Program-made: the position numbers and the translations under genes | Shown: positions 1 to 44,903 of the stretch, in pieces | Numbering within the stretch: position 1 is the stretch's first letter | Layout: the number at the start of each line of letters is the position of its first letter | Origin: Candidatus Daviesbacteria bacterium | GTDB lineage: Bacteria > Patescibacteriota > Microgenomatia > Daviesbacterales > UBA10151 | NCBI GenBank assembly: GCA_030648645.1 | Contig: JAUSHL010000023.1 | Location: 1 to 44,903, forward strand | Length of the DNA stretch: 44,903 nucleotides | Reading direction: 5' to 3' | Notes under the pieces: model-generated | Seen by the model: only the letters and a program-made list of their open reading frames with translations | Databases searched by the model: none | What the model was told of the DNA's origin: nothing

Positions 1-83
1 CCAGCTGGCGGAGAGCGTGGCAATCTCTTAAATAGATAAGATTGCTTCGTCGGGTCGAAAAATCGACCCTCCTCGCAATGACA
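1..83. mobile_element. Partial palindromic miniature element, TGTCATTGCGA...TCGCAATGACA family (left end outside window)
   Basis: Ends in CCTCGCAATGACA with internal GGCAATCT...AGATTGCT and GGGTCGA-AAAA-TCGACCC hairpins; same architecture as 16708-16799 and 34384-34504. Confidence 0.75.
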
Positions 84-151
84 GAATTTTGTATCATCTG
101 AGACTTCGTTTATGTGTATCTTTTTAGATTTCGTGTAACAATTTTGATGGG

Positions 152-181
152 TTGACAATTTGTTTTGGGTATGACTATCAT
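152..181 (+). promoter_or_regulatory. Putative sigma70 promoter of the pilin operon
   Basis: TTGACA (152-157), 18-nt spacer, TATCAT (176-181), 9 nt before ATG at 191. Confidence 0.5.
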
Positions 182-190
182 TAGAAAGAT

Positions 191-772
191 ATGAAAAACC
201 TGCCCACTTCGACTACGCTCAGTGTAAACACTCAAAAATCCTCAAAAGGTTTTACTTTAATAAGTCTACTTTTGTTTCGCAAAAGATCTTGTAAGGGTTT
301 CACCCTTATTGAACTTTTAGTGGCAATTTCTATTGTGGCAATACTAAGCACAATTGGTATGGTTGTTTATGGTGGGGTGCAGGCCAGAAGCAGAGATGCT
401 AAAAGAAGTGGAGATTTAACAGCAATTGCTGATGCTTTGGAAGGTAATAAACAGGCAGGAAGTATTTTTTATACCGCTTTAGCCGGTGCTAATTTTGCCG
501 GAGGGTCTATACCGTCTGATCCCCGTTCTCCTTTAACTCAAAAATATTGTATGTGGGGTGAAACTGATGTTCCTCCGGTTCCCGGTATTGCAAAACCTAC
601 TTCAGCTAATGTTAACTGGACAACTTGTGCAATTACGGGCTCATCACCTGAGTATACTGCTGTAATTGGTGATGGGGTACCGGTAACTGCAACAAAAGTC
701 ACTTCATTTACAATTTGTGCAAAACTTGAAGCAGTAACTGGAGGAGTTGAGTGCAGATCATCCAGATTATAA
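191..772 (+). CDS. Type IV pilin / GspG-like prepilin
   Basis: GFTLIELLVAISIVAIL N-methylation motif, RDAKR helix, Cys-containing C-terminus; leader carries an extra GFTLI. Confidence 0.9.
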   Translation: MKNLPTSTTLSVNTQKSSKGFTLISLLLFRKRSCKGFTLIELLVAISIVAILSTIGMVVYGGVQARSRDAKRSGDLTAIADALEGNKQAGSIFYTALAGANFAGGSIPSDPRSPLTQKYCMWGETDVPPVPGIAKPTSANVNWTTCAITGSSPEYTAVIGDGVPVTATKVTSFTICAKLEAVTGGVECRSSRL

Positions 773-776
773 AAAT

Positions 777-1223
777 ATGAGAAAAAGTAAAGGTTTTACC
801 CGAACAAATTTTAGAAATATTAAGAAAAATTTGCGCGGGTTTACCCTTATAGAATTATTAGTCGCAATCAGTATAGTTGCAGTGTTGGCAACTATTGGTT
901 TTACTCTTTTCCAAGGTGCTCAGGCTACAGCCAGAGATGGTAAAAGAAGAGCTGATGTTCAGTCTATGGCGACTGCCTTAGAGACTCATTTTGATGCTGT
1001 GACAGGGATTTATGCTCCATTAGTTGCTACATGGTTTTCTGATAAAATTGTTCCGGTTGATCCTCTAAATGCCAGTGGATATGTTTATTCAATAGTTATT
1101 CCTGAAGGAAGTGCTACTTATGTAGCCTGTGCTAAATTGGAAAAAGGTGGAGGGAACTTTACTGATGCCGGTACTACCCCAGGCTCCGGAGATTATTATT
1201 GCAAACTCAACCAACAACAATAA
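777..1223 (+). CDS. Type IV pilin / GspG-like prepilin
   Basis: GFTLIELLVAISIVAVL, ARDGKRRAD, PVDP, CAKLE; ATG at 777 chosen (MRKSKG). Confidence 0.9.
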   Translation: MRKSKGFTRTNFRNIKKNLRGFTLIELLVAISIVAVLATIGFTLFQGAQATARDGKRRADVQSMATALETHFDAVTGIYAPLVATWFSDKIVPVDPLNASGYVYSIVIPEGSATYVACAKLEKGGGNFTDAGTTPGSGDYYCKLNQQQ

Positions 1224-1225
1224 AA

Positions 1226-1738
1226 ATGAAAAGATTATCCGCAGGTTTTACACTCGTTGAACTTATGGTTGTGATCTCCATCATCGCCATTTTAGCAAGT
1301 GTTTCTATAGTTCTTTTTACTTCTTCTCAAGCTAGTGCGAGGGATGCTAAAAGAAGAATTGAACTTTCTGCATTGGCAAAATCAATTGAAGCTTCAAGAG
1401 ATATGGGAAATGGTAGTTATTACTATGAAAGTACAAGAATGAATGCAGATTTCCCTACTATTGGATTGTATAATGATCCCAAAGGTCATGCTTATTGTAT
1501 ATACACATCTACTTCTGTAGGTGCACCAGGAGCTATGACCTCAGCCCAAAATAATAATTCAGTGAGTTGTAATGTTAATAATGGTAATTATATAGATTTG
1601 ACTACTTCAGTGAATCCTAGTCCACCTACAACTGCTAACAGATTAGGCAATAATATTTTTGATGTAAAAGGATGGACTTTGTGTGCATTAATGGAAAGAG
1701 GAACTGCTCCTTTTTGTATATCTAGTATTGCTAGGTAA
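1226..1738 (+). CDS. Type IV pilin / GspG-like prepilin
   Basis: GFTLVELMVVISIIAIL, ARDAKRR; start at ATG 1226. Confidence 0.9.
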   Translation: MKRLSAGFTLVELMVVISIIAILASVSIVLFTSSQASARDAKRRIELSALAKSIEASRDMGNGSYYYESTRMNADFPTIGLYNDPKGHAYCIYTSTSVGAPGAMTSAQNNNSVSCNVNNGNYIDLTTSVNPSPPTTANRLGNNIFDVKGWTLCALMERGTAPFCISSIAR

Positions 1739-1761
1739 TTTTGTTTGATTCCTTACATTTT

Positions 1762-2253
1762 ATGAAAAGTCTCGAACAATTTACTCAAGGTTTCACCATT
1801 ATTGAATTATTAATATCAATATCAATAATTGCAATATTGGCCACAATTGCTTCTGTTCTTTATATTAGTACTCAAGCAACCGCTCGGGATTCCCGCCGAA
1901 TTACTGAAATAATTAATATTTCTCAAGCGATTGAGTTTAACCGTGATGTAAATTCTAAATTTTATACTTATAATACAACTTCTGCTAATAGAGATTTTGT
2001 TGGTGGATTACCTCAAGATCCTTTAGATAATAGAAAATATTGTGTTAGTCTTAACAGTAGTAACTCTACACCTCCCAATGCATGTGATATTAATTGGCAA
2101 ACTAATTGTTTAAACTCATGCAATGGGGCAAATTACATAACTTTGGATGATGCCTTAACTATTCTTGCTACGAATTCAATTCAGAGTTGGACTATTTGTA
2201 CCTCTATGGAAAGAGCAAATAAACCTTTTTGTAGACAGAATATTCATCGTTAA
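1762..2253 (+). CDS. Type IV pilin / GspG-like prepilin (paralogue of preceding gene)
   Basis: GFTIIELLISISIIAIL; C-terminal WTICTSMER..PFC resembles WTLCALMER..PFC of the previous gene. Confidence 0.9.
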   Translation: MKSLEQFTQGFTIIELLISISIIAILATIASVLYISTQATARDSRRITEIINISQAIEFNRDVNSKFYTYNTTSANRDFVGGLPQDPLDNRKYCVSLNSSNSTPPNACDINWQTNCLNSCNGANYITLDDALTILATNSIQSWTICTSMERANKPFCRQNIHR

Positions 2254-2277
2254 TTAGATATATGATAGACTGGATAT

Positions 2278-2805
2278 ATGAAGAATAATAAGCATAACAT
2301 GCGTGGGTTTACCCGAACAAATTTTAATAATTTTAAACAAAATTTGAACGGGTTTACCTTAGTTGAACTTTTAGTGGTTATTGCCATTATTGCTATATTA
2401 GTTTCAATTTCTATTGGTGTTTTTGCCGGTTTACAAAAAAGTGGCAGGGATGCTAAAAGAAAATCTGATTTGGCTACCATTCAATCAGCCCTTGAACAAT
2501 ATCATGCTGATCAAAATGTATATCCTGCAAATGTCGTTACAGCGGGTACTTCTCTAACAAACCGAATGGGAATTAATCCTACTCCTGTAACTACCAAAAC
2601 ATATTTGGCAACAATGCCCAAAGAAGTTAACCCCACTCCTTATGTATATGAAAAAAATCCTACATCTTGTGATAATACAATGAGTGATTCTTCTAAATAT
2701 TGTACTAAGTATTGCCTCTATGCCACATTAGAAAATCCGGGACCTACTCCTGTTGCCCCATGTAATACTGCAGGTTCAGGAAATTATTCAGTCTCAGCAC
2801 CATGA
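2278..2805 (+). CDS. Type IV pilin / GspG-like prepilin
   Basis: GFTLVELLVVIAIIAIL, RDAKRKSDL..IQSALEQY..D...YP. Confidence 0.9.
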   Translation: MKNNKHNMRGFTRTNFNNFKQNLNGFTLVELLVVIAIIAILVSISIGVFAGLQKSGRDAKRKSDLATIQSALEQYHADQNVYPANVVTAGTSLTNRMGINPTPVTTKTYLATMPKEVNPTPYVYEKNPTSCDNTMSDSSKYCTKYCLYATLENPGPTPVAPCNTAGSGNYSVSAP

Positions 2806-3227
2806 ATAAAAGAGGCTTTACTTTGATTGAGATATTAGTTGTAATTTCTATTATTGCTATTTTAGGGGCAGTGAGTTTTGGTATTTTTAGTACTCTGCAA
2901 AAAAATAACCGTGATCAGATAAGAATCAGAGATTTACAGGGTATTAAACAGGCTTTGGAACTTTATAGGAGTGATAATGGCAATTACCCTGATGATGTTC
3001 TGCCTACTGGCTCTCCTGATTATATTCCAGATGATATTATAACTGAATACCTAAATGTTTGGCCCTCAGATCCTGTAAGTGGTCAATTTTATGCCTATGC
3101 TAAAACTGCCACAGGATTTGTTGTTTGTGCTAAAAAAGAAGGGAATATTACTATTTCTCCCCCACCAGAGTGTACCATGAACTGTAAAACAGGAGTACAG
3201 TGTGATTTGGGCTTCCAGTCAGACTGA
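2802..3227 (+). CDS. Type IV pilin / GspG-like prepilin
   Basis: KRGFTLIEILVVISIIAIL, RDQIRIRDL..IKQALELY, PSDP. Confidence 0.9.
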   Translation: MNKRGFTLIEILVVISIIAILGAVSFGIFSTLQKNNRDQIRIRDLQGIKQALELYRSDNGNYPDDVLPTGSPDYIPDDIITEYLNVWPSDPVSGQFYAYAKTATGFVVCAKKEGNITISPPPECTMNCKTGVQCDLGFQSD

Positions 3228-3266
3228 TCAGTTGCAAAATAGGATCAAAATTAGTATGGTTAAGGT

Positions 3267-3899
3267 ATGTCAAAGAACTTCTCACTTCGTTCGAAGAATA
3301 AGCAAAGCTTGAACTTCTCACTTCGTTCGAAGAATAAGCAAAGCTTGCGACCTAATGGTCTTAAGGGTTTCACCCTTATAGAGCTTTTAGTAGTAATAGC
3401 GATAATTGGTACATTGGTTGCTGTTTTACTTCCCCAATTAAGTAATTTTAACCGTGAACAGGTATTAAAAAATTCAGCTTCTGATCTTAGATCCAATATC
3501 AGAAAAACTCAAAACAATGCCAGTAGTGGATTGAATTGTAATAGTGATGGACTTTCTACTTCGAAATGGACGATTAAATTTACCAAGTTTTCTTCTGATT
3601 ACATTATCACTGCCACCTGTTCTGATGGTAGCCAAATTCCCGTGTCTTACTTTTTGCCTGCAGGAATCACAATTAGTAGAATTCAATTGGATAGTTGTAT
3701 ATTAGGCAATTTTAGTCCTCGTATTCCTGGTGTTGCTAAAGTGATTTTTAGTAATATCTCTTCTGCAATAAGTTATGATGTTGATGGATCGTTGGGATGT
3801 ATGCCTATAAATAATAAAGCACTTACAACCACCTTAAAAGACGAAAATACTAATACCACGAAAGATGTGGTAATTGAGAAAGGTGGAAATGTTTACTAG
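3267..3899 (+). CDS. Minor pilin, FimT/GspH-like
   Basis: GFTLIELLVVIAII, L..SASDLRSNIRKTQ..A, C-terminal IEKGG. Confidence 0.8.
   Translation: MSKNFSLRSKNKQSLNFSLRSKNKQSLRPNGLKGFTLIELLVVIAIIGTLVAVLLPQLSNFNREQVLKNSASDLRSNIRKTQNNASSGLNCNSDGLSTSKWTIKFTKFSSDYIITATCSDGSQIPVSYFLPAGITISRIQLDSCILGNFSPRIPGVAKVIFSNISSAISYDVDGSLGCMPINNKALTTTLKDENTNTTKDVVIEKGGNVY
3275..3346. repeat. Perfect 36-bp tandem duplication in pilin leader
   Basis: GAACTTCTCACTTCGTTCGAAGAATAAGCAAAGCTT at 3275-3310 and 3311-3346. Confidence 0.95.
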
Positions 3900-4428
3900 A
3901 CAAAAAGGCCCTGCCTGCCGGCAGGCAGGACAAAGTTTAATTGAGGTTTTAATTGCTTTAACTGTTACTGTGGTTATGATTGTTGCTTTAATTGCCTTTG
4001 TTTTATCCGGTTTAAAAAATGCTCAGTTTGCTCAAAAACAATCAAAAGCTACTAAACTTGCGGTTGAAACTATGGAACAAATTAAAACTATTAGGGATAG
4101 AAATGGAGCAATATATTTTTCTTATAAAGATGTAACGGTTCCTAAAACAGCAACAATATTTCCTGAACTTTGGCAAATCAGTATGTCCGGTCAGGATTCA
4201 TGTATAAGTAGTAAATGTTATTTTAATATCCAATCAAATACTTTAATTGAAGGAAGTGGGGCTTCAGCAATAAATATAGGTGATGGGTTTACAAGACAAA
4301 TTATTTTTGAGGATAATTCTCCTCTCGTTTATTCCAAAGAAAAAAGAGTCACAGTAAATATTTTTTGGACAGATTCAAGCGGTGATCATAATTCAAATAT
4401 TCAGACAATATTAAGTCCGGCTATATGA
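3889..4428 (+). CDS. Minor pilin, PilV/GspI-like
   Basis: GQSLIEVLIAL, A..LA.E.ME.I, FTRQI, KRVTV.I.W; ATG 3889 follows AGGTGG. Confidence 0.8.
   Translation: MFTRQKGPACRQAGQSLIEVLIALTVTVVMIVALIAFVLSGLKNAQFAQKQSKATKLAVETMEQIKTIRDRNGAIYFSYKDVTVPKTATIFPELWQISMSGQDSCISSKCYFNIQSNTLIEGSGASAINIGDGFTRQIIFEDNSPLVYSKEKRVTVNIFWTDSSGDHNSNIQTILSPAI
3910..3929. repeat. Perfect 20-bp GC-rich palindrome CCTGCCTGCCGGCAGGCAGG in pilin leader
   Basis: Self-complementary; encodes PACRQAG immediately before G|QSLIE. Confidence 0.9.
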
Positions 4429-5087
4429 AAAACACAAAGGGATTCACCCTTATTGAAATCTTGGTAGTAATAGTTTTATTAGGTATTTTGGGTGTTATTT
4501 TAACTAATATTTTATCACAAGTACTTCGGGGACAAAATAAAATTAATACGGTAAATTTAGTCAAACAAAACGGTCAGGTAATTTTGGATCAACTTTCTCA
4601 TGAAATCAGATCTGCTGAAAAAGTTATTTGCATAGGTCAAGCTACTACTTATTTAAGATCTTCTATTTCGAGTTATCCCAGTGGAACGATTGTGATTTTT
4701 AGAAATGGTAATTTTATTCGTTTCAGATTGATTCCACCTTGGCCCGTTGCTAATCCAACCACTAATGGATTTATTCAAAAAGAAATTTTTACAATCGATG
4801 ATATTCCAGATGCAACAACAGATGAGATGCTTTGTACTGAATCAATGGAGTACACTAGAGGACAGCAAAGTTTTTTTACGAATAACATTAATAGCATTTC
4901 CTTAAATTATGATGGTTCTAATCCAATTTTTAGTTTTGATACACTAACACCTCAACCAGGTTTGCCTAATCTTGTTTTAATTAGATTTAGAGGTTTTCAG
5001 GATGTAAAATCTAAAACTGCTGAATCAACAGTATCTGATGAAGGTGTTTTATTTTCGACAGCAGTATCTGTGAGAGGAGGGAAATAA
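4425..5087 (+). CDS. Minor pilin, PilW/GspJ-like
   Basis: GFTLIEILVVIVLL, L..EIRSA, C-terminal FSTAVSVR. Confidence 0.8.
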   Translation: MKNTKGFTLIEILVVIVLLGILGVILTNILSQVLRGQNKINTVNLVKQNGQVILDQLSHEIRSAEKVICIGQATTYLRSSISSYPSGTIVIFRNGNFIRFRLIPPWPVANPTTNGFIQKEIFTIDDIPDATTDEMLCTESMEYTRGQQSFFTNNINSISLNYDGSNPIFSFDTLTPQPGLPNLVLIRFRGFQDVKSKTAESTVSDEGVLFSTAVSVRGGK

Positions 5088-5090
5088 ATT

Positions 5091-6050
5091 ATGAATCATG
5101 AATTAAGAATAAGCAAAGCTTGCGATCTGACGATCTTTAAGAATCAAGCGGGACAGGTGGTTATTATTTTGCTTTTGGTAATGGTGGTGTCTTTGGCAAT
5201 TGGTTTATCAGTAGTGGGAAGAAGTATGACAGAAATTTCTACTGCCACTAATTCTGAAAATTCTTCCCGGGCTTTTTCAGCAGCTGAAGCAGGAATAGAA
5301 AATATTTTATACGACAGTTCTTTACCGGGCTTTGTTAATTATGCAGGTAATCGAAGTATTGATAATACAAAATTAACTAATGATTCTGCAGCTCAAATTA
5401 ATTGGGATACAAAAATGCCACCCACAGGAACACCAAATGGTGTGGCTTTAGAGTATCCGCCTTTTGGGAAAGAATCATTTGCCCAATTTTGGCTGGCTAA
5501 TCCTTGTAGTAATCCTCCTACATGTAGTAATCCTCCTGCAAGGTTTTATACTAAAACCAATTTTGATCTATATTTTGGAGATCCAACTTATCAATATACT
5601 GGTAATACTGATCCTAATTATCCGGCAGTAGAGGTTAAAGTTATTAATTCAGATAATACCAGTATTTTAAAAGTTTTTGATGCTTCGCCAGTTAATACAA
5701 CTCGTTCAGGTTTTTCGGGTTGTGCTGGAAGAGATCAAACAATAAAAACAAACAATAGTTCCACTGCCTCAAGCAAATTTCTCTGTAAAGTAAATGTGTC
5801 CGGCTATTCGAATTCAGCTTCTTCTTATCCGGTTATGGTCAGGGTAAGAATACTTTTTACCAGTCTTCCTCATCCTGTGGCTTTACAGCCATTATCAGAT
5901 AATTTACCCTATCAGGCTAAAATTTTTAATTCAAAAGGCATGTCCGGTAATGTCCAAAGAAATATGAAAGTTTTTCAGGAGATATTTGTGATGCCTCATA
6001 TTTTTGATTATGCTATCTTTTCTTTGGGTGAATTAAATAAATCACCATGA
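5091..6050 (+). CDS. PilX/GspK-like minor pilin
   Basis: GQVVIILLLVM without E+5, RAFSAAEAGIE PilX N-terminal motif, FDYAIFS. Confidence 0.8.
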   Translation: MNHELRISKACDLTIFKNQAGQVVIILLLVMVVSLAIGLSVVGRSMTEISTATNSENSSRAFSAAEAGIENILYDSSLPGFVNYAGNRSIDNTKLTNDSAAQINWDTKMPPTGTPNGVALEYPPFGKESFAQFWLANPCSNPPTCSNPPARFYTKTNFDLYFGDPTYQYTGNTDPNYPAVEVKVINSDNTSILKVFDASPVNTTRSGFSGCAGRDQTIKTNNSSTASSKFLCKVNVSGYSNSASSYPVMVRVRILFTSLPHPVALQPLSDNLPYQAKIFNSKGMSGNVQRNMKVFQEIFVMPHIFDYAIFSLGELNKSP

Positions 6051-6451
6051 GTATAAAAGAAAAAGGAATATCTTTAATAGAAATTATTTTAGTTGCAGCG
6101 GTAGTAATGGTTTTGACTTTACTTTTAGGAACAGTACCTTCTGCTATGTCTTCAATCAATAAAAGCCGTCATAACTCTATTGCCAGAGAAATAGCTGCTA
6201 AACAAATTGAATATCTTAAAAGACAGCCGTATATTAACCTTGCAGAAGGAGTAAATTCTTTTGCTGATATCAATTTAGATAAACTTTCAGGAAGCAGTTC
6301 TTCTTATGAAATAAAAGCTTGTTCTGCCAGTGTTTGTACCAATGGGGAAGATGTTAAAGAAGTAAAAGTGTCTGTTTTCTGGAATGAAGTTAAAGAACCA
6401 TCAAAAGTAGAGTTTACTACTTTAATTTATGCCGGAGGGATTGGTCAATGA
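6047..6451 (+). CDS. Minor pilin, PilV/GspI-like (second set)
   Basis: GISLIEIIL, A..IA..QIE.L, KEVKVSVFW, TTLI. Confidence 0.8.
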   Translation: MSIKEKGISLIEIILVAAVVMVLTLLLGTVPSAMSSINKSRHNSIAREIAAKQIEYLKRQPYINLAEGVNSFADINLDKLSGSSSSYEIKACSASVCTNGEDVKEVKVSVFWNEVKEPSKVEFTTLIYAGGIGQ

Positions 6452-7041
6452 AAATTTTTCGTCATGGTTTTACCCGAACAAATTTTGCAAAGCAAAATTT
6501 GAACGGGTTTACTTTAGTTGAGATATTGATTGCCATAGCAGTTGCCTCCATTGTTGGGTTGTTTTTGATGAGTATTTTGATTAATAATAATGGGGTATTT
6601 TATAAACAAAGCTCTTTGGTAAATACAGGTTTGAGTTCCAATGATGTAATGAGTGAAATTGATAAAAATATTCGTCAGGCCACTAATGTTGTAGATACTT
6701 CCGATTCCAACACAATGATTTTAAAATTACCTGCTTTAGGAGAAAATGGAATGATAGATAATGTTTATGATTTTGTAATTATTGCTAAAGATGCCAATAA
6801 AAATAACATCTTAAGAAAGAAAGTTTTGCCTGATTCTTTAAGTATTAGAAAATCTGAAGATTTAGTGATGACAACTATTTTAAATTCAATAAATTTTATT
6901 TATCTTGATAAATCTGGATCTATTGTTAATCCTCAATCTGCTACTTCAGTCAAAACATTGCTTGTAGTCAAGTCTAGTTTTGGTGCAACAACTTCCAGTG
7001 GATCATCATCAGCAATTACTACTTTAAAAAATGCTTTATGA
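6448..7041 (+). CDS. Minor pilin, PilW/GspJ-like (second set)
   Basis: GFTLVEILIAIAV, I.KNIRQA, C-terminal TLKN. Confidence 0.8.
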   Translation: MKIFRHGFTRTNFAKQNLNGFTLVEILIAIAVASIVGLFLMSILINNNGVFYKQSSLVNTGLSSNDVMSEIDKNIRQATNVVDTSDSNTMILKLPALGENGMIDNVYDFVIIAKDANKNNILRKKVLPDSLSIRKSEDLVMTTILNSINFIYLDKSGSIVNPQSATSVKTLLVVKSSFGATTSSGSSSAITTLKNAL

Positions 7042-8816
7042 CAATGAATAATCAGACAGGTCAGATGTTAATATTAGCAATTATAGTAGTGGTTCTGGTG
7101 CTCATTAATGTTCTGGCAATTATTAGTGGTGCTCAATTATTTTCTCAAAATACAAATTACACTAATCAGTCTGCTGCAGTACTTAATTTAGCAGAAGCAG
7201 GGATAGATAAAGCATTAGCCTCGTTAAATATCACTGGAGGTAGTTATACCGGTGAAACTGAAACTGTCTTAGGATCAGGTTCTTTTTCAGTGAGCATTAC
7301 CAGTTCGACTCCAAATACCAAGATAATTGAATCAACAGGTTATATACCTTCCAAAGAAAACGCTAAAGTTAAAAAAACTGTCAGGATGTCGGTTGCTAAA
7401 GGTGTCGGAGTTGCTTTTAATTATGGGATTCAGGCTGGTGAGGGCGGTCTGCAGATGGAGGAAAACAGCCGTATTAACGGGTCTGTTTATTCAAACGGCA
7501 ATATTAAAATGCAGAATAATTCTGCAATAACAGGTGATGCTTGGGTGGCAGCGGGAATTGAGGGTGTGCCGGCGGTGCAAAATGATTGTTCTACTTCTTG
7601 CGGGGATTTTATTTTCGGTAAGGTGGTTAATGGTCAAGCGCGTTTTGATGTAGCCCAGAGTTTTTTTCTAAGTTCTGTAAGTAGCGTCAATAAAGTGGCT
7701 ATTAAGCTTAAGAAAATCAATAACCCGGCAGACATAACAGTAAGAATCCTTGGTAACAGCAGCAGGGAAGGTCGTTTTAACAGGCCAAATAGACAACAGG
7801 TTTTTGCTACAGGGATTTTGTATTCCGGCTTAGTAACTTCCTCCTATAGTTTTGTGGAGGTTGCGTTCCCAAACCCCCCGCAGTTATCAGCGAATGAGCG
7901 TTACTGGTTATTACTGGATACGACTGGCAACTCTGATTACTGGTCTTGGTCTAATGGTTTCGAAGCGCCGAATGAAGAAGCCAAGTATACTCATGATTGG
8001 TACACTATAAAGCCCGAAGACTGGAAAGGGCTCAGCGGTCATTTGGATCTTAAGGTTTATGTGGGTGGAGTTGCCAGTTCGATTGAAGGCTTATCAGGCG
8101 CTAATATTGGTGGTGATGCTCATGCTAATACCTTGAAAAACCTGACTATTACCAAAGGAGCTTATTATCAGGTTAAAGAAAATGTAACTGCCGCAAGTTA
8201 TCATCCCAATTCCCCTGATCCGCCGGCTAAAGTTATGCCTATTTCCGAAGGAAATATCGCTGAATGGAAAAGTTCTGCCGAAGCGGCAGGTGTCTATACA
8301 GGGAATATTTCATCGTGCCGGAGTGAACTTGGGCCGGGAAAATATGTAGGTAATATATCATTTTCCAACAACTGTACGGTTACCATAAAAGGTACGGTTT
8401 GGATTATTGGTAATTTAAATCTTGATAATAATGTAACTTTAAAGCTGGATCCGTCGTTTGGGACGGCATCGGGAGTAATTATAGTGGATGGACAAGTGGA
8501 TTTATCAAATAATGTTAAATTGCAGGGGTCAGGAACTGATGGTAGCTTTTTAATGACCCTTTCCACTTATAATTCACAAACTTCCGGTTTACCGGCAATT
8601 GATGTTAAAAATGGCGGCAACAGTGGAATCTTATATGCATCCTCTGGTATCGCTAAGATAGAAAATAATAATCATTTAAATGAACTGACAGCCTGGAAAA
8701 TTGACCTTGAAAATGGGGTTACGGTTGATTATGATTCAGGTTTAGCATCTTCCTTTTTTACAAGCGGACCATCAGGATCATATTCACTAATTAAAGGTAC
8801 TTATCAAATTAAATAA
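7038..8816 (+). CDS. Large PilX-like pilin / putative tip adhesin
   Basis: GQMLILAII, LNLAEAGIDKA, I.STG, INGSVYSNGNI and beta-helix-like repeats, inserted beta-sandwich-like domain (AQSF...YWLLL). Confidence 0.75.
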   Translation: MTMNNQTGQMLILAIIVVVLVLINVLAIISGAQLFSQNTNYTNQSAAVLNLAEAGIDKALASLNITGGSYTGETETVLGSGSFSVSITSSTPNTKIIESTGYIPSKENAKVKKTVRMSVAKGVGVAFNYGIQAGEGGLQMEENSRINGSVYSNGNIKMQNNSAITGDAWVAAGIEGVPAVQNDCSTSCGDFIFGKVVNGQARFDVAQSFFLSSVSSVNKVAIKLKKINNPADITVRILGNSSREGRFNRPNRQQVFATGILYSGLVTSSYSFVEVAFPNPPQLSANERYWLLLDTTGNSDYWSWSNGFEAPNEEAKYTHDWYTIKPEDWKGLSGHLDLKVYVGGVASSIEGLSGANIGGDAHANTLKNLTITKGAYYQVKENVTAASYHPNSPDPPAKVMPISEGNIAEWKSSAEAAGVYTGNISSCRSELGPGKYVGNISFSNNCTVTIKGTVWIIGNLNLDNNVTLKLDPSFGTASGVIIVDGQVDLSNNVKLQGSGTDGSFLMTLSTYNSQTSGLPAIDVKNGGNSGILYASSGIAKIENNNHLNELTAWKIDLENGVTVDYDSGLASSFFTSGPSGSYSLIKGTYQIK

Positions 8817-8837
8817 TAATTATGATACTATAAATAT

Positions 8838-9872
8838 ATGGCTGCAGAATATGTAACTGGTTTAGATATTGGTTCTTTTTCCATTAAAGCCGTGGTATTG
8901 TCTCACAAGGGAAAAGTGCCTAAATTATTTTCTTTTGGTTCAATTGTCGCTCCCCAACCGGGAATATTTTCTGATGCAGAGCCGGATTTGGAAATAGCAG
9001 CTAAGGCAATTAAAAATTTATTAATCTCAATAAAAGTACCCAGTGGATCGTCAATTGTAATTGCTTTACCGGAATCAAAAATTTTTACCAGAGTAATTAC
9101 TGATTTACCGTTTTTAACTGATGAAGAATTGGTTTCAGCGATCCATTATAGTGCAGAAGAATTTGTTCCCTTGCCAGTTGATCAGGTAAATTTATATTGG
9201 CAGGTAATTTCGAGGTCTAAACAACATAACAATACTCAAGTGTTTGTGGTAGCTTCTCCAAAAAACACTGTGAACAAATATTTAAAAACTTTAGCATATG
9301 TTGATCTTCACCCTTCAGCTTTAGAAACAGAGTTAATCGCTGATGCCAGAGCATTGGTTGGAAACAATCCTTTTACTCCAACTACTTTAATTATACAGCT
9401 TGGAGCTACTTCTTCTGATTATGCAGTTGTTTCAAAAGGGGTGATTTTACTTACCAGATCAATTGCAACAGGAGGAATGGCTTTGACCCGATCAATTTGC
9501 CAGTATTTAAATTTTGAGCCAACTCAGGCCGAAGAATATAAGAAAGCCTATGGATTATTGGAAGATCAACTTGGGGGAAAAATTTATCAGGCTTTAAAGC
9601 CTTTAGTAGATATTATTATTTCTGAAGCCTCCCGTGTCATTCAATCATTTCAAACTCAGAACCCACAAAATCATATCAAAAGAGTGGTTTTAACCGGTGG
9701 CGGTGCTAAATTACCGGGAGTTGTTGGTTATTTTGCCAATACCTTGGGACTGGAAGTTCAGGAAGCTGATCCTTGGCAATTTATTGAAAAGGATAGCAAT
9801 GTTTCCCCGAAGCTATTGGAAAATGGTATGCATTACACAGTAGCTGTTGGTTTAGCTTTAAGACAAGAATGA
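8838..9872 (+). CDS. pilM: Type IV pilus assembly protein PilM
   Basis: GLDIGSFSIK actin-like ATPase motif, LTGGGAKL, AVGLALR. Confidence 0.95.
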   Translation: MAAEYVTGLDIGSFSIKAVVLSHKGKVPKLFSFGSIVAPQPGIFSDAEPDLEIAAKAIKNLLISIKVPSGSSIVIALPESKIFTRVITDLPFLTDEELVSAIHYSAEEFVPLPVDQVNLYWQVISRSKQHNNTQVFVVASPKNTVNKYLKTLAYVDLHPSALETELIADARALVGNNPFTPTTLIIQLGATSSDYAVVSKGVILLTRSIATGGMALTRSICQYLNFEPTQAEEYKKAYGLLEDQLGGKIYQALKPLVDIIISEASRVIQSFQTQNPQNHIKRVVLTGGGAKLPGVVGYFANTLGLEVQEADPWQFIEKDSNVSPKLLENGMHYTVAVGLALRQE

Positions 9873-9881
9873 TATTTATTT

Positions 9882-10493
9882 ATGTTGAAACCAAAGATTT
9901 TAAATAGTACGAAACAAAAAGAAATTCCTGAGGAATCTAAGCAATCAGATAATCATTTAATGATTAATTTATTGCCTCAGGATATAATTTTGAAAAGAAA
10001 ACAACATTCAAAATTTGCGCTTATCAGTAAAATCAGTATTGCAGTTTTGGTTGTATTGGTTTTTTTAACTTCTACCACTCTTGCTTTAAGATTTTCTCAA
10101 GCATTAAAACTTAAAGAAACAGAACAGGGATTAGTAGTTGCAGAAGGAAAAATAAATTCTATGACAGATAAAGAAGGACAATTAATAGCTTTAAAAAAAC
10201 GCTTAGATTCTATTTCCAGTATTTTGGGTGGAGATAGTAAGAGAAAGTCTATTTTCAATATGGTAGTTTATTTAATTCCACCGGATATTCAGGTACTTGA
10301 ATTAAGTGTAGATAAAAGCGGAAATATGATTATTTCTCTAAACAGTTCTTCATTACTGTCGATTCAAACATTATTCAGTGATTTAGGTGAAAAGGAAAAA
10401 AATTCAGATTTAATTTCTAAAGTGAATCTTGAAGGTTTATCTATGGGTAGAAATGCCGTCTATACTTTTTCATTAAAAATTACGCCTAAATAA
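9882..10493 (+). CDS. pilN: PilN-like protein
   Basis: INLLP motif, single TM, coiled coil, position after pilM. Confidence 0.8.
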   Translation: MLKPKILNSTKQKEIPEESKQSDNHLMINLLPQDIILKRKQHSKFALISKISIAVLVVLVFLTSTTLALRFSQALKLKETEQGLVVAEGKINSMTDKEGQLIALKKRLDSISSILGGDSKRKSIFNMVVYLIPPDIQVLELSVDKSGNMIISLNSSSLLSIQTLFSDLGEKEKNSDLISKVNLEGLSMGRNAVYTFSLKITPK

Positions 10494-10510
10494 AATGCCT
10501 AAATAAAATA

Positions 10511-11221
10511 ATGAATAAATCTGAAATTTTTTTAAAATATAAATTCTTTGTTTGGCCGATAATAGTAGGTATTTCTTCAATTGTTGTATTGGTACTAGTT
10601 ATTATCCCTCAACTGCTAACTTATCTTAATATTAATGAAAAAATTAATCAGGTTCAAAATCGTTCCAATACCTTAGAGACTAAGGCTGTAGCACTTGAAA
10701 ACGTTGATAATTTATTAACTCAAAAAGATTTAAAAGTGGTTTTTTCGGTACTGCCCGTAGATCAGGATGTTCCTCAGGCTATGGTTGTACTGCAGGATAT
10801 GGTTGCCAAAAGCGGATTGGAACTTAAAAGCACTTCTTTTGGCTCTTCTGGCTTGCCTCAAAAAGGTGCGGGCAATAGTAGTTTTAGATTAAATATTGCT
10901 GTTTCCGGTCAGGTAAATGTATTAAGGGATTTTTTAGTACAACTGCAAAATTTACCGAGGCTTTTTCAGGTTGATTCAATCGGTGTTCAATTTCAGAAAG
11001 ATAAAGGGGTAATTGAGGCAGAAATACCTTTGTCTGTTTTTTATAATCCAACACTTGGAGAAATGGGAACTGTAGATGATCCATTACCTCAAATTAATGA
11101 TAAAGATAAAGAACTTTTGGCTAAACTTACTCAAGTAGTAGGTCAGGGAAATAATTCCTGGGCAAGTCAAGAAGCAACTTCTGCCTCTACCCCTCTGGGT
11201 AAATCCGACCCTTTTGAATAA
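10511..11221 (+). CDS. pilO: PilO-like protein
   Basis: TM plus coiled coil, LP...DVP, FL..L..LPRL, C-terminal GKSDPF. Confidence 0.8.
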   Translation: MNKSEIFLKYKFFVWPIIVGISSIVVLVLVIIPQLLTYLNINEKINQVQNRSNTLETKAVALENVDNLLTQKDLKVVFSVLPVDQDVPQAMVVLQDMVAKSGLELKSTSFGSSGLPQKGAGNSSFRLNIAVSGQVNVLRDFLVQLQNLPRLFQVDSIGVQFQKDKGVIEAEIPLSVFYNPTLGEMGTVDDPLPQINDKDKELLAKLTQVVGQGNNSWASQEATSASTPLGKSDPFE

Positions 11222-11236
11222 TCTCCCATAAATCAT

Positions 11237-11266
11237 TTTGTTATTTGTTATTTGTTATTTGTTATT
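11237..11266. repeat. Heptamer tandem repeat (TTTGTTA)4
   Basis: Direct reading. Confidence 0.9.
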
Positions 11267-11289
11267 CAGGATGTCGAAATCTTTTATAC

Positions 11290-11321
11290 ATCACAAAATT
11301 ATGATATATCACAAAATTGTG
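11290..11321. repeat. Doublet of ATCACAAAATT(A/G)TG palindromes downstream of PaaX/Cas2-like gene
   Basis: Units at 11290 and 11308 (18-nt period); matching doublet at 12026-12058. Confidence 0.85.
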
Positions 11322-11347
11322 CGGTGTTCAAAAGTCAAATAATGTAA

Positions 11348-11983
11348 TTAAAGACCAAAATAAGTTTTATAGATTTTTTCATTTTCCAATTTTGCCACTA
11401 CTAAATATAAAACCTCTTCACTCAAGTCATAATATTGTCTTAAAAATTCAATTTGTTTATCGCATGGATAAGGAGCAAGATAAACACTTTTTTGTAGTTT
11501 TAAACACTCAATCTTTTTAAGGAGGCGTCTAAAATTTTCTGCAAAAATTCTCTTTCCTTTGGGAACGTCATAAATTATTAATCTCCATTTTCCATCCCAT
11601 TTTGGGGGATGATCAATCATAATTTCTTCCAGTTTATACCTTAAGAATTTTGTCTGCCCTTTCGAAGAAAGTTTTATAGAGTATTCTCCATTTTCTTCTA
11701 TAATTTCTACAACTTTTTGAGCATATAATCTTTTTAATGTTTGATGTAGTCTCCATTGATTAAATCGATCTAGTTTTTTTTGTTCTTTTTCTCGTTGTTT
11801 CTTTTTGTATAGATCAATGATTGGTTTAGATGCCATTGGTAAAGTAGGTATTATTAAACTTGCAGCAACAAATGTGCCAACTCCTAAAAGTAGAAGCACA
11901 TTTTTTACTGTAGGATTTTCCAAAGCTTCTCTAACCTTTTCAATATTATTTTTTCTATTACCATTTCTAGTAGGTTTTTGCAT
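11348..11983 (-). CDS. PaaX-like wHTH + Cas2-like domain protein
   Basis: wHTH (LKRL..QK.V...KLSSKG) followed by KWDGKWRLIIYDVP...FRR.LK....LQKSVY..PYPC, typical of the PaaX central/Cas2-like fold. Confidence 0.8.
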   Translation of the reverse strand: MQKPTRNGNRKNNIEKVREALENPTVKNVLLLLGVGTFVAASLIIPTLPMASKPIIDLYKKKQREKEQKKLDRFNQWRLHQTLKRLYAQKVVEIIEENGEYSIKLSSKGQTKFLRYKLEEIMIDHPPKWDGKWRLIIYDVPKGKRIFAENFRRLLKKIECLKLQKSVYLAPYPCDKQIEFLRQYYDLSEEVLYLVVAKLENEKIYKTYFGL

Positions 11984-12025
11984 TTTTTTATCTTTATTTT
12001 TTTATATCTACCTTATTTTTAATGT

Positions 12026-12058
12026 ATCACAAAATTGTGACATATCGCAAATCTGTGA
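12026..12058. repeat. Doublet of ATCACAAAATTGTGA-like palindromes upstream of PaaX/Cas2-like gene
   Basis: ATCACAAAATTGTGA (12026) and ATCGCAAATCTGTGA (12044), 18-nt period. Confidence 0.85.
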
Positions 12059-12240
12059 GGTGGTATAAATGATATGAGTATTGTAATCTACTTGTTGTGT
12101 TTGAAACTAGAATAATGCGACTAAAAGAGTAATCTTAATCTATAAACTAATTTAACTCGTCTACCAATGGCGGACTTGTTAAATATTTTGAACCCAAAAT
12201 TTTGATTAAAAATTGCAAATTAGAGTATTTTGGGTATAAA

Positions 12241-12834
12241 TTACTTTTCCAATATTTTATTTATTTCTTCTAATAATTTTTCAAATTTCAGGTATCCAGC
12301 TTTTGCGTTGAAGTGTCCTGCATTTGGTACAAAATTAAGTTTAACTCCAAGATGCTCTGATAATTGCTGTCCGTTTGTCAAACCAACATAAGGATCAGTA
12401 TCAGATTGAAAAACTACAAAATGCTGTGCTTTCTTTTTTATAGATTCCCAATCAAAGGAAAAACCGCTAAAATTGTTGTCCCGGTCATAATTTAAAATAG
12501 GACGAACTCCAATAGGTGTTCCAATAAAGAAAACTGCCTTAACTGGATATTTCAACTGTTCTAATATTCGAAGTGTAAAAATTCCACCTAAACTGTGGCC
12601 TATGAGTATAGTATTTTCGTCTATATGCTGTTCATAATCTTTCAAAACATCAAACCATTCAGCAATCTTTACTGGGACTATTGGTGGCGTTGAAAATTGT
12701 GGAACAAAGACGTTATACCCTGTTTTCTCCAACTTTTGTTTTAACCATGGAAACCAATTTTCTTCTGGATAACCTTCTGTTCCATGGAATATAAACAAAT
12801 TTTTTATTGATGTATTGGAAATTTCAGATTTCAT
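12241..12834 (-). CDS. RBBP9/YdeN-family alpha/beta hydrolase
   Basis: FIFHG....PEENWFPWL, GHSLG nucleophile elbow, SDTDPYV, AGHFN. Confidence 0.9.
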   Translation of the reverse strand: MKSEISNTSIKNLFIFHGTEGYPEENWFPWLKQKLEKTGYNVFVPQFSTPPIVPVKIAEWFDVLKDYEQHIDENTILIGHSLGGIFTLRILEQLKYPVKAVFFIGTPIGVRPILNYDRDNNFSGFSFDWESIKKKAQHFVVFQSDTDPYVGLTNGQQLSEHLGVKLNFVPNAGHFNAKAGYLKFEKLLEEINKILEK

Positions 12835-13523
12835 TTTATCAAATCAGGTCTTTGAGTTTTAGTTTTGTTTAAAGTTTGTTCTTTTTGCCATTTGGCAATT
12901 TCTTGATGATTTCCGGAAAGTAAAATTGATGGAACTTTTTCCCCTTCAAAAGTTTCCGGTCTGGTGTATTGTGGATATTCCAACATTCCTTCTAATTTTT
13001 CCGAAAAACTTTCATTTTGTGAAGCTTCATCTTTTTTTAAAACTCCCGGTATTAATCTGACAGTAGCTTCAATTATTGTCAATGCCGGAATTTCTCCCCC
13101 TGTTAAGACATAATCTCCAATAGAAATTTCTTCATCAACATATTTATCAATAAATCTTTGATCAACTCCTTCATATTTTCCACAAATAATAATTAAATGA
13201 TCCAACTCAGAAAATTCCTGTACCATTTTTTGTTTTAAAATTTTTCCTGATGCGGACATCAAAATAGCTTTTTGCTTTTTGCTTTTTGCTTTTTGCTTGA
13301 CTGATTTTAAGGCTTTAGTTAAAACGTCTGCCCTTAAAATCATTCCTGCTCCTCCACCGTATGGTCTGTCATCAACTGACTGATGAGTGCCTTCGCCAAA
13401 TTTTCTAATATCTACTAAATTATATTCAATTAATTTTTTTTCTCTAGCTCGATCTAAAATGGAAGTATTGAGGAATGATTCAAACAAGTTGGGAAACAAA
13501 GAAATAACTGTAATTTTTTTCAT
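12831..13523 (-). CDS. trmD: tRNA (guanine-37-N1)-methyltransferase
   Basis: VDDRPYGGGAGM, CGKYEGVDQR, SIGDYVLTGGE, LEYPQYTRP. Confidence 0.97.
   Translation of the reverse strand: MKKITVISLFPNLFESFLNTSILDRAREKKLIEYNLVDIRKFGEGTHQSVDDRPYGGGAGMILRADVLTKALKSVKQKAKSKKQKAILMSASGKILKQKMVQEFSELDHLIIICGKYEGVDQRFIDKYVDEEISIGDYVLTGGEIPALTIIEATVRLIPGVLKKDEASQNESFSEKLEGMLEYPQYTRPETFEGEKVPSILLSGNHQEIAKWQKEQTLNKTKTQRPDLIK
13267..13298. repeat. Heptamer repeat (GCTTTTT)4+ in frame within trmD
   Basis: Encodes KQKAKSKKQKA on the - strand. Confidence 0.85.
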
Positions 13524-13536
13524 GAAAAAAATTAAC

Positions 13537-13776
13537 TCAAACTTCCTGAATATTTACATTTACTCTGATACCTTGATTTTCAGCAATTGCGCGGGATACC
13601 AAAAGTCTGCGGATTGCTTTAATGGTTTGACCTGATTTTCCAATGATCATACCAATATCTTCCTTTGCAGATTTGATAGCAAAATTTACCATATTCTCGG
13701 CATTGCTTTCAATAATTTCCACTTCTTCCGGTTTTGATACTAAATTCTTAACAATGTATTCGAGTAATTCTTTCAT
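13537..13776 (-). CDS. khpA: KH-domain RNA-binding protein
   Basis: MKELLEYIVKNLVSKPEEV, DIGMIIGKSGQTIKAIR; lies between rpsP and trmD. Confidence 0.9.
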   Translation of the reverse strand: MKELLEYIVKNLVSKPEEVEIIESNAENMVNFAIKSAKEDIGMIIGKSGQTIKAIRRLLVSRAIAENQGIRVNVNIQEV

Positions 13777-13782
13777 AAGTAG

Positions 13783-14178
13783 TTATTGACTAGTTGGTTC
13801 TTCTGATTTTTCTTCTGCTTTTATTTCTACAACTTCCTCTGGTACTTCTTCTGTCTCCTTTGGTTCTTCTGTTTCTTTTGGTGCATCTTTAATTTTAATT
13901 TCTTTTACCTCTTTCTCTTTTTTAGGCTTTCTTGGTGGTTTTTGGACATTTTGTTTAGTAATTCTTAAATATCCATCAGAAAGTAATGCTCCTTGTTTTA
14001 TCCAATAATCAATTCGGTCCTTTTTTAATATAATTTCTTTTGGTTCTGTTAAAGGGTTATAAGTTCCCAGAAGTTCTAAATATTTACCATTTCTTTTGCT
14101 TCTTTCGGCAACAGCCACAACCCTATAAAAAGGGCGTTTTTTGGCTCCTATTCTCATTAATCTAATTTTGACTGCCAT
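13783..14178 (-). CDS. rpsP: 30S ribosomal protein S16
   Basis: MAVKIRLMRIGAKKRPFYRVV, LGTYNP, acidic tail. Confidence 0.97.
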   Translation of the reverse strand: MAVKIRLMRIGAKKRPFYRVVAVAERSKRNGKYLELLGTYNPLTEPKEIILKKDRIDYWIKQGALLSDGYLRITKQNVQKPPRKPKKEKEVKEIKIKDAPKETEEPKETEEVPEEVVEIKAEEKSEEPTSQ

Positions 14179-14193
14179 GAGGGAAAGTATACC

Positions 14194-14880
14194 TTAAATA
14201 CTTAATTTAAGCAACGCTTCTTTTGCTGATTGTTCTTCTGCCAATTGTTTTGATGAGCCCTGACCCTCCCCAATTTGTTTACCATTTAAAAAAACTCCGA
14301 CTGAAAACTGTTTAGCATGGTCCGGTCCTGTCGTTAACAATATTTTATATTTTGGGGAAGATTGAAATTTACTTTGGACGACTTCCTGAAGTTGGCTTTT
14401 AGGATCACGGGGCGGTCCTTTTTCTATTTCACCGGCAAACATAGGAATAAGTGTGCTGTGTACAAATTTTGTAGCGCCGTCAATTCCCAGATCTAAAAAA
14501 ATAGCTCCTAAAACTGCCTCATAAGTATTGGCCAAAATTTGCTCATTTTCACGACCGGAAGAAACCTCTTCTCCTTTGGATAATCTGAGATATTTTCCAA
14601 GATCAAGGCTTTTGGCAACTTTAGCCAATGAATCAGTTTTAACAATAAAAGCCCGTAAATTTGTTAAATCCCCTTCTGCATCATCAGGTCTAAGTTTAAA
14701 CAAGAAAGAAGATATAACAAAAGAAAGAACGGAGTCCCCTAAAAACTCCATTCTTTCATTGGATTCAGTAATAATTTTAGTTTCATTCAGGTATGACCTG
14801 TGGGTAAATGCGGTTTGGTAATAGTTTTTGTTTTTTATACTTAAATCAAATTTTTTTAAAATTTTTTCAAATTCCTGCAT
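14194..14880 (-). CDS. rnc: Ribonuclease III
   Basis: AFTHRSY, NERMEFLGDSVL, dsRBD (DPKSQLQE, GPDHAKQF). Confidence 0.97.
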   Translation of the reverse strand: MQEFEKILKKFDLSIKNKNYYQTAFTHRSYLNETKIITESNERMEFLGDSVLSFVISSFLFKLRPDDAEGDLTNLRAFIVKTDSLAKVAKSLDLGKYLRLSKGEEVSSGRENEQILANTYEAVLGAIFLDLGIDGATKFVHSTLIPMFAGEIEKGPPRDPKSQLQEVVQSKFQSSPKYKILLTTGPDHAKQFSVGVFLNGKQIGEGQGSSKQLAEEQSAKEALLKLSI

Positions 14881-14919
14881 ACTACTCCTACTCTAAAAGC
14901 TTATTGCGTTAGCATCAAG

Positions 14920-15156
14920 CTATTCCAATAGCTTATCTTCTGTTAAATCCACTAAATCTCCCACAGTTTTAACTTGTGACACTTCTGCCGAGTCAAAAAT
15001 AATACCGAAATTTTGCGATAAATGATCCAGTAAATCGGAAATTTCTGCTAAGTTTAATCCAAGATCATCAATTAAATGAGCATCAGGATCTAAATCTGCT
15101 GCTTGCAGAGATAAATATTCAGCTATTTTTTCAGTAATTTTCTTTTGATCAGACAT
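14920..15156 (-). CDS. Acyl-carrier-protein-fold protein lacking the phosphopantetheinyl Ser
   Basis: IAEYL......DAHLIDDLGLNLAEI...L...FGI......VKTVGDLV; acidic, 78 aa; nusB-ACP-rnc order. Confidence 0.75.
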   Translation of the reverse strand: MSDQKKITEKIAEYLSLQAADLDPDAHLIDDLGLNLAEISDLLDHLSQNFGIIFDSAEVSQVKTVGDLVDLTEDKLLE

Positions 15157-15157
15157 A

Positions 15158-15517
15158 TTATTCTTTATTTTTGTAGACACTTCCTAAAACTCCATTGATA
15201 AAACTTGGGCTGGATTCGTTTCCATACTCCTTGCCTAGTTCTATTGCCTCATCAATAATAGTTTTGTAAGGTGCTTCTTTTACTATTATTAACTCAAAAA
15301 CTGCTAAACGCAAGATAGCTAAATCAAGTTGATTGATTTGGTCAATTGGCCATTCTGGAGCAGATTTTTTAATTTCACTATCAATTAAATCAATTTGATT
15401 GACGATTCTAGTAGTTTCCGGATAATTTAATTTAATTGTTTTCTGAAAATCCCAGGCAAACAGTTCCTTCATAATACGGGCGCGTCTTTTGTGTCTGGGA
15501 TCATTGGCAGTTTTCAT
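15158..15517 (-). CDS. nusB: Transcription antitermination factor NusB
   Basis: ID..IKKSAPEW, DLAILRLAVFEL, IDEAIELGKEYG, FINGVLG. Confidence 0.95.
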   Translation of the reverse strand: MKTANDPRHKRRARIMKELFAWDFQKTIKLNYPETTRIVNQIDLIDSEIKKSAPEWPIDQINQLDLAILRLAVFELIIVKEAPYKTIIDEAIELGKEYGNESSPSFINGVLGSVYKNKE

Positions 15518-15529
15518 AGGATGGAGTCT

Positions 15530-15730
15530 TCAAGCTTTGACAACTTTAACTGCGGTCTTACTTTTTACCTGTTTTCCGGAATAAAAACCACACTCTCTGC
15601 AAACTTGATGTGGAATGGTAGGTTTTTGACAATTTGAACATTTTACCAAGCCGACTTCTTCCAACTTAATGGATGCTCGTCTTGTTCTCTTTCTTCCTTT
15701 ACTATGTTTTTTCTTTGGTTCTTGTGGCAT
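15530..15730 (-). CDS. rpmF: 50S ribosomal protein L32
   Basis: PKKKHSKGRKRTRR, CxxC...PHQVCRECGFY. Confidence 0.95.
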   Translation of the reverse strand: MPQEPKKKHSKGRKRTRRASIKLEEVGLVKCSNCQKPTIPHQVCRECGFYSGKQVKSKTAVKVVKA

Positions 15731-15739
15731 ATATCTTTC

Positions 15740-17881
15740 TTAGTCCGGCATTATTCTTTGCTCCAGATTAGACAATTTTGCACGAAGTACAGGGTATTTG
15801 TCAAGTTCTAAACTTTCCGACAGAATTTTAGATACTGCTGTTTTGGTTTTTTCTATTAAATTTAAATCAGAAAAAGAAGCTATTTTTAATTCCCATCTAC
15901 CACTTTGCAGTGTGCTAAAAATTTCTCCTCCACCCCTAATTTTTAAATCCAGTTCAGCCAGTTTTAAGCCACTGTATATTTTTTCCAGATGTTTGATTCG
16001 GGAAACGATACTTGATTGTTCAGATTCGGTAAATAGGAAAGCATAAGATTGCTTGTCCGATCTGCCGACTCTGCCCCGAAGTTGGTGTAGCTGAGATAAT
16101 CCAAATCTTTCTGCTCCTTCAATTACCATAACAGCGGCATTAGGAATATCCATGCCTACTTCAACCACAGATGTAGAAACTAAAATATCAATTTCATGAT
16201 TTTTAAATTGTAAGATAACTGCATCTTTTTCTTTTGGTTTTAATCTGCCGTGTAAAAGACCAAGTCTTAATTTGGGAAAAATATCTTTTTTTAATCTTTC
16301 AAATTCAACTTTGACCGCCTTTGCAGAAGTCATAGTTTCCGATAGTTCAATTAAAGGAGTGATGATATAAATTTGTTGTCCATCTTTGACAATTTTTTCC
16401 ATAAATTTATAAGCATCAGCTCTCTTTTTTTGGGGTACAAAATGTGTTCGAACAACTTTTCTACCCACCGGCATTTCATCGATTACTGATAAATCTAAAT
16501 CTCCGTATAAAGTTAAGGCCACAGTTCGGGGAATGGGAGTGGCGGTCATGGTTAAAAAATGTGGACTTCTTGCTTTGGCTCGAAGTAAAGATCTTTGACT
16601 TACTCCAAATCTTTGTTGTTCATCAATAATAATTAATCCGACATTTTCCGGTTGTAATTTTTTTGACAAGAGGGCATGAGTTCCCACAATAACATCAGGT
16701 TGAGAGTTGTCATTGCGAGGGACGCACCGGACGGTGCATCCCGTGGCAATCTGTTTTTGAGTAGATTGCTTCCCCGGCTTATGCCGGATCGCAATGACAT
16801 AGTTTTGTTTTGTAAATTTCTTAGAGCCGGTATAAATCCCTACTTCTATCCCATATGGTTCTAAAAATTTTTTTAGGGTTTCAAAGTGTTGGAAAGCAAG
16901 AATTTCTGTAGGAGCCATAATAATTGTTTTTAAATTATTTTGATGAGTGATAAAAGCAGAAATGGCAGCAATAATTGTTTTGCCGGATCCTACATCTCCC
17001 TGTAATAATCTATTCATTGGAGTAGTTTTTTGCAGATCAATTTTTATTTCTTCAACAACTTTTTCCTGAGCCTTGGTTAATTTAAAAGGTAATGAATTTA
17101 TAAATTCAGTTAATTTTTGTTCATCAATTGATAATTTTTCTGTCTTTTCTTTTTTTTGCCACTCCCCTCTTGTTTTTTGAGAAGATAGCTGAATATAAAA
17201 TAATTCATCGAAAGCTAATCTGTCACGGGCTTTTTTGGCTTTATCTAAATCATCCGGAAAATGAATTTGTTTTAAAGCATCTTTCAGTGGTAATAAATCC
17301 TGTGAGATAAAATCCGGCATTGGATCTTCAATTTTTTCTAAAATATTTGGCAGAATTTTAGAAATCTTATATCTTAACCATTTGGAGGATAAACCATAAG
17401 TTTCCGGATAAATTGGTATCAATCCTCCGGTATGGATTCCCAACCCCCGAGGTTTTAGTACTCCAACTCCAACCTCGGGGGTTGACCTTTCCCAAACCGG
17501 TGAGACTAAAGTAGTTTTATTCCCCTTTCTATTAATTTTACCTGAAACCTGTAACCTGTCCCCTGCTTTAATATTTTTAGTAAGCCAAGGCTGGTTAAAC
17601 CAGATTATTTCTAAAGTTCCGGATCCGTCATTAAAAATTGCCTGAGTTAAAACTTTACCGTATCTGGTATAGATGTTTTTGATTGACCAAATTTCCCCTT
17701 TTAAGGTGACTGTCTCCCCTATTTGTGTTTGGGAAATATCCTGATTTTTAGAAAAATCATCATATCGGAAAGGATAATGATTAATTAAATCTTCAACAGT
17801 TTTTAAATTTAAATTTTTCAATCTGGAGGAAAATGCCGGTCCAATTCCAGCAAGAGAAACCAAAGGTGTTTTTAAATCCAT
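15740..17881 (-). CDS. recG: ATP-dependent DNA helicase RecG (two in-frame palindromic insertions)
   Basis: RLLQGDVGSGKT, MAPTEILA.QH, IIDEQQRFGV, MTATPIPRT, QLHQLRGRVGR. Confidence 0.97.
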   Translation of the reverse strand: MDLKTPLVSLAGIGPAFSSRLKNLNLKTVEDLINHYPFRYDDFSKNQDISQTQIGETVTLKGEIWSIKNIYTRYGKVLTQAIFNDGSGTLEIIWFNQPWLTKNIKAGDRLQVSGKINRKGNKTTLVSPVWERSTPEVGVGVLKPRGLGIHTGGLIPIYPETYGLSSKWLRYKISKILPNILEKIEDPMPDFISQDLLPLKDALKQIHFPDDLDKAKKARDRLAFDELFYIQLSSQKTRGEWQKKEKTEKLSIDEQKLTEFINSLPFKLTKAQEKVVEEIKIDLQKTTPMNRLLQGDVGSGKTIIAAISAFITHQNNLKTIIMAPTEILAFQHFETLKKFLEPYGIEVGIYTGSKKFTKQNYVIAIRHKPGKQSTQKQIATGCTVRCVPRNDNSQPDVIVGTHALLSKKLQPENVGLIIIDEQQRFGVSQRSLLRAKARSPHFLTMTATPIPRTVALTLYGDLDLSVIDEMPVGRKVVRTHFVPQKKRADAYKFMEKIVKDGQQIYIITPLIELSETMTSAKAVKVEFERLKKDIFPKLRLGLLHGRLKPKEKDAVILQFKNHEIDILVSTSVVEVGMDIPNAAVMVIEGAERFGLSQLHQLRGRVGRSDKQSYAFLFTESEQSSIVSRIKHLEKIYSGLKLAELDLKIRGGGEIFSTLQSGRWELKIASFSDLNLIEKTKTAVSKILSESLELDKYPVLRAKLSNLEQRIMPD
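16708..16799. mobile_element. 92-bp miniature palindromic element in frame within recG
   Basis: TGTCATTGCGA...TCGCAATGACA termini, internal hairpins, GC-rich against an AT-rich gene; adds about 30 residues (VIAIRHKPGKQ...VPRND). Confidence 0.85.
17441..17484. repeat. Inverted pair of CAACCCCCGAGGTT palindromes in frame within recG
   Basis: CAACCCCCGAGGTT...AACCTCGGGGGTTG; single copy also at 43171-43193. Confidence 0.85.
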
Positions 17882-17919
17882 GAAGCAATTATACAACAGA
17901 GAAGAGTTTTATTAGCGAT

Positions 17920-18321
17920 TTACTCGGTTACTTTTTTAGCCATCTCTTCATCATAAACATTCATGATTGTAGAAATCTGTTCTTTTAATTCAAGCTTGTA
18001 ATTACGTATTTCCTCAGTAGCAATAAAATCCAAGTTTGGTGTTAGTCCGATTAAATATCCAGCCACAGCCTCGTCAGCATTTGGTCTTTTTTCTAAATCA
18101 GCCAACGTTTTTTTATCATCTTCTGTTAAACCCGGTTCAATTCTTTGAAAAATTCTTTCCATTACGGTATCAATCATTGTATCCAGCATTTCTGATTTTT
18201 TATCTTTAGGCAGATTCTGCAAACCCAACTCAGTAAAAACTGCCTGCGCATCTTCCAATGATATCAGAGATTTTGGTTTTGCACTGGAATTAGTTTGTTG
18301 GTTGGCAATATTTGTATCCAT
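17920..18321 (-). CDS. Hypothetical protein (DUF5663-like, CPR-type)
   Basis: ELGLQNLP.DKK.EML..M...V..RI pattern; acidic and helical. Confidence 0.6.
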   Translation of the reverse strand: MDTNIANQQTNSSAKPKSLISLEDAQAVFTELGLQNLPKDKKSEMLDTMIDTVMERIFQRIEPGLTEDDKKTLADLEKRPNADEAVAGYLIGLTPNLDFIATEEIRNYKLELKEQISTIMNVYDEEMAKKVTE

Positions 18322-18370
18322 ATATTTAGACTATTCTATCTTTATCTTTTTGTAAAGCACTCAAAATTTC

Positions 18371-20599
18371 TTAAATTACTCTCATTGCACCACTGGTTAA
18401 ACTGGGCCAATTTGGTGTAAGTGTAGTTACTAAAGAGTTGACAGTTCCGGTATTGTCAAAAAAAGCTTTTAAATTGCCTGGACGTAAAATATTTACCCCA
18501 TGATTTATAAAGTCACCATTAATTACCCCAACTGGTGAATTTACTCTAACCCAATTGGTGTAATTTGTTAATCCTCTTAAAATAGATTCTTTATCTGGTC
18601 CTTGTAATATAAGTCTGAATTTATCAACATCAGCTGCAATATTAGGATCAAGTCCATGTGAACTCATATACGCAGCTTCAGCTTGTCCCCAGAGACTTGA
18701 TACATTAGGGTTGCCTAATATATTCGGATCTCCATAATAATTATCAGGAGTCTGATAATTAATTACTTCTGTTTCCGGTAAAGTAAAGAGTGTTAAGGCA
18801 GTTGAGAGGGCTACAGCTAATCCTCCACGGATTCCTCTGGCTCTTCTTTCATATCTCATGCTGGCTTGTTTTTCCTGATTGGATGTTTCGCTTGCCAACT
18901 GACCAGTGCCAGCGGGTACGGGTGCAGTTCTGCCTGCAGGAGCTCCAGCAGGAGTACCAAGTAGGATATCATAAACCATAATCGCCTGATCTTCTGTTAA
19001 ATTATTAGCTTCTGTTCTCAATCTGGTCATTTCCTGATCTGCAAGATAGGCTTCATGATCATACCTTTGGGCTTCACCCGTTGCGGTATTAATAATAGTT
19101 CTTTGATTTGTAATAATGGTTTGCGCGTTGGTAATATCATTATTAAGACGAGTTATTTCCTGATCTGCATCGTGCGCAACATTTTGCAGGCGAGTTATCT
19201 CAGTTACTGCGTTTAGTCTTGCAGTTTCTGCAGTAGTTTTATCCCTAAAGGCATCAATGGCCCGAGTAATATCAGCGGGTGTATGACCTATATAAAGCAT
19301 GTCTTCTAAGGTATTTACAATTTCTGCATCTTTTTGAATTTGAGCGGTAGCTTTTTGGGTAGCAGTGTATATACCGGTTGCATCGTTGATGATACCATCA
19401 AAACCTAAAATTAATCGACAACTACTTTCTAATGCAGGTAGTGCTATCCCAGCTCTTAAAATTCCAATGGGATTACCAGCAGTTCTTTCATCTAATACTA
19501 AATTTGATCCATTTATTTGATTTAAAGCATTAAGTCGAATTGTTTCTTGATTGGGTATCCCATCAATGGCATTTTGTTTATCGATATCCAGGTTATTAAT
19601 TCGACCTTCTGCTGTATTAATCAAAGCATTTCTCCTTCTTGTCTCAGTATTGGCATTAAAAATATTTTGATTTTGCTCTAAAGAGTTATTAATAGCCTCA
19701 TTGCGTATGTTGTCTTGGTCTCCAATTCTGTTTCTTGCTTCTGCTTGAACTCTTTTCCAATTCTCAACTGCAACAGGAGGAGCTCCAGCAGGACTGACAT
19801 TATCAAGCTTGGCTTTGACTTGAACTCTGATTAATTCCGCATATCGATTCATAAGTCTGCCTTCTGTATCGCTTTCTCCTTGGCGGCGTTCTAATATTCT
19901 TGATTCAGAAAATGAAGCAATTCGGCGTCTTACCTCATCAATATTCATGGCACCAACTTGGGTTGCGCTTTGTTCAGATCTTGCACCGCGTCCTTTTGAA
20001 GCAAGATTTTGAATTCCGTGCATTGCTCCCTCCATACCAATTGCTCCAAAACCAACTCTGGCTCCGATTAAGGCCATGGTTAAAGGAAGTGCTCCGGTTA
20101 CAGCTGAAGCGCCAATTGCAAGATTGAGTCCGAGACCAATTGCCATTCTGGCCATTGGGTTTCTTTGTAGTAAGCCACGTGCCCGATCTAAAATTGTTTC
20201 TCTTTTATTGGCAATTTCATCAGTTTGTAATTTGCGCATTTCACTAATCACTTGTGTGGCAACATTTTCTGCTAAGCGTTGACGGAATATTTCACTACTA
20301 TCAGCTTCATTGGTGCTTGCGTCAGTATCTACTCTTGCCTGAAGTTGGATAAAGCGGTTCCGATCATTCTCATATGCTACTCTGGCGGTTTCCATTCTTT
20401 GGGTTGGAGTAGTACCTCTCCTCGTTAACATAACACCAAAACTTTCACGGGCATTTCGCCAAAATCCACGGGCTTGATTTTTTGCGTGTATATAAACATC
20501 ACGGGATGTAGCCAATTGGCCTACTCCACCGGCATTTTCCAGAGTGTCTCTCTGGGCTGTTAAAACTATATTATCATGAGATGATCTTTCCGGATTCAT
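18371..20599 (-). CDS. Large membrane-associated coiled-coil protein, unknown function
   Basis: 742-aa ORF with glycine-rich hydrophobic hairpin, repeated EITRL heptads, second TM segment, possible LysM-like C-terminal region. Confidence 0.7.
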   Translation of the reverse strand: MNPERSSHDNIVLTAQRDTLENAGGVGQLATSRDVYIHAKNQARGFWRNARESFGVMLTRRGTTPTQRMETARVAYENDRNRFIQLQARVDTDASTNEADSSEIFRQRLAENVATQVISEMRKLQTDEIANKRETILDRARGLLQRNPMARMAIGLGLNLAIGASAVTGALPLTMALIGARVGFGAIGMEGAMHGIQNLASKGRGARSEQSATQVGAMNIDEVRRRIASFSESRILERRQGESDTEGRLMNRYAELIRVQVKAKLDNVSPAGAPPVAVENWKRVQAEARNRIGDQDNIRNEAINNSLEQNQNIFNANTETRRRNALINTAEGRINNLDIDKQNAIDGIPNQETIRLNALNQINGSNLVLDERTAGNPIGILRAGIALPALESSCRLILGFDGIINDATGIYTATQKATAQIQKDAEIVNTLEDMLYIGHTPADITRAIDAFRDKTTAETARLNAVTEITRLQNVAHDADQEITRLNNDITNAQTIITNQRTIINTATGEAQRYDHEAYLADQEMTRLRTEANNLTEDQAIMVYDILLGTPAGAPAGRTAPVPAGTGQLASETSNQEKQASMRYERRARGIRGGLAVALSTALTLFTLPETEVINYQTPDNYYGDPNILGNPNVSSLWGQAEAAYMSSHGLDPNIAADVDKFRLILQGPDKESILRGLTNYTNWVRVNSPVGVINGDFINHGVNILRPGNLKAFFDNTGTVNSLVTTLTPNWPSLTSGAMRVI

Positions 20600-20661
20600 A
20601 TATTAATAATCTATTATATGACCGTGGTTGTCAATAATGATATAATTATTATTATAAGCCA

Positions 20662-21204
20662 TTGTATCTGAAAATGCAAGTATTTACTCAAATTTTATCA
20701 GCCGGTATGATGGGGGTTCATGTGGGGGAAATTGATGTTTTGCCTTCCATCGAAGATGATGGTGTGCGTTTTGGAATGGTGAAAGTTAATCAAACAGATA
20801 TATTCCGGCAATCAATCATCGGTATAGCTCCTGTAATTTTAGGATTAGGAGTAATTTTTACTATATTTTGGTTATTTCAAATTGGTACTTTAGCTTTTAA
20901 TGCTTTATGGCAGGAAATATTAATTATTTATATTATTTTTAGTATTACCAATACTATGTTTTCCAGTAAGAAAGATATGGAAGAAGCAACCGGATTTTTT
21001 GTGGCAATTTTTCTGGTTTTAATTATTTGTGTAGGTGCCCTTTTGTTTATGGATTATATTTCTTTTTCATCTTTAATGGAAATGTTTAATTCTGAACAAT
21101 TAATTATTTTTTTTCAGAAGATTGATTTATTTTTGTTAATTTTGATTGGAATTGATTTTTTTATTTTAAGTTTGACTAAGCTTCTAAACTTAAAATCCGC
21201 TTAA
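20662..21204 (+). pseudogene. M50-like membrane peptidase-family gene, apparently N-terminally truncated
   Basis: AGMMGVHVGEI..LP...G.V....TD.FR..IIG.AP and TMFSSKKD are present, but no upstream HExxH; no strong start codon. Confidence 0.45.
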
Positions 21205-21294
21205 AAGTGGCAGGAGGGAGAAAATTAGAATAGCAAACACTGCTACAACTGATAAAATTATCCAAAATATTTTAAATTTTTTTGAGTACATCAT
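21190..21294 (-). CDS. Small single-TM protein, 34 aa (MMYSKKFKIFWIILSVVAVFAILIFSLLPLLSGF)
   Basis: Manually translated ORF directly downstream of tyrS; basic N-terminus plus hydrophobic helix. Confidence 0.5.
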   Translation of the reverse strand: MMYSKKFKIFWIILSVVAVFAILIFSLLPLLSGF

Positions 21295-21329
21295 TTGTTA
21301 ATTTTAAATTTTTAATTTTAAATTTTCAA

Positions 21330-22433
21330 TTACTTCTTTGTTAATCTTTCAATTTCTTCCAAAGCTTTCTTTCTTTTGGGATCTTCAAAGTATTTACGGG
21401 CTGGTTCTAATTTCTGAATCAACCATTCAGCTACGGCATTTTTTAAATCCATTGGATGTAATTTTTTTTCAGCATAATCTTTTTCTAAATCTTCATAACT
21501 GGTGTAAGTTATATCTCCTCCAAATTTTTCATCTCTTTTAATTTCTAATTTAGAATCTTTTTCATAAAATATTAAATATTTAGCCCAGTCTAAAATTGGA
21601 TTATATTTTATTTCTCCCTCCGGACAAAAAGCATTACCAATTTTTCTTTTAATTTCTTCTGGTGAGTCAGTCACAAAAATAGCACTATCAGGTTTTGATT
21701 TGCTCATTTTCATTGCTGTTACTATATCTTCCCTATTTTCTTCCGGAATTGGCCAAAGCGGAGGTTTTAAAAGTCCTTGTAATAAATGATGATGAATGGC
21801 AATAGGTTTTAGGTATCCAACTTCTTTGGCACAATCTCTGGCTACCACATGAACATTCCTCTGATCAGTACCTGCATGGGCAATATTTACTCCTAAAGTG
21901 AAAATATCAGCAGTCTGCATAGCTGGGTAAAACAGACTGGCTGTATCTGATGATTGACCTGCAACTCTTCCCATAATGTTGGTTGAACGCATCATGCGGG
22001 AAATAGTTGTGGCTTTTGCTACTTTAATTACATTTGCCCAATATTCATTATTTAATTTTTTATAAAGTTCACTACCTAAAACAAACTCAATTTTTTTAGG
22101 ATCTGCACCGACACACAAAGCTGCAGCTTTTAATCCTTCTTCAAAATATGATCTTGCCATTTTAGAAGCGGTTTCTAAAGTTCCGTCTAATTTTTTATTT
22201 AACCATGTATGCCAATCTGCTAAAAGAATAGTTGTTTCTATTCCGGCATCCTGTAGATTTTTGATTTTTAACATAGTGGCAAGTCCGGTTCCTAAGTGAA
22301 CTTTTCCGGAAATTTCAAACCCAATATAATGTTTCATTGGTTTTCCAGACTTAATTAGATCCTTTAATTCATCAGCAGTTAAGACTTCCTCTAAATTTCT
22401 GGTAATTAAATTAAACTTTTCCTCATTTGTCAT
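21330..22433 (-). CDS. tyrS: Tyrosine--tRNA ligase, archaeal/eukaryotic type
   Basis: YIGFEISGKVHLG, LADWHTWLN, YPAMQTADI, GTDQRNVH, KMSKS, AFCPEG, LHPMDLKNAVA; no bacterial S4-like C-terminal domain. Confidence 0.92.
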   Translation of the reverse strand: MTNEEKFNLITRNLEEVLTADELKDLIKSGKPMKHYIGFEISGKVHLGTGLATMLKIKNLQDAGIETTILLADWHTWLNKKLDGTLETASKMARSYFEEGLKAAALCVGADPKKIEFVLGSELYKKLNNEYWANVIKVAKATTISRMMRSTNIMGRVAGQSSDTASLFYPAMQTADIFTLGVNIAHAGTDQRNVHVVARDCAKEVGYLKPIAIHHHLLQGLLKPPLWPIPEENREDIVTAMKMSKSKPDSAIFVTDSPEEIKRKIGNAFCPEGEIKYNPILDWAKYLIFYEKDSKLEIKRDEKFGGDITYTSYEDLEKDYAEKKLHPMDLKNAVAEWLIQKLEPARKYFEDPKRKKALEEIERLTKK

Positions 22434-22486
22434 ATAACTATTATACCTAAAGTACAAGCTAAAAAACAGACTTCTTTTATGCTACG

Positions 22487-24319
22487 ATGGAAGTTAACAT
22501 GGCAGAAGAAATGGAAAAGAAAAAAGTAAATCAGATCAAGGATAGTATTTGGGTATCTTATAGATTGCTTAAATTAGTCTGGGGTGTGGATAAAAGATTA
22601 TTTTTAGGAACATTGGTTTCAACTATCATTCCGGCAATAATTCCTTTTATTAATATTTATATCTATAAATTAGTTATTGATTTGGTGGTAAAATCAATCA
22701 CTTCAAATCAAACTCCCGATTATTCATATTTATATTTTTTAATTGCCTTAAGATTAGTAACCTACTTTGTTCAGGAAGCAGCTTTTAGAACTCAAGGGTT
22801 TGTAGAAAGATTATTTTGGACAAAAGTCCCGATTACTTTAAATGAAATGGTGTATAAAAAAACCTCCGGTTTAGATATCCAATATTTTGAGGACAGTCAT
22901 TTTAAGGATTTACTGGAAAAAGTCAGAGATGCTGCCTGGAGGCCACAAGAGTTGGTTATGCATTTATTTATGGGACTGCAAAGCTTTATTCAGGTAATAA
23001 TTGCGACAATTGCAATTGCAGAGTTGAATTTATTTTTGATGGTTTTAGTGCTTTCAGTTTCAATTCCGGAATTTATTATTCAAACCAGATATTCCAAATT
23101 ATCCTATGGAATTTGGTCCAGTAATTCTCCTTACCGAAAAAGATTTTGGTATTTGGCAGGATTGTTGCAACATTATCACACTATGAAAGAAGTTAAGATT
23201 TTTAGATTGGCTAAAAATTTTATGGCTGAAATAAGAGGCATTCAGGAAAAATATTACAAAGAAAATACCAAATTAGCCAAAGAAAATTATTTTTTAAATT
23301 TAATTTTTAATGTTCTTTCAACTTTAGTTTTTGTGGGAGTAGAAGTTTATGTAATTTTGGAAGCTTTGGCCAGAAGGATTACTGTTGGAGACATCAGTTT
23401 TTATACAGGTGTCGTAATGAATTTTCAAAGCGGTCTAGGTGGGCTTTTCCGCAATATGACCGGAATTTTTGATAATAGTCTTTATGTTAAAAGTATCTTT
23501 GAAGTTTTGGATGCGGAAAATGTGATCAAGGAAATAGAAAATCCTGTTAAGATAAATCATAATGAGACTCCTAAAATAGAATTTGTAAATGTTGATTTTG
23601 CTTATCCCGGATCCAAAAAGAAAATTTTAAATAATTTTAATTTAACCATAAATCCCGGAGAAAAAATTGCTTTGGTGGGAGAAAATGGAGCCGGAAAAAC
23701 TACTTTAATTAAATTACTCACCAGATTTTATGATGTAAGTTCGGGAGATATTTTAATTAATGGGGTAAGCATTAAAAATCTGGAATTAGAAAGTTGGTAT
23801 AAATGTTTGGGAGTTTTGTTTCAGGATTTTAATAAATATGAACACACAGTTACTGAAAATATTGGATTTGGTAAAGATTATGAAGAAATAAATATTGAAG
23901 AGATCATAGATGCTGCAACTTCAGCCGGAGCTCATGCCATGATTGAAAAATTGGATAGAGGATACGAACAAATGTTGGGGAAAACTTTTGAAGGAGGTTT
24001 GGAATTATCAGGTGGTCAATGGCAAAAGATTGCTTTGTCCAGGGCATTTTTAAGAAATGCTCCGGTTTTGGTTTTAGATGAACCAACTGCCTCTATAGAT
24101 GCTAAAGCAGAATCAGAAATTTTCAACAGAGTAGAGAAATTATCCAAAGATAAAACAGTAATTATTATTTCTCATAGATTTTCCACAGTGAGAAATGCTG
24201 ATAAAATATATGTGATTGATAAAGGAAGAATTATTGAATCTGGGGATCATAAGGAGTTGATGCAATTAAATGGTCAATATGCCACCCTCTTTAAACTCCA
24301 AGCCAAAGGATATCAATGA
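22487..24319 (+). CDS. ABC exporter, fused permease/ATPase
   Basis: Multi-TM N-terminal half, GENGAGKTT, LSGGQWQ, LVLDEPT, ISHR. Confidence 0.95.
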   Translation: MEVNMAEEMEKKKVNQIKDSIWVSYRLLKLVWGVDKRLFLGTLVSTIIPAIIPFINIYIYKLVIDLVVKSITSNQTPDYSYLYFLIALRLVTYFVQEAAFRTQGFVERLFWTKVPITLNEMVYKKTSGLDIQYFEDSHFKDLLEKVRDAAWRPQELVMHLFMGLQSFIQVIIATIAIAELNLFLMVLVLSVSIPEFIIQTRYSKLSYGIWSSNSPYRKRFWYLAGLLQHYHTMKEVKIFRLAKNFMAEIRGIQEKYYKENTKLAKENYFLNLIFNVLSTLVFVGVEVYVILEALARRITVGDISFYTGVVMNFQSGLGGLFRNMTGIFDNSLYVKSIFEVLDAENVIKEIENPVKINHNETPKIEFVNVDFAYPGSKKKILNNFNLTINPGEKIALVGENGAGKTTLIKLLTRFYDVSSGDILINGVSIKNLELESWYKCLGVLFQDFNKYEHTVTENIGFGKDYEEINIEEIIDAATSAGAHAMIEKLDRGYEQMLGKTFEGGLELSGGQWQKIALSRAFLRNAPVLVLDEPTASIDAKAESEIFNRVEKLSKDKTVIIISHRFSTVRNADKIYVIDKGRIIESGDHKELMQLNGQYATLFKLQAKGYQ

Positions 24320-25017
24320 TTGTGGAATATTATATCCATAATATTTGCAGAATCCCTTATACCCGTTAGTAACACGGTTGCATATATATGTTCAGTTGGA
24401 ATATTAGGAATGGCAAGCTGATTTTCTTTAAAATAATCTTCATGAATATATTGAATTATATCTTTTGGGTTTCTTAGGTCAACAAAATAAAGAGCTCTTC
24501 TTCTGTTCCTGTCCCATATAGGTAATGCACTTAAAGGGGTTAGATAAGATAAAGCATGGTCTAAATTTGCTGTAACCCAAATTTCATTTAATCTATCTGG
24601 ATAGTGAAAACTTCCTGTAAAAACAAAATCTTCTCTTTTACTTTTTGCAAGCAATTTTTTGAGTTGTTCACAAAGCTCAGGTGGTATAACATAGTCTTTA
24701 AAATTGGCAATAGAATATTTTTGGTATTTCCTTATGTAATCAATGATTAATTGAATTTTTTTTGCTTCTTCGCTTGTTTTTAAAGGTTGGCTTAAAAGCA
24801 TTTCTTTAACTTTTACTTCAGATATTGGATAACATAGTTTCCCATACTGTTCTGTAGGAATAAAACTTTTATAGTTGGGAAATTGCACAACTAGATATTC
24901 TCTGCTGTTCTTTGTTTCTATTCCTTGAAATGTGCCTATTAATTGTGATGTCCTTATCAGGTGTGAACCCGGTGTTAACTTTTCAAGAGTAATTTCTGGT
25001 AAACTTTCCTGTATCAT
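24313..25017 (-). CDS. Hypothetical protein: CarD/TRCF-RID-like N-terminus plus ART-like C-terminal motifs
   Basis: GSHLI....IGTFQGIE....EYLVVQF....FIP.EQ..KL..PISE; C-terminal VFTGS / WVTANLDHALSY / LYFVD / ENQLAIPNIPTEHIY. Confidence 0.5.
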   Translation of the reverse strand: MIQESLPEITLEKLTPGSHLIRTSQLIGTFQGIETKNSREYLVVQFPNYKSFIPTEQYGKLCYPISEVKVKEMLLSQPLKTSEEAKKIQLIIDYIRKYQKYSIANFKDYVIPPELCEQLKKLLAKSKREDFVFTGSFHYPDRLNEIWVTANLDHALSYLTPLSALPIWDRNRRRALYFVDLRNPKDIIQYIHEDYFKENQLAIPNIPTEHIYATVLLTGIRDSANIMDIIFHNH

Positions 25018-25080
25018 GCTTTTGGGATTGTAGCATAAATTACAAAATCTTCCCATATCTGAAAGAGAATGCTGGAAAAA

Positions 25081-26424
25081 CTATTTCATTGTTTGAGTAT
25101 ATTTCTCATTCCAATCTAAGATACTATCAACTGATTTTTGATTCCATCTCTGCAAAGCTGTTGCCTGATGTTGAGCTATCTTACCGCCCTTTTCTCCTCC
25201 CTGAATAAATCCATATCTGTATTCATCTTTTTTCGTTTCCTCGTTTTTCCATTTGTGTCCAATTGATAGCATTAAGCAGGCAGCAGTCACAGCTTCTAAT
25301 CCATAAGGATTAAATCTAAATCCAATATGTTTCTGGAAAAAATTATTATATTCAATTGCAGTGTCTGGGCGGAATTGAACACTGCCAATATCTCCCGTGT
25401 TTGAACCTGGCATCATTTTATAATTATATTTAACAGAATTAATTGACAGAAACTGACTAAGGTCAATAAATTTATCTTTTGCATCTGAATAGTCGAATGC
25501 GGGTAATGGTCCAATGTTTGCCAAGGCATAAATTTTACCATTTTTGGTAACTTTACTTTCATTCCAGGCAATGCCAATTAAAACTCCAATTGGCAATATA
25601 ATATCTTCCAAAGAGATTAATTTTGGATCAACCAAATCTTCTAAATCAGGTCTAAATTCTTTTATGAAGTTTACTTTGCCTAAATTATTCATTTTCTTTT
25701 GTAGAATATTTTTAGCTTCTAAATATGAGTCTTTGCAAATAGCAATCCATTCTGGGTGAAAGTTATTATTTTTGGCAAACTCTCTTTCTTGCTTTTCTAA
25801 TTTTTTAAGACCAAAAGAACCGCTTTCTCTCATTTTCCATCTTTCTTCTAAGAGTTGAATTCGATTATCAGTATTGGTAATAAACCAAAAAGCTTGATCA
25901 AGGTATTGTAAATTATATGAATTAATAACTTCACTGGTATAGTCAGTTTCAGCCTTTTTACGCTCCGGTGATCCAGGAATGGAATTTAAAATAATATTTG
26001 CTTTTTCTATCTGAAAAATCTTTGCAGAGGATTCTGTATTTTGTTCTGTAGTTTGTTTTTTTGTTGATGTAGTTGCTAATGAGTTTTGAATATTTTTATT
26101 TTGAATATCTACTGCTGTTTTATCTGCATTAAATTTTGCCAAAATACCTAATCCCACAACTCCAAAACCTGTAGATAAACCTCTTAATAAGAAATTTCTT
26201 CTTCCGATTGTTTTATAAAGTGCATTTCTTTCACTAGGTAGCAAATCAGGATTCTGTGATTGAATTTCCTTATAAGTTTTATTATCAGGTAAAAAACGTT
26301 TAAAAAAATCCCGACGAGTGTGTGTCTGTGGTTTTTGCTTTTCTTGAATTGGTACATTTTCAGTGTCAGAAACAGGCATAATTGGCTTATCTTTGATGAT
26401 AAATGAGATTGGCATAGTAAGCAA
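25081..26424 (-). CDS. Secreted/anchored lysozyme-like (lytic transglycosylase-like) protein
   Basis: Twin-Arg-like motifs (TRRDFF, GRRNFL) plus TM; GIAWNES and GDIGSVQFRPDT resemble lytic transglycosylase motifs. Confidence 0.55.
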   Translation of the reverse strand: MLTMPISFIIKDKPIMPVSDTENVPIQEKQKPQTHTRRDFFKRFLPDNKTYKEIQSQNPDLLPSERNALYKTIGRRNFLLRGLSTGFGVVGLGILAKFNADKTAVDIQNKNIQNSLATTSTKKQTTEQNTESSAKIFQIEKANIILNSIPGSPERKKAETDYTSEVINSYNLQYLDQAFWFITNTDNRIQLLEERWKMRESGSFGLKKLEKQEREFAKNNNFHPEWIAICKDSYLEAKNILQKKMNNLGKVNFIKEFRPDLEDLVDPKLISLEDIILPIGVLIGIAWNESKVTKNGKIYALANIGPLPAFDYSDAKDKFIDLSQFLSINSVKYNYKMMPGSNTGDIGSVQFRPDTAIEYNNFFQKHIGFRFNPYGLEAVTAACLMLSIGHKWKNEETKKDEYRYGFIQGGEKGGKIAQHQATALQRWNQKSVDSILDWNEKYTQTMK

Positions 26425-26440
26425 TAAGGAGATTATGTTC

Positions 26441-26464
26441 GAGTTCCCACACTCGGTGTGGGAA
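26441..26464. repeat. REP-like palindrome GAGTTCCCACACTCGGTGTGGGAA, copy 1
   Basis: TTCCCACAC/GTGTGGGAA stem; upstream of RAYT. Confidence 0.9.
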
Positions 26465-26502
26465 TCTAAGCAAAGTTAATTACATTATGCCATAATAAAA
26501 GT

Positions 26503-27162
26503 GTGAGAGATTTATCCTTTTGTACTGATTGCTATTATCATATTTACAATCGTGGTGTCGAGAAAAGAAAGATTTTTGAGGATAGATTTGACTATTGGCG
26601 ATTCCTAGAAACATTAGGTTTTTATCGTAAATCCCCCATTCCGGTAAAGCTCTCAGATTTTAGAAGAGGTAAGCTTGGAATTAGGAAAATTGAAGCTCAG
26701 ACTGAAATAGTCAAAATATATTGTTTCTGTTTAATGCCTAATCATTTTCATTTGATCGTTCAACAAGTTGCAGAAAATGGCATATCCATATTTATGAGGA
26801 AAATTTCTGATAGTTATACCAAATATTTTAATACAAAACATGAACGAGTTGGTTCTTTATTTCAGGGTCCATTTAAGGCTAAATTAATTGAGACTGATGA
26901 ATATTTGCTTCAACTTTCTAAATATATTCACAGAAATCCAAAAGAGCTTGAGTTCCCACACTCGGTGTGGGAAGCTAAGCAATATCCGTATTCCTCATAC
27001 CAATATTATCTTTCGGGGGAAAAACATTCTTTCTGTGATACAGAGTTTATTCTTTCTTATTTTTCCAAGACAAATCCAAATTCAGATTATCAAAGTTTTG
27101 TAGAGGAATTTGGATTTGAAGACCCATCTTTTTATAGCGTATTTATAGATCCAGAAGATTGA
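26503..27162 (+). mobile_element. REP-associated tyrosine transposase (RAYT, IS200/Y1 HUH superfamily)
   Basis: YYHIYNRGVEKRKIF, CLMPNHFHL (HUH), LFQGPFK, YIHRNP, YPYSSY; flanked by REP-like palindromes. Confidence 0.92.
26950..26973. repeat. REP-like palindrome copy 2, in frame inside the RAYT ORF
   Basis: Identical 24-mer, translated as EFPHSVWE. Confidence 0.9.
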
Positions 27163-27175
27163 AATGAAATAATTC

Positions 27176-27199
27176 GAGTTCCCACACTCGGTGTGGGAA
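27176..27199. repeat. REP-like palindrome copy 3
   Basis: Identical 24-mer followed by GCTAAGC, just after the RAYT stop. Confidence 0.9.
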
Positions 27200-27310
27200 G
27201 CTAAGCGCAATTTAAAGTTAAAACGAGACATTGATTAATATAAACTTATGGGTGTATTCAGTAAGTATCCCATAGTTGCATTTTAGATCGCTTTGTTATA
27301 GAATAGCCTT

Positions 27311-28438
27311 ATGAATAATGAAGTTAGAATAAGTAGGCGCGATCTTTTAAGATGGGGTATTGCTGGTGCTGTTGTGGGTTTTTTAGGTAGGTCTTATGTT
27401 GAAGATCAATTTAATCGGTTAACGTCGAGTTATAATGATTTGTTATTAAATATTCCCGATAGTGTTAATAACACAGATCAAGAAAATACAAATTCTTTTT
27501 ATGAGCCTTTTGCTGGAAAAGAAGCTAATGAAATTGCTAAAGAAATGGGAGTTACAGCTGGTACCTTTTTCGTCGTTCCAAGTGAAATAATGCCTAAATT
27601 ACAAGGTTTTTGGGGCAATGAATTATTCCCGATTTATACACCAGCAGTTTTAGAGTGGAAGAATTTAATCTACAAATATGCAGAATTAAATAATATCCCC
27701 CCAAATATTTTAGCAATGGTGATGACTATTGAATCTGCTGGACGGCAAGATGCGGTGTCTGGTGCTGGTGCACAAAGTTTAATGCAAGTTATGCCTAATA
27801 ATTTTCCAAGTAATTTAAGAACTGTAAAAAGTATGCAAGATCCTGATACTAATATGAAATACGGAACGGAAGTTTTTAAATATTTCCTAAATTATGCAAG
27901 GATTTTCTATTCTAATTCTTTACTTCCGGAAAATGATCCAAGAATTATTGCAAGAGCTTTAATGGGCTATAATGGAGGTAGTGCTGCAGTAGAAGGTTCA
28001 GTCGTGCCAACGGTTACTGGTGGTACTTTAGCTCCAGACGAGTCTGCTTTTTATGGTGATCATATTATTAGGTTTGTTTTAACGTCTGAAATAGCTTCAA
28101 GATTAAGAAATAAGGGGTTTGCGGATTCGGAAATAATTAAGCAAATTCAATCGGAGGAAGTTAATGGACGGGCCTATGTATTAAAAAAATCTGGATATAA
28201 TAATTATAGTGATTATGCTAATGTAATTAAGGAGTTATCCAAACCTGTTTTAGAGAATCATTCGTTAATACAATTTATCAACACATATAAAAATGATAAA
28301 AATTTGCATTTTGATTATCCTACTTCCCCAGCTTTGATGATATGGATGCGACTTGGTGGTGCTTTTTTAGTTTCTCAAGAGAAATTATATACTCAAAATA
28401 TAGATAATTGGTATAAAATGAATTCCCAAAAACAGTAA
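27311..28438 (+). CDS. SLT-domain lytic transglycosylase with twin-Arg-like N-terminus
   Basis: SRRDLLR plus TM; AMVMTIESAG, AVSGAGAQSLMQVMP, DPDTN..YG, ALMGYNGG. Confidence 0.85.
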   Translation: MNNEVRISRRDLLRWGIAGAVVGFLGRSYVEDQFNRLTSSYNDLLLNIPDSVNNTDQENTNSFYEPFAGKEANEIAKEMGVTAGTFFVVPSEIMPKLQGFWGNELFPIYTPAVLEWKNLIYKYAELNNIPPNILAMVMTIESAGRQDAVSGAGAQSLMQVMPNNFPSNLRTVKSMQDPDTNMKYGTEVFKYFLNYARIFYSNSLLPENDPRIIARALMGYNGGSAAVEGSVVPTVTGGTLAPDESAFYGDHIIRFVLTSEIASRLRNKGFADSEIIKQIQSEEVNGRAYVLKKSGYNNYSDYANVIKELSKPVLENHSLIQFINTYKNDKNLHFDYPTSPALMIWMRLGGAFLVSQEKLYTQNIDNWYKMNSQKQ

Positions 28439-28515
28439 TTGCGTTTTTAAATTCTTAAAACATTCTCAAAAACAAAAAGAAAGCCATTGTTCGAGTTCTC
28501 GAACTCAATAAATAA

Positions 28516-28536
28516 AATCCACCTGGGGGGTGGATT
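28516..28536. repeat. Palindrome AATCCACCTGGGGGGTGGATT
   Basis: Core CCACCTGGGGGGTGG recurs in frame in gatD (42292-42306). Confidence 0.75.
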
Positions 28537-28752
28537 AGATAGGACTCCTAGGGATACCAATGTATATACAGATTCTACAATACAATATTCCTGTTTGGAA
28601 TAAGTACAAGATATCTCATGGGTATATTAAGTACAGGATTTGGCTTCATTTAAGAGGAGATAAAAGTATCTTTGGAATTTATGTGTAGGATTATTTACAG
28701 ATTTAGATTGAAGGTATAAAAGTATCAGAATTGAAATGCCTTATTACAAACT

Positions 28753-29013
28753 TTAATTATTTAATTTTAATTCTTCTTCAATGATTTCCTTTACAGTCAT
28801 CATTCGATTAAAAGTTTGAGAATATAAAGCAATTGCAATATCGATTTTAGAAAATACATGCATATTACCTTTATGGGAACCCGCTTTTACATCAGGTTTA
28901 AGAAGATCTCTTCCTATCATTCCGTTTATTATTGTTATTGTTGTAAGATTATTAAAAACTCGTGTTAAAGTCGCACCACTCCATCTGGGGTCCTTTCCAC
29001 TTAGCTTCCCCAC
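28753..29013 (-). CDS. Small hypothetical protein (start overlaps degenerate REP)
   Basis: 86-aa ORF only. Confidence 0.35.
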   Translation of the reverse strand: MGKLSGKDPRWSGATLTRVFNNLTTITIINGMIGRDLLKPDVKAGSHKGNMHVFSKIDIAIALYSQTFNRMMTVKEIIEEELKLNN

Positions 29014-29080
29014 ATGTCAAGTGGGAGCACACATGTTGAGTTCCTACATTGAGTTCCCACACCGAGTGTGGGAAGCTAAT
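29000..29080. repeat. REPIN-like inverted doublet including REP copy 4
   Basis: CTTAGCTTCCC (29000-29010) is inverted to GGGAAGCTAA; copy at 29051-29074 has its centre inverted (CCGAG instead of CTCGG). Confidence 0.75.
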
Positions 29081-29109
29081 GTTTGAGCCAAGGGGTAGCA
29101 AATTACTGT

Positions 29110-29403
29110 TTATTTTGATAATGCATCCAAACTTTCTCTAATTATTAATTTTAGCCCCTTTTTACCTGAAGTGGTTTTTAGGTATTTTTCTCTTCTTAGA
29201 GCATCAGATTTGGATAGAAAATATTCACAAAAGATTAAATCGAATGGCCTTCTTGGTGCCGTTGCAGCAGATTCACCATTAAAATGAGAAGTTAATCTTT
29301 GTTTAAGGTTAGAAGTATAGCCAATGTAAAATTTATTATCCTTTTTACTTAGAAGCACATAAATACAAAACTGGAGTTTCATTTTTAAGTCTGAAAGAAA
29401 CAT
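29110..29403 (-). CDS. GIY-YIG nuclease (SLX1/UPF0213-like, stand-alone)
   Basis: IYVLLSKKDNKFYIGYTSNLKQRL..H, A.RRE.YLK...G. Confidence 0.9.
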   Translation of the reverse strand: MFLSDLKMKLQFCIYVLLSKKDNKFYIGYTSNLKQRLTSHFNGESAATAPRRPFDLIFCEYFLSKSDALRREKYLKTTSGKKGLKLIIRESLDALSK

Positions 29404-29408
29404 TAAGA

Positions 29409-29469
29409 GCTGTGAAGTAGATCAAAGATCACTTCACAGCCATGAAGCGAACTTTGTTCTGCTTCATGG
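29409..29469. repeat. Two tandem TGAAG/CTTCA hairpins between tRNA-Tyr and the GIY-YIG gene
   Basis: GCTGTGAAGT...ACTTCACAGC (29409-29440) and CCATGAAGC...GCTTCATGG (29440-29469). Confidence 0.8.
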
Positions 29470-29542
29470 TCCTGAGGGTAGGAGTTGAACCCACCTAGTA
29501 CAGATTTACAGTCTGTTGCATAAACCGCTCTGCCACCTCAGG
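29467..29542 (-). tRNA. tRNA-Tyr(GTA), archaeal/eukaryotic type (C1-G72, short variable loop)
   Basis: CCTGAGG/CCTCAGG acceptor, ACAGA-CTGTAAA-TCTGT anticodon arm, 5-nt variable loop, TTCAACT loop, A73, encoded CCA. Confidence 0.93.
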
Positions 29543-29597
29543 CTGATAAGTATTATAACAATTTGAGTATGAATAGAGCAACTGATATACTAAACAC

Positions 29598-32162
29598 ATG
29601 GTATTTAAACGTTTGAGAAGAGTTTCTTCTAACCAATCTTTTGGTAGAGCAAAATTTTTATCCAAATTTTCTAATGTTTTAATAACCTTAATCTTGGGTG
29701 GGATTTTTTTGGTTATTGCAATTGTTTTAATTTTTATTACCCAAGTTCCCTCTCCTGAACAATTATCCAGTAGAGATGTAGCTACAGCTACTAAAATTTA
29801 CGACCGGAATGGCGAGCTTTTATATGATATTTATAAAAATGAAAATAGAACTCCCGTTAAGTTAACCGAAATTCCCGAAGTAGTAAAACAGGCAACTATT
29901 TCTATTGAAGATAAGGATTTTTATAAGCATCAGGGTTTTGCTCCTTTGGGGATTATAAGATCAATTTTTGAGTTGGTTGTTTATCGTCAGATTGAGGGAG
30001 GTGGATCTACCTTAACCCAACAACTGGTAAAAAATGCTTTACTTTCTCCGGAAAGAACTGCTATCAGGAAATTAAAAGAATTTATTTTGGCAATTCAGGT
30101 AGAACGTGCTTACACCAAAGATCAAATTCTGGAAATGTATTTGAATGAAATTCCGTATGGTGGTACAGCTTATGGGATCGAAGCGGCAGCTAATTTATAT
30201 TTTGGTAAGCACGCAAAAGATTTAGATTTGGCAGAGGCTTCACTACTTGCAGGACTTCCACAAAGACCATCTGTTTACTCTCCTTATGGAACTCATCCGG
30301 AACTGGCAAAGGAGCGACAAGCAGAGGTTTTAAGAAGGATGGTAGAAGATGGTTATATAATCCGCGATCAGGCTGATCAGGCTAAAAAAGAAGAATTATC
30401 TTACCGGACTGCTCAAAACGAACTTGGTTTTAAAGCTCCTCATTTTGTTTTATATGTCAAACAAAAATTGATTGAGCAATATGGAGATAAGATGGTGGAA
30501 CAAGGTGGATTAAAAGTGACCACTACTTTAGACAATAAATTGCAGGAAGAAACCCAAAAAATTGTTAAAGATGAAGTAGATAAATTGGGAAGTTATAAAG
30601 TTGGTAATGGTGCGGCTATAATATTAGATCCTAAAACCGGTCAGATTTTAACAATGGTGGGAAGCAAAGATTATTTTGCCAAATCATTACCCGAAGGATG
30701 TATTGAAGGTAAGACTTGTACTTTTGAACCGAATGTTAATGCATCACTCTCTCTTCGACAGCCGGGTTCTGCTACTAAGCCGATGACTTACTCTGCAGCA
30801 TTGCAAAAAGGTTATACTGCTTCATCTGTTTTAATGGATGTAAAAACTGATTTTCCTGGTGGCGATCAGCCCACTTATACTCCGGTAAATTATGACGGAC
30901 AATGGCATGGTCCGGTGCAGGTAAGATATGCTTTGGGAAATTCTTTTAATATTCCGGCTGTCAAAACCTTAGCATTAGTGGGAGTCAAAAATGTCATGGA
31001 TTTAGGATACAGAATGGGGCTTTCAACTTGGGAGCCAACTCAAGAAAATATCGATAATGCCGGACTTTCTTTAACTTTGGGAGGAAGAGAAGTAAGGCTT
31101 TTAGATTTAACCTCAGCTTTTGGAGTATTAGCAAACAAAGGAATAAAACAAGAACCTGTTTCCATTTTAAAAGTTGAAGATAGTAAAGGAAAAACTTTAT
31201 ATGAATATAAAGAATCTGATGGTGTAAACATTTTGGATGAAGGAATAGCTTTTATTATTTCTAATATTTTAGCAGATAACGGTGCAAGATCAACCGCTTT
31301 TGGATCAAACTCTATTTTAAATATTCCCGGAAAAACTGTGTCTGTAAAAACAGGAACAACTGATGAGAAAAGAGATAATTGGACAATTGGCTATACTCCT
31401 TCATTCGTCGTTGGAGTGTGGGTGGGAAATAATAATAATGAAAAAATGAATCCGGCAATTGCTTCAGGAGTGACAGGTGCATCCCCAATTTGGCAAAAAA
31501 TTATGAAAATTGCTTTAAAAGAAAAAAGTGATGAAAAGATTGATCAGCCGGGCAATGTTTCTTATACAGATGTCGATGGAGTAATGGGAGGTAAACCCAA
31601 GGATGGTTCTCCTGTAAGAAAAGAATATTATGTTAAAGGTACAGAGCCAAGTAGCGTCTCTTCTGCTTATCAAAATCAAAAGGTTTGTAAAACAAATATT
31701 CACCGGCTTGCCAATGATGGTGAAGATTCTGATCAAAAAGATGTAATTGTTTTGCAGGAAAATGATCCAACCGGAGCGAATAAATGGCAAACAGGAATTG
31801 ATACTTGGGTTTTAACTGCTCCTGATCAAAGATTTGTTGGAGCAACTAAAGGTTGTTCTGGAGTTCCCGGTTTTACCGATGCCGGAAATCAGGGGGGTGT
31901 AATTTCTATTGTTAATGTCGGAAATGGAGCAAATGTACCCCGGGTGTTTGATGTTTTGGCAAAAACTAACTCTCCTTTTGGAGTGAAAAAAGTTACTTGG
32001 AGTATTGATGGAAGTCAAAAAAATGTCCAAACTTCAGAGCCTTATGCTCAACATGTTGAGTTTCCGGTAGGTGATAAGGGATCACATACAATATCTGTAA
32101 CTTTGGAAGATAACAATGGTGGATCTTTTACTACTTCAATTGGGGTAACTGCATTACTGTAA
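29598..32162 (+). CDS. Class A penicillin-binding protein (PBP1A family) with C-terminal Ig-like domain
   Basis: EDKDFYKHQG, GGSTLTQQLVKN, RKLKE; SATK, SFN, KTG transpeptidase motifs. Confidence 0.95.
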   Translation: MVFKRLRRVSSNQSFGRAKFLSKFSNVLITLILGGIFLVIAIVLIFITQVPSPEQLSSRDVATATKIYDRNGELLYDIYKNENRTPVKLTEIPEVVKQATISIEDKDFYKHQGFAPLGIIRSIFELVVYRQIEGGGSTLTQQLVKNALLSPERTAIRKLKEFILAIQVERAYTKDQILEMYLNEIPYGGTAYGIEAAANLYFGKHAKDLDLAEASLLAGLPQRPSVYSPYGTHPELAKERQAEVLRRMVEDGYIIRDQADQAKKEELSYRTAQNELGFKAPHFVLYVKQKLIEQYGDKMVEQGGLKVTTTLDNKLQEETQKIVKDEVDKLGSYKVGNGAAIILDPKTGQILTMVGSKDYFAKSLPEGCIEGKTCTFEPNVNASLSLRQPGSATKPMTYSAALQKGYTASSVLMDVKTDFPGGDQPTYTPVNYDGQWHGPVQVRYALGNSFNIPAVKTLALVGVKNVMDLGYRMGLSTWEPTQENIDNAGLSLTLGGREVRLLDLTSAFGVLANKGIKQEPVSILKVEDSKGKTLYEYKESDGVNILDEGIAFIISNILADNGARSTAFGSNSILNIPGKTVSVKTGTTDEKRDNWTIGYTPSFVVGVWVGNNNNEKMNPAIASGVTGASPIWQKIMKIALKEKSDEKIDQPGNVSYTDVDGVMGGKPKDGSPVRKEYYVKGTEPSSVSSAYQNQKVCKTNIHRLANDGEDSDQKDVIVLQENDPTGANKWQTGIDTWVLTAPDQRFVGATKGCSGVPGFTDAGNQGGVISIVNVGNGANVPRVFDVLAKTNSPFGVKKVTWSIDGSQKNVQTSEPYAQHVEFPVGDKGSHTISVTLEDNNGGSFTTSIGVTALL

Positions 32163-32225
32163 ATTCCCTCTTGCATTTGTTTTTTACTTTTGTTAGTATG
32201 CCTCTAGTCTTTCTGCCTAATAATT

Positions 32226-32657
32226 ATGAATGAAAGATTATCTAAGGGCGTAAGAAAACATTTCAGAAATGAATTAGCAGATATTAGAGATTCTGGTTCT
32301 ACAGTTGAAATCAAAAGAGTGGAAGGGGATGTTGCTGTAACTCGATTATCTTTTCATTATTCACCGCACTTAAAAGAACTCAAAGACGAGATTGACAAAT
32401 ATCCAACAGGTTCTGCTGAAGGGATAGAATTAAATGTCAAAAGATTTTGGATTGAATATAAGATATCAGATCCAATAACTAGACAATCGAAATTAAGGGA
32501 AATAGATAATTATTTAACATCTGTCGAGAAGAACTATCCTCAAGTATATGCAACTTTAATTCAAGAAGTTTCAAAAGATACAAAAGGTAATGTTGTTACC
32601 AGAATGATAGAGATTCGCAATCAAGTCATGTCTACTGAAGAGTTTAAGAAAAAATAG
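32226..32657 (+). CDS. Hypothetical protein
   Basis: 143-aa ORF filling the intergenic space. Confidence 0.6.
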   Translation: MNERLSKGVRKHFRNELADIRDSGSTVEIKRVEGDVAVTRLSFHYSPHLKELKDEIDKYPTGSAEGIELNVKRFWIEYKISDPITRQSKLREIDNYLTSVEKNYPQVYATLIQEVSKDTKGNVVTRMIEIRNQVMSTEEFKKK

Positions 32658-32660
32658 ATT

Positions 32661-34373
32661 CTATCCAATTTTTATCTCTAAAATAGCTACTCTTTTTTCT
32701 AATCCAAATTTATCTGTTATTCTTAGATGCACTTCCCCTATTTTGCCCACTGGTTTATTACCATCGGTTACATAAAAATAACGCATCGGATGAAATCTCC
32801 CATCGCTTTCTCCAATTGGATCACCGAGTTTGAATATTTCCATGGTTTTTAGAATTTGGTAAAGTTCCTGAGTAGGATTATCAGAGCCATTCAAAAGTGC
32901 AATGCAAAGTTTATATTCTTCCTGAATTTCTCCTGATTTAGTAATTTGATAAGTTTTGCCAATTTCAAAAATGGCAATGTCCTTGTACCCTTGTTTGTAA
33001 TTTTTAGCAACAACTTCCACTAAATTTGGCCAAAGATGAGTTCTCATGTATTCTGTTTCAGAAGACATTGGATTGAGAATTTTTATTAAATTCGAAATTC
33101 GAAATTCGAAATTCGAAATTATTGAAGTTGAATAAAATGAATAAGTTTGCACTTCACTTAAACCAATTTTTACCAAATTTTCTTTTAAATCAAAAATTTT
33201 CTCAAACAATGATTGATCAATTTTTTCAGGAAGTGTTCCTGCTAATTCTTTGGAGGGTAATTTTTCATAGCCATACATTCTGGTAATTTCTTCAATAACA
33301 TCAGCTTCAATACTAATATCTAATCTATAATATGGAGGTTTTACTTCCCAGGCACGTAGGGCGTCCCCTCTTCGAGCCTGAGCAATGGCCTCAGAGCCGA
33401 AGGCCTGCGTGCGTATGATTTTGAAGTTTAGTTTCTGGAGATAATTTTCAACATCTTCTTCTTTCATTTCTATGCCAATTAAAGAATCCATTTGTGATTT
33501 TCTTAAAGTGATAGTTTTTTCTGTATCTTCCAAATCACCAACAATGGAAATAGCTGTTAATTTACCACCCAAACTTGCATACATTTTTATTGCAGAATCC
33601 AAGGCTTGCAAACATCTTTTTTTAGTTAAACCATGCTGAAATCTTTTAGAAGCTTCTGATTGCAATCCTAATCTAGTGACGGTTTTACGAATAGTAATTG
33701 GGTCAAAAATTGCTGCTTCAAATAGAATATCTACTGTTTTTTCTGAAATTTCACTATTTTTCCCACCCATTACACCAGCAATTCCTAAAACTTTTTTAGG
33801 ATCTGTAATTACCAAATCACTTGTCACGAGTTTTCTTGTTTTTTCATCCAGAGTTGTTAGCTCTTCTCCATCTTTTGCATGACGGGCAATTAAGGTTTCA
33901 TCTGCTACAATTTTTGCATCAAAGGCATGCATTGGTTGACCATATTCCAACATTACTAAATTGGTAACATCAGTAATGCAATCAATTGATCTCACACCAG
34001 AGGCTTCTAATTTTTCAACCCATTCTTTGGAAGATTTTTCAACTTTTAGTCCTTCAATTTTAGCAATACAATAAACAGGAATATCTTTTTTATCTTCAAC
34101 CTCAATTATGGTTTTTGGCAAGATTGAATCTTCCCAAATAAATTTATTAGCTTCTTTAAAAGTTACAGAAGAATCTGTAATCGCAGCAATTTCTAGAGCC
34201 ACACCACGCATGGATAAAAGGTCAGCTCTGTTATAACCTTTCATATCCAATTCAATAAAATCATCTGTAATTTCTTTAGTTCCAATAGTGCGAAGAGGCA
34301 ATAGGCGTTCTACCTCTGTAAAAGACACTTTTAAATCGACTAATTCTTTTAACCAATTTTTGCTTACTTTCAT
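32661..34373 (-). CDS. pheT: Phenylalanine--tRNA ligase beta subunit (short form)
   Basis: MKVSKNWLKELV, NRADLLS, DVTNLVMLEYGQPMHAFD, EASKRF, DVIEEI.R.YGY, NPMSSE; appears to lack the tRNA-binding OB and C-terminal anticodon-binding domains. Confidence 0.93.
   Translation of the reverse strand: MKVSKNWLKELVDLKVSFTEVERLLPLRTIGTKEITDDFIELDMKGYNRADLLSMRGVALEIAAITDSSVTFKEANKFIWEDSILPKTIIEVEDKKDIPVYCIAKIEGLKVEKSSKEWVEKLEASGVRSIDCITDVTNLVMLEYGQPMHAFDAKIVADETLIARHAKDGEELTTLDEKTRKLVTSDLVITDPKKVLGIAGVMGGKNSEISEKTVDILFEAAIFDPITIRKTVTRLGLQSEASKRFQHGLTKKRCLQALDSAIKMYASLGGKLTAISIVGDLEDTEKTITLRKSQMDSLIGIEMKEEDVENYLQKLNFKIIRTQAFGSEAIAQARRGDALRAWEVKPPYYRLDISIEADVIEEITRMYGYEKLPSKELAGTLPEKIDQSLFEKIFDLKENLVKIGLSEVQTYSFYSTSIISNFEFRISNLIKILNPMSSETEYMRTHLWPNLVEVVAKNYKQGYKDIAIFEIGKTYQITKSGEIQEEYKLCIALLNGSDNPTQELYQILKTMEIFKLGDPIGESDGRFHPMRYFYVTDGNKPVGKIGEVHLRITDKFGLEKRVAILEIKIG
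33088..33120. repeat. Heptamer repeat (AAATTCG)4+ in frame within pheT
   Basis: Encodes ISNFEFRISNL. Confidence 0.9.
33352..33415. mobile_element. Nested palindromic insertion in frame within pheT
   Basis: GCACGTAGGGCGTCCCC...CCTGCGTGC with a second GC-rich hairpin unit inside; first 17 nt identical to 38515-38531 in thrS. Confidence 0.75.
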
Positions 34374-34383
34374 ATTTTTATCC

Positions 34384-34504
34384 TGTCATTGCGAGCGAAC
34401 ATAGTGAGCGCGGCAATCTCGAATAAGGTTGCTTCGTTCCGACGAATTTCATTCGTCGAGAATCCTCGATTGTAATCGGGATCGCTTCGCTTCTCGCAAT
34501 GACA
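34384..34504. mobile_element. 121-bp miniature palindromic element between pheS and pheT
   Basis: 12-bp terminal inverted repeats TGTCATTGCGAG/CTCGCAATGACA, several internal hairpins. Confidence 0.85.
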
Positions 34505-35563
34505 CTAAAATTTCTCCAAAAATCTTAAATCTCCACTCAAAAATAATCTAATATCACTGATTCCATGTTTTAACATCATCATTCTTCCAACTCCGGGACC
34601 CCAGGCAATTCCAGAATATATATTAGGATCAACATTGCCGTTTTTGAGCACTTGAGGATGTATCATGCCAGCTCCTCCAATTTCCAGCCAACCTGTTCCA
34701 CTGCAGACTTTACATTCCTTTCCATCTTGTAAATGCGCCTCTCCATTACAAAACATGCACATTGCATCAATTCCAACGCCTGGTTCTACAAATGGGTAAT
34801 ATTTTGGTCTCAATCTGGCTTTGATATTTTTTCCCACGATTGCTTTTAAGAAATATTCAGAAAGATATAGTAAGTTTGCCATACTCAAACCCTTATCCAC
34901 ATAAATTAGTTCAAATTGTTCAAAAGTGTGTTCGTGTCTGGCATCGATGTTTTCGTATCGGAAGCATCTTCCCAAACTCATCATCCGAAAAGGAGGTTTA
35001 TATTTTTCCATGATTCTAATCTGAGAATTTGAGGTATGGGTTCGCAAAAGCAGTTTTTGTTTACTGGATTCTTGTTTTTGATCTATGTAAATTGTGTCCC
35101 AGAGATCACGTGCTGGATGCTCTTGGGGGATATTCAAAGCTTCAAAATTATAAAAATCAGAATCAATTTGTGGTGCATCAAATTGTTGAAAGCCAATTTT
35201 TTTAAATAATTCTACAGTTTCCTGAATGAATTGAGTTGTAGGATGAAGATGTCCTTGTCTTTTTTTGATTTCTACTGCAGAAAGATCAGTTTTTTCATCA
35301 ACTAAATTTTTATATTTTTCTTCCCTAACTTCTTCTCTTCTTTTTTCTATAGCTTCCTCTAAATTCTGCTTTGTAGAATTAAATAAGGGTCCAATTTTTT
35401 GCAAGTTCTCTTTTTCTAATTTAGGAAATTCTTTTGGAGCTCCCGTTATTTCTCCATTTTTACCAAATAAAGCCAAAAAAATCTCATCAAGTTCTTTTAA
35501 ACTTTCAGCTTGCTCAATCTTTTTTAAATATTGTTTTTGGATAGTTTTTAATTTTTCTTCCAT
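34505..35563 (-). CDS. pheS: Phenylalanine--tRNA ligase alpha subunit
   Basis: GHLHP, NFEALN.P..HPARD, LRTHTS, YYPFVEP, GWLEIGGAGM.HP.V. Confidence 0.97.
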   Translation of the reverse strand: MEEKLKTIQKQYLKKIEQAESLKELDEIFLALFGKNGEITGAPKEFPKLEKENLQKIGPLFNSTKQNLEEAIEKRREEVREEKYKNLVDEKTDLSAVEIKKRQGHLHPTTQFIQETVELFKKIGFQQFDAPQIDSDFYNFEALNIPQEHPARDLWDTIYIDQKQESSKQKLLLRTHTSNSQIRIMEKYKPPFRMMSLGRCFRYENIDARHEHTFEQFELIYVDKGLSMANLLYLSEYFLKAIVGKNIKARLRPKYYPFVEPGVGIDAMCMFCNGEAHLQDGKECKVCSGTGWLEIGGAGMIHPQVLKNGNVDPNIYSGIAWGPGVGRMMMLKHGISDIRLFLSGDLRFLEKF

Positions 35564-35706
35564 AGTCTTTTGATTTTATCACAAGTTGTTTCCAAATATA
35601 TTTTTAAAATTCTTCAATACTTTAGAACCACCGTAAATGTATGGAAGTGTTACTGATGTATCTCAGCCTACTCATGGTTATTAATTATGGTTTTGGATTA
35701 AAAAGT

Positions 35707-36054
35707 TTATTGTGTGGCTTCGGAGACAACTGTTTTGAAAACTTCCATATCATTGATTGCCAATTCTGCCAACATTTTTCTATTCAATAAAATATTTTTT
35801 GTTTTTAAAACTCCCATGAATTTGGAATAAGAAAGTCCTTCATTTTCCAAAGCAATATTTGTTTGGATAATCCAAAGTTTTCTCATATCTCTTCTTCTTT
35901 GTCTTCTTCCGGCAAAAGCATATTGGCCAGCGTGAAGTGCTGCTTCTTTGGCTTGTCTCACTAACTTACTTCTACCAAATTGGTAGCCTTTATTTAGCTT
36001 TTGTAATTTATTATGTCTGCTTCTTGAGGTTGTACCTCTTTTAACTCTTGCCAT
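35707..36054 (-). CDS. rplT: 50S ribosomal protein L20
   Basis: MARVKRG, YAFAGRRQRRRDMRKLWI, LNRKMLAELA. Confidence 0.97.
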   Translation of the reverse strand: MARVKRGTTSRSRHNKLQKLNKGYQFGRSKLVRQAKEAALHAGQYAFAGRRQRRRDMRKLWIIQTNIALENEGLSYSKFMGVLKTKNILLNRKMLAELAINDMEVFKTVVSEATQ

Positions 36055-36058
36055 TTTG

Positions 36059-36132
36059 TTTTAGCGTTTAGTAAATTAGCATTTAGCGTTTAGTTTTATT
36101 AACTAGACGCTAGTGACTAGAAGCTAGACGCT
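36059..36132. repeat. Degenerate heptamer repeats (TTTAGCG / CTAGACG types)
   Basis: TTTAGCGTTTAG...TTAGCATTTAGCGTTTAG and CTAGACGCTAG...CTAGAAGCTAGACGCT. Confidence 0.7.
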
Positions 36133-36279
36133 TACTCCTCCTTTTCCTCTTCTTGTTACCAAGTTGCTTATTTTACCATACCAAGACCCCATTCTGTTAA
36201 TCTTGGCATAATTTTGGGCTCCCTGTGACCCAGACAATGATCTTTTTGATTGTCTAAAGTTTTTAGTATTTGCTCCCAT
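36124..36279 (-). CDS. Unannotated 51-aa basic ORF between rpmI and rplT
   Basis: ATG 1 nt after the rpmI stop; MGANTKNFRQSKRSLSGSQGAQNYAKINRMGSWYGKISNLVTRRGKGGVSV. Confidence 0.5.
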   Translation of the reverse strand: MGANTKNFRQSKRSLSGSQGAQNYAKINRMGSWYGKISNLVTRRGKGGVSV

Positions 36280-36280
36280 T

Positions 36281-36478
36281 TTAAATACCTAGCATTCTTC
36301 TAATATTTTTTTCTAGAGATTTATGTACAGCTACTGGTTTATGGTATCGTCTTAAAGCTTCTTTGCTTTTATTTCTTCGTAAATGTCCGGTACGGTTTTG
36401 ATGAGAACGGAAAAGTTTACCACCTCTGGTAATTTTTATTCTTTTTAGCAATGCTTTTTTTGTTTTTATTTTTGGCAT
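36281..36478 (-). CDS. rpmI: 50S ribosomal protein L35
   Basis: MPKIKTKKALLKRIKITRGGK, H..RNKS. Confidence 0.95.
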   Translation of the reverse strand: MPKIKTKKALLKRIKITRGGKLFRSHQNRTGHLRRNKSKEALRRYHKPVAVHKSLEKNIRRMLGI

Positions 36479-36562
36479 ATATTTATAATTTTAAAATCCA
36501 AAATTCAAATTTTAAACCAATTTTAAAATTTAAAATTAAAAATTTAAAATTATGTTATCTTT

Positions 36563-37072
36563 TTATTTTCTAGGTCCGACTATTGTTGTCAAATTTCTTC
36601 CTTCAAACTTCGTTTCTCTCTCGATTGTTATTCTGTCTCCAAAGTAGTCGAGTACTTTATTTACTACCTGATGACCTGTTTCCGGATGAGCCATCTCTCT
36701 GCCTTTAAATTTAATAGTTAATTTTACTTTGTCACCCCTTTTTAAAAAGTTATCAGCTTTTTTAAGTCTTGTCTCTAAATCATGTTGAGCAATTCTTGGT
36801 GAAAGCCATATTTCTTTCAACTCAACATCTTTTGAATGTTTTCTGGCAGCTTGCTCTTTCTTTTCTTCTTGATATCTAAATTTTTCAAAATCAACAATTT
36901 TTGCAACAGGTGGATTAATATTTGGTGCTACTTCCACCAAATCCAAATCCTGAGCATAAGCTTTTTTTAAAGCTTCATCCCGGTTTAGAACTCCAAGTTG
37001 TTCTCCATTGGCATCGATTACTCGAAGCTCCCGAGCTTGAATTCTATCATTAACTCTAAAATATTTAGCTAT
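36563..37072 (-). CDS. infC: Translation initiation factor IF-3 (non-canonical ATA start)
   Basis: Frame extends upstream to RVNDRIQARELRVID..GEQLG; GGGAGG 7 nt before ATA at 37072; DLVEVAP...PPVAKI.D, FKGRE. Confidence 0.93.
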   Translation of the reverse strand: MAKYFRVNDRIQARELRVIDANGEQLGVLNRDEALKKAYAQDLDLVEVAPNINPPVAKIVDFEKFRYQEEKKEQAARKHSKDVELKEIWLSPRIAQHDLETRLKKADNFLKRGDKVKLTIKFKGREMAHPETGHQVVNKVLDYFGDRITIERETKFEGRNLTTIVGPRK

Positions 37073-37115
37073 TAAATTTCCTCCCTAAAAAACATCTGTT
37101 GAAATTTTAGCATAT

Positions 37116-38837
37116 TTAGGAGCGTTGCGCAATCTCATCTCTAATTTTTTTAGTAAACTCTTCCAAGGAGATAGCTCCTAAATCTTTTCCATCGCGGGTT
37201 CTGACAGCAACTTTATTTTCTTTTTCTTCTCTGTCACCAATTATTAACATATATGGAATTTTTTGCAATTGAGCATCTCTAATTTTTCCCTGCATTTTTT
37301 CTCCCCGATCATCCATTTCTGCTCTAATATTTGAGGACTTTAAGTGTTCGAGTACATTTTGTCCATATTCATTATTTCTATCAGTAATGGGTACAATTTG
37401 TACCTGAACTGGGGATAGCCAAGTCGGAAACGCTCCACCAAAATGCTCAATTAGTATTCCTACAAATCTTTCTAATGATCCATAAATTACTCTGTGGATT
37501 ACAATTGGCATTTTTTTCTTACCATCTGCATCTGTATATTCCAACCCAAAGTTTTTTGGAATCTGGAAATCTAATTGGATCGTTCCCATCTGCCATTCTC
37601 TTCCCAAAGCATCTTTCATTAAAATATCAATTTTAGGTCCGTAGAATGCTCCGTCCCCTTCGAGAATAAAGTGTTCTTTCCCACTTTCTTTTAAGATATT
37701 TTTTAATATTTCTTCTGCTTTATTCCAAGTTTCTATATCACCCATGGATTTTTCTGGTCTGGTACCTAACCTAAATGAATATTTTAGATTAAAAATGGAA
37801 TAGAACTTTTCCACTATTTCAAAAATATTTAAGTATTCTTCTTTAATCTGATCTTCTTTTACAAAAATATGGGCATCATCTTGGCTAAATTCTCTAACTC
37901 TGAGCAAACCATTTAAGGTTCCTGATCTTTCATAACGATGTAAAGTATCTGTATCACTTAATCTAAGAGGAAGATCTTTATAAGAGTGTAAATTGGAATC
38001 GTAAACCACCATTGCATTTGGACAGTTCATTGGTTTTACTCCATATTCTTCTCCCTCTTCTGTTTTAGCTATAAACATATTTTCTTTGTAATGTTCCCAA
38101 TGACCGGAAGTCACATAAAGTTCTTTTTTATTCATCAATGGTGATTTAATTTCCTGATATCCACGTTTTTCGTGTTCTTCCCGCCAAAATTTAACTAATT
38201 CATTAATAATTATGGTGCCTTTTGGAAGCCAATATGGCATACCGGGGGATGTTTGATGAAACATAAAAATGCCAAGTTGTGGACCCAATTTTTTATGATC
38301 TCTCTTCTTGGCCTCTTCTAGCATATTTAAATAATCATCTAATTCTTTTTGGGTTGGGAAACAAGTTCCATAAATTCTAGTGAGCATTTTATTTTTTTCG
38401 CTCCCTCTCCAGTAAGCTCCAGCTATTGAAAGTAATTTGAAGGCTTTAATTTCTTTAGCGGGATTTTCTACATGTCCACCTTTACAAAGATCTTCAAATT
38501 CTCCGGTTTTATACGCACGTAGGGCGTCCCCCTGTGTGGCTAGTTCCTCAATAAGTTCTAATTTATAAGGATTATCAGCAAAGATTTTTTTTGCCTCTTC
38601 TAGTGATATTTCTTTTTTCTCAACATCATTCCAGCTTTTAACGATTTCTGCCATTTCTTTTTCAATTTTAGGTAAATCTTCTTCAGAAATAGATTCTGAA
38701 AAATCAAAATCATAATAGAAACCATTTTCAATTACCGGACCAATAGTAGGTTTTGCTTTAGGGTAAAGTTTTATAACAGCAGCAGCCAAGAGATGAGCTG
38801 CACTGTGTCGTAAGTTTTCTAAATTATTTTGTGCCAT
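37116..38837 (-). CDS. thrS: Threonine--tRNA ligase (no N-terminal TGS domain)
   Basis: RHSAAHLLA, DLCKGGH, RDHKKLG, KPMNCP, LLRVREF.QDDAH, GAFYGPKID, HRVIYGSLERF. Confidence 0.97.
   Translation of the reverse strand: MAQNNLENLRHSAAHLLAAAVIKLYPKAKPTIGPVIENGFYYDFDFSESISEEDLPKIEKEMAEIVKSWNDVEKKEISLEEAKKIFADNPYKLELIEELATQGDALRAYKTGEFEDLCKGGHVENPAKEIKAFKLLSIAGAYWRGSEKNKMLTRIYGTCFPTQKELDDYLNMLEEAKKRDHKKLGPQLGIFMFHQTSPGMPYWLPKGTIIINELVKFWREEHEKRGYQEIKSPLMNKKELYVTSGHWEHYKENMFIAKTEEGEEYGVKPMNCPNAMVVYDSNLHSYKDLPLRLSDTDTLHRYERSGTLNGLLRVREFSQDDAHIFVKEDQIKEEYLNIFEIVEKFYSIFNLKYSFRLGTRPEKSMGDIETWNKAEEILKNILKESGKEHFILEGDGAFYGPKIDILMKDALGREWQMGTIQLDFQIPKNFGLEYTDADGKKKMPIVIHRVIYGSLERFVGILIEHFGGAFPTWLSPVQVQIVPITDRNNEYGQNVLEHLKSSNIRAEMDDRGEKMQGKIRDAQLQKIPYMLIIGDREEKENKVAVRTRDGKDLGAISLEEFTKKIRDEIAQRS
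38515..38538. repeat. GCACGTAGGGCGTCCCCCTGTGTG hairpin in frame within thrS
   Basis: Encodes TQGDALRA; same family as the pheT insertion. Confidence 0.75.
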
Positions 38838-38880
38838 AGATGTGGCTTGATTTTACTTCCTCCAGGTCTTATTTGTAAAG

Positions 38881-39093
38881 TTATGGTTGTACTGTAAATT
38901 GTTGGAAAAATTGACCAAGGGCAGAAAAAACTCCCAAACCTTTTAAAATATATCCCACAACTGTTACCACCACTGTGGCTCCAATTACTGACCCAACCCC
39001 CCAAGCCAATCCTCCAAAAAAATTATTTATCATTAGATGTTTTTTACTTAAAATCATATTTGCGGATAAATGTTCTTCAATTTGCGGTGTCAT
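38881..39093 (-). CDS. Small membrane protein (DUF5665-like)
   Basis: NNFFGGLAWGVGSVIGATVV. Confidence 0.65.
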   Translation of the reverse strand: MTPQIEEHLSANMILSKKHLMINNFFGGLAWGVGSVIGATVVVTVVGYILKGLGVFSALGQFFQQFTVQP

Positions 39094-39217
39094 TACTTCT
39101 ATAATGCTCAGAACTTGAGGTTGATGTCAAGAGATGTTAATATTAGTTTGAATTTTGGGCGGTATTAGATAGTTACACGCTGGTCGGAACTATCGCAACT
39201 GCCCTGAACGAAGTGAA

Positions 39218-39290
39218 GGGCAGTTAGCTCAGTTGGTAGAGCGTTTCTTTGACGTAGAAAAGGTCATAGGTTCGAATCCTATACTGCCCA
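39218..39290 (+). tRNA. tRNA-Val(GAC)
   Basis: GGGCAGT/ACTGCCC acceptor, TAGCTCAGTTGGTAGAGC D arm, TTTCT-TTGACGT-AGAAA anticodon arm, GGTTCGAATCC; CCA not encoded. Confidence 0.93.
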
Positions 39291-39295
39291 CAATA

Positions 39296-40042
39296 TTAAC
39301 CAGTAGCTTTAGAGAAATGACCGAAATTTTCTCCACCTTTAAGCATTTCATCCTTACCCATAGAGAAACCTGTTTTTGTTTTTCCAACTTGGATGGGAGA
39401 TTCTGTTTTTTTGGCTATTTTTGTTTCATCAGTTTCAGTTGCTCTAATCTCTACTAATTCATGAAGAGACAACTTATATCTACTTCCTCCAGTAAAGGAA
39501 GTATTTCTTTTTAATTTTTGATTTGCCTCTTCTACAGAAATTCTTCTACCAAGTAATCTTTCTGCTTCACTGTCAGATTTGTGCATTTCTTGCTGAGCGC
39601 TTGATATTCGGGCATTTTCTATTACTTCCAGAGCTTGTCTTAAAGCTAAACCATCTTCCATTTTTTTCTTCTCTTCCGGTTTTGGCTGTGTTTTAGGTTT
39701 CTCTGAAACAAAGACTTCTTTTGCCAAGCTTTTTAGACTTCCGCCAACTTCTTTAATACCTTCTCCGACTGCTATAGTTGTCCATTTTCCGGCTTCAAAT
39801 AAAGTGGAGGTAACCTGTGTGGGTAGTTTTGAATCAAGATGAAATTCAATTTTTCCAATTGCTGATAGGCAATTTTTTACAATGGATCCTAATTCTGGTT
39901 CTTTTTCTTCAAAAAAGCCGAATGGTCCTCCTATCGGCGTTGGTCGAGTATTTGTTTCCCCTTTATTCGAAATTTGGGTACTATTTTTTGGATCCAGCAT
40001 TTTATCCTTTCGGACAGATGAGCTAGTTCTCTTACGCCTCAC
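39296..40042 (-). CDS. Hypothetical charged protein
   Basis: 248-aa ORF, no recognised motif. Confidence 0.6.
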   Translation of the reverse strand: MRRKRTSSSVRKDKMLDPKNSTQISNKGETNTRPTPIGGPFGFFEEKEPELGSIVKNCLSAIGKIEFHLDSKLPTQVTSTLFEAGKWTTIAVGEGIKEVGGSLKSLAKEVFVSEKPKTQPKPEEKKKMEDGLALRQALEVIENARISSAQQEMHKSDSEAERLLGRRISVEEANQKLKRNTSFTGGSRYKLSLHELVEIRATETDETKIAKKTESPIQVGKTKTGFSMGKDEMLKGGENFGHFSKATG

Positions 40043-40246
40043 AGTGTAGCACTTTTAAGACAGATGTCAATGAACCTGATTAAAAGTGCCGAGGACGGAA
40101 TTTAGGCTGAGATTAAAAATATCCTTCTGACTCTATCCAAGTCTTTGGTTTGTAAATTATTAAAATTCCATCCCTTTAGATTTTTTTTAGTTATAATACA
40201 AATGCCATGAAAATTGCTTTGTAAAATAGTATATACTAAATTATAA

Positions 40247-41425
40247 ATGAACTTACAAATCGCCTGCCATCAATTATTTTTAGAAAATCGGCGGCATAAA
40301 GGAGACTTTCAGTACACTGTTCCTTCCCCAACCACTTATCCACATCAATGGCTCTGGGATTCGTGCTTTCACGCAATTATTCTTAGCCATTCCAATACCG
40401 AAGATGCCAAAAAAGAAATTTTGTCTCTTTTATCCAAACAATTTACCAATGGTTTAATCCCTCATATGATTTTTTGGAATCCTAATAATCAAAAAAATTC
40501 TAAGTTTTGGGGACAAAACGGTACCAGTTCCATCACCCAACCTCCAATTGTAGCCTACGCAGTTTGGGAAATCTTTAAAAAAGACAAAGATATTAAGTTT
40601 TTAGAAAAAATCTATCCAAATCTATACCACTTTTACCGGTACCTACTTAATGAAAGAGACCCTCATGATAAACACTTAATTGGAATTTTAAACCCTGATG
40701 AATCAGGAGAAGATGATTCTCCCCGCTTTGATGCTCTTTTGGGATTAAAATCTAAACATTCTTTTAAAACCAACTTAAATAAAAGGTTTGAATTGGTTAA
40801 AAAAAATATTGATTGTAAATTTGATGCTCCTTTTTGTATGAGAAACCTTTTTTGGGTCAAAGATGTACCTTTTAATTCTATTATGGCAGAAAATTTAAAA
40901 ATACTTGCCGATATAGCTAAAAAATTGGATTTTGATGATGATGCTAATTATTTCGTAAAACAAAGTGAACATATTATTTGGGCCATGAGAGACTTAATGC
41001 TGGAAGATGGTTTATTTTGGTCAACTTATGGTGAGGACTACAAAAAAATTAAAATTAAAACCTGGGCTATTTTTACTCCCCTTTTTGCCAACATCTTAAC
41101 CCACAAAGAAGCAGAAATATTAGTAGAAAAACATCTGCTTAACTCTAAAGAATTTTGGACTAAATACCCTATACCAACAGTTTCCTTAAAAGAGCGTTCT
41201 TTTTCTGATTTTTTCTGGCGAGGTCCTACCTGGATAGGCGCTAATTGGTTTATTTACAAAGGTTTATTAAATTATGGATTTACAGATGTTGCCAAAGATA
41301 TTAAAAATTCTTCCATACGATTGATAGAAAAATCAGGTTTTAGAGAATATTTTAACTGCCAAACAGGAGAAGGTTTAGGAGCTAAAAATTTTACCTGGGG
41401 TGGATTAGTAGTTGATATGAACTAA
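40247..41425 (+). CDS. GH63/MGH1-like (alpha/alpha)6 glycoside hydrolase
   Basis: YPHQWLWDSCFHAI, TQPP, ESGEDDSPRFD, FWRGPTWI..NW, GFREYF....GEG.GA..F.W. Confidence 0.9.
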   Translation: MNLQIACHQLFLENRRHKGDFQYTVPSPTTYPHQWLWDSCFHAIILSHSNTEDAKKEILSLLSKQFTNGLIPHMIFWNPNNQKNSKFWGQNGTSSITQPPIVAYAVWEIFKKDKDIKFLEKIYPNLYHFYRYLLNERDPHDKHLIGILNPDESGEDDSPRFDALLGLKSKHSFKTNLNKRFELVKKNIDCKFDAPFCMRNLFWVKDVPFNSIMAENLKILADIAKKLDFDDDANYFVKQSEHIIWAMRDLMLEDGLFWSTYGEDYKKIKIKTWAIFTPLFANILTHKEAEILVEKHLLNSKEFWTKYPIPTVSLKERSFSDFFWRGPTWIGANWFIYKGLLNYGFTDVAKDIKNSSIRLIEKSGFREYFNCQTGEGLGAKNFTWGGLVVDMN

Positions 41426-41427
41426 CA

Positions 41428-41510
41428 ATTGACTATATGTCGGTCAATTTCATCAATCCGTCTAATTGCCTCAACCATAGCCTCTAAATTACCTGGTTCA
41501 ACAACGTCCC
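41428..41510 (-). pseudogene. Remnant of a GT4 glycosyltransferase C-terminus
   Basis: Minus-strand frame reads GDVVEPGNLEAMVEAIRRIDEIDR with no start or N-terminal part. Confidence 0.45.
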
Positions 41511-41560
41511 CTTGATTTTTAGGGTGGCACTGCGTGTTGCCCTGCCTACTCGAGACTATG

Positions 41561-41643
41561 TGCCCGGGAGAGGAGTTGAACCTCCACGCTCTTACGAGTA
41601 ATAGGTCCTAAACCTATCGTGTATACCATTTCACCACCCGGGC
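41561..41643 (-). tRNA. tRNA-Leu(TAG)
   Basis: GCCCGGG/CCCGGGC acceptor, ATAGG-TTTAGGA-CCTAT anticodon arm, long variable arm, GGTTCAACTCC. Confidence 0.92.
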
Positions 41644-41654
41644 ATGAGTGTATT

Positions 41655-42449
41655 TTAACAAATTTTGGAAATTACTGCCTTGTGAGCTTGATTTTCCAAA
41701 GTATCGTCAAGAGGTTCAAGTTTAATCTCTTTGCCATATTTTACTTCCAGAGCTTTTTGTAAAAGCCAATCAACAAGTTTTGGATTTTTAGGTAAAAGTG
41801 ATCCGTGCATATAAGTCCCAATGGCATTTTTGTAAATACAACCTTCAGTCTGATCTTCTCCATTATTGCCAAAACCTTTAATAACTTTTCCAAGTGATGT
41901 TGCCTCATTTTTCAAATAAGTTTTCCCTGAATGGTTTTCAAATCCAACTAAATAGTCATCAGTCTTCAGTATCGCTTCGCTGTCAGCTTTCAGACTTTCT
42001 GACGACTGACGACTGACGACTGACGACTTAACTACAATATTTCCAATCATGCGATCATGACTGGCAATTGTGTAAGCTGGAAATAATCCTACTCCATGTA
42101 ATTTCGGTTTATTGTGTGGTTGATAATATGCCCCTAAAAGTTGATAGCCTCCACAAATTGCTAATAATGGGACTCCCCTCTCTACTTCTGATTTAATAAT
42201 TTTTCCCTTACCACTAGAAACAAGGTCGGAAGCCACGAGCTCTTGTGCCTGATCTTGTCCTCCACCAAAAAAGAAAATATCTACTGCTATCCCACCTGGG
42301 GGGTGGTCTAGCTTGGCACCTAGGGAAATATTGATGACATCGACTTCAATTCCTCTCCACTGGGCTCTTTTTTGCAATGCAATAATATTTCCTGTATCAC
42401 CATAAATATTCATTAAATCCGGATATAAATAACCTATTATTATTTTCAT
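41655..42449 (-). CDS. gatD: Lipid II isoglutaminyl synthase, glutamine amidotransferase subunit (CobQ/GatD-like)
   Basis: LYPDLMNIYGD.GN, GGGQD, AICGGYQLLG, GFENHSG, YMHGSLLPKNP. Confidence 0.9.
   Translation of the reverse strand: MKIIIGYLYPDLMNIYGDTGNIIALQKRAQWRGIEVDVINISLGAKLDHPPGGIAVDIFFFGGGQDQAQELVASDLVSSGKGKIIKSEVERGVPLLAICGGYQLLGAYYQPHNKPKLHGVGLFPAYTIASHDRMIGNIVVKSSVVSRQSSESLKADSEAILKTDDYLVGFENHSGKTYLKNEATSLGKVIKGFGNNGEDQTEGCIYKNAIGTYMHGSLLPKNPKLVDWLLQKALEVKYGKEIKLEPLDDTLENQAHKAVISKIC
41999..42028. repeat. Heptamer repeat (CTGACGA)4 in frame within gatD
   Basis: Encodes SSVVSRQSS; adjacent to a further insert at 41960-41998. Confidence 0.9.
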
Positions 42450-42460
42450 ATTTCTAGAGT

Positions 42461-42518
42461 AACTTCTCGTCACCTTGTTCCTCGAAGAATATTATTGTTC
42501 GAGTGATTAGCGAGAACT
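42461..42518. repeat. Multi-stem palindromic element between murT and gatD
   Basis: TTCTCG/CGAGAA, TCAC/GTGA and TCGAAGAATA/TATTGTTCGA stems; shares AACTTCTC...TCGAAGAATA with the 36-bp pilin repeat. Confidence 0.55.
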
Positions 42519-43852
42519 TACTTATTTTCCTCCCAATAATTATTTTTTAATCCTTGCTTTGTTAAAATGCTTTGTAATTCAAGAAGAGCTGTATAGGTTG
42601 GTAAGATGAAAAGGGAGCCTTTTAAGCCTGTTTGAGCTTCTTTAAAGGCCTTTTCCAGAATGTTTTCGACAATAATTGAATTAGAATCAAAACCAGCATA
42701 TTTGAGTCTCAAAGCGAGATCTTGAGCACGAGTGCCAGAAACTATTATGTCATTCCCGCGAAAGCGGGAATCTAGTTTATTGTGTTCTGGATCCCGCATT
42801 AAGTGCGGGATGACAGGTGGCTTTAAATGCAGAATTTCAAAATTTACATCCCAGATCCAGGAAACGTCGGTTCCGTCAGCAAAATTATCATTTAAAGCCA
42901 ATAGCAATCTATCCTGAGATTTTATTTCCGGAGCCACGGTTTGTAAAACCTGAGTTGCTCCTGCCGGATTTTTGATCAGAAAAATGCAACCGAATTCGAA
43001 CTTTTCTACTCTACCAAAAGCCGGTGAGAAATTTTGTAAAGCTGTTTTCATAGTAGATTCTGGGATTTGTAAATAATCTGCTACAGCATATGATGCTAAA
43101 AAATTATAAACGTTGTAGATCCCCGGAACTGGTAGAGAAAAACTTTCAGAATTAATCTTGAATTCTATTTTATCCAACCCCCGAGGTTGGATATTGGTAG
43201 CCTCAAAATTTAATTTTTCATTTTCTTTTTGGTGAATTATTTTTTCTCCGGAAATTTTGCAATCTTTAACACCAAAAATCCGGATTTTCCCTTTAAAACA
43301 TTTTTTTAATTCCAATAGATTATGATCATCCCCATTGATTAAAATTTCTGTTTTATGATCAATTTTAGTTAAAGTTTGACACCATTTGGAAATTACCGAA
43401 TCTACTTCTCCATACCTATCCAATTGATCTCTAAAAGCATTCAAAAAAACAATCATATTTGGATTTAGTTTTAAGGCTACATTATTAAAAGCAGCTTCAT
43501 CCAATTCCCAGATGGCTAAGTCTAGGTTACAGGTTCTAGGGAACAGGTTACAGTTAGCAATTAGTGTAGAGGCGATGCCACGCTCAAGATTTGAACCTGT
43601 GGAATTCCTGATAATTTTTAGGCCATGTGCAATGGCCACTTGAGCTATCATTCTGGCAGTGGTTGTTTTACCATTTGTGCCTGTGATAATAATTGTCTGA
43701 GGAATTTTGGATGCTAAATCCTTAACTAAATTGGGATAAATTTTTAAAGCATAATATCCGGGAGCAGCTGAACCTCCTCCAATTTTTAGAATTTGTGTGA
43801 TATAGAAAATGATTTTACCCAATAAAATAGCAGCAATTAATTTAATTGACAT
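42518..43852 (-). CDS. murT: Lipid II isoglutaminyl synthase, Mur ligase subunit (MurT, DUF1727)
   Basis: ITGTNGKTTT, GSNL..GI, ELDE, N.FRDQLDRYGE, LIKNPAG, ADGTDVSWIWD, PTYTALL. Confidence 0.9.
   Translation of the reverse strand: MSIKLIAAILLGKIIFYITQILKIGGGSAAPGYYALKIYPNLVKDLASKIPQTIIITGTNGKTTTARMIAQVAIAHGLKIIRNSTGSNLERGIASTLIANCNLFPRTCNLDLAIWELDEAAFNNVALKLNPNMIVFLNAFRDQLDRYGEVDSVISKWCQTLTKIDHKTEILINGDDHNLLELKKCFKGKIRIFGVKDCKISGEKIIHQKENEKLNFEATNIQPRGLDKIEFKINSESFSLPVPGIYNVYNFLASYAVADYLQIPESTMKTALQNFSPAFGRVEKFEFGCIFLIKNPAGATQVLQTVAPEIKSQDRLLLALNDNFADGTDVSWIWDVNFEILHLKPPVIPHLMRDPEHNKLDSRFRGNDIIVSGTRAQDLALRLKYAGFDSNSIIVENILEKAFKEAQTGLKGSLFILPTYTALLELQSILTKQGLKNNYWEENK
42748..42815. mobile_element. 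68-bp dRS3-like palindromic element in frame within murT
   Basis: TGTCATTCCCGCGAAAGCGGGAATC...GATCCCGCATTAAGTGCGGGATGACA; contains ATTCCC-N8-GGGAAT. Confidence 0.85.
43171..43193. repeat. Palindrome TATCCAACCCCCGAGGTTGGATA in frame within murT
   Basis: Same core as the recG insertion at 17441-17484. Confidence 0.85.
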
Positions 43853-43888
43853 AAAATTCTTCTATAAAGAATTGTAGCAATTTGAAGC

Positions 43889-44506
43889 TTAGTTGTCGAT
43901 GGAAGTTAATTTGAAAGCTAAATTAGCAGATGTACCTGCAACCGGAGCAAGGAATTTATTAGTATAACTTAGAGTGGTATTGGTTTCATAATCTTTTTGA
44001 AATTTGGCTATCTCATTTAAAAAGAAACTAACATGAGATCCCCAAGTTGGTGAGGCAGCATAAACCTTATTAATAGCATAAGGATCGTTTAATCCTTTGT
44101 TTAGATAGTTTTTTCGAAGTCCTTCGGAAACTGTAAAAATTCCGTCTCTCCAAGAATCAAAGTAAATGGCTTGTGTACCATAAACTCCCCATCCCCAGGC
44201 ATTATAGGAGTTATAAGGAACATGTTGTCCAAAGTAAGATTCAACGCCTGCAATTGCGGCAACCAGCTTCCAGTCAAGATTGTACTTGTCTGCAATTCTT
44301 ACAAAATCATCTGCATTGTCAGCCATAGGACTGTTATAAGACGTAAGGATCTTTTTAAGATTTTGGGCACGGTTATCCGGTAATTTTTCTGCCTGAATAC
44401 TGGCTAAAACCGCAGAGGCTCCGGCTGCCTTCTCCGCAGCATATGCGGTCGTTCTTGTCTGCAAAATTATTAACAATAGGATAACTATAAAGATTAACTT
44501 TTTCAT
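43889..44506 (-). CDS. Secreted glucosaminidase/lysozyme-like cell-wall hydrolase
   Basis: Signal peptide MKKLIFIVILLL; AIAGVESYFG, NAWGWG, F.SW.DGI..V..GL...Y. Confidence 0.8.
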   Translation of the reverse strand: MKKLIFIVILLLIILQTRTTAYAAEKAAGASAVLASIQAEKLPDNRAQNLKKILTSYNSPMADNADDFVRIADKYNLDWKLVAAIAGVESYFGQHVPYNSYNAWGWGVYGTQAIYFDSWRDGIFTVSEGLRKNYLNKGLNDPYAINKVYAASPTWGSHVSFFLNEIAKFQKDYETNTTLSYTNKFLAPVAGTSANLAFKLTSIDN

Positions 44507-44532
44507 GGATATAGGCCGAGGGTTTGGCCCAT

Positions 44533-44579
44533 AAAAAAATCCTAACGTACGCATTGGAAAGAATGACGTACCTTAGGAT
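44533..44579 (-). terminator. Long hairpin plus U7 (intrinsic terminator / attenuator / small RNA) in the leader of the hydrolase gene
   Basis: ATCCTAA-GTACG-CATT stems followed by 7 T on the - strand. Confidence 0.65.
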
Positions 44580-44587
44580 CTGGGGAA

Positions 44588-44616
44588 ATTATATACTAAA
44601 CTATAGGGTTTGTCAA
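44588..44616 (-). promoter_or_regulatory. Consensus sigma70 promoter
   Basis: TTGACA-17 nt-TATAAT on the - strand (44616-44611, 44593-44588). Confidence 0.8.
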
Positions 44617-44630
44617 GTACTGACTATGGG

Positions 44631-44903
44631 CTACTGCAGCTGTTCCATGAAGTGAGTTACCGAGGCTGCCCAGGCTCCAGTGTTGCTGGGGGTATATACC
44701 TTCATTATCTCTTCCGGTGTATCCAGACCGCGCGCAATATAGTTTTGAGCCAGGCCTCTCGTTACCGTGTCTATTGCTTCTTCGTAATTTGCAAATGTTT
44801 TGACTGTCCCCCCATATATACCAAAGCCCCAGCAGTTATTTGAGCCAGCTGGAGTTTTTAGACAAAGGTTCGATTCCTGCATGCCAATTGCCGGTAAAAG
44901 TTT
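44631..44903 (-). CDS. Glucosaminidase/lysozyme-like protein, C-terminal part (paralogue of downstream gene)
   Basis: AIGMQESNLC...NNCWGFG...F.NYEEAI..V..GL...Y; start lies outside the window. Confidence 0.75.
   Translation of the reverse strand, partial: KLLPAIGMQESNLCLKTPAGSNNCWGFGIYGGTVKTFANYEEAIDTVTRGLAQNYIARGLDTPEEIMKVYTPSNTGAWAASVTHFMEQLQ

Follow-up and report, generated by a model that had tools for sequence, protein, structure and literature searches.

Single-strand transposition of the IS200/IS605 type relies on hairpin-defined ends and a specific 4–5-nt site beside the hairpin, IS608 for instance inserting 3' of TTAC. Bacterial MITEs include Correia, Nezha and IMU (the last with a 5-bp duplication), and Rickettsia palindromic elements (RPEs) are found inserted in RNA genes as well as protein genes. 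RPEs are described as palindromic, non-coding repeats of Rickettsia, about 105–146 nt in size (PMC3184786), which occur in frame within numerous unrelated genes for functional proteins, at positions judged to suit the protein's fold (PMC10969869, PMC3184786). REPs are described as extragenic, with a 5' GTAG and flanking their RAYT, and MITEs are defined by the lack of a transposase, by homologous sites both empty and filled, and by a size of tens to hundreds of bp, generally below 200 bp (PMC3184786).

RPEs and REP/MITE repeats appear, by analogy, to be the nearest counterparts of an element that we describe here from a Candidatus Daviesbacteria genome (G000), where it occupies three pilin genes of the window (the whole 44,903-nt stretch of DNA analysed). 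The likeness to RPEs is functional: both are palindromic, non-coding and in frame in functional ORFs. The element differs in its length (34–40 nt), its CPR hosts, the 5-nt direct repeats that flank a subset of copies, and the location of the pilin copies in a leader predicted to be removed. It resembles REP/REPIN–RAYT systems in being a dispersed, imperfectly palindromic sequence of about 35 nt that sometimes occurs in tandem, in a genome rich in RAYT-like Y1 genes; however, it lacks the GTAG attributed to REPs, has intragenic copies (pilin ORFs and ten proteins) and flanks none of the 12 Y1 genes. With MITEs it shares terminal inverted repeats, a non-coding nature, a stable RNA stem-loop, and empty and filled homologous sites (at the protein level); the direct repeats around a subset of copies are candidate target-site duplications. 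It is, however, far smaller than the range given in that definition, being essentially two arms and a loop; many copies have no clear duplications, and no parent IS with matching ends was found in G000 (95% complete). A one-hairpin mini-element of the IS200/IS605 kind, bounded on each side by the same cleavage 5-mer, would resemble the TTTAC–hairpin–TTTAC arrangement, although linkage to a cognate TnpA is absent and the orientation of the internal loop relative to the flanks is not fixed. In our view the three sites probably represent one mini insertion element, palindromic and non-coding, that is dispersed through CPR/Patescibacteria as a MITE/REP-like repeat.

Hairpin copies in three pilin genes

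Each host pilin (Table 1) carries two Gly-Phe-Thr (GFT) triplets with the hairpin between them, in frame and at spacings of 45, 45 and 39 nt, as the initial annotation had claimed. Between the triplets, ACCCGAACAAATTTT is exact in all three copies and its inverted partner AAAATTTGNNCGGGT is present in all three with two mismatches; as that annotation also noted, the copies share their stems but not their loops. The hairpin pattern, allowing up to three mismatches, matched 11 times in the window against 3.96 ± 1.95 in shuffled sequence, none of 100 shuffles reaching 11. The RNA folds of the three hairpins have energies of −15.6, −16.9 and −18.0 kcal/mol (z −3.7 to −5.1), and none of 200 shuffles was as stable. 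The inserts sit in open frames (MRKSKGFTRTNFRNIKKNLRGFTLIELL, MKNNKHNMRGFTRTNFNNFKQNLNGFTLVELL and MKIFRHGFTRTNFAKQNLNGFTLVEIL), adding 15 codons in copy 1 (RTNFRNIKKNLRGFT), 15 in copy 2 (RTNFNNFKQNLNGFT) and 13 in copy 3 (RTNFAKQNLNGFT); the covariance model scored copy 1 at 50.9 bits and copy 3 at 62.1 bits, the top score.

Table 1. Features of the pilin cluster, in positions of the window; GFT triplets were read from the sequence
Feature	Position	Strand	Details
Host pilin 1	747..1223	+	GspG/PilA-type; start TTG 747 or ATG 777; GGT-TTT-ACC 792-800, GGG-TTT-ACC 837-845
Element copy 1	800..844	+	40-nt palindromic core CCG...CGGG (800-839), second TTTAC (840-844); first TTTAC 795-799; hairpin ACCCG...CGGGT 798-840
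Host pilin 2	2278..2805	+	GspG/PilA-type; GGG-TTT-ACC 2305-2313 and 2350-2358
Element copy 2	2313..2357	+	40-nt core (2313-2352), second TTTAC (2353-2357); first TTTAC 2308-2312; hairpin 2311-2353
Host pilin 3	6448..7041	+	PpdC/PilW-like minor pilin; GGT-TTT-ACC 6466-6474, GGG-TTT-ACT 6505-6513
Element copy 3	6474..6512	+	canonical 34-nt core (6474-6507), second TTTAC (6508-6512); first TTTAC 6469-6473; hairpin 6472-6508
Family-2 mini-repeat	3275..3362	+	ATAAGCAAAGCTTGCGAYC..GRTCTT; leader of pseudopilin ORF 3267..3899; partly 36-nt tandem duplication
Family-2 repeat	5105..5137	+	N-terminal leader of ORF 5091..6050
Third hairpin family	3910..3929	+	CCTGCCTGCCGGCAGGCAGG; leader of PilV-like ORF 3889..4428
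Doubled GFT	248..304	+	triplets 48 nt apart; pilin ORF 191..772

The hosts are otherwise divergent, as first noted: the two GspG/PilA-type pilins are 48% identical over 81 aa, and the minor pilin resembles them in the leader and helix only. The prepilin model TIGR02532 scored above its cut-off in all three and aligned at the second GFT (residues 20–41 in host pilin 1, numbering from ATG 777). At this second site G(−1), F(+1) and E(+5), together with a hydrophobic helix, form the G-F-x-x-x-E motif. Class III (prepilin) signal peptides have the same motif and helix, but the host leaders are longer (20–27 residues) and include a decoy G-F-T that lacks E(+5). Literature searches returned no description of a doubled G-F-T prepilin site.

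Conservation, empty orthologues and dispersal

The element core measures 34–40 nt, with arms of 14–15 nt each, a loop of 3–13 nt and, within the arms, a 2 × 2 internal loop that is never paired. Over 13 aligned copies, coding and non-coding, from six genomes, the left arm is invariant in every copy, and arm pairing holds in 89.9% of cells, compared with no more than 53% after sliding the pairing. The four third positions of ACC-CGA-ACA-AAT at which a change would be synonymous are identical in six pilin copies from five genomes, and the same nucleotides appear in non-coding DNA, in RNA genes and in frames where they specify other peptides (PEQI.. or PNKF..). The initial annotation had asked whether the segment is conserved as protein rather than as a stem; the arms do not vary between coding and non-coding copies or at synonymous positions, which supports conservation as DNA. 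These same observations, and the absence of the insert from the nearest orthologues, speak against a feature of the protein itself, namely a lengthened prepilin leader that has two peptidase sites and is conserved as the peptide GFTRTNF..NLxGFT. Such a reading accommodates an insert that is always in frame and stop-free, rich in basic residues as leaders are, and present as peptide in the database pilins P0002, P0005, P0006, P0010 and P0064, but we find it scarcely credible.

Empty and filled alleles were compared through protein orthologues, and empty ones, which the initial annotation had proposed to seek, were found for all three hosts. An orthologue of host pilin 2 (P0004), 86% identical over its full length, is empty and reads MRIKGFTLVELL. 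All eight orthologues of host pilin 3 are empty (59–91% identity), and one of them, P0051, keeps the same MKIF.. leader and reads MKIFNQGFTLVEIL. For host pilin 1, the closest orthologue among those listed (P0060, 90% identity) lacks the insert, which is present in 2 of 120 homologues among the matches listed. Because close orthologues (86–91% identical) of all three hosts are empty, the three pilin inserts are shown, as judged from these protein alignments, to be derived insertions.

The element is dispersed and widespread in Patescibacteria. G000 (0.96 Mb) holds 13 copies, three in pilin leaders, one in a tRNA-Val-like fragment and nine intergenic. The covariance model matched 14 of 96 family genomes at E ≤ 0.01, with 1 to about 13 copies each, and an exact-pattern scan of species genomes returned at least 116 stretches, mostly from Patescibacteria records. 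Additional pilin-leader copies occur in G027, G108 and L120, unit lengths in other genera are 36, 39 and 36 nt, and all six pilin copies share one orientation. In RNA genes the element occupies the tips of helices in 16S, 23S and RNase P RNA: among the matches listed, some of which may be one genome counted twice, RNase P P3 carries the element in L112, L119, L141, L171, L180 and L186 (and also in G106), 16S h6 in L124 and L137, and 23S in L045, L059, L109, L127 and L195. Other sites are −35 boxes, 5'-UTRs and tRNA D-arm fragments, and in-frame copies lie in ten Pfam-confirmed non-pilin proteins, such as class-I aaRS, PheT, GyrB, DnaG, RecJ and NadE.

The search across this genome and related CPR genomes, suggested initially, thus revealed the behaviour of a dispersed inserted palindrome, and the specificity for pilin cleavage codons claimed with it found no support, since 10 of the 13 copies in G000 lie outside pilins and copies elsewhere occupy rRNA, RNase P RNA, promoters and the ten proteins. 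The same counts, together with most copies elsewhere, weigh against a cis element dedicated to pilins, a 5' mRNA hairpin or recombination handle that would tune or shuffle pilin genes, for which we found no specific support and which we hold to be very improbable. Three copies within 5.7 kb of one cluster, at a homologous codon and in the same orientation, would fit such a role, as would the pilin cases in other genera, but the eight empty orthologues of host pilin 3 indicate that orthologous clusters work without the insert. Moreover, the three copies are direct rather than inverted, so the geometry is not shufflon- or invertase-like, and the sequence flanking the insert differs among the three genes, so that no conversion tract is evident.

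Occupancy is uneven: of about 11 prepilin sites, three carry the element, in a genome with 3,843 TTTAC sites. Structured RNAs and pilin sites are strongly over-represented, and random insertion followed by filtering may not suffice to account for this. Furthermore, the arms are near-identical across distant CPR lineages, with variable loops and internal-loop bases, and in host pilins 1 and 2 divergence has affected the loops but spared the arms; a host function could constrain the arms. The hairpin might then be a functional module, an RNA or single-stranded DNA site for a conserved CPR protein, recruited repeatedly into stable RNAs and certain mRNAs and, in pilin mRNAs, tuning stability, translation or localisation. 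Its recurrence at fixed places of RNase P P3, 16S h6 and 23S, the stable folds described above and the single orientation of the pilin copies are consistent with this idea, which we nevertheless consider doubtful. The distribution over the family genomes is patchy, and the insert is missing from close orthologues of each of the three pilins. Within one genus, a 23S helix carries the element in one genome and lacks it in three others, which argues that it was acquired there. RNA genes carry both orientations of the element, which would give different transcripts, with either an AA or a UU internal loop; genes downstream of the 5'-UTR copies are unrelated; unrelated hairpin families take the same niches; and no Rfam family matches the hairpin.

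Candidate target site and possible mobilisation

The TTTAC flanks are identical at 5/5 positions in all three window copies, as are the flanks at C5 (two copies). Across 144 strand-readings, 30 had flanks identical at four or more of five positions, where 10.5 would be expected and 2000 shuffled pairings gave at most 21. The flanking 5-mers of the element are TTTAC, TTGAC, TCAAC or TTCAC. One copy (C4) is followed downstream by TTGACA-17-TAATAT, and at many copies the flanks lengthen the palindrome (TTTA..TGAA/TAAA) without direct repeats. As the pilin TTTAC repeats would also be kept by selection for G-F-T, target-site duplication is a candidate only. The element ends in ...CGGG, and the downstream TTTAC copy consequently reads GGG-TTT-ACN, an intact G|F-T-L-x-E site. 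Of the mobile palindrome first proposed to regenerate its target, the dispersed insertion and the repeated TTTAC that rebuilds G-F-T stand, whereas its restriction to pilin codons does not.

In the pilin genes, the TTTAC taken as the target lies within GGN-TTT-ACN (Gly-Phe-Thr), and the rebuilt site joins an unchanged hydrophobic helix, with unit lengths of 45, 45 and 39 nt preserving the frame. For the MITE/REP-like mini insertion element, we propose the following course. The old start codon would still be used, translation would read through the insert, and prepilin peptidase would cleave at the second GFT, so that the 13–15 extra residues would be lost along with the leader, leaving the mature pilin unaltered. 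The pilin leader may therefore be a permissive parking place, one of many harmless ones, rather than a dedicated target: TTGAC-flanked copies regenerate a −35 box, and others persist in 5'-UTRs, at stable-RNA helix tips and in the linkers of essential proteins. Spread would require a putative enzyme acting in trans, able to recognise the conserved arms and to cut at TTKAC-like 5-mers.

A more specific version holds that the hairpin is the whole mobile unit of an undescribed hairpin-guided insertion system in CPR bacteria; we rate it as unlikely. Rebuilding the 5-nt target TTKAC downstream would allow such a unit to live in −35 boxes, prepilin codons and essential-RNA helix tips. In this genome three unrelated hairpin families share pilin leaders as a niche and two share tRNA D-arm fragments beside small GIY-YIG genes, which would point to a general hairpin-inserting machinery, possibly the abundant small GIY-YIG nucleases or RAYT-like Y1 acting in trans.

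We identified no mobilising enzyme. The element hairpin flanks none of the 12 HUH (Y1_Tnp) genes of G000, a class named initially as a possible partner; each of these RAYT-like genes is flanked on both sides by its own, different GC-rich hairpin. Solo arms of a longer parent element were absent from G000 (95% complete) beyond two degenerate matches. For the other proposed partner, GIY-YIG, only one of 13 matches in G000 is bracketed by the element, and GIY-YIG ORFs stand 3' of hairpin-bearing tRNA fragments in seven other genomes; the partnership is a lead, not demonstrated.

Genome-reduced CPR bacteria, almost without spare DNA, would on this account still host selfish or semi-selfish mini-repeats. 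These may survive in signal leaders, which are discarded, in promoter boxes and cleavage sites, which are rebuilt, and in helix tips and interdomain linkers, which are structurally neutral. In the annotation of CPR genomes, the element could account for doubled G-F-T leaders, seemingly broken tRNAs and additional rRNA or RNase P helices. The pilins offer natural constructs bearing a decoy cleavage site, and for mobile-DNA biology the question arises of how a 35-nt hairpin, its sequence kept superphylum-wide, moves.

Other repeats in the pilin cluster

A further pilin ORF has a doubled GFT (Table 1), which does not belong to the element's family; its intervening sequence is unique (one genome match). 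Two other repeat families are unrelated to the element, yet occupy other pilin leaders of the cluster. Family 2 has 17 genome matches at up to three mismatches. Four copies of the third hairpin family occur in the genome, including one within a tRNA-Asn fragment that adjoins a GIY-YIG gene.

Doubled prepilin sites in three pilin leaders

The type IV pilus cluster at the start of the window comprises twelve pilin-like ORFs between 191 and 7041, followed downstream by a large ORF and pilM at 8838. Two GspG/PilA-type pilins (pilin 1, 747/777..1223; pilin 2, 2278..2805) and one PpdC/PilW-like pilin (pilin 3, 6448..7041) carry a doubled Gly-Phe-Thr (GFT) motif enclosing a hairpin. The sites, doublets and spacings described in the initial annotation were confirmed by reading of the sequence, shuffling and folding. 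The order at all three is GGN-TTT-ACC, then ACCCGAACAAATTTT-loop-AAAATTTG(CG/AA/AA)CGGGT, then GGG-TTT-AC(C/T), and the second GFT leads into L-(I/V)-E and the hydrophobic pilin helix. A 15-mer is exact in 3/3 sites, with an inverted partner at 2 mismatches in 3/3; at ≤3 mismatches the window has 11 matches, against 3.96±1.95 in shuffled sequence (0/100 shuffles reach 11). The three segments, as RNA, fold at −15.6 to −18.0 kcal/mol (z −3.7 to −5.1).

Each window copy reads TTTAC-[CCG...CGGG]-TTTAC, a 34- or 40-nt palindromic core between 5-nt direct repeats. The first TTTAC is the host gene's own TTT-AC of Phe-Thr, while the last three G's of the element and the second TTTAC form GGG-TTT-AC, which rebuilds Gly-Phe-Thr in frame directly ahead of the untouched L-x-E helix. 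In all three pilins the second GFT is where the NCBIfam prepilin domain TIGR02532 aligns, and the first GFT is followed by R-T-N-F, with neither Glu+5 nor a hydrophobic stretch; from this we infer that the peptidase would cut at the second GFT and leave the mature pilins unchanged. In pilins the units measure 45, 45, 39, 36, 39 and 36 nt, as against tandem or repeat-to-repeat spacings of 39, 37, 37 and 33 nt in non-coding DNA, so selection and not the element keeps the frame, which in turn points to translation from the old start codon through the insert.

Comparison at the protein level of pilins with the insert (filled) and without it (empty) indicates that the three window copies are insertions. 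The initial annotation had proposed a mobile palindrome, and orthologues with an empty site were found for all three pilins. The pilin 2 orthologue P0004 (N-terminus MRIKGFTLVELL) is 86% identical over its length; all eight pilin 3 orthologues found (59–91% identical) are empty; and the closest pilin 1 orthologue among the matches listed, P0060 (90%), is empty as well. The leader of pilin 3, MKIFRH-GFT[RTNFAKQNLNGFT]LVEIL, is kept by its orthologue P0051 as MKIFNQ-GFT-LVEIL. Among 120 pilin 1 homologues listed, the insert is present in just two, the window's own protein and P0064. In P0003, a relative's pilin 2 orthologue, the called ORF begins MRNKQNLCGFT, corresponding to only the right-arm half of the insert; either a filled allele whose start has changed or one whose left arm has decayed may account for this. 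One sequencing run is probably the source; contigs of a second run are identical to the window over 6433–6656, and no empty allele was seen, but assembled contigs drop rare variants and are thus uninformative on polymorphism.

Filled pilins of other lineages include database proteins P0002, P0005, P0006, P0010 and P0064, and three were seen at the DNA level elsewhere (G027, G108 and L120); with several lineages represented, this codon position has been a repeated target. Conservation of the insert is at the DNA level: its letters recur in non-coding copies and in other reading frames, and four synonymous third positions in ACC-CGA-ACA-AAT are unvaried across the six pilin copies seen as DNA. 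The source genome contains about 11 prepilin motifs against 3,843 TTTAC sites, which places three pilin hits far above random TTTAC choice; strong filtering, an extended target preference, or both must act. Many non-pilin copies also follow GG(N)TTTAC.

Leader inserts occur in seven of the twelve pilin-like ORFs, and dispersed repeat families account for six of the seven. Family 2, with 17 genome matches at ≤3 mismatches, shows a perfect 36-nt tandem duplication in one of its two pseudopilin leaders, and its flanks resemble AAGAAT..TTAAGAAT direct repeats. One copy of the third hairpin sits in the D-arm of a 5' fragment of tRNA-Asn, immediately ahead of a GIY-YIG gene; this hairpin shares with the main element the same two niches, pilin leader and tRNA D-arm fragment. 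The sequence between the GFTs of ORF 191 is unique (one genome match) and holds a small palindrome, CTTTTG..CAAAAG; database pilins P0013, P0107 and P0156 have comparable 'GFTLxxx...GFTLIELL' doublets.

Features of the window, source genome and related genomes (C, contigs of the source genome G000, the window being C18; G, genomes of the same family; L, loci of the wide exact-pattern scan)
Feature	Location	Remarks
Doubled GFT and main hairpin, pilin 1	792-845	GFT-to-GFT spacing 45 nt
Doubled GFT and main hairpin, pilin 2	2305-2358	GFT-to-GFT spacing 45 nt
Doubled GFT and main hairpin, pilin 3	6466-6513	GFT-to-GFT spacing 39 nt
Fourth doubled GFT, ORF 191..772	248-304	48 nt apart (KGFTLISLLLFRKRSCKGFTLIELL)
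Family 2 (ATAAGCAAAGCTTGCGAYC..GRTCTT)	3275-3362; 5105-5137	pseudopilin leaders, ORFs 3267 and 5091
Third hairpin (CCTGCCTGCCGGCAGGCAGG)	3910-3929	leader of PilV-like ORF 3889..4428
Third hairpin, other G000 copies	C25:16425; C14:1692; C38:1965	4 copies in total
Main-element copies	C18	three pilin leaders of the window
Main-element copy	C24	D-loop of 5'-truncated tRNA-Val-like sequence
Nine main-element copies	C4, C5 (tandem pair), C7, C9, C24 (two tandem pairs)	intergenic
16S helix 6	L124, L137	among wide-scan matches listed
Further 23S cases	L109, L127, L195	among wide-scan matches listed
Further RNase P P3 cases	L112, L119, L141, L171, L180, L186	among wide-scan matches listed
5'-UTRs of unrelated genes		just upstream of Shine-Dalgarno sequences; among wide-scan matches listed
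Class-I aminoacyl-tRNA synthetase		in-frame copy between catalytic and anticodon-binding domains
GyrB		in-frame copy between ATPase and transducer domains
NadE		in-frame copy in interdomain linker
PheT, DnaG, RecJ, RecO		in-frame copy each
Radical-SAM enzyme, RimK-like ligase, amino-acid kinase		in-frame copy each
tRNA 5' fragments	G084a, L096, L139, L178, L182, L183, L196	small GIY-YIG ORF downstream within about 40 nt
Fragments adjoining complete tRNA	G084b, L113, L152, L187, G000:C24	
GIY-YIG gene	29155-29370 (-)	adjoins tRNA-Tyr c29467-29542
RAYT/IS200-like Y1 (HUH) gene	about 26.5-27.4 kb	Y1 domain 26701-26937; flanking hairpin CCCACACTCGGTGTGGG

A dispersed hairpin element

The main element is a dispersed repeat and not a pilin feature. 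Searches with nhmmer and a covariance model, R1 (trained on 13 copies), located 13 copies in the source genome (962 kb, 34% G+C, 45 contigs), for which the homologues and relatives that have names belong to the Patescibacteria, many under the label Daviesbacteria. Its left arm, ACCCGAAC.., is invariant in 13/13 aligned copies (six genomes). An internal loop of two bases is never paired, and the usual hairpin loop, GCAAAGC or a variant, gives a stem of 5 + 10 bp. Paired cells make up 89.9% of the alignment, compared with ≤53% when the pairing is slid. Covariation is weak because the sequence hardly varies: only two pairs change on both sides, a number that 339/500 shuffles reach, and the structure therefore rests on conserved complementarity. 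An Rfam search returned no family at the hairpins, its single hit (E 0.98) being located elsewhere. A role as terminator was rejected, the C4 copy having no T-run and 0 terminator-like sites.

Across 96 genomes of the same family, among which the source genome is the only one of its genus, 14 (source genome included) give an R1 hit at E ≤0.01; their copy numbers run from one to about a dozen. A wide exact-pattern scan of one genome per species gave at least 116 stretches, some from the same genomes as the family set; most of those listed come from Patescibacteria of diverse lineages, among them Microgenomates, Parcubacteria and Saccharibacteria, and part of the stretches are probably unrelated perfect palindromes. 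Matches in Lonepinella, Treponema, Lysinibacillus, Campylobacter and other records with non-CPR labels were not counted as family, being fully paired palindromes or isolated matches.

Hairpins in RNA genes and proteins

The main hairpin forms a domain-I helix of the 23S rRNA of G107 and G073 (12 nt more than in the bacterial model, Rfam) and, in G106, the P3 helix of RNase P RNA (8 nt more, Rfam); RNA genes hold it in both orientations. That 23S domain-I helix is hypervariable in the family and differs in G100, G108 and G117, which share a genus with G107; the element is therefore an acquisition there, not an ancestral feature. In the source genome's own 23S rRNA (C5 from about 8.9 kb; L076) a different, long insertion occupies this helix, and several family members have other long inserts there.

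In-frame copies were also found inside ten Pfam-confirmed proteins. A Wolfebacteria record (L150:631-4272) encodes a GyrB with both an intein (Intein_splicing domain) and an in-frame hairpin insert. An element specific to pilin codons, as first supposed, is not what these contexts describe: 10 of the 13 copies in the source genome lie elsewhere, and rRNA, RNase P, 5'-UTRs and non-pilin proteins are hosts as well. The same pattern of permissive insertion sites is described for Rickettsia palindromic elements (PMC10969869, PMC3184786); the main element is much smaller.

The main rival reading assigns the hairpin a host function through binding by a conserved protein; the remarkable arm conservation across CPR lineages and the recurrence of the hairpin in RNase P P3 and rRNA helices speak for it. 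We rate the main element as a REP/MITE/RPE-like kind of system. Literature searches turned up no account of the main element, nor of prepilin leaders that carry hairpins or of a doubled prepilin site.

Flanks, tRNA contexts and candidate enzymes

Flanks at other copies read TTGAC..TTGAC or (G)TCAA..TCAA. Direct-repeat matches between the two flanking 5-mers exceed those under shuffled pairing (mean identity 2.19 versus 1.71±0.07 over 144 strand-readings, to which most copies contribute both strands, as they do in the null), and flank identity of ≥4/5 occurs in 30 of the 144 versus 10.5 expected (maximum 21 in 2000 shuffles). In a second group of copies the flanks extend the palindrome (TTTA..TGAA or TAAA). 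The downstream repeat of the TTGAC group often reads as a −35 box; at the C4 copy, TTGACA-17-TAATAT precedes an antitoxin-like gene, so that the element rebuilds a promoter element there as it does the cleavage site in pilins. Staggered-cut duplication would yield this flank picture, and so, equally, would an HUH-type single-strand mechanism whose cleavage 5-mer is identical on either side.

Many copies lie in the D-loop of tRNA-like sequences (..TAGCTCAGTTGGTTTA[hairpin]TGAAGAGCG..). After computational removal of the hairpin, ARAGORN called a tRNA in only 1/19 distinct cases (L200, tRNA-Val gac); a hairpin in a functional tRNA is thus shown only once, the remainder being 5' fragments or 5'-truncated copies. 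In the tRNA-Val cluster at C24:6480-6900, the copy with the D-loop hairpin, truncated at its 5' end, comes after an intact tRNA-Val(cac) and before a 3' fragment that has a different insertion (about 50 nt) in the T-loop.

A GIY-YIG enzyme is the best lead as partner of the main element. The gene order is hairpin–GIY-YIG–tRNA-Val–hairpin on C24 and on G084:C41, but only 1/13 GIY-YIG matches in the source genome lies near the main hairpin. Because GIY-YIG genes in general also lie against tRNAs or their pseudo-copies, the association may run indirectly, via tRNA genes. Small GIY-YIG genes beside tRNAs occur also on C17, C24, C25 and C34; ahead of several lies an incomplete or changed copy of the tRNA in question, such as a pseudo-copy of tRNA-Glu on C17 and a fragment of tRNA-Asn on C25, and these genes look like mobile cassettes targeting tRNA genes.

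Y1_Tnp domains are present in 83/96 family genomes and occur 12 times in the source genome, and their co-occurrence therefore cannot discriminate. Each of these 12 Y1 genes (177–276 aa) has its own GC-rich hairpin on both sides, and the main hairpin flanks 0/12. The initial picture of an inserted, target-regenerating palindrome hiding in a removable leader is largely right, except that the element is a generalist and has no flanking HUH partner. Among the 12 Y1 and 13 GIY-YIG matches of the source genome no mobilising enzyme was identified, and solo arms marking a longer parent element were not found in that genome. A separate GC-rich inverted repeat at window positions 17446-17479 (CCCCGAGGTT..AACCTCGGGG) is like the hairpins flanking another Y1 gene, on C27.

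Follow-up and report, generated by a model that had tools for sequence, protein, structure and literature searches.

A small gene of the mini-PaaX family stands between two copies of a palindrome private to it, one before its start and the other just after its stop, and this is the rule for mini-PaaX genes; the gene together with its two sites forms accessory DNA, acquired and lost in one piece. What would such an arrangement be for? We lean, at somewhat better than an even chance, to the gene encoding a repressor of itself, for which the downstream copy would be an auxiliary operator that loops the DNA or blocks polymerase. The gene (11348..11983, minus strand, an ORF of 211 aa) is flanked by the genes for PilO and a serine hydrolase in the window, i.e., the whole stretch of 44,903 nucleotides that was analysed. 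Its bearer is an ultra-small groundwater bacterium whose genome, of 962,049 bases (0.96 Mb), is 95% complete.

Four 14-nucleotide palindromes surround the gene, those downstream at 11291-11304 and 11309-11322, each with one mismatch to TCACAAAATTGTGA, and those upstream at 12027-12040 and 12045-12058, with none and three mismatches respectively. Within each pair the spacing is 18 nucleotides, just as a prior sequence-only reading had it in describing two palindrome doublets of that period, one after the stop and one before the start. The direct orientation which that reading gave them is also confirmed, a repeat search having returned a 55-nucleotide direct repeat (11279-11333 and 12015-12069, 76% identity). 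Judged by its letters, each ‘doublet’ is one composite palindrome of ~36 bp with the 14-mers as its halves and CATA or TATA at its centre, a format common to the relatives. The upstream one, here termed operator U as a prediction (12025..12060, minus strand), has its two 14-mers around a CATA dyad and lies 41-43 nucleotides before the ATG. The downstream one, predicted operator D (11289..11324, minus strand), has them around TATA and lies 23-25 nucleotides past the stop codon, within the convergent gap to pilO, the end of which is at 11221. Could the doublets have arisen by chance? At up to three mismatches the motif is not enriched, with 14 matches in the window against 12.3 expected. At up to one mismatch there are three matches in the window, all flanking the mini-PaaX gene, and five places in the entire genome, three of them at this gene. 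Chance was rejected as an explanation of the doublets. The bracket score of the locus is 54, and the 99th percentile of controls is 51.2.

The pass mark for that score was set at the 95th percentile over 739 control genes, so that 5% of them pass. It is passed by 9 of the 11 paralogues in this genome (in the other two a palindrome pair is visible by local alignment), by 25 of 29 loci of relatives from other genomes and by 51 of the 60 scorable metagenome loci, which bears out the expectation that homologues, too, have a palindrome of their own downstream. The downstream copy starts a median of 13 nucleotides past the stop (range -7 to 94). The gene next to it is convergent in 5 of the 11 loci of this genome, and for 49 metagenome loci the next gene is convergent in 21, co-directional in 20 and missing from the locus in 8. 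As it is near the stop and the orientation of the neighbour is mixed, the copy belongs to the mini-PaaX gene and is not the promoter of the neighbour. Six orthologs from at least three genera have syntenic neighbours on either side, and every one retains both copies of the palindrome; their half-site columns, CCA..GC.AT.GC..TGG, are invariant and the spacers drift, a pattern pointing to long-lasting retention of the downstream site in an unchanging context.

A candidate promoter of the gene itself, though a weak one, is at 12001..12030 (minus strand), with a -35-like GTGATA (12025-12030) that falls inside operator U, an 18-nucleotide spacer and a -10-like TATAAA (12001-12006); its hexamers score 8.5 of 12, below the 9-of-12 threshold of a separate promoter scan, and so it is unlisted there. 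Over 34 pairs, sense-strand promoter-likeness is greater at U than at D in 22, equal in 8 and smaller in 4 (Wilcoxon p 4.5e-4, with kin that are not independent), and on the antisense strand U and D are no different. Folded as RNA, the downstream 36-mers (-9.95 kcal/mol) are not better hairpins than the upstream ones (-10.96 kcal/mol), nor is there an excess of T after them (4.29 of 10 vs 4.09), and from these features the downstream copy looks like neither a promoter nor a terminator. That the palindromes would function not as DNA sites but as hairpins in the transcript, whether stabilisers at its 5′ and 3′ ends or a terminator, has in its favour that the 36-mers are foldable, averaging some -10 to -11 kcal/mol. 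We nevertheless give it scant credence. Downstream copies are without T-tract excess, no terminator-like site is predicted in 10900-12500, and since the upstream copy overlaps the promoter hexamers or precedes them, much of it would go untranscribed. Rfam has nothing at the locus above E 0.2 and no relevant family near the window sites or near the C24 and C26 copies dealt with below, around all of which there is also no tRNA. Asymmetry of the arms counts against it too. Half-site positions are conserved across loci and the arm spacers are often asymmetric, which fits reading as double-stranded DNA better than as a hairpin. Changes in the arms are one-sided in 170 cases against 55 that are compensatory, with 14 non-complementary double changes; in slid controls ~55% of double arm changes are complementary, and the compensatory excess over them is due to A/T-only spacers, in which double changes are automatically complementary.

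The encoded protein consists of an N-terminal hydrophobic helix, a winged-helix region (residues ~53-119) and a Cas2-like PaaX_M domain (127-211), in that order. The helix is at residues 29-47 by hydropathy, where the Kyte-Doolittle 19-residue maximum is 2.23, and at 26-44 in the structure model, and in this subfamily it is probably a membrane anchor. PaaX_M (Pfam PF20803) is matched over residues 127-198 at 57.1 bits, the cut-off being 24 (E 1.9e-15), and is present in all 101 homologues found. No winged-helix or PaaX N-terminal family in Pfam matches the protein; AlphaFold2 models residues 53-119 as helix, helix, beta-hairpin, helix. The model has a pLDDT of 74.6 overall, rising to 85-92 for its C-terminal beta-alpha-beta-beta-alpha-beta domain. 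Its top Foldseek match is PaaX 8a39 (E 8.7e-4, 135 aligned columns), with Cas2 chains next, the TM-scores versus these, normalised to the Cas2 chain, being 0.42-0.66. By sequence, a PDB profile search reached 8a39 only at E 0.12, and with the Cas2-like domain alone the matches to PDB sequences were no better than chance. The earlier description of a winged helix joined to a Cas2/PaaX-middle fold is upheld by the PaaX_M match and by the order of the fold matches, PaaX and then Cas2. A complex prediction with two copies of residues 50-211 scored 0.01, where the mark is 0.42, and tells neither for nor against a dimer.

Is it then PaaX, or Cas2, under another guise? True PaaX of a paa regulon was rejected: the PaaX equivalog TIGR02277 (NCBIfam) gives 21 bits where 264.55 is the cut-off, Pfam has no match for PaaX_C, the C-terminal effector domain, the protein stopping at its Cas2-like domain, and there are no paa genes, PaaA_PaaC (PF05138) being without a match in the 95%-complete genome. 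CRISPR Cas2 was likewise rejected, on scores of 18.4 bits vs a cut-off of 23.8 for PF09827 (Pfam) and 16.7 vs 24.5 for TIGR01573 (NCBIfam), on the lack of Cas1 (PF01867) from the same genome, control genomes having given matches, and on the lack of any CRISPR-like array or array-like tandem repeat in the window. It had been noted from the letters that paa genes, cas1 and an array were missing, and the searches agree. What is shared with CRISPR Cas2 is the ferredoxin-like beta-alpha-beta-beta-alpha-beta fold and a YD motif ending the first strand of the domain; scores below the Cas2 cut-offs, the lack of Cas1 and of an array, and fusion to a winged helix set mini-PaaX apart.

The YD is in the motif WDGKWRLIIYD, which includes the invariant D139, and among 55 aligned relatives Y138, D139, R152 and S166 are invariant or nearly so, at positions which we take to correspond to the catalytic residues of Cas2. 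Such invariance would be unexpected if the domain served dimerisation purely, and it counts against reading the protein as a regulator. It speaks in favour of a tightly self-repressed effector, whose Cas2/VapD-like domain would act as a nuclease or a toxin-like module for defence or addiction, with the winged helix and both operators serving only to hold its expression at a very low, insulated level. Several paralogues lack any site beyond their own two, mini-PaaX genes occur among toxin-antitoxin-like pairs and other accessory genes (DUF433/DUF5615 at C24, HicB-like after C35_35517), and copy number is from 0 to 11 per genome with a match in 66 of 96 family genomes, all of which would suit an effector. 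We know of no catalytic role reported for PaaX_M, however, and solitary palindromes near other genes, at C26 and C24, fit a regulator better; an effector we consider improbable.

The self-repressing regulator that we prefer would operate as follows. Mini-PaaX would be a sequence-specific DNA-binding protein that combines a winged helix with PaaX's Cas2-like middle domain and lacks the C-terminal effector domain. Its ~36-bp operator, with outer (CACAA...TTGTG) and inner half-sites around the central dyad, would probably be bound by a dimer or a dimer of dimers. Operator U is predicted to overlap the gene's own promoter, whence we infer that the protein represses its own gene, and the downstream operator would be an auxiliary site for the same protein. 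Either D would cooperate with U through a DNA loop of ~736 bp, or it would be a protein roadblock, ending the gene's own transcript and excluding polymerase from the convergent pil operon; such a roadblock together with the upstream site would insulate the gene from its neighbours. Helical phasing of the U-D distance reaches a maximal R of 0.22 at 10.5 bp (n=58), which is not significant after scanning periods, and this, like the weak match of the gene's own promoter, is to be set against the regulator reading. A DNA-looping module had been the alternative offered in the sequence-only reading, and it comes close to what we now prefer; the minimal mobile unit offered beside it fares less well, there being no empty junction with a single doublet and no joints in contigs, as described below.

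For self-repression there is also the analogy with PaaX itself, a repressor in E. coli and Pseudomonas that responds to phenylacetyl-CoA (PDB 8a39, 3l09). According to a review (PMC9493321), it represses its own promoter Px and has a site of two inverted half-sites, TGATTC(N27)GAATCA, 27 bp apart. The match of domain and fold to a known self-repressing repressor suggests the same for mini-PaaX, in which, too, a winged helix is followed by a Cas2-like middle domain and the predicted site is a palindrome with widely spaced inverted half-sites. The differences are considerable. Mini-PaaX is of 211 aa and not 316 (chain 8a39_AP1), lacks the C-terminal effector domain, has an N-terminal hydrophobic helix, and is in a genome without paa genes; a second predicted operator just past the stop is a rule of its family, and 11 paralogues with private sites share one 0.96-Mb genome.

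An auxiliary operator may lie hundreds of base pairs off, or downstream of the promoter, as with LacI, GalR and DeoR. The gene for lambda CI lies between two multi-part palindromic operator sets, OR and OL, and looping between them strengthens its self-regulation; mini-PaaX is similar in that its gene is between two multi-part palindromes. Unlike the far operator of lambda, which serves its own outward promoter, the downstream site of mini-PaaX is without promoter features and abuts the stop, and a loop would enclose the regulator gene alone.

How stable is the unit in its place? In 24 of 29 relatives pilO and trmD are back to back without the cassette, and in G083 the junction is occupied by a different member of the mini-PaaX family; a gene fixed by synteny, which would have told against the sequence-only reading, is not what was found. 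The empty pilO|trmD junctions have only 0-33 nucleotides between the stops, contrary to the prediction that they would hold a single doublet. Two empty sites of a syntenic ortholog group (genus g61) have no palindrome-like 36-mer at 22 or more of 36 positions, and neither pilO nor trmD nor the hydrolase gene was found to have displaced ends around the cassette. Contigs of three runs, one of them containing this DNA, have no joints across the cassette such as excision or inversion would give, with the proviso that contigs cannot show rare forms. It has to be asked whether the direct palindromes might be recombination sites, as with a floxed gene or integron cassette, or a target-repeat duplication formed upon insertion in CRISPR-like fashion. 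Direct palindromes of ~36 bp do flank a unit of ~640 nucleotides, present or absent as a block. Empty sites retain no palindrome, however, there is no recombinase domain, Cas1 or array, no joint was seen (in contigs only), and the spacers of U and D have diverged in most loci; an excisable or invertible cassette is already disfavoured and we rate it very improbable.

Mobility of another sort has more to be said for it. RAYT genes are flanked by REPs (as REPtrons), IS200/IS605 elements have subterminal hairpins, and insertion of the latter leaves empty sites that are without palindrome or duplication, as here. A selfish element like these, in which the Cas2-fold protein would recognise the palindromic ends, possibly as hairpins, and nick or mobilise them, the unit moving and seeding solo palindromes, is in our estimate unlikely, with a chance that is nevertheless appreciable. 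The mini-PaaX gene is, like a RAYT gene, flanked by its own lineage-specific palindromes, and five RAYT-like genes in this very genome are flanked by private palindromes of their own. The pilO|trmD junction is an insertion hot spot for both, with a RAYT-like gene in three relatives and mini-PaaX in two genomes. In 3 of 5 groups, orthologs ~71-77% identical are in unrelated contexts, with homology that runs from U to D and no further. At some loci both copies are perfect palindromes, 18 of 18, and the invariant YD/R/S motif would also suit a protein acting on DNA ends. Above all, solo copies are intergenic save one, a sister palindrome that is in frame inside MetRS, in a variable loop, at 36 of 38 identical positions; it is for this copy that the selfish reading is retained, and an operator has no obvious role there, which counts against the regulator.

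Set against mobility is that the 11 paralogues include no close copies, the nearest two cassettes in the genome having 62% protein identity, and that solo copies are only 0-5 per palindrome type (by blastn-short, with queries shorter than full-length elements). Among Pfam domains PaaX_M is the sole match above cut-off in mini-PaaX, with no HUH/Y1, DDE, serine or tyrosine recombinase domain; in REP/RAYT systems, moreover, the flanking copies are inverted and not direct as here, and the mini-PaaX arms are not kept fully complementary, in keeping with the surplus of one-sided arm changes whose compensatory counterpart the A/T-only spacers explain. The six syntenic orthologs bespeak long-term stability, no relatives were found in phage, plasmid or viral collections, and alternative joints are absent from the contigs. 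That the Cas2-like domain cuts or recombines the ends of the gene, as had been proposed, is something that nothing in the analysis shows. A bolder version, to which we give a slightly lower though still real chance, is minimal selfish DNA of a novel type, whose winged-helix Cas2-fold protein would bind and process its own palindromic ends, move footprint-free, self-insulate from host transcription and seed solo palindromes, one of them translated in MetRS. Were it true, the Cas2 fold would gain a role in handling DNA ends outside CRISPR, possibly as a relative of the ancestral state behind repeat-flanking adaptation modules; any action of the protein on the palindromes would mean mobile elements of a new class, with the Cas2 fold as their core.

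Returning to the self-repressing regulator, does it have other targets? The genome-wide doublet scan gave six lines, four of which have the 18-nucleotide spacing, namely the two here, C24:28619 and C26:3955, and a degenerate fifth copy is at about C26:5392. The motif is thus beside other genes on C24 and C26, as a small regulon would show, and the same protein would probably bind these copies also. Those on C26 bracket a gene of 402 aa that has no Pfam match and a start that reads like a lipoprotein signal, and the C24 copy adjoins a DUF433/DUF5615 pair. By eye, the product of the gene after C35_35517 reads like HicB. Against regulation, at least three of the 11 paralogues (C20_3058, C39_6753 and C28_13071) have no copy beyond their own two by blastn-short, and a regulator of itself only needs another purpose; solo sister palindromes in the convergent gaps at C12:9846 and C12:11201 also count against it.

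How candidate-phyla-radiation (Patescibacteria) bacteria regulate their genes has hardly been studied, and 11 paralogues, each with a private predicted operator of ~36 bp, offer many testable pairs of regulator and site that may be mutually orthogonal. If looping or polymerase blocking holds, the unit would be a compact means of making expression independent of the landing place. In the literature searched, no description was found of the mini-PaaX family or of a second site after the stop. The family has at least 585 relatives among the metagenome matches listed. Single-protein searches with this exact gene gave no close orthologs in metagenome contigs, and in genome contigs one distant match only; the proteins P0002 and P0003 are 85% and 81% identical to it. 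The two remaining lines of the doublet scan, at C26:29526/29543 with spacings of 17 and 19 nucleotides, are beside a RAYT-like gene that has a different flanking hairpin repeat.

The mini-PaaX gene (11348..11983, minus strand; 211 amino acids) lies between two pairs of palindromes, as the sequence-only reading had claimed, and all four sites are where it placed them. The downstream pair comprises 11291-11304 and 11309-11322, each matching TCACAAAATTGTGA with one mismatch, and ends 25 nt beyond the stop codon; the upstream pair, which begins 43 nt ahead of the ATG, comprises 12027-12040 (no mismatches) and 12045-12058 (three). The spacing inside each pair is 18 nt, and the two pairs are direct repeats with 76% identity over 55 nt. 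Is the motif enriched in the window? Not at the loose setting of up to three mismatches, where 14 matches compare with 12.3 expected; at one mismatch or fewer there are three, all flanking the mini-PaaX gene, and only five places in the whole 962,049-base genome. As three relatives of 49-52% identity (L072, L074 and L077) show single palindromes, CATCACA...TGA-yATA-TCA...TGTGATG, the noted ‘doublet’ is evidently the composite palindrome usual in the family, and its inner and outer half-sites happen to resemble each other. The upstream and downstream composites are here termed U and D and, with the gene, the cassette. Between the pilO stop and D, at 11237-11266, is a perfect (TTTGTTA)x4.3 tandem repeat at which the assembly unitigs break.

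What sort of protein is involved? Pfam assigns it PaaX_M, ‘PaaX central Cas2-like domain’ (E 1.9e-15), with the match to the Cas2 family itself being under its cut-off. In an AlphaFold2 model built on an alignment of 55 relatives (mean pLDDT 74.6), a low-confidence N-terminal helix (residues 26-44) is followed by helix, helix, beta-hairpin and helix (53-119) and a confident beta-alpha-beta-beta-alpha-beta domain (133-209), and the top hits in Foldseek are E. coli PaaX (8a39, E 8.7e-4) and Rv0674, followed by many Cas2 chains, so that the proposed Cas2/PaaX-middle fold stands. A true PaaX can be set aside, as the protein scores 21 bits against the NCBIfam equivalog cut-off of 264.55 and PaaA/PaaC are absent from the genome; Cas1 was not found there either, nor a CRISPR-like array within the window, in agreement with the sequence-only reading, which saw none of the three in the window. 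Part of the N-terminus is hydrophobic (Kyte-Doolittle 19-residue mean 2.23 at residues 29-47), and a helix reaching at least 2.0 is present in five of the genome’s 11 paralogues and clearly absent from five, the remaining one, on contig C39, having a mis-set start. Invariant in the 55 relatives are P46, G109, D130, W133, R134, D139, R152, S166, C174 and E200. Y138-D139 we take to correspond to the catalytic pair of Cas2. A tightly self-repressed nuclease-like effector is rated improbable. No description of PaaX as ‘Cas2-like’ was found in the literature searched, none of the matches listed for PaaX with Cas2 or winged helix puts PaaX together with Cas2, and the matches listed contain no mention of PaaX in Patescibacteria, CPR, Microgenomates or Daviesbacteria. 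PaaX binding site and self-repression are dealt with in passages of a review (PMC9493321). What is known, then, is a PaaX-family DNA-binding protein, and what is new, being undescribed in the literature searched, is the obligatory site-gene-site architecture.

That architecture is a property of the family. A protein search gave 101 relatives, all with PF20803 and, where the source is named, mostly from Daviesbacteria, Curtissbacteria or Gottesmanbacteria; 66 of 96 same-family genomes have a match, and on inspection of the flanks each of the 11 paralogues has a private palindrome of ~36 nt ahead of its start and past its stop. A bracket score, combining in a 36-nt window the identity of upstream and downstream copies with the palindromic pairs in each (maximum 72), had a mean of 38.9 for 739 other genes of the genome, with 95th and 99th percentiles of 44 and 51.2. 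It exceeds 44 in 9/11 paralogues, the window gene having 54, and in the two below threshold, C35_28061 (43) and C39_6753 (42), the pair is visible by local alignment, one having an insertion in its downstream copy. From other genomes of the family 25/29 loci exceed 44; the four that do not are L039, L040, L033, whose downstream flank is just 134 nt long, and L014, a scoring artefact at an internal stop. An independent metagenome scan yielded at least 585 relatives, of which 80 loci were kept; after 20 with flanks <150 nt or partial matches were dropped, 51 of the remaining 60 exceed it. The expectation that homologues carry their own palindromes at both ends is thus upheld, downstream copy included. 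Controls with high scores are of three kinds: simple repeats rich in AT, MITE/REP duplicates, and a gene on contig C26 bracketed by mini-PaaX’s own motif. Five RAYT-like genes (...YHIYNRG...MPNHFHL...), each with its own flanking hairpin repeats, are high-scoring among the control genes (C20:7293-7946, C5:4097-4780, C3:32455-33096, C26:29619-30269 and C8:19848-20552).

Why should a copy follow the gene? The gene after D is convergent at 5/11 loci of the genome; of 49 distinct metagenome loci, 21 have a convergent and 20 a co-directional neighbour on that side, and eight have none within the locus. An operator for the next gene’s promoter is discounted as the neighbour is often convergent, yet D starts a median of 13 nt past the stop (range -7 to 94). 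A second promoter is ruled out by sense-strand promoter likeness, which in 34 pairs is greater for U in 22, equal in eight and greater for D in four (p 4.5e-4, with the relatives not independent); on the antisense strand U and D do not differ. Nor is D a typical terminator: it forms no better hairpin than U, lacks T-tract excess, and prediction over 10900-12500 gives no terminator-like site. That RNA hairpins are what the palindromes provide is given very little credence. Selection maintains the downstream copy: in a set of six orthologs that spans at least three genera and is syntenic on both flanks, every member retains U and D, with the same half-site columns invariant and spacers drifting.

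The most economical account, we infer, is a repressor with an auxiliary operator, and it is given somewhat better than even chances. Mini-PaaX would be a PaaX-type repressor reduced to a winged helix and Cas2-like domain, repressing its own promoter via the upstream operator, with D an auxiliary site that may act by a ~736 bp loop or as a polymerase roadblock. An insulating role for D is favoured, since D hugs the stop codon regardless of neighbour orientation, the cassettes lack ordinary terminators, and they are found in many different surroundings, one of them antisense between a co-directional gene pair.

In 24/29 relatives the pilO and trmD stops are 0-33 nt apart, so the suggestion of an empty junction retaining a single doublet was not borne out. 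In the window’s genome this convergent junction is filled by a gene for a serine hydrolase, by a MITE-like repeat and by the cassette; elsewhere (L048, L055, L062, L057, L070) it holds a different mini-PaaX, also bracketed, with a 206-aa gene (G083), a RAYT-like gene, 222-aa Y1 transposase (G072, G027 and G016), or a 209-aa gene with a GIY-YIG-like ORF (G014). The mini-PaaX gene is accordingly accessory and the junction an insertion hot spot. The MITE-like repeat (12130-12245; ~105-116 nt, containing ACCCAAAAT...ATTTTGGGT) is present in the genome in about 50 copies, full or partial, and its contig depth of 2627, against ~50 for adjoining DNA, implies abundance in other community members too.

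Among five ortholog groups compared between genomes one is syntenic, another has just an upstream tRNA gene in common and three share nothing within 1.5 kb, the DNA homology in these three running from upstream to downstream palindrome. At the syntenic group’s empty sites in two congeneric genomes the neighbour genes are adjacent, with gaps of ~15 and 89 nt, and no 36-mer at >=22/36 to the palindrome occurs anywhere in either locus. These comparisons show that the cassette is gained or lost whole, leaving no palindrome copy, which speaks against both recombination between U and D and the duplication of a palindrome already present at the target; a recombination cassette is accordingly rated a very slim prospect. 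No joint across the cassette was present in the contigs of the one run with the window DNA, a weak test confined to contigs, and no relatives were found in phage, plasmid or viral collections. Around paralogue C14_2724 (C14:2450-3200) are two extra 3′-end fragments of the upstream 753-aa gene (...CKFASWTKPK), one directly past the real stop and the other past the cassette’s downstream palindrome; they look like gene ends displaced on insertion by homologous recombination.

Copies away from the genes bear on another possibility, that the cassette is a selfish element resembling REP/RAYT or IS200 and based on the Cas2 fold. A copy of the C35_28061-type palindrome, 36/38 identical to its parent, is in frame in methionyl-tRNA synthetase (C21:55996-56037, L152), translated as about SGVTRNLAIAKNLGT in a loop whose sequence and length vary among relatives. 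This is hard to explain by regulation and keeps a REP-like reading alive, unlikely as that is judged overall. A doublet scan of the genome gave six lines, four at 18-nt spacing (two at the window gene, C24:28619 and C26:3955); the others, C26:29526/29543 with 17- and 19-nt spacing, are beside a RAYT-like gene with a different flanking hairpin repeat. A degenerate fifth copy is at ~C26:5392. The motif brackets the C26 gene, of 402 aa, which has no Pfam family match and, by eye, a lipoprotein-signal-like start. On C24 the motif precedes a DUF433/DUF5615 pair by 107 nt. For sister palindromes the number of solo copies is 0-5 per type; some are upstream of genes, and two of the C20_22241 type are in convergent gaps flanking a divergent gene pair on C12.

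Accessory genes stand in a row at C26:3839-8245 (L010), with modular spacers between them. Every spacer combines a mini-PaaX-type palindrome (C18-type, C35_8503-type or C28-like) with a stretch resembling TTAGCTTCAAA and a hairpin, TCCACCCC..GGGGTGGA. Past the C24 doublet, at C24:28655-28920 (L009), a 267-nt non-coding stretch, without Rfam family or tRNA match, has TTCCGCAGGCT in common with the C26 spacers.
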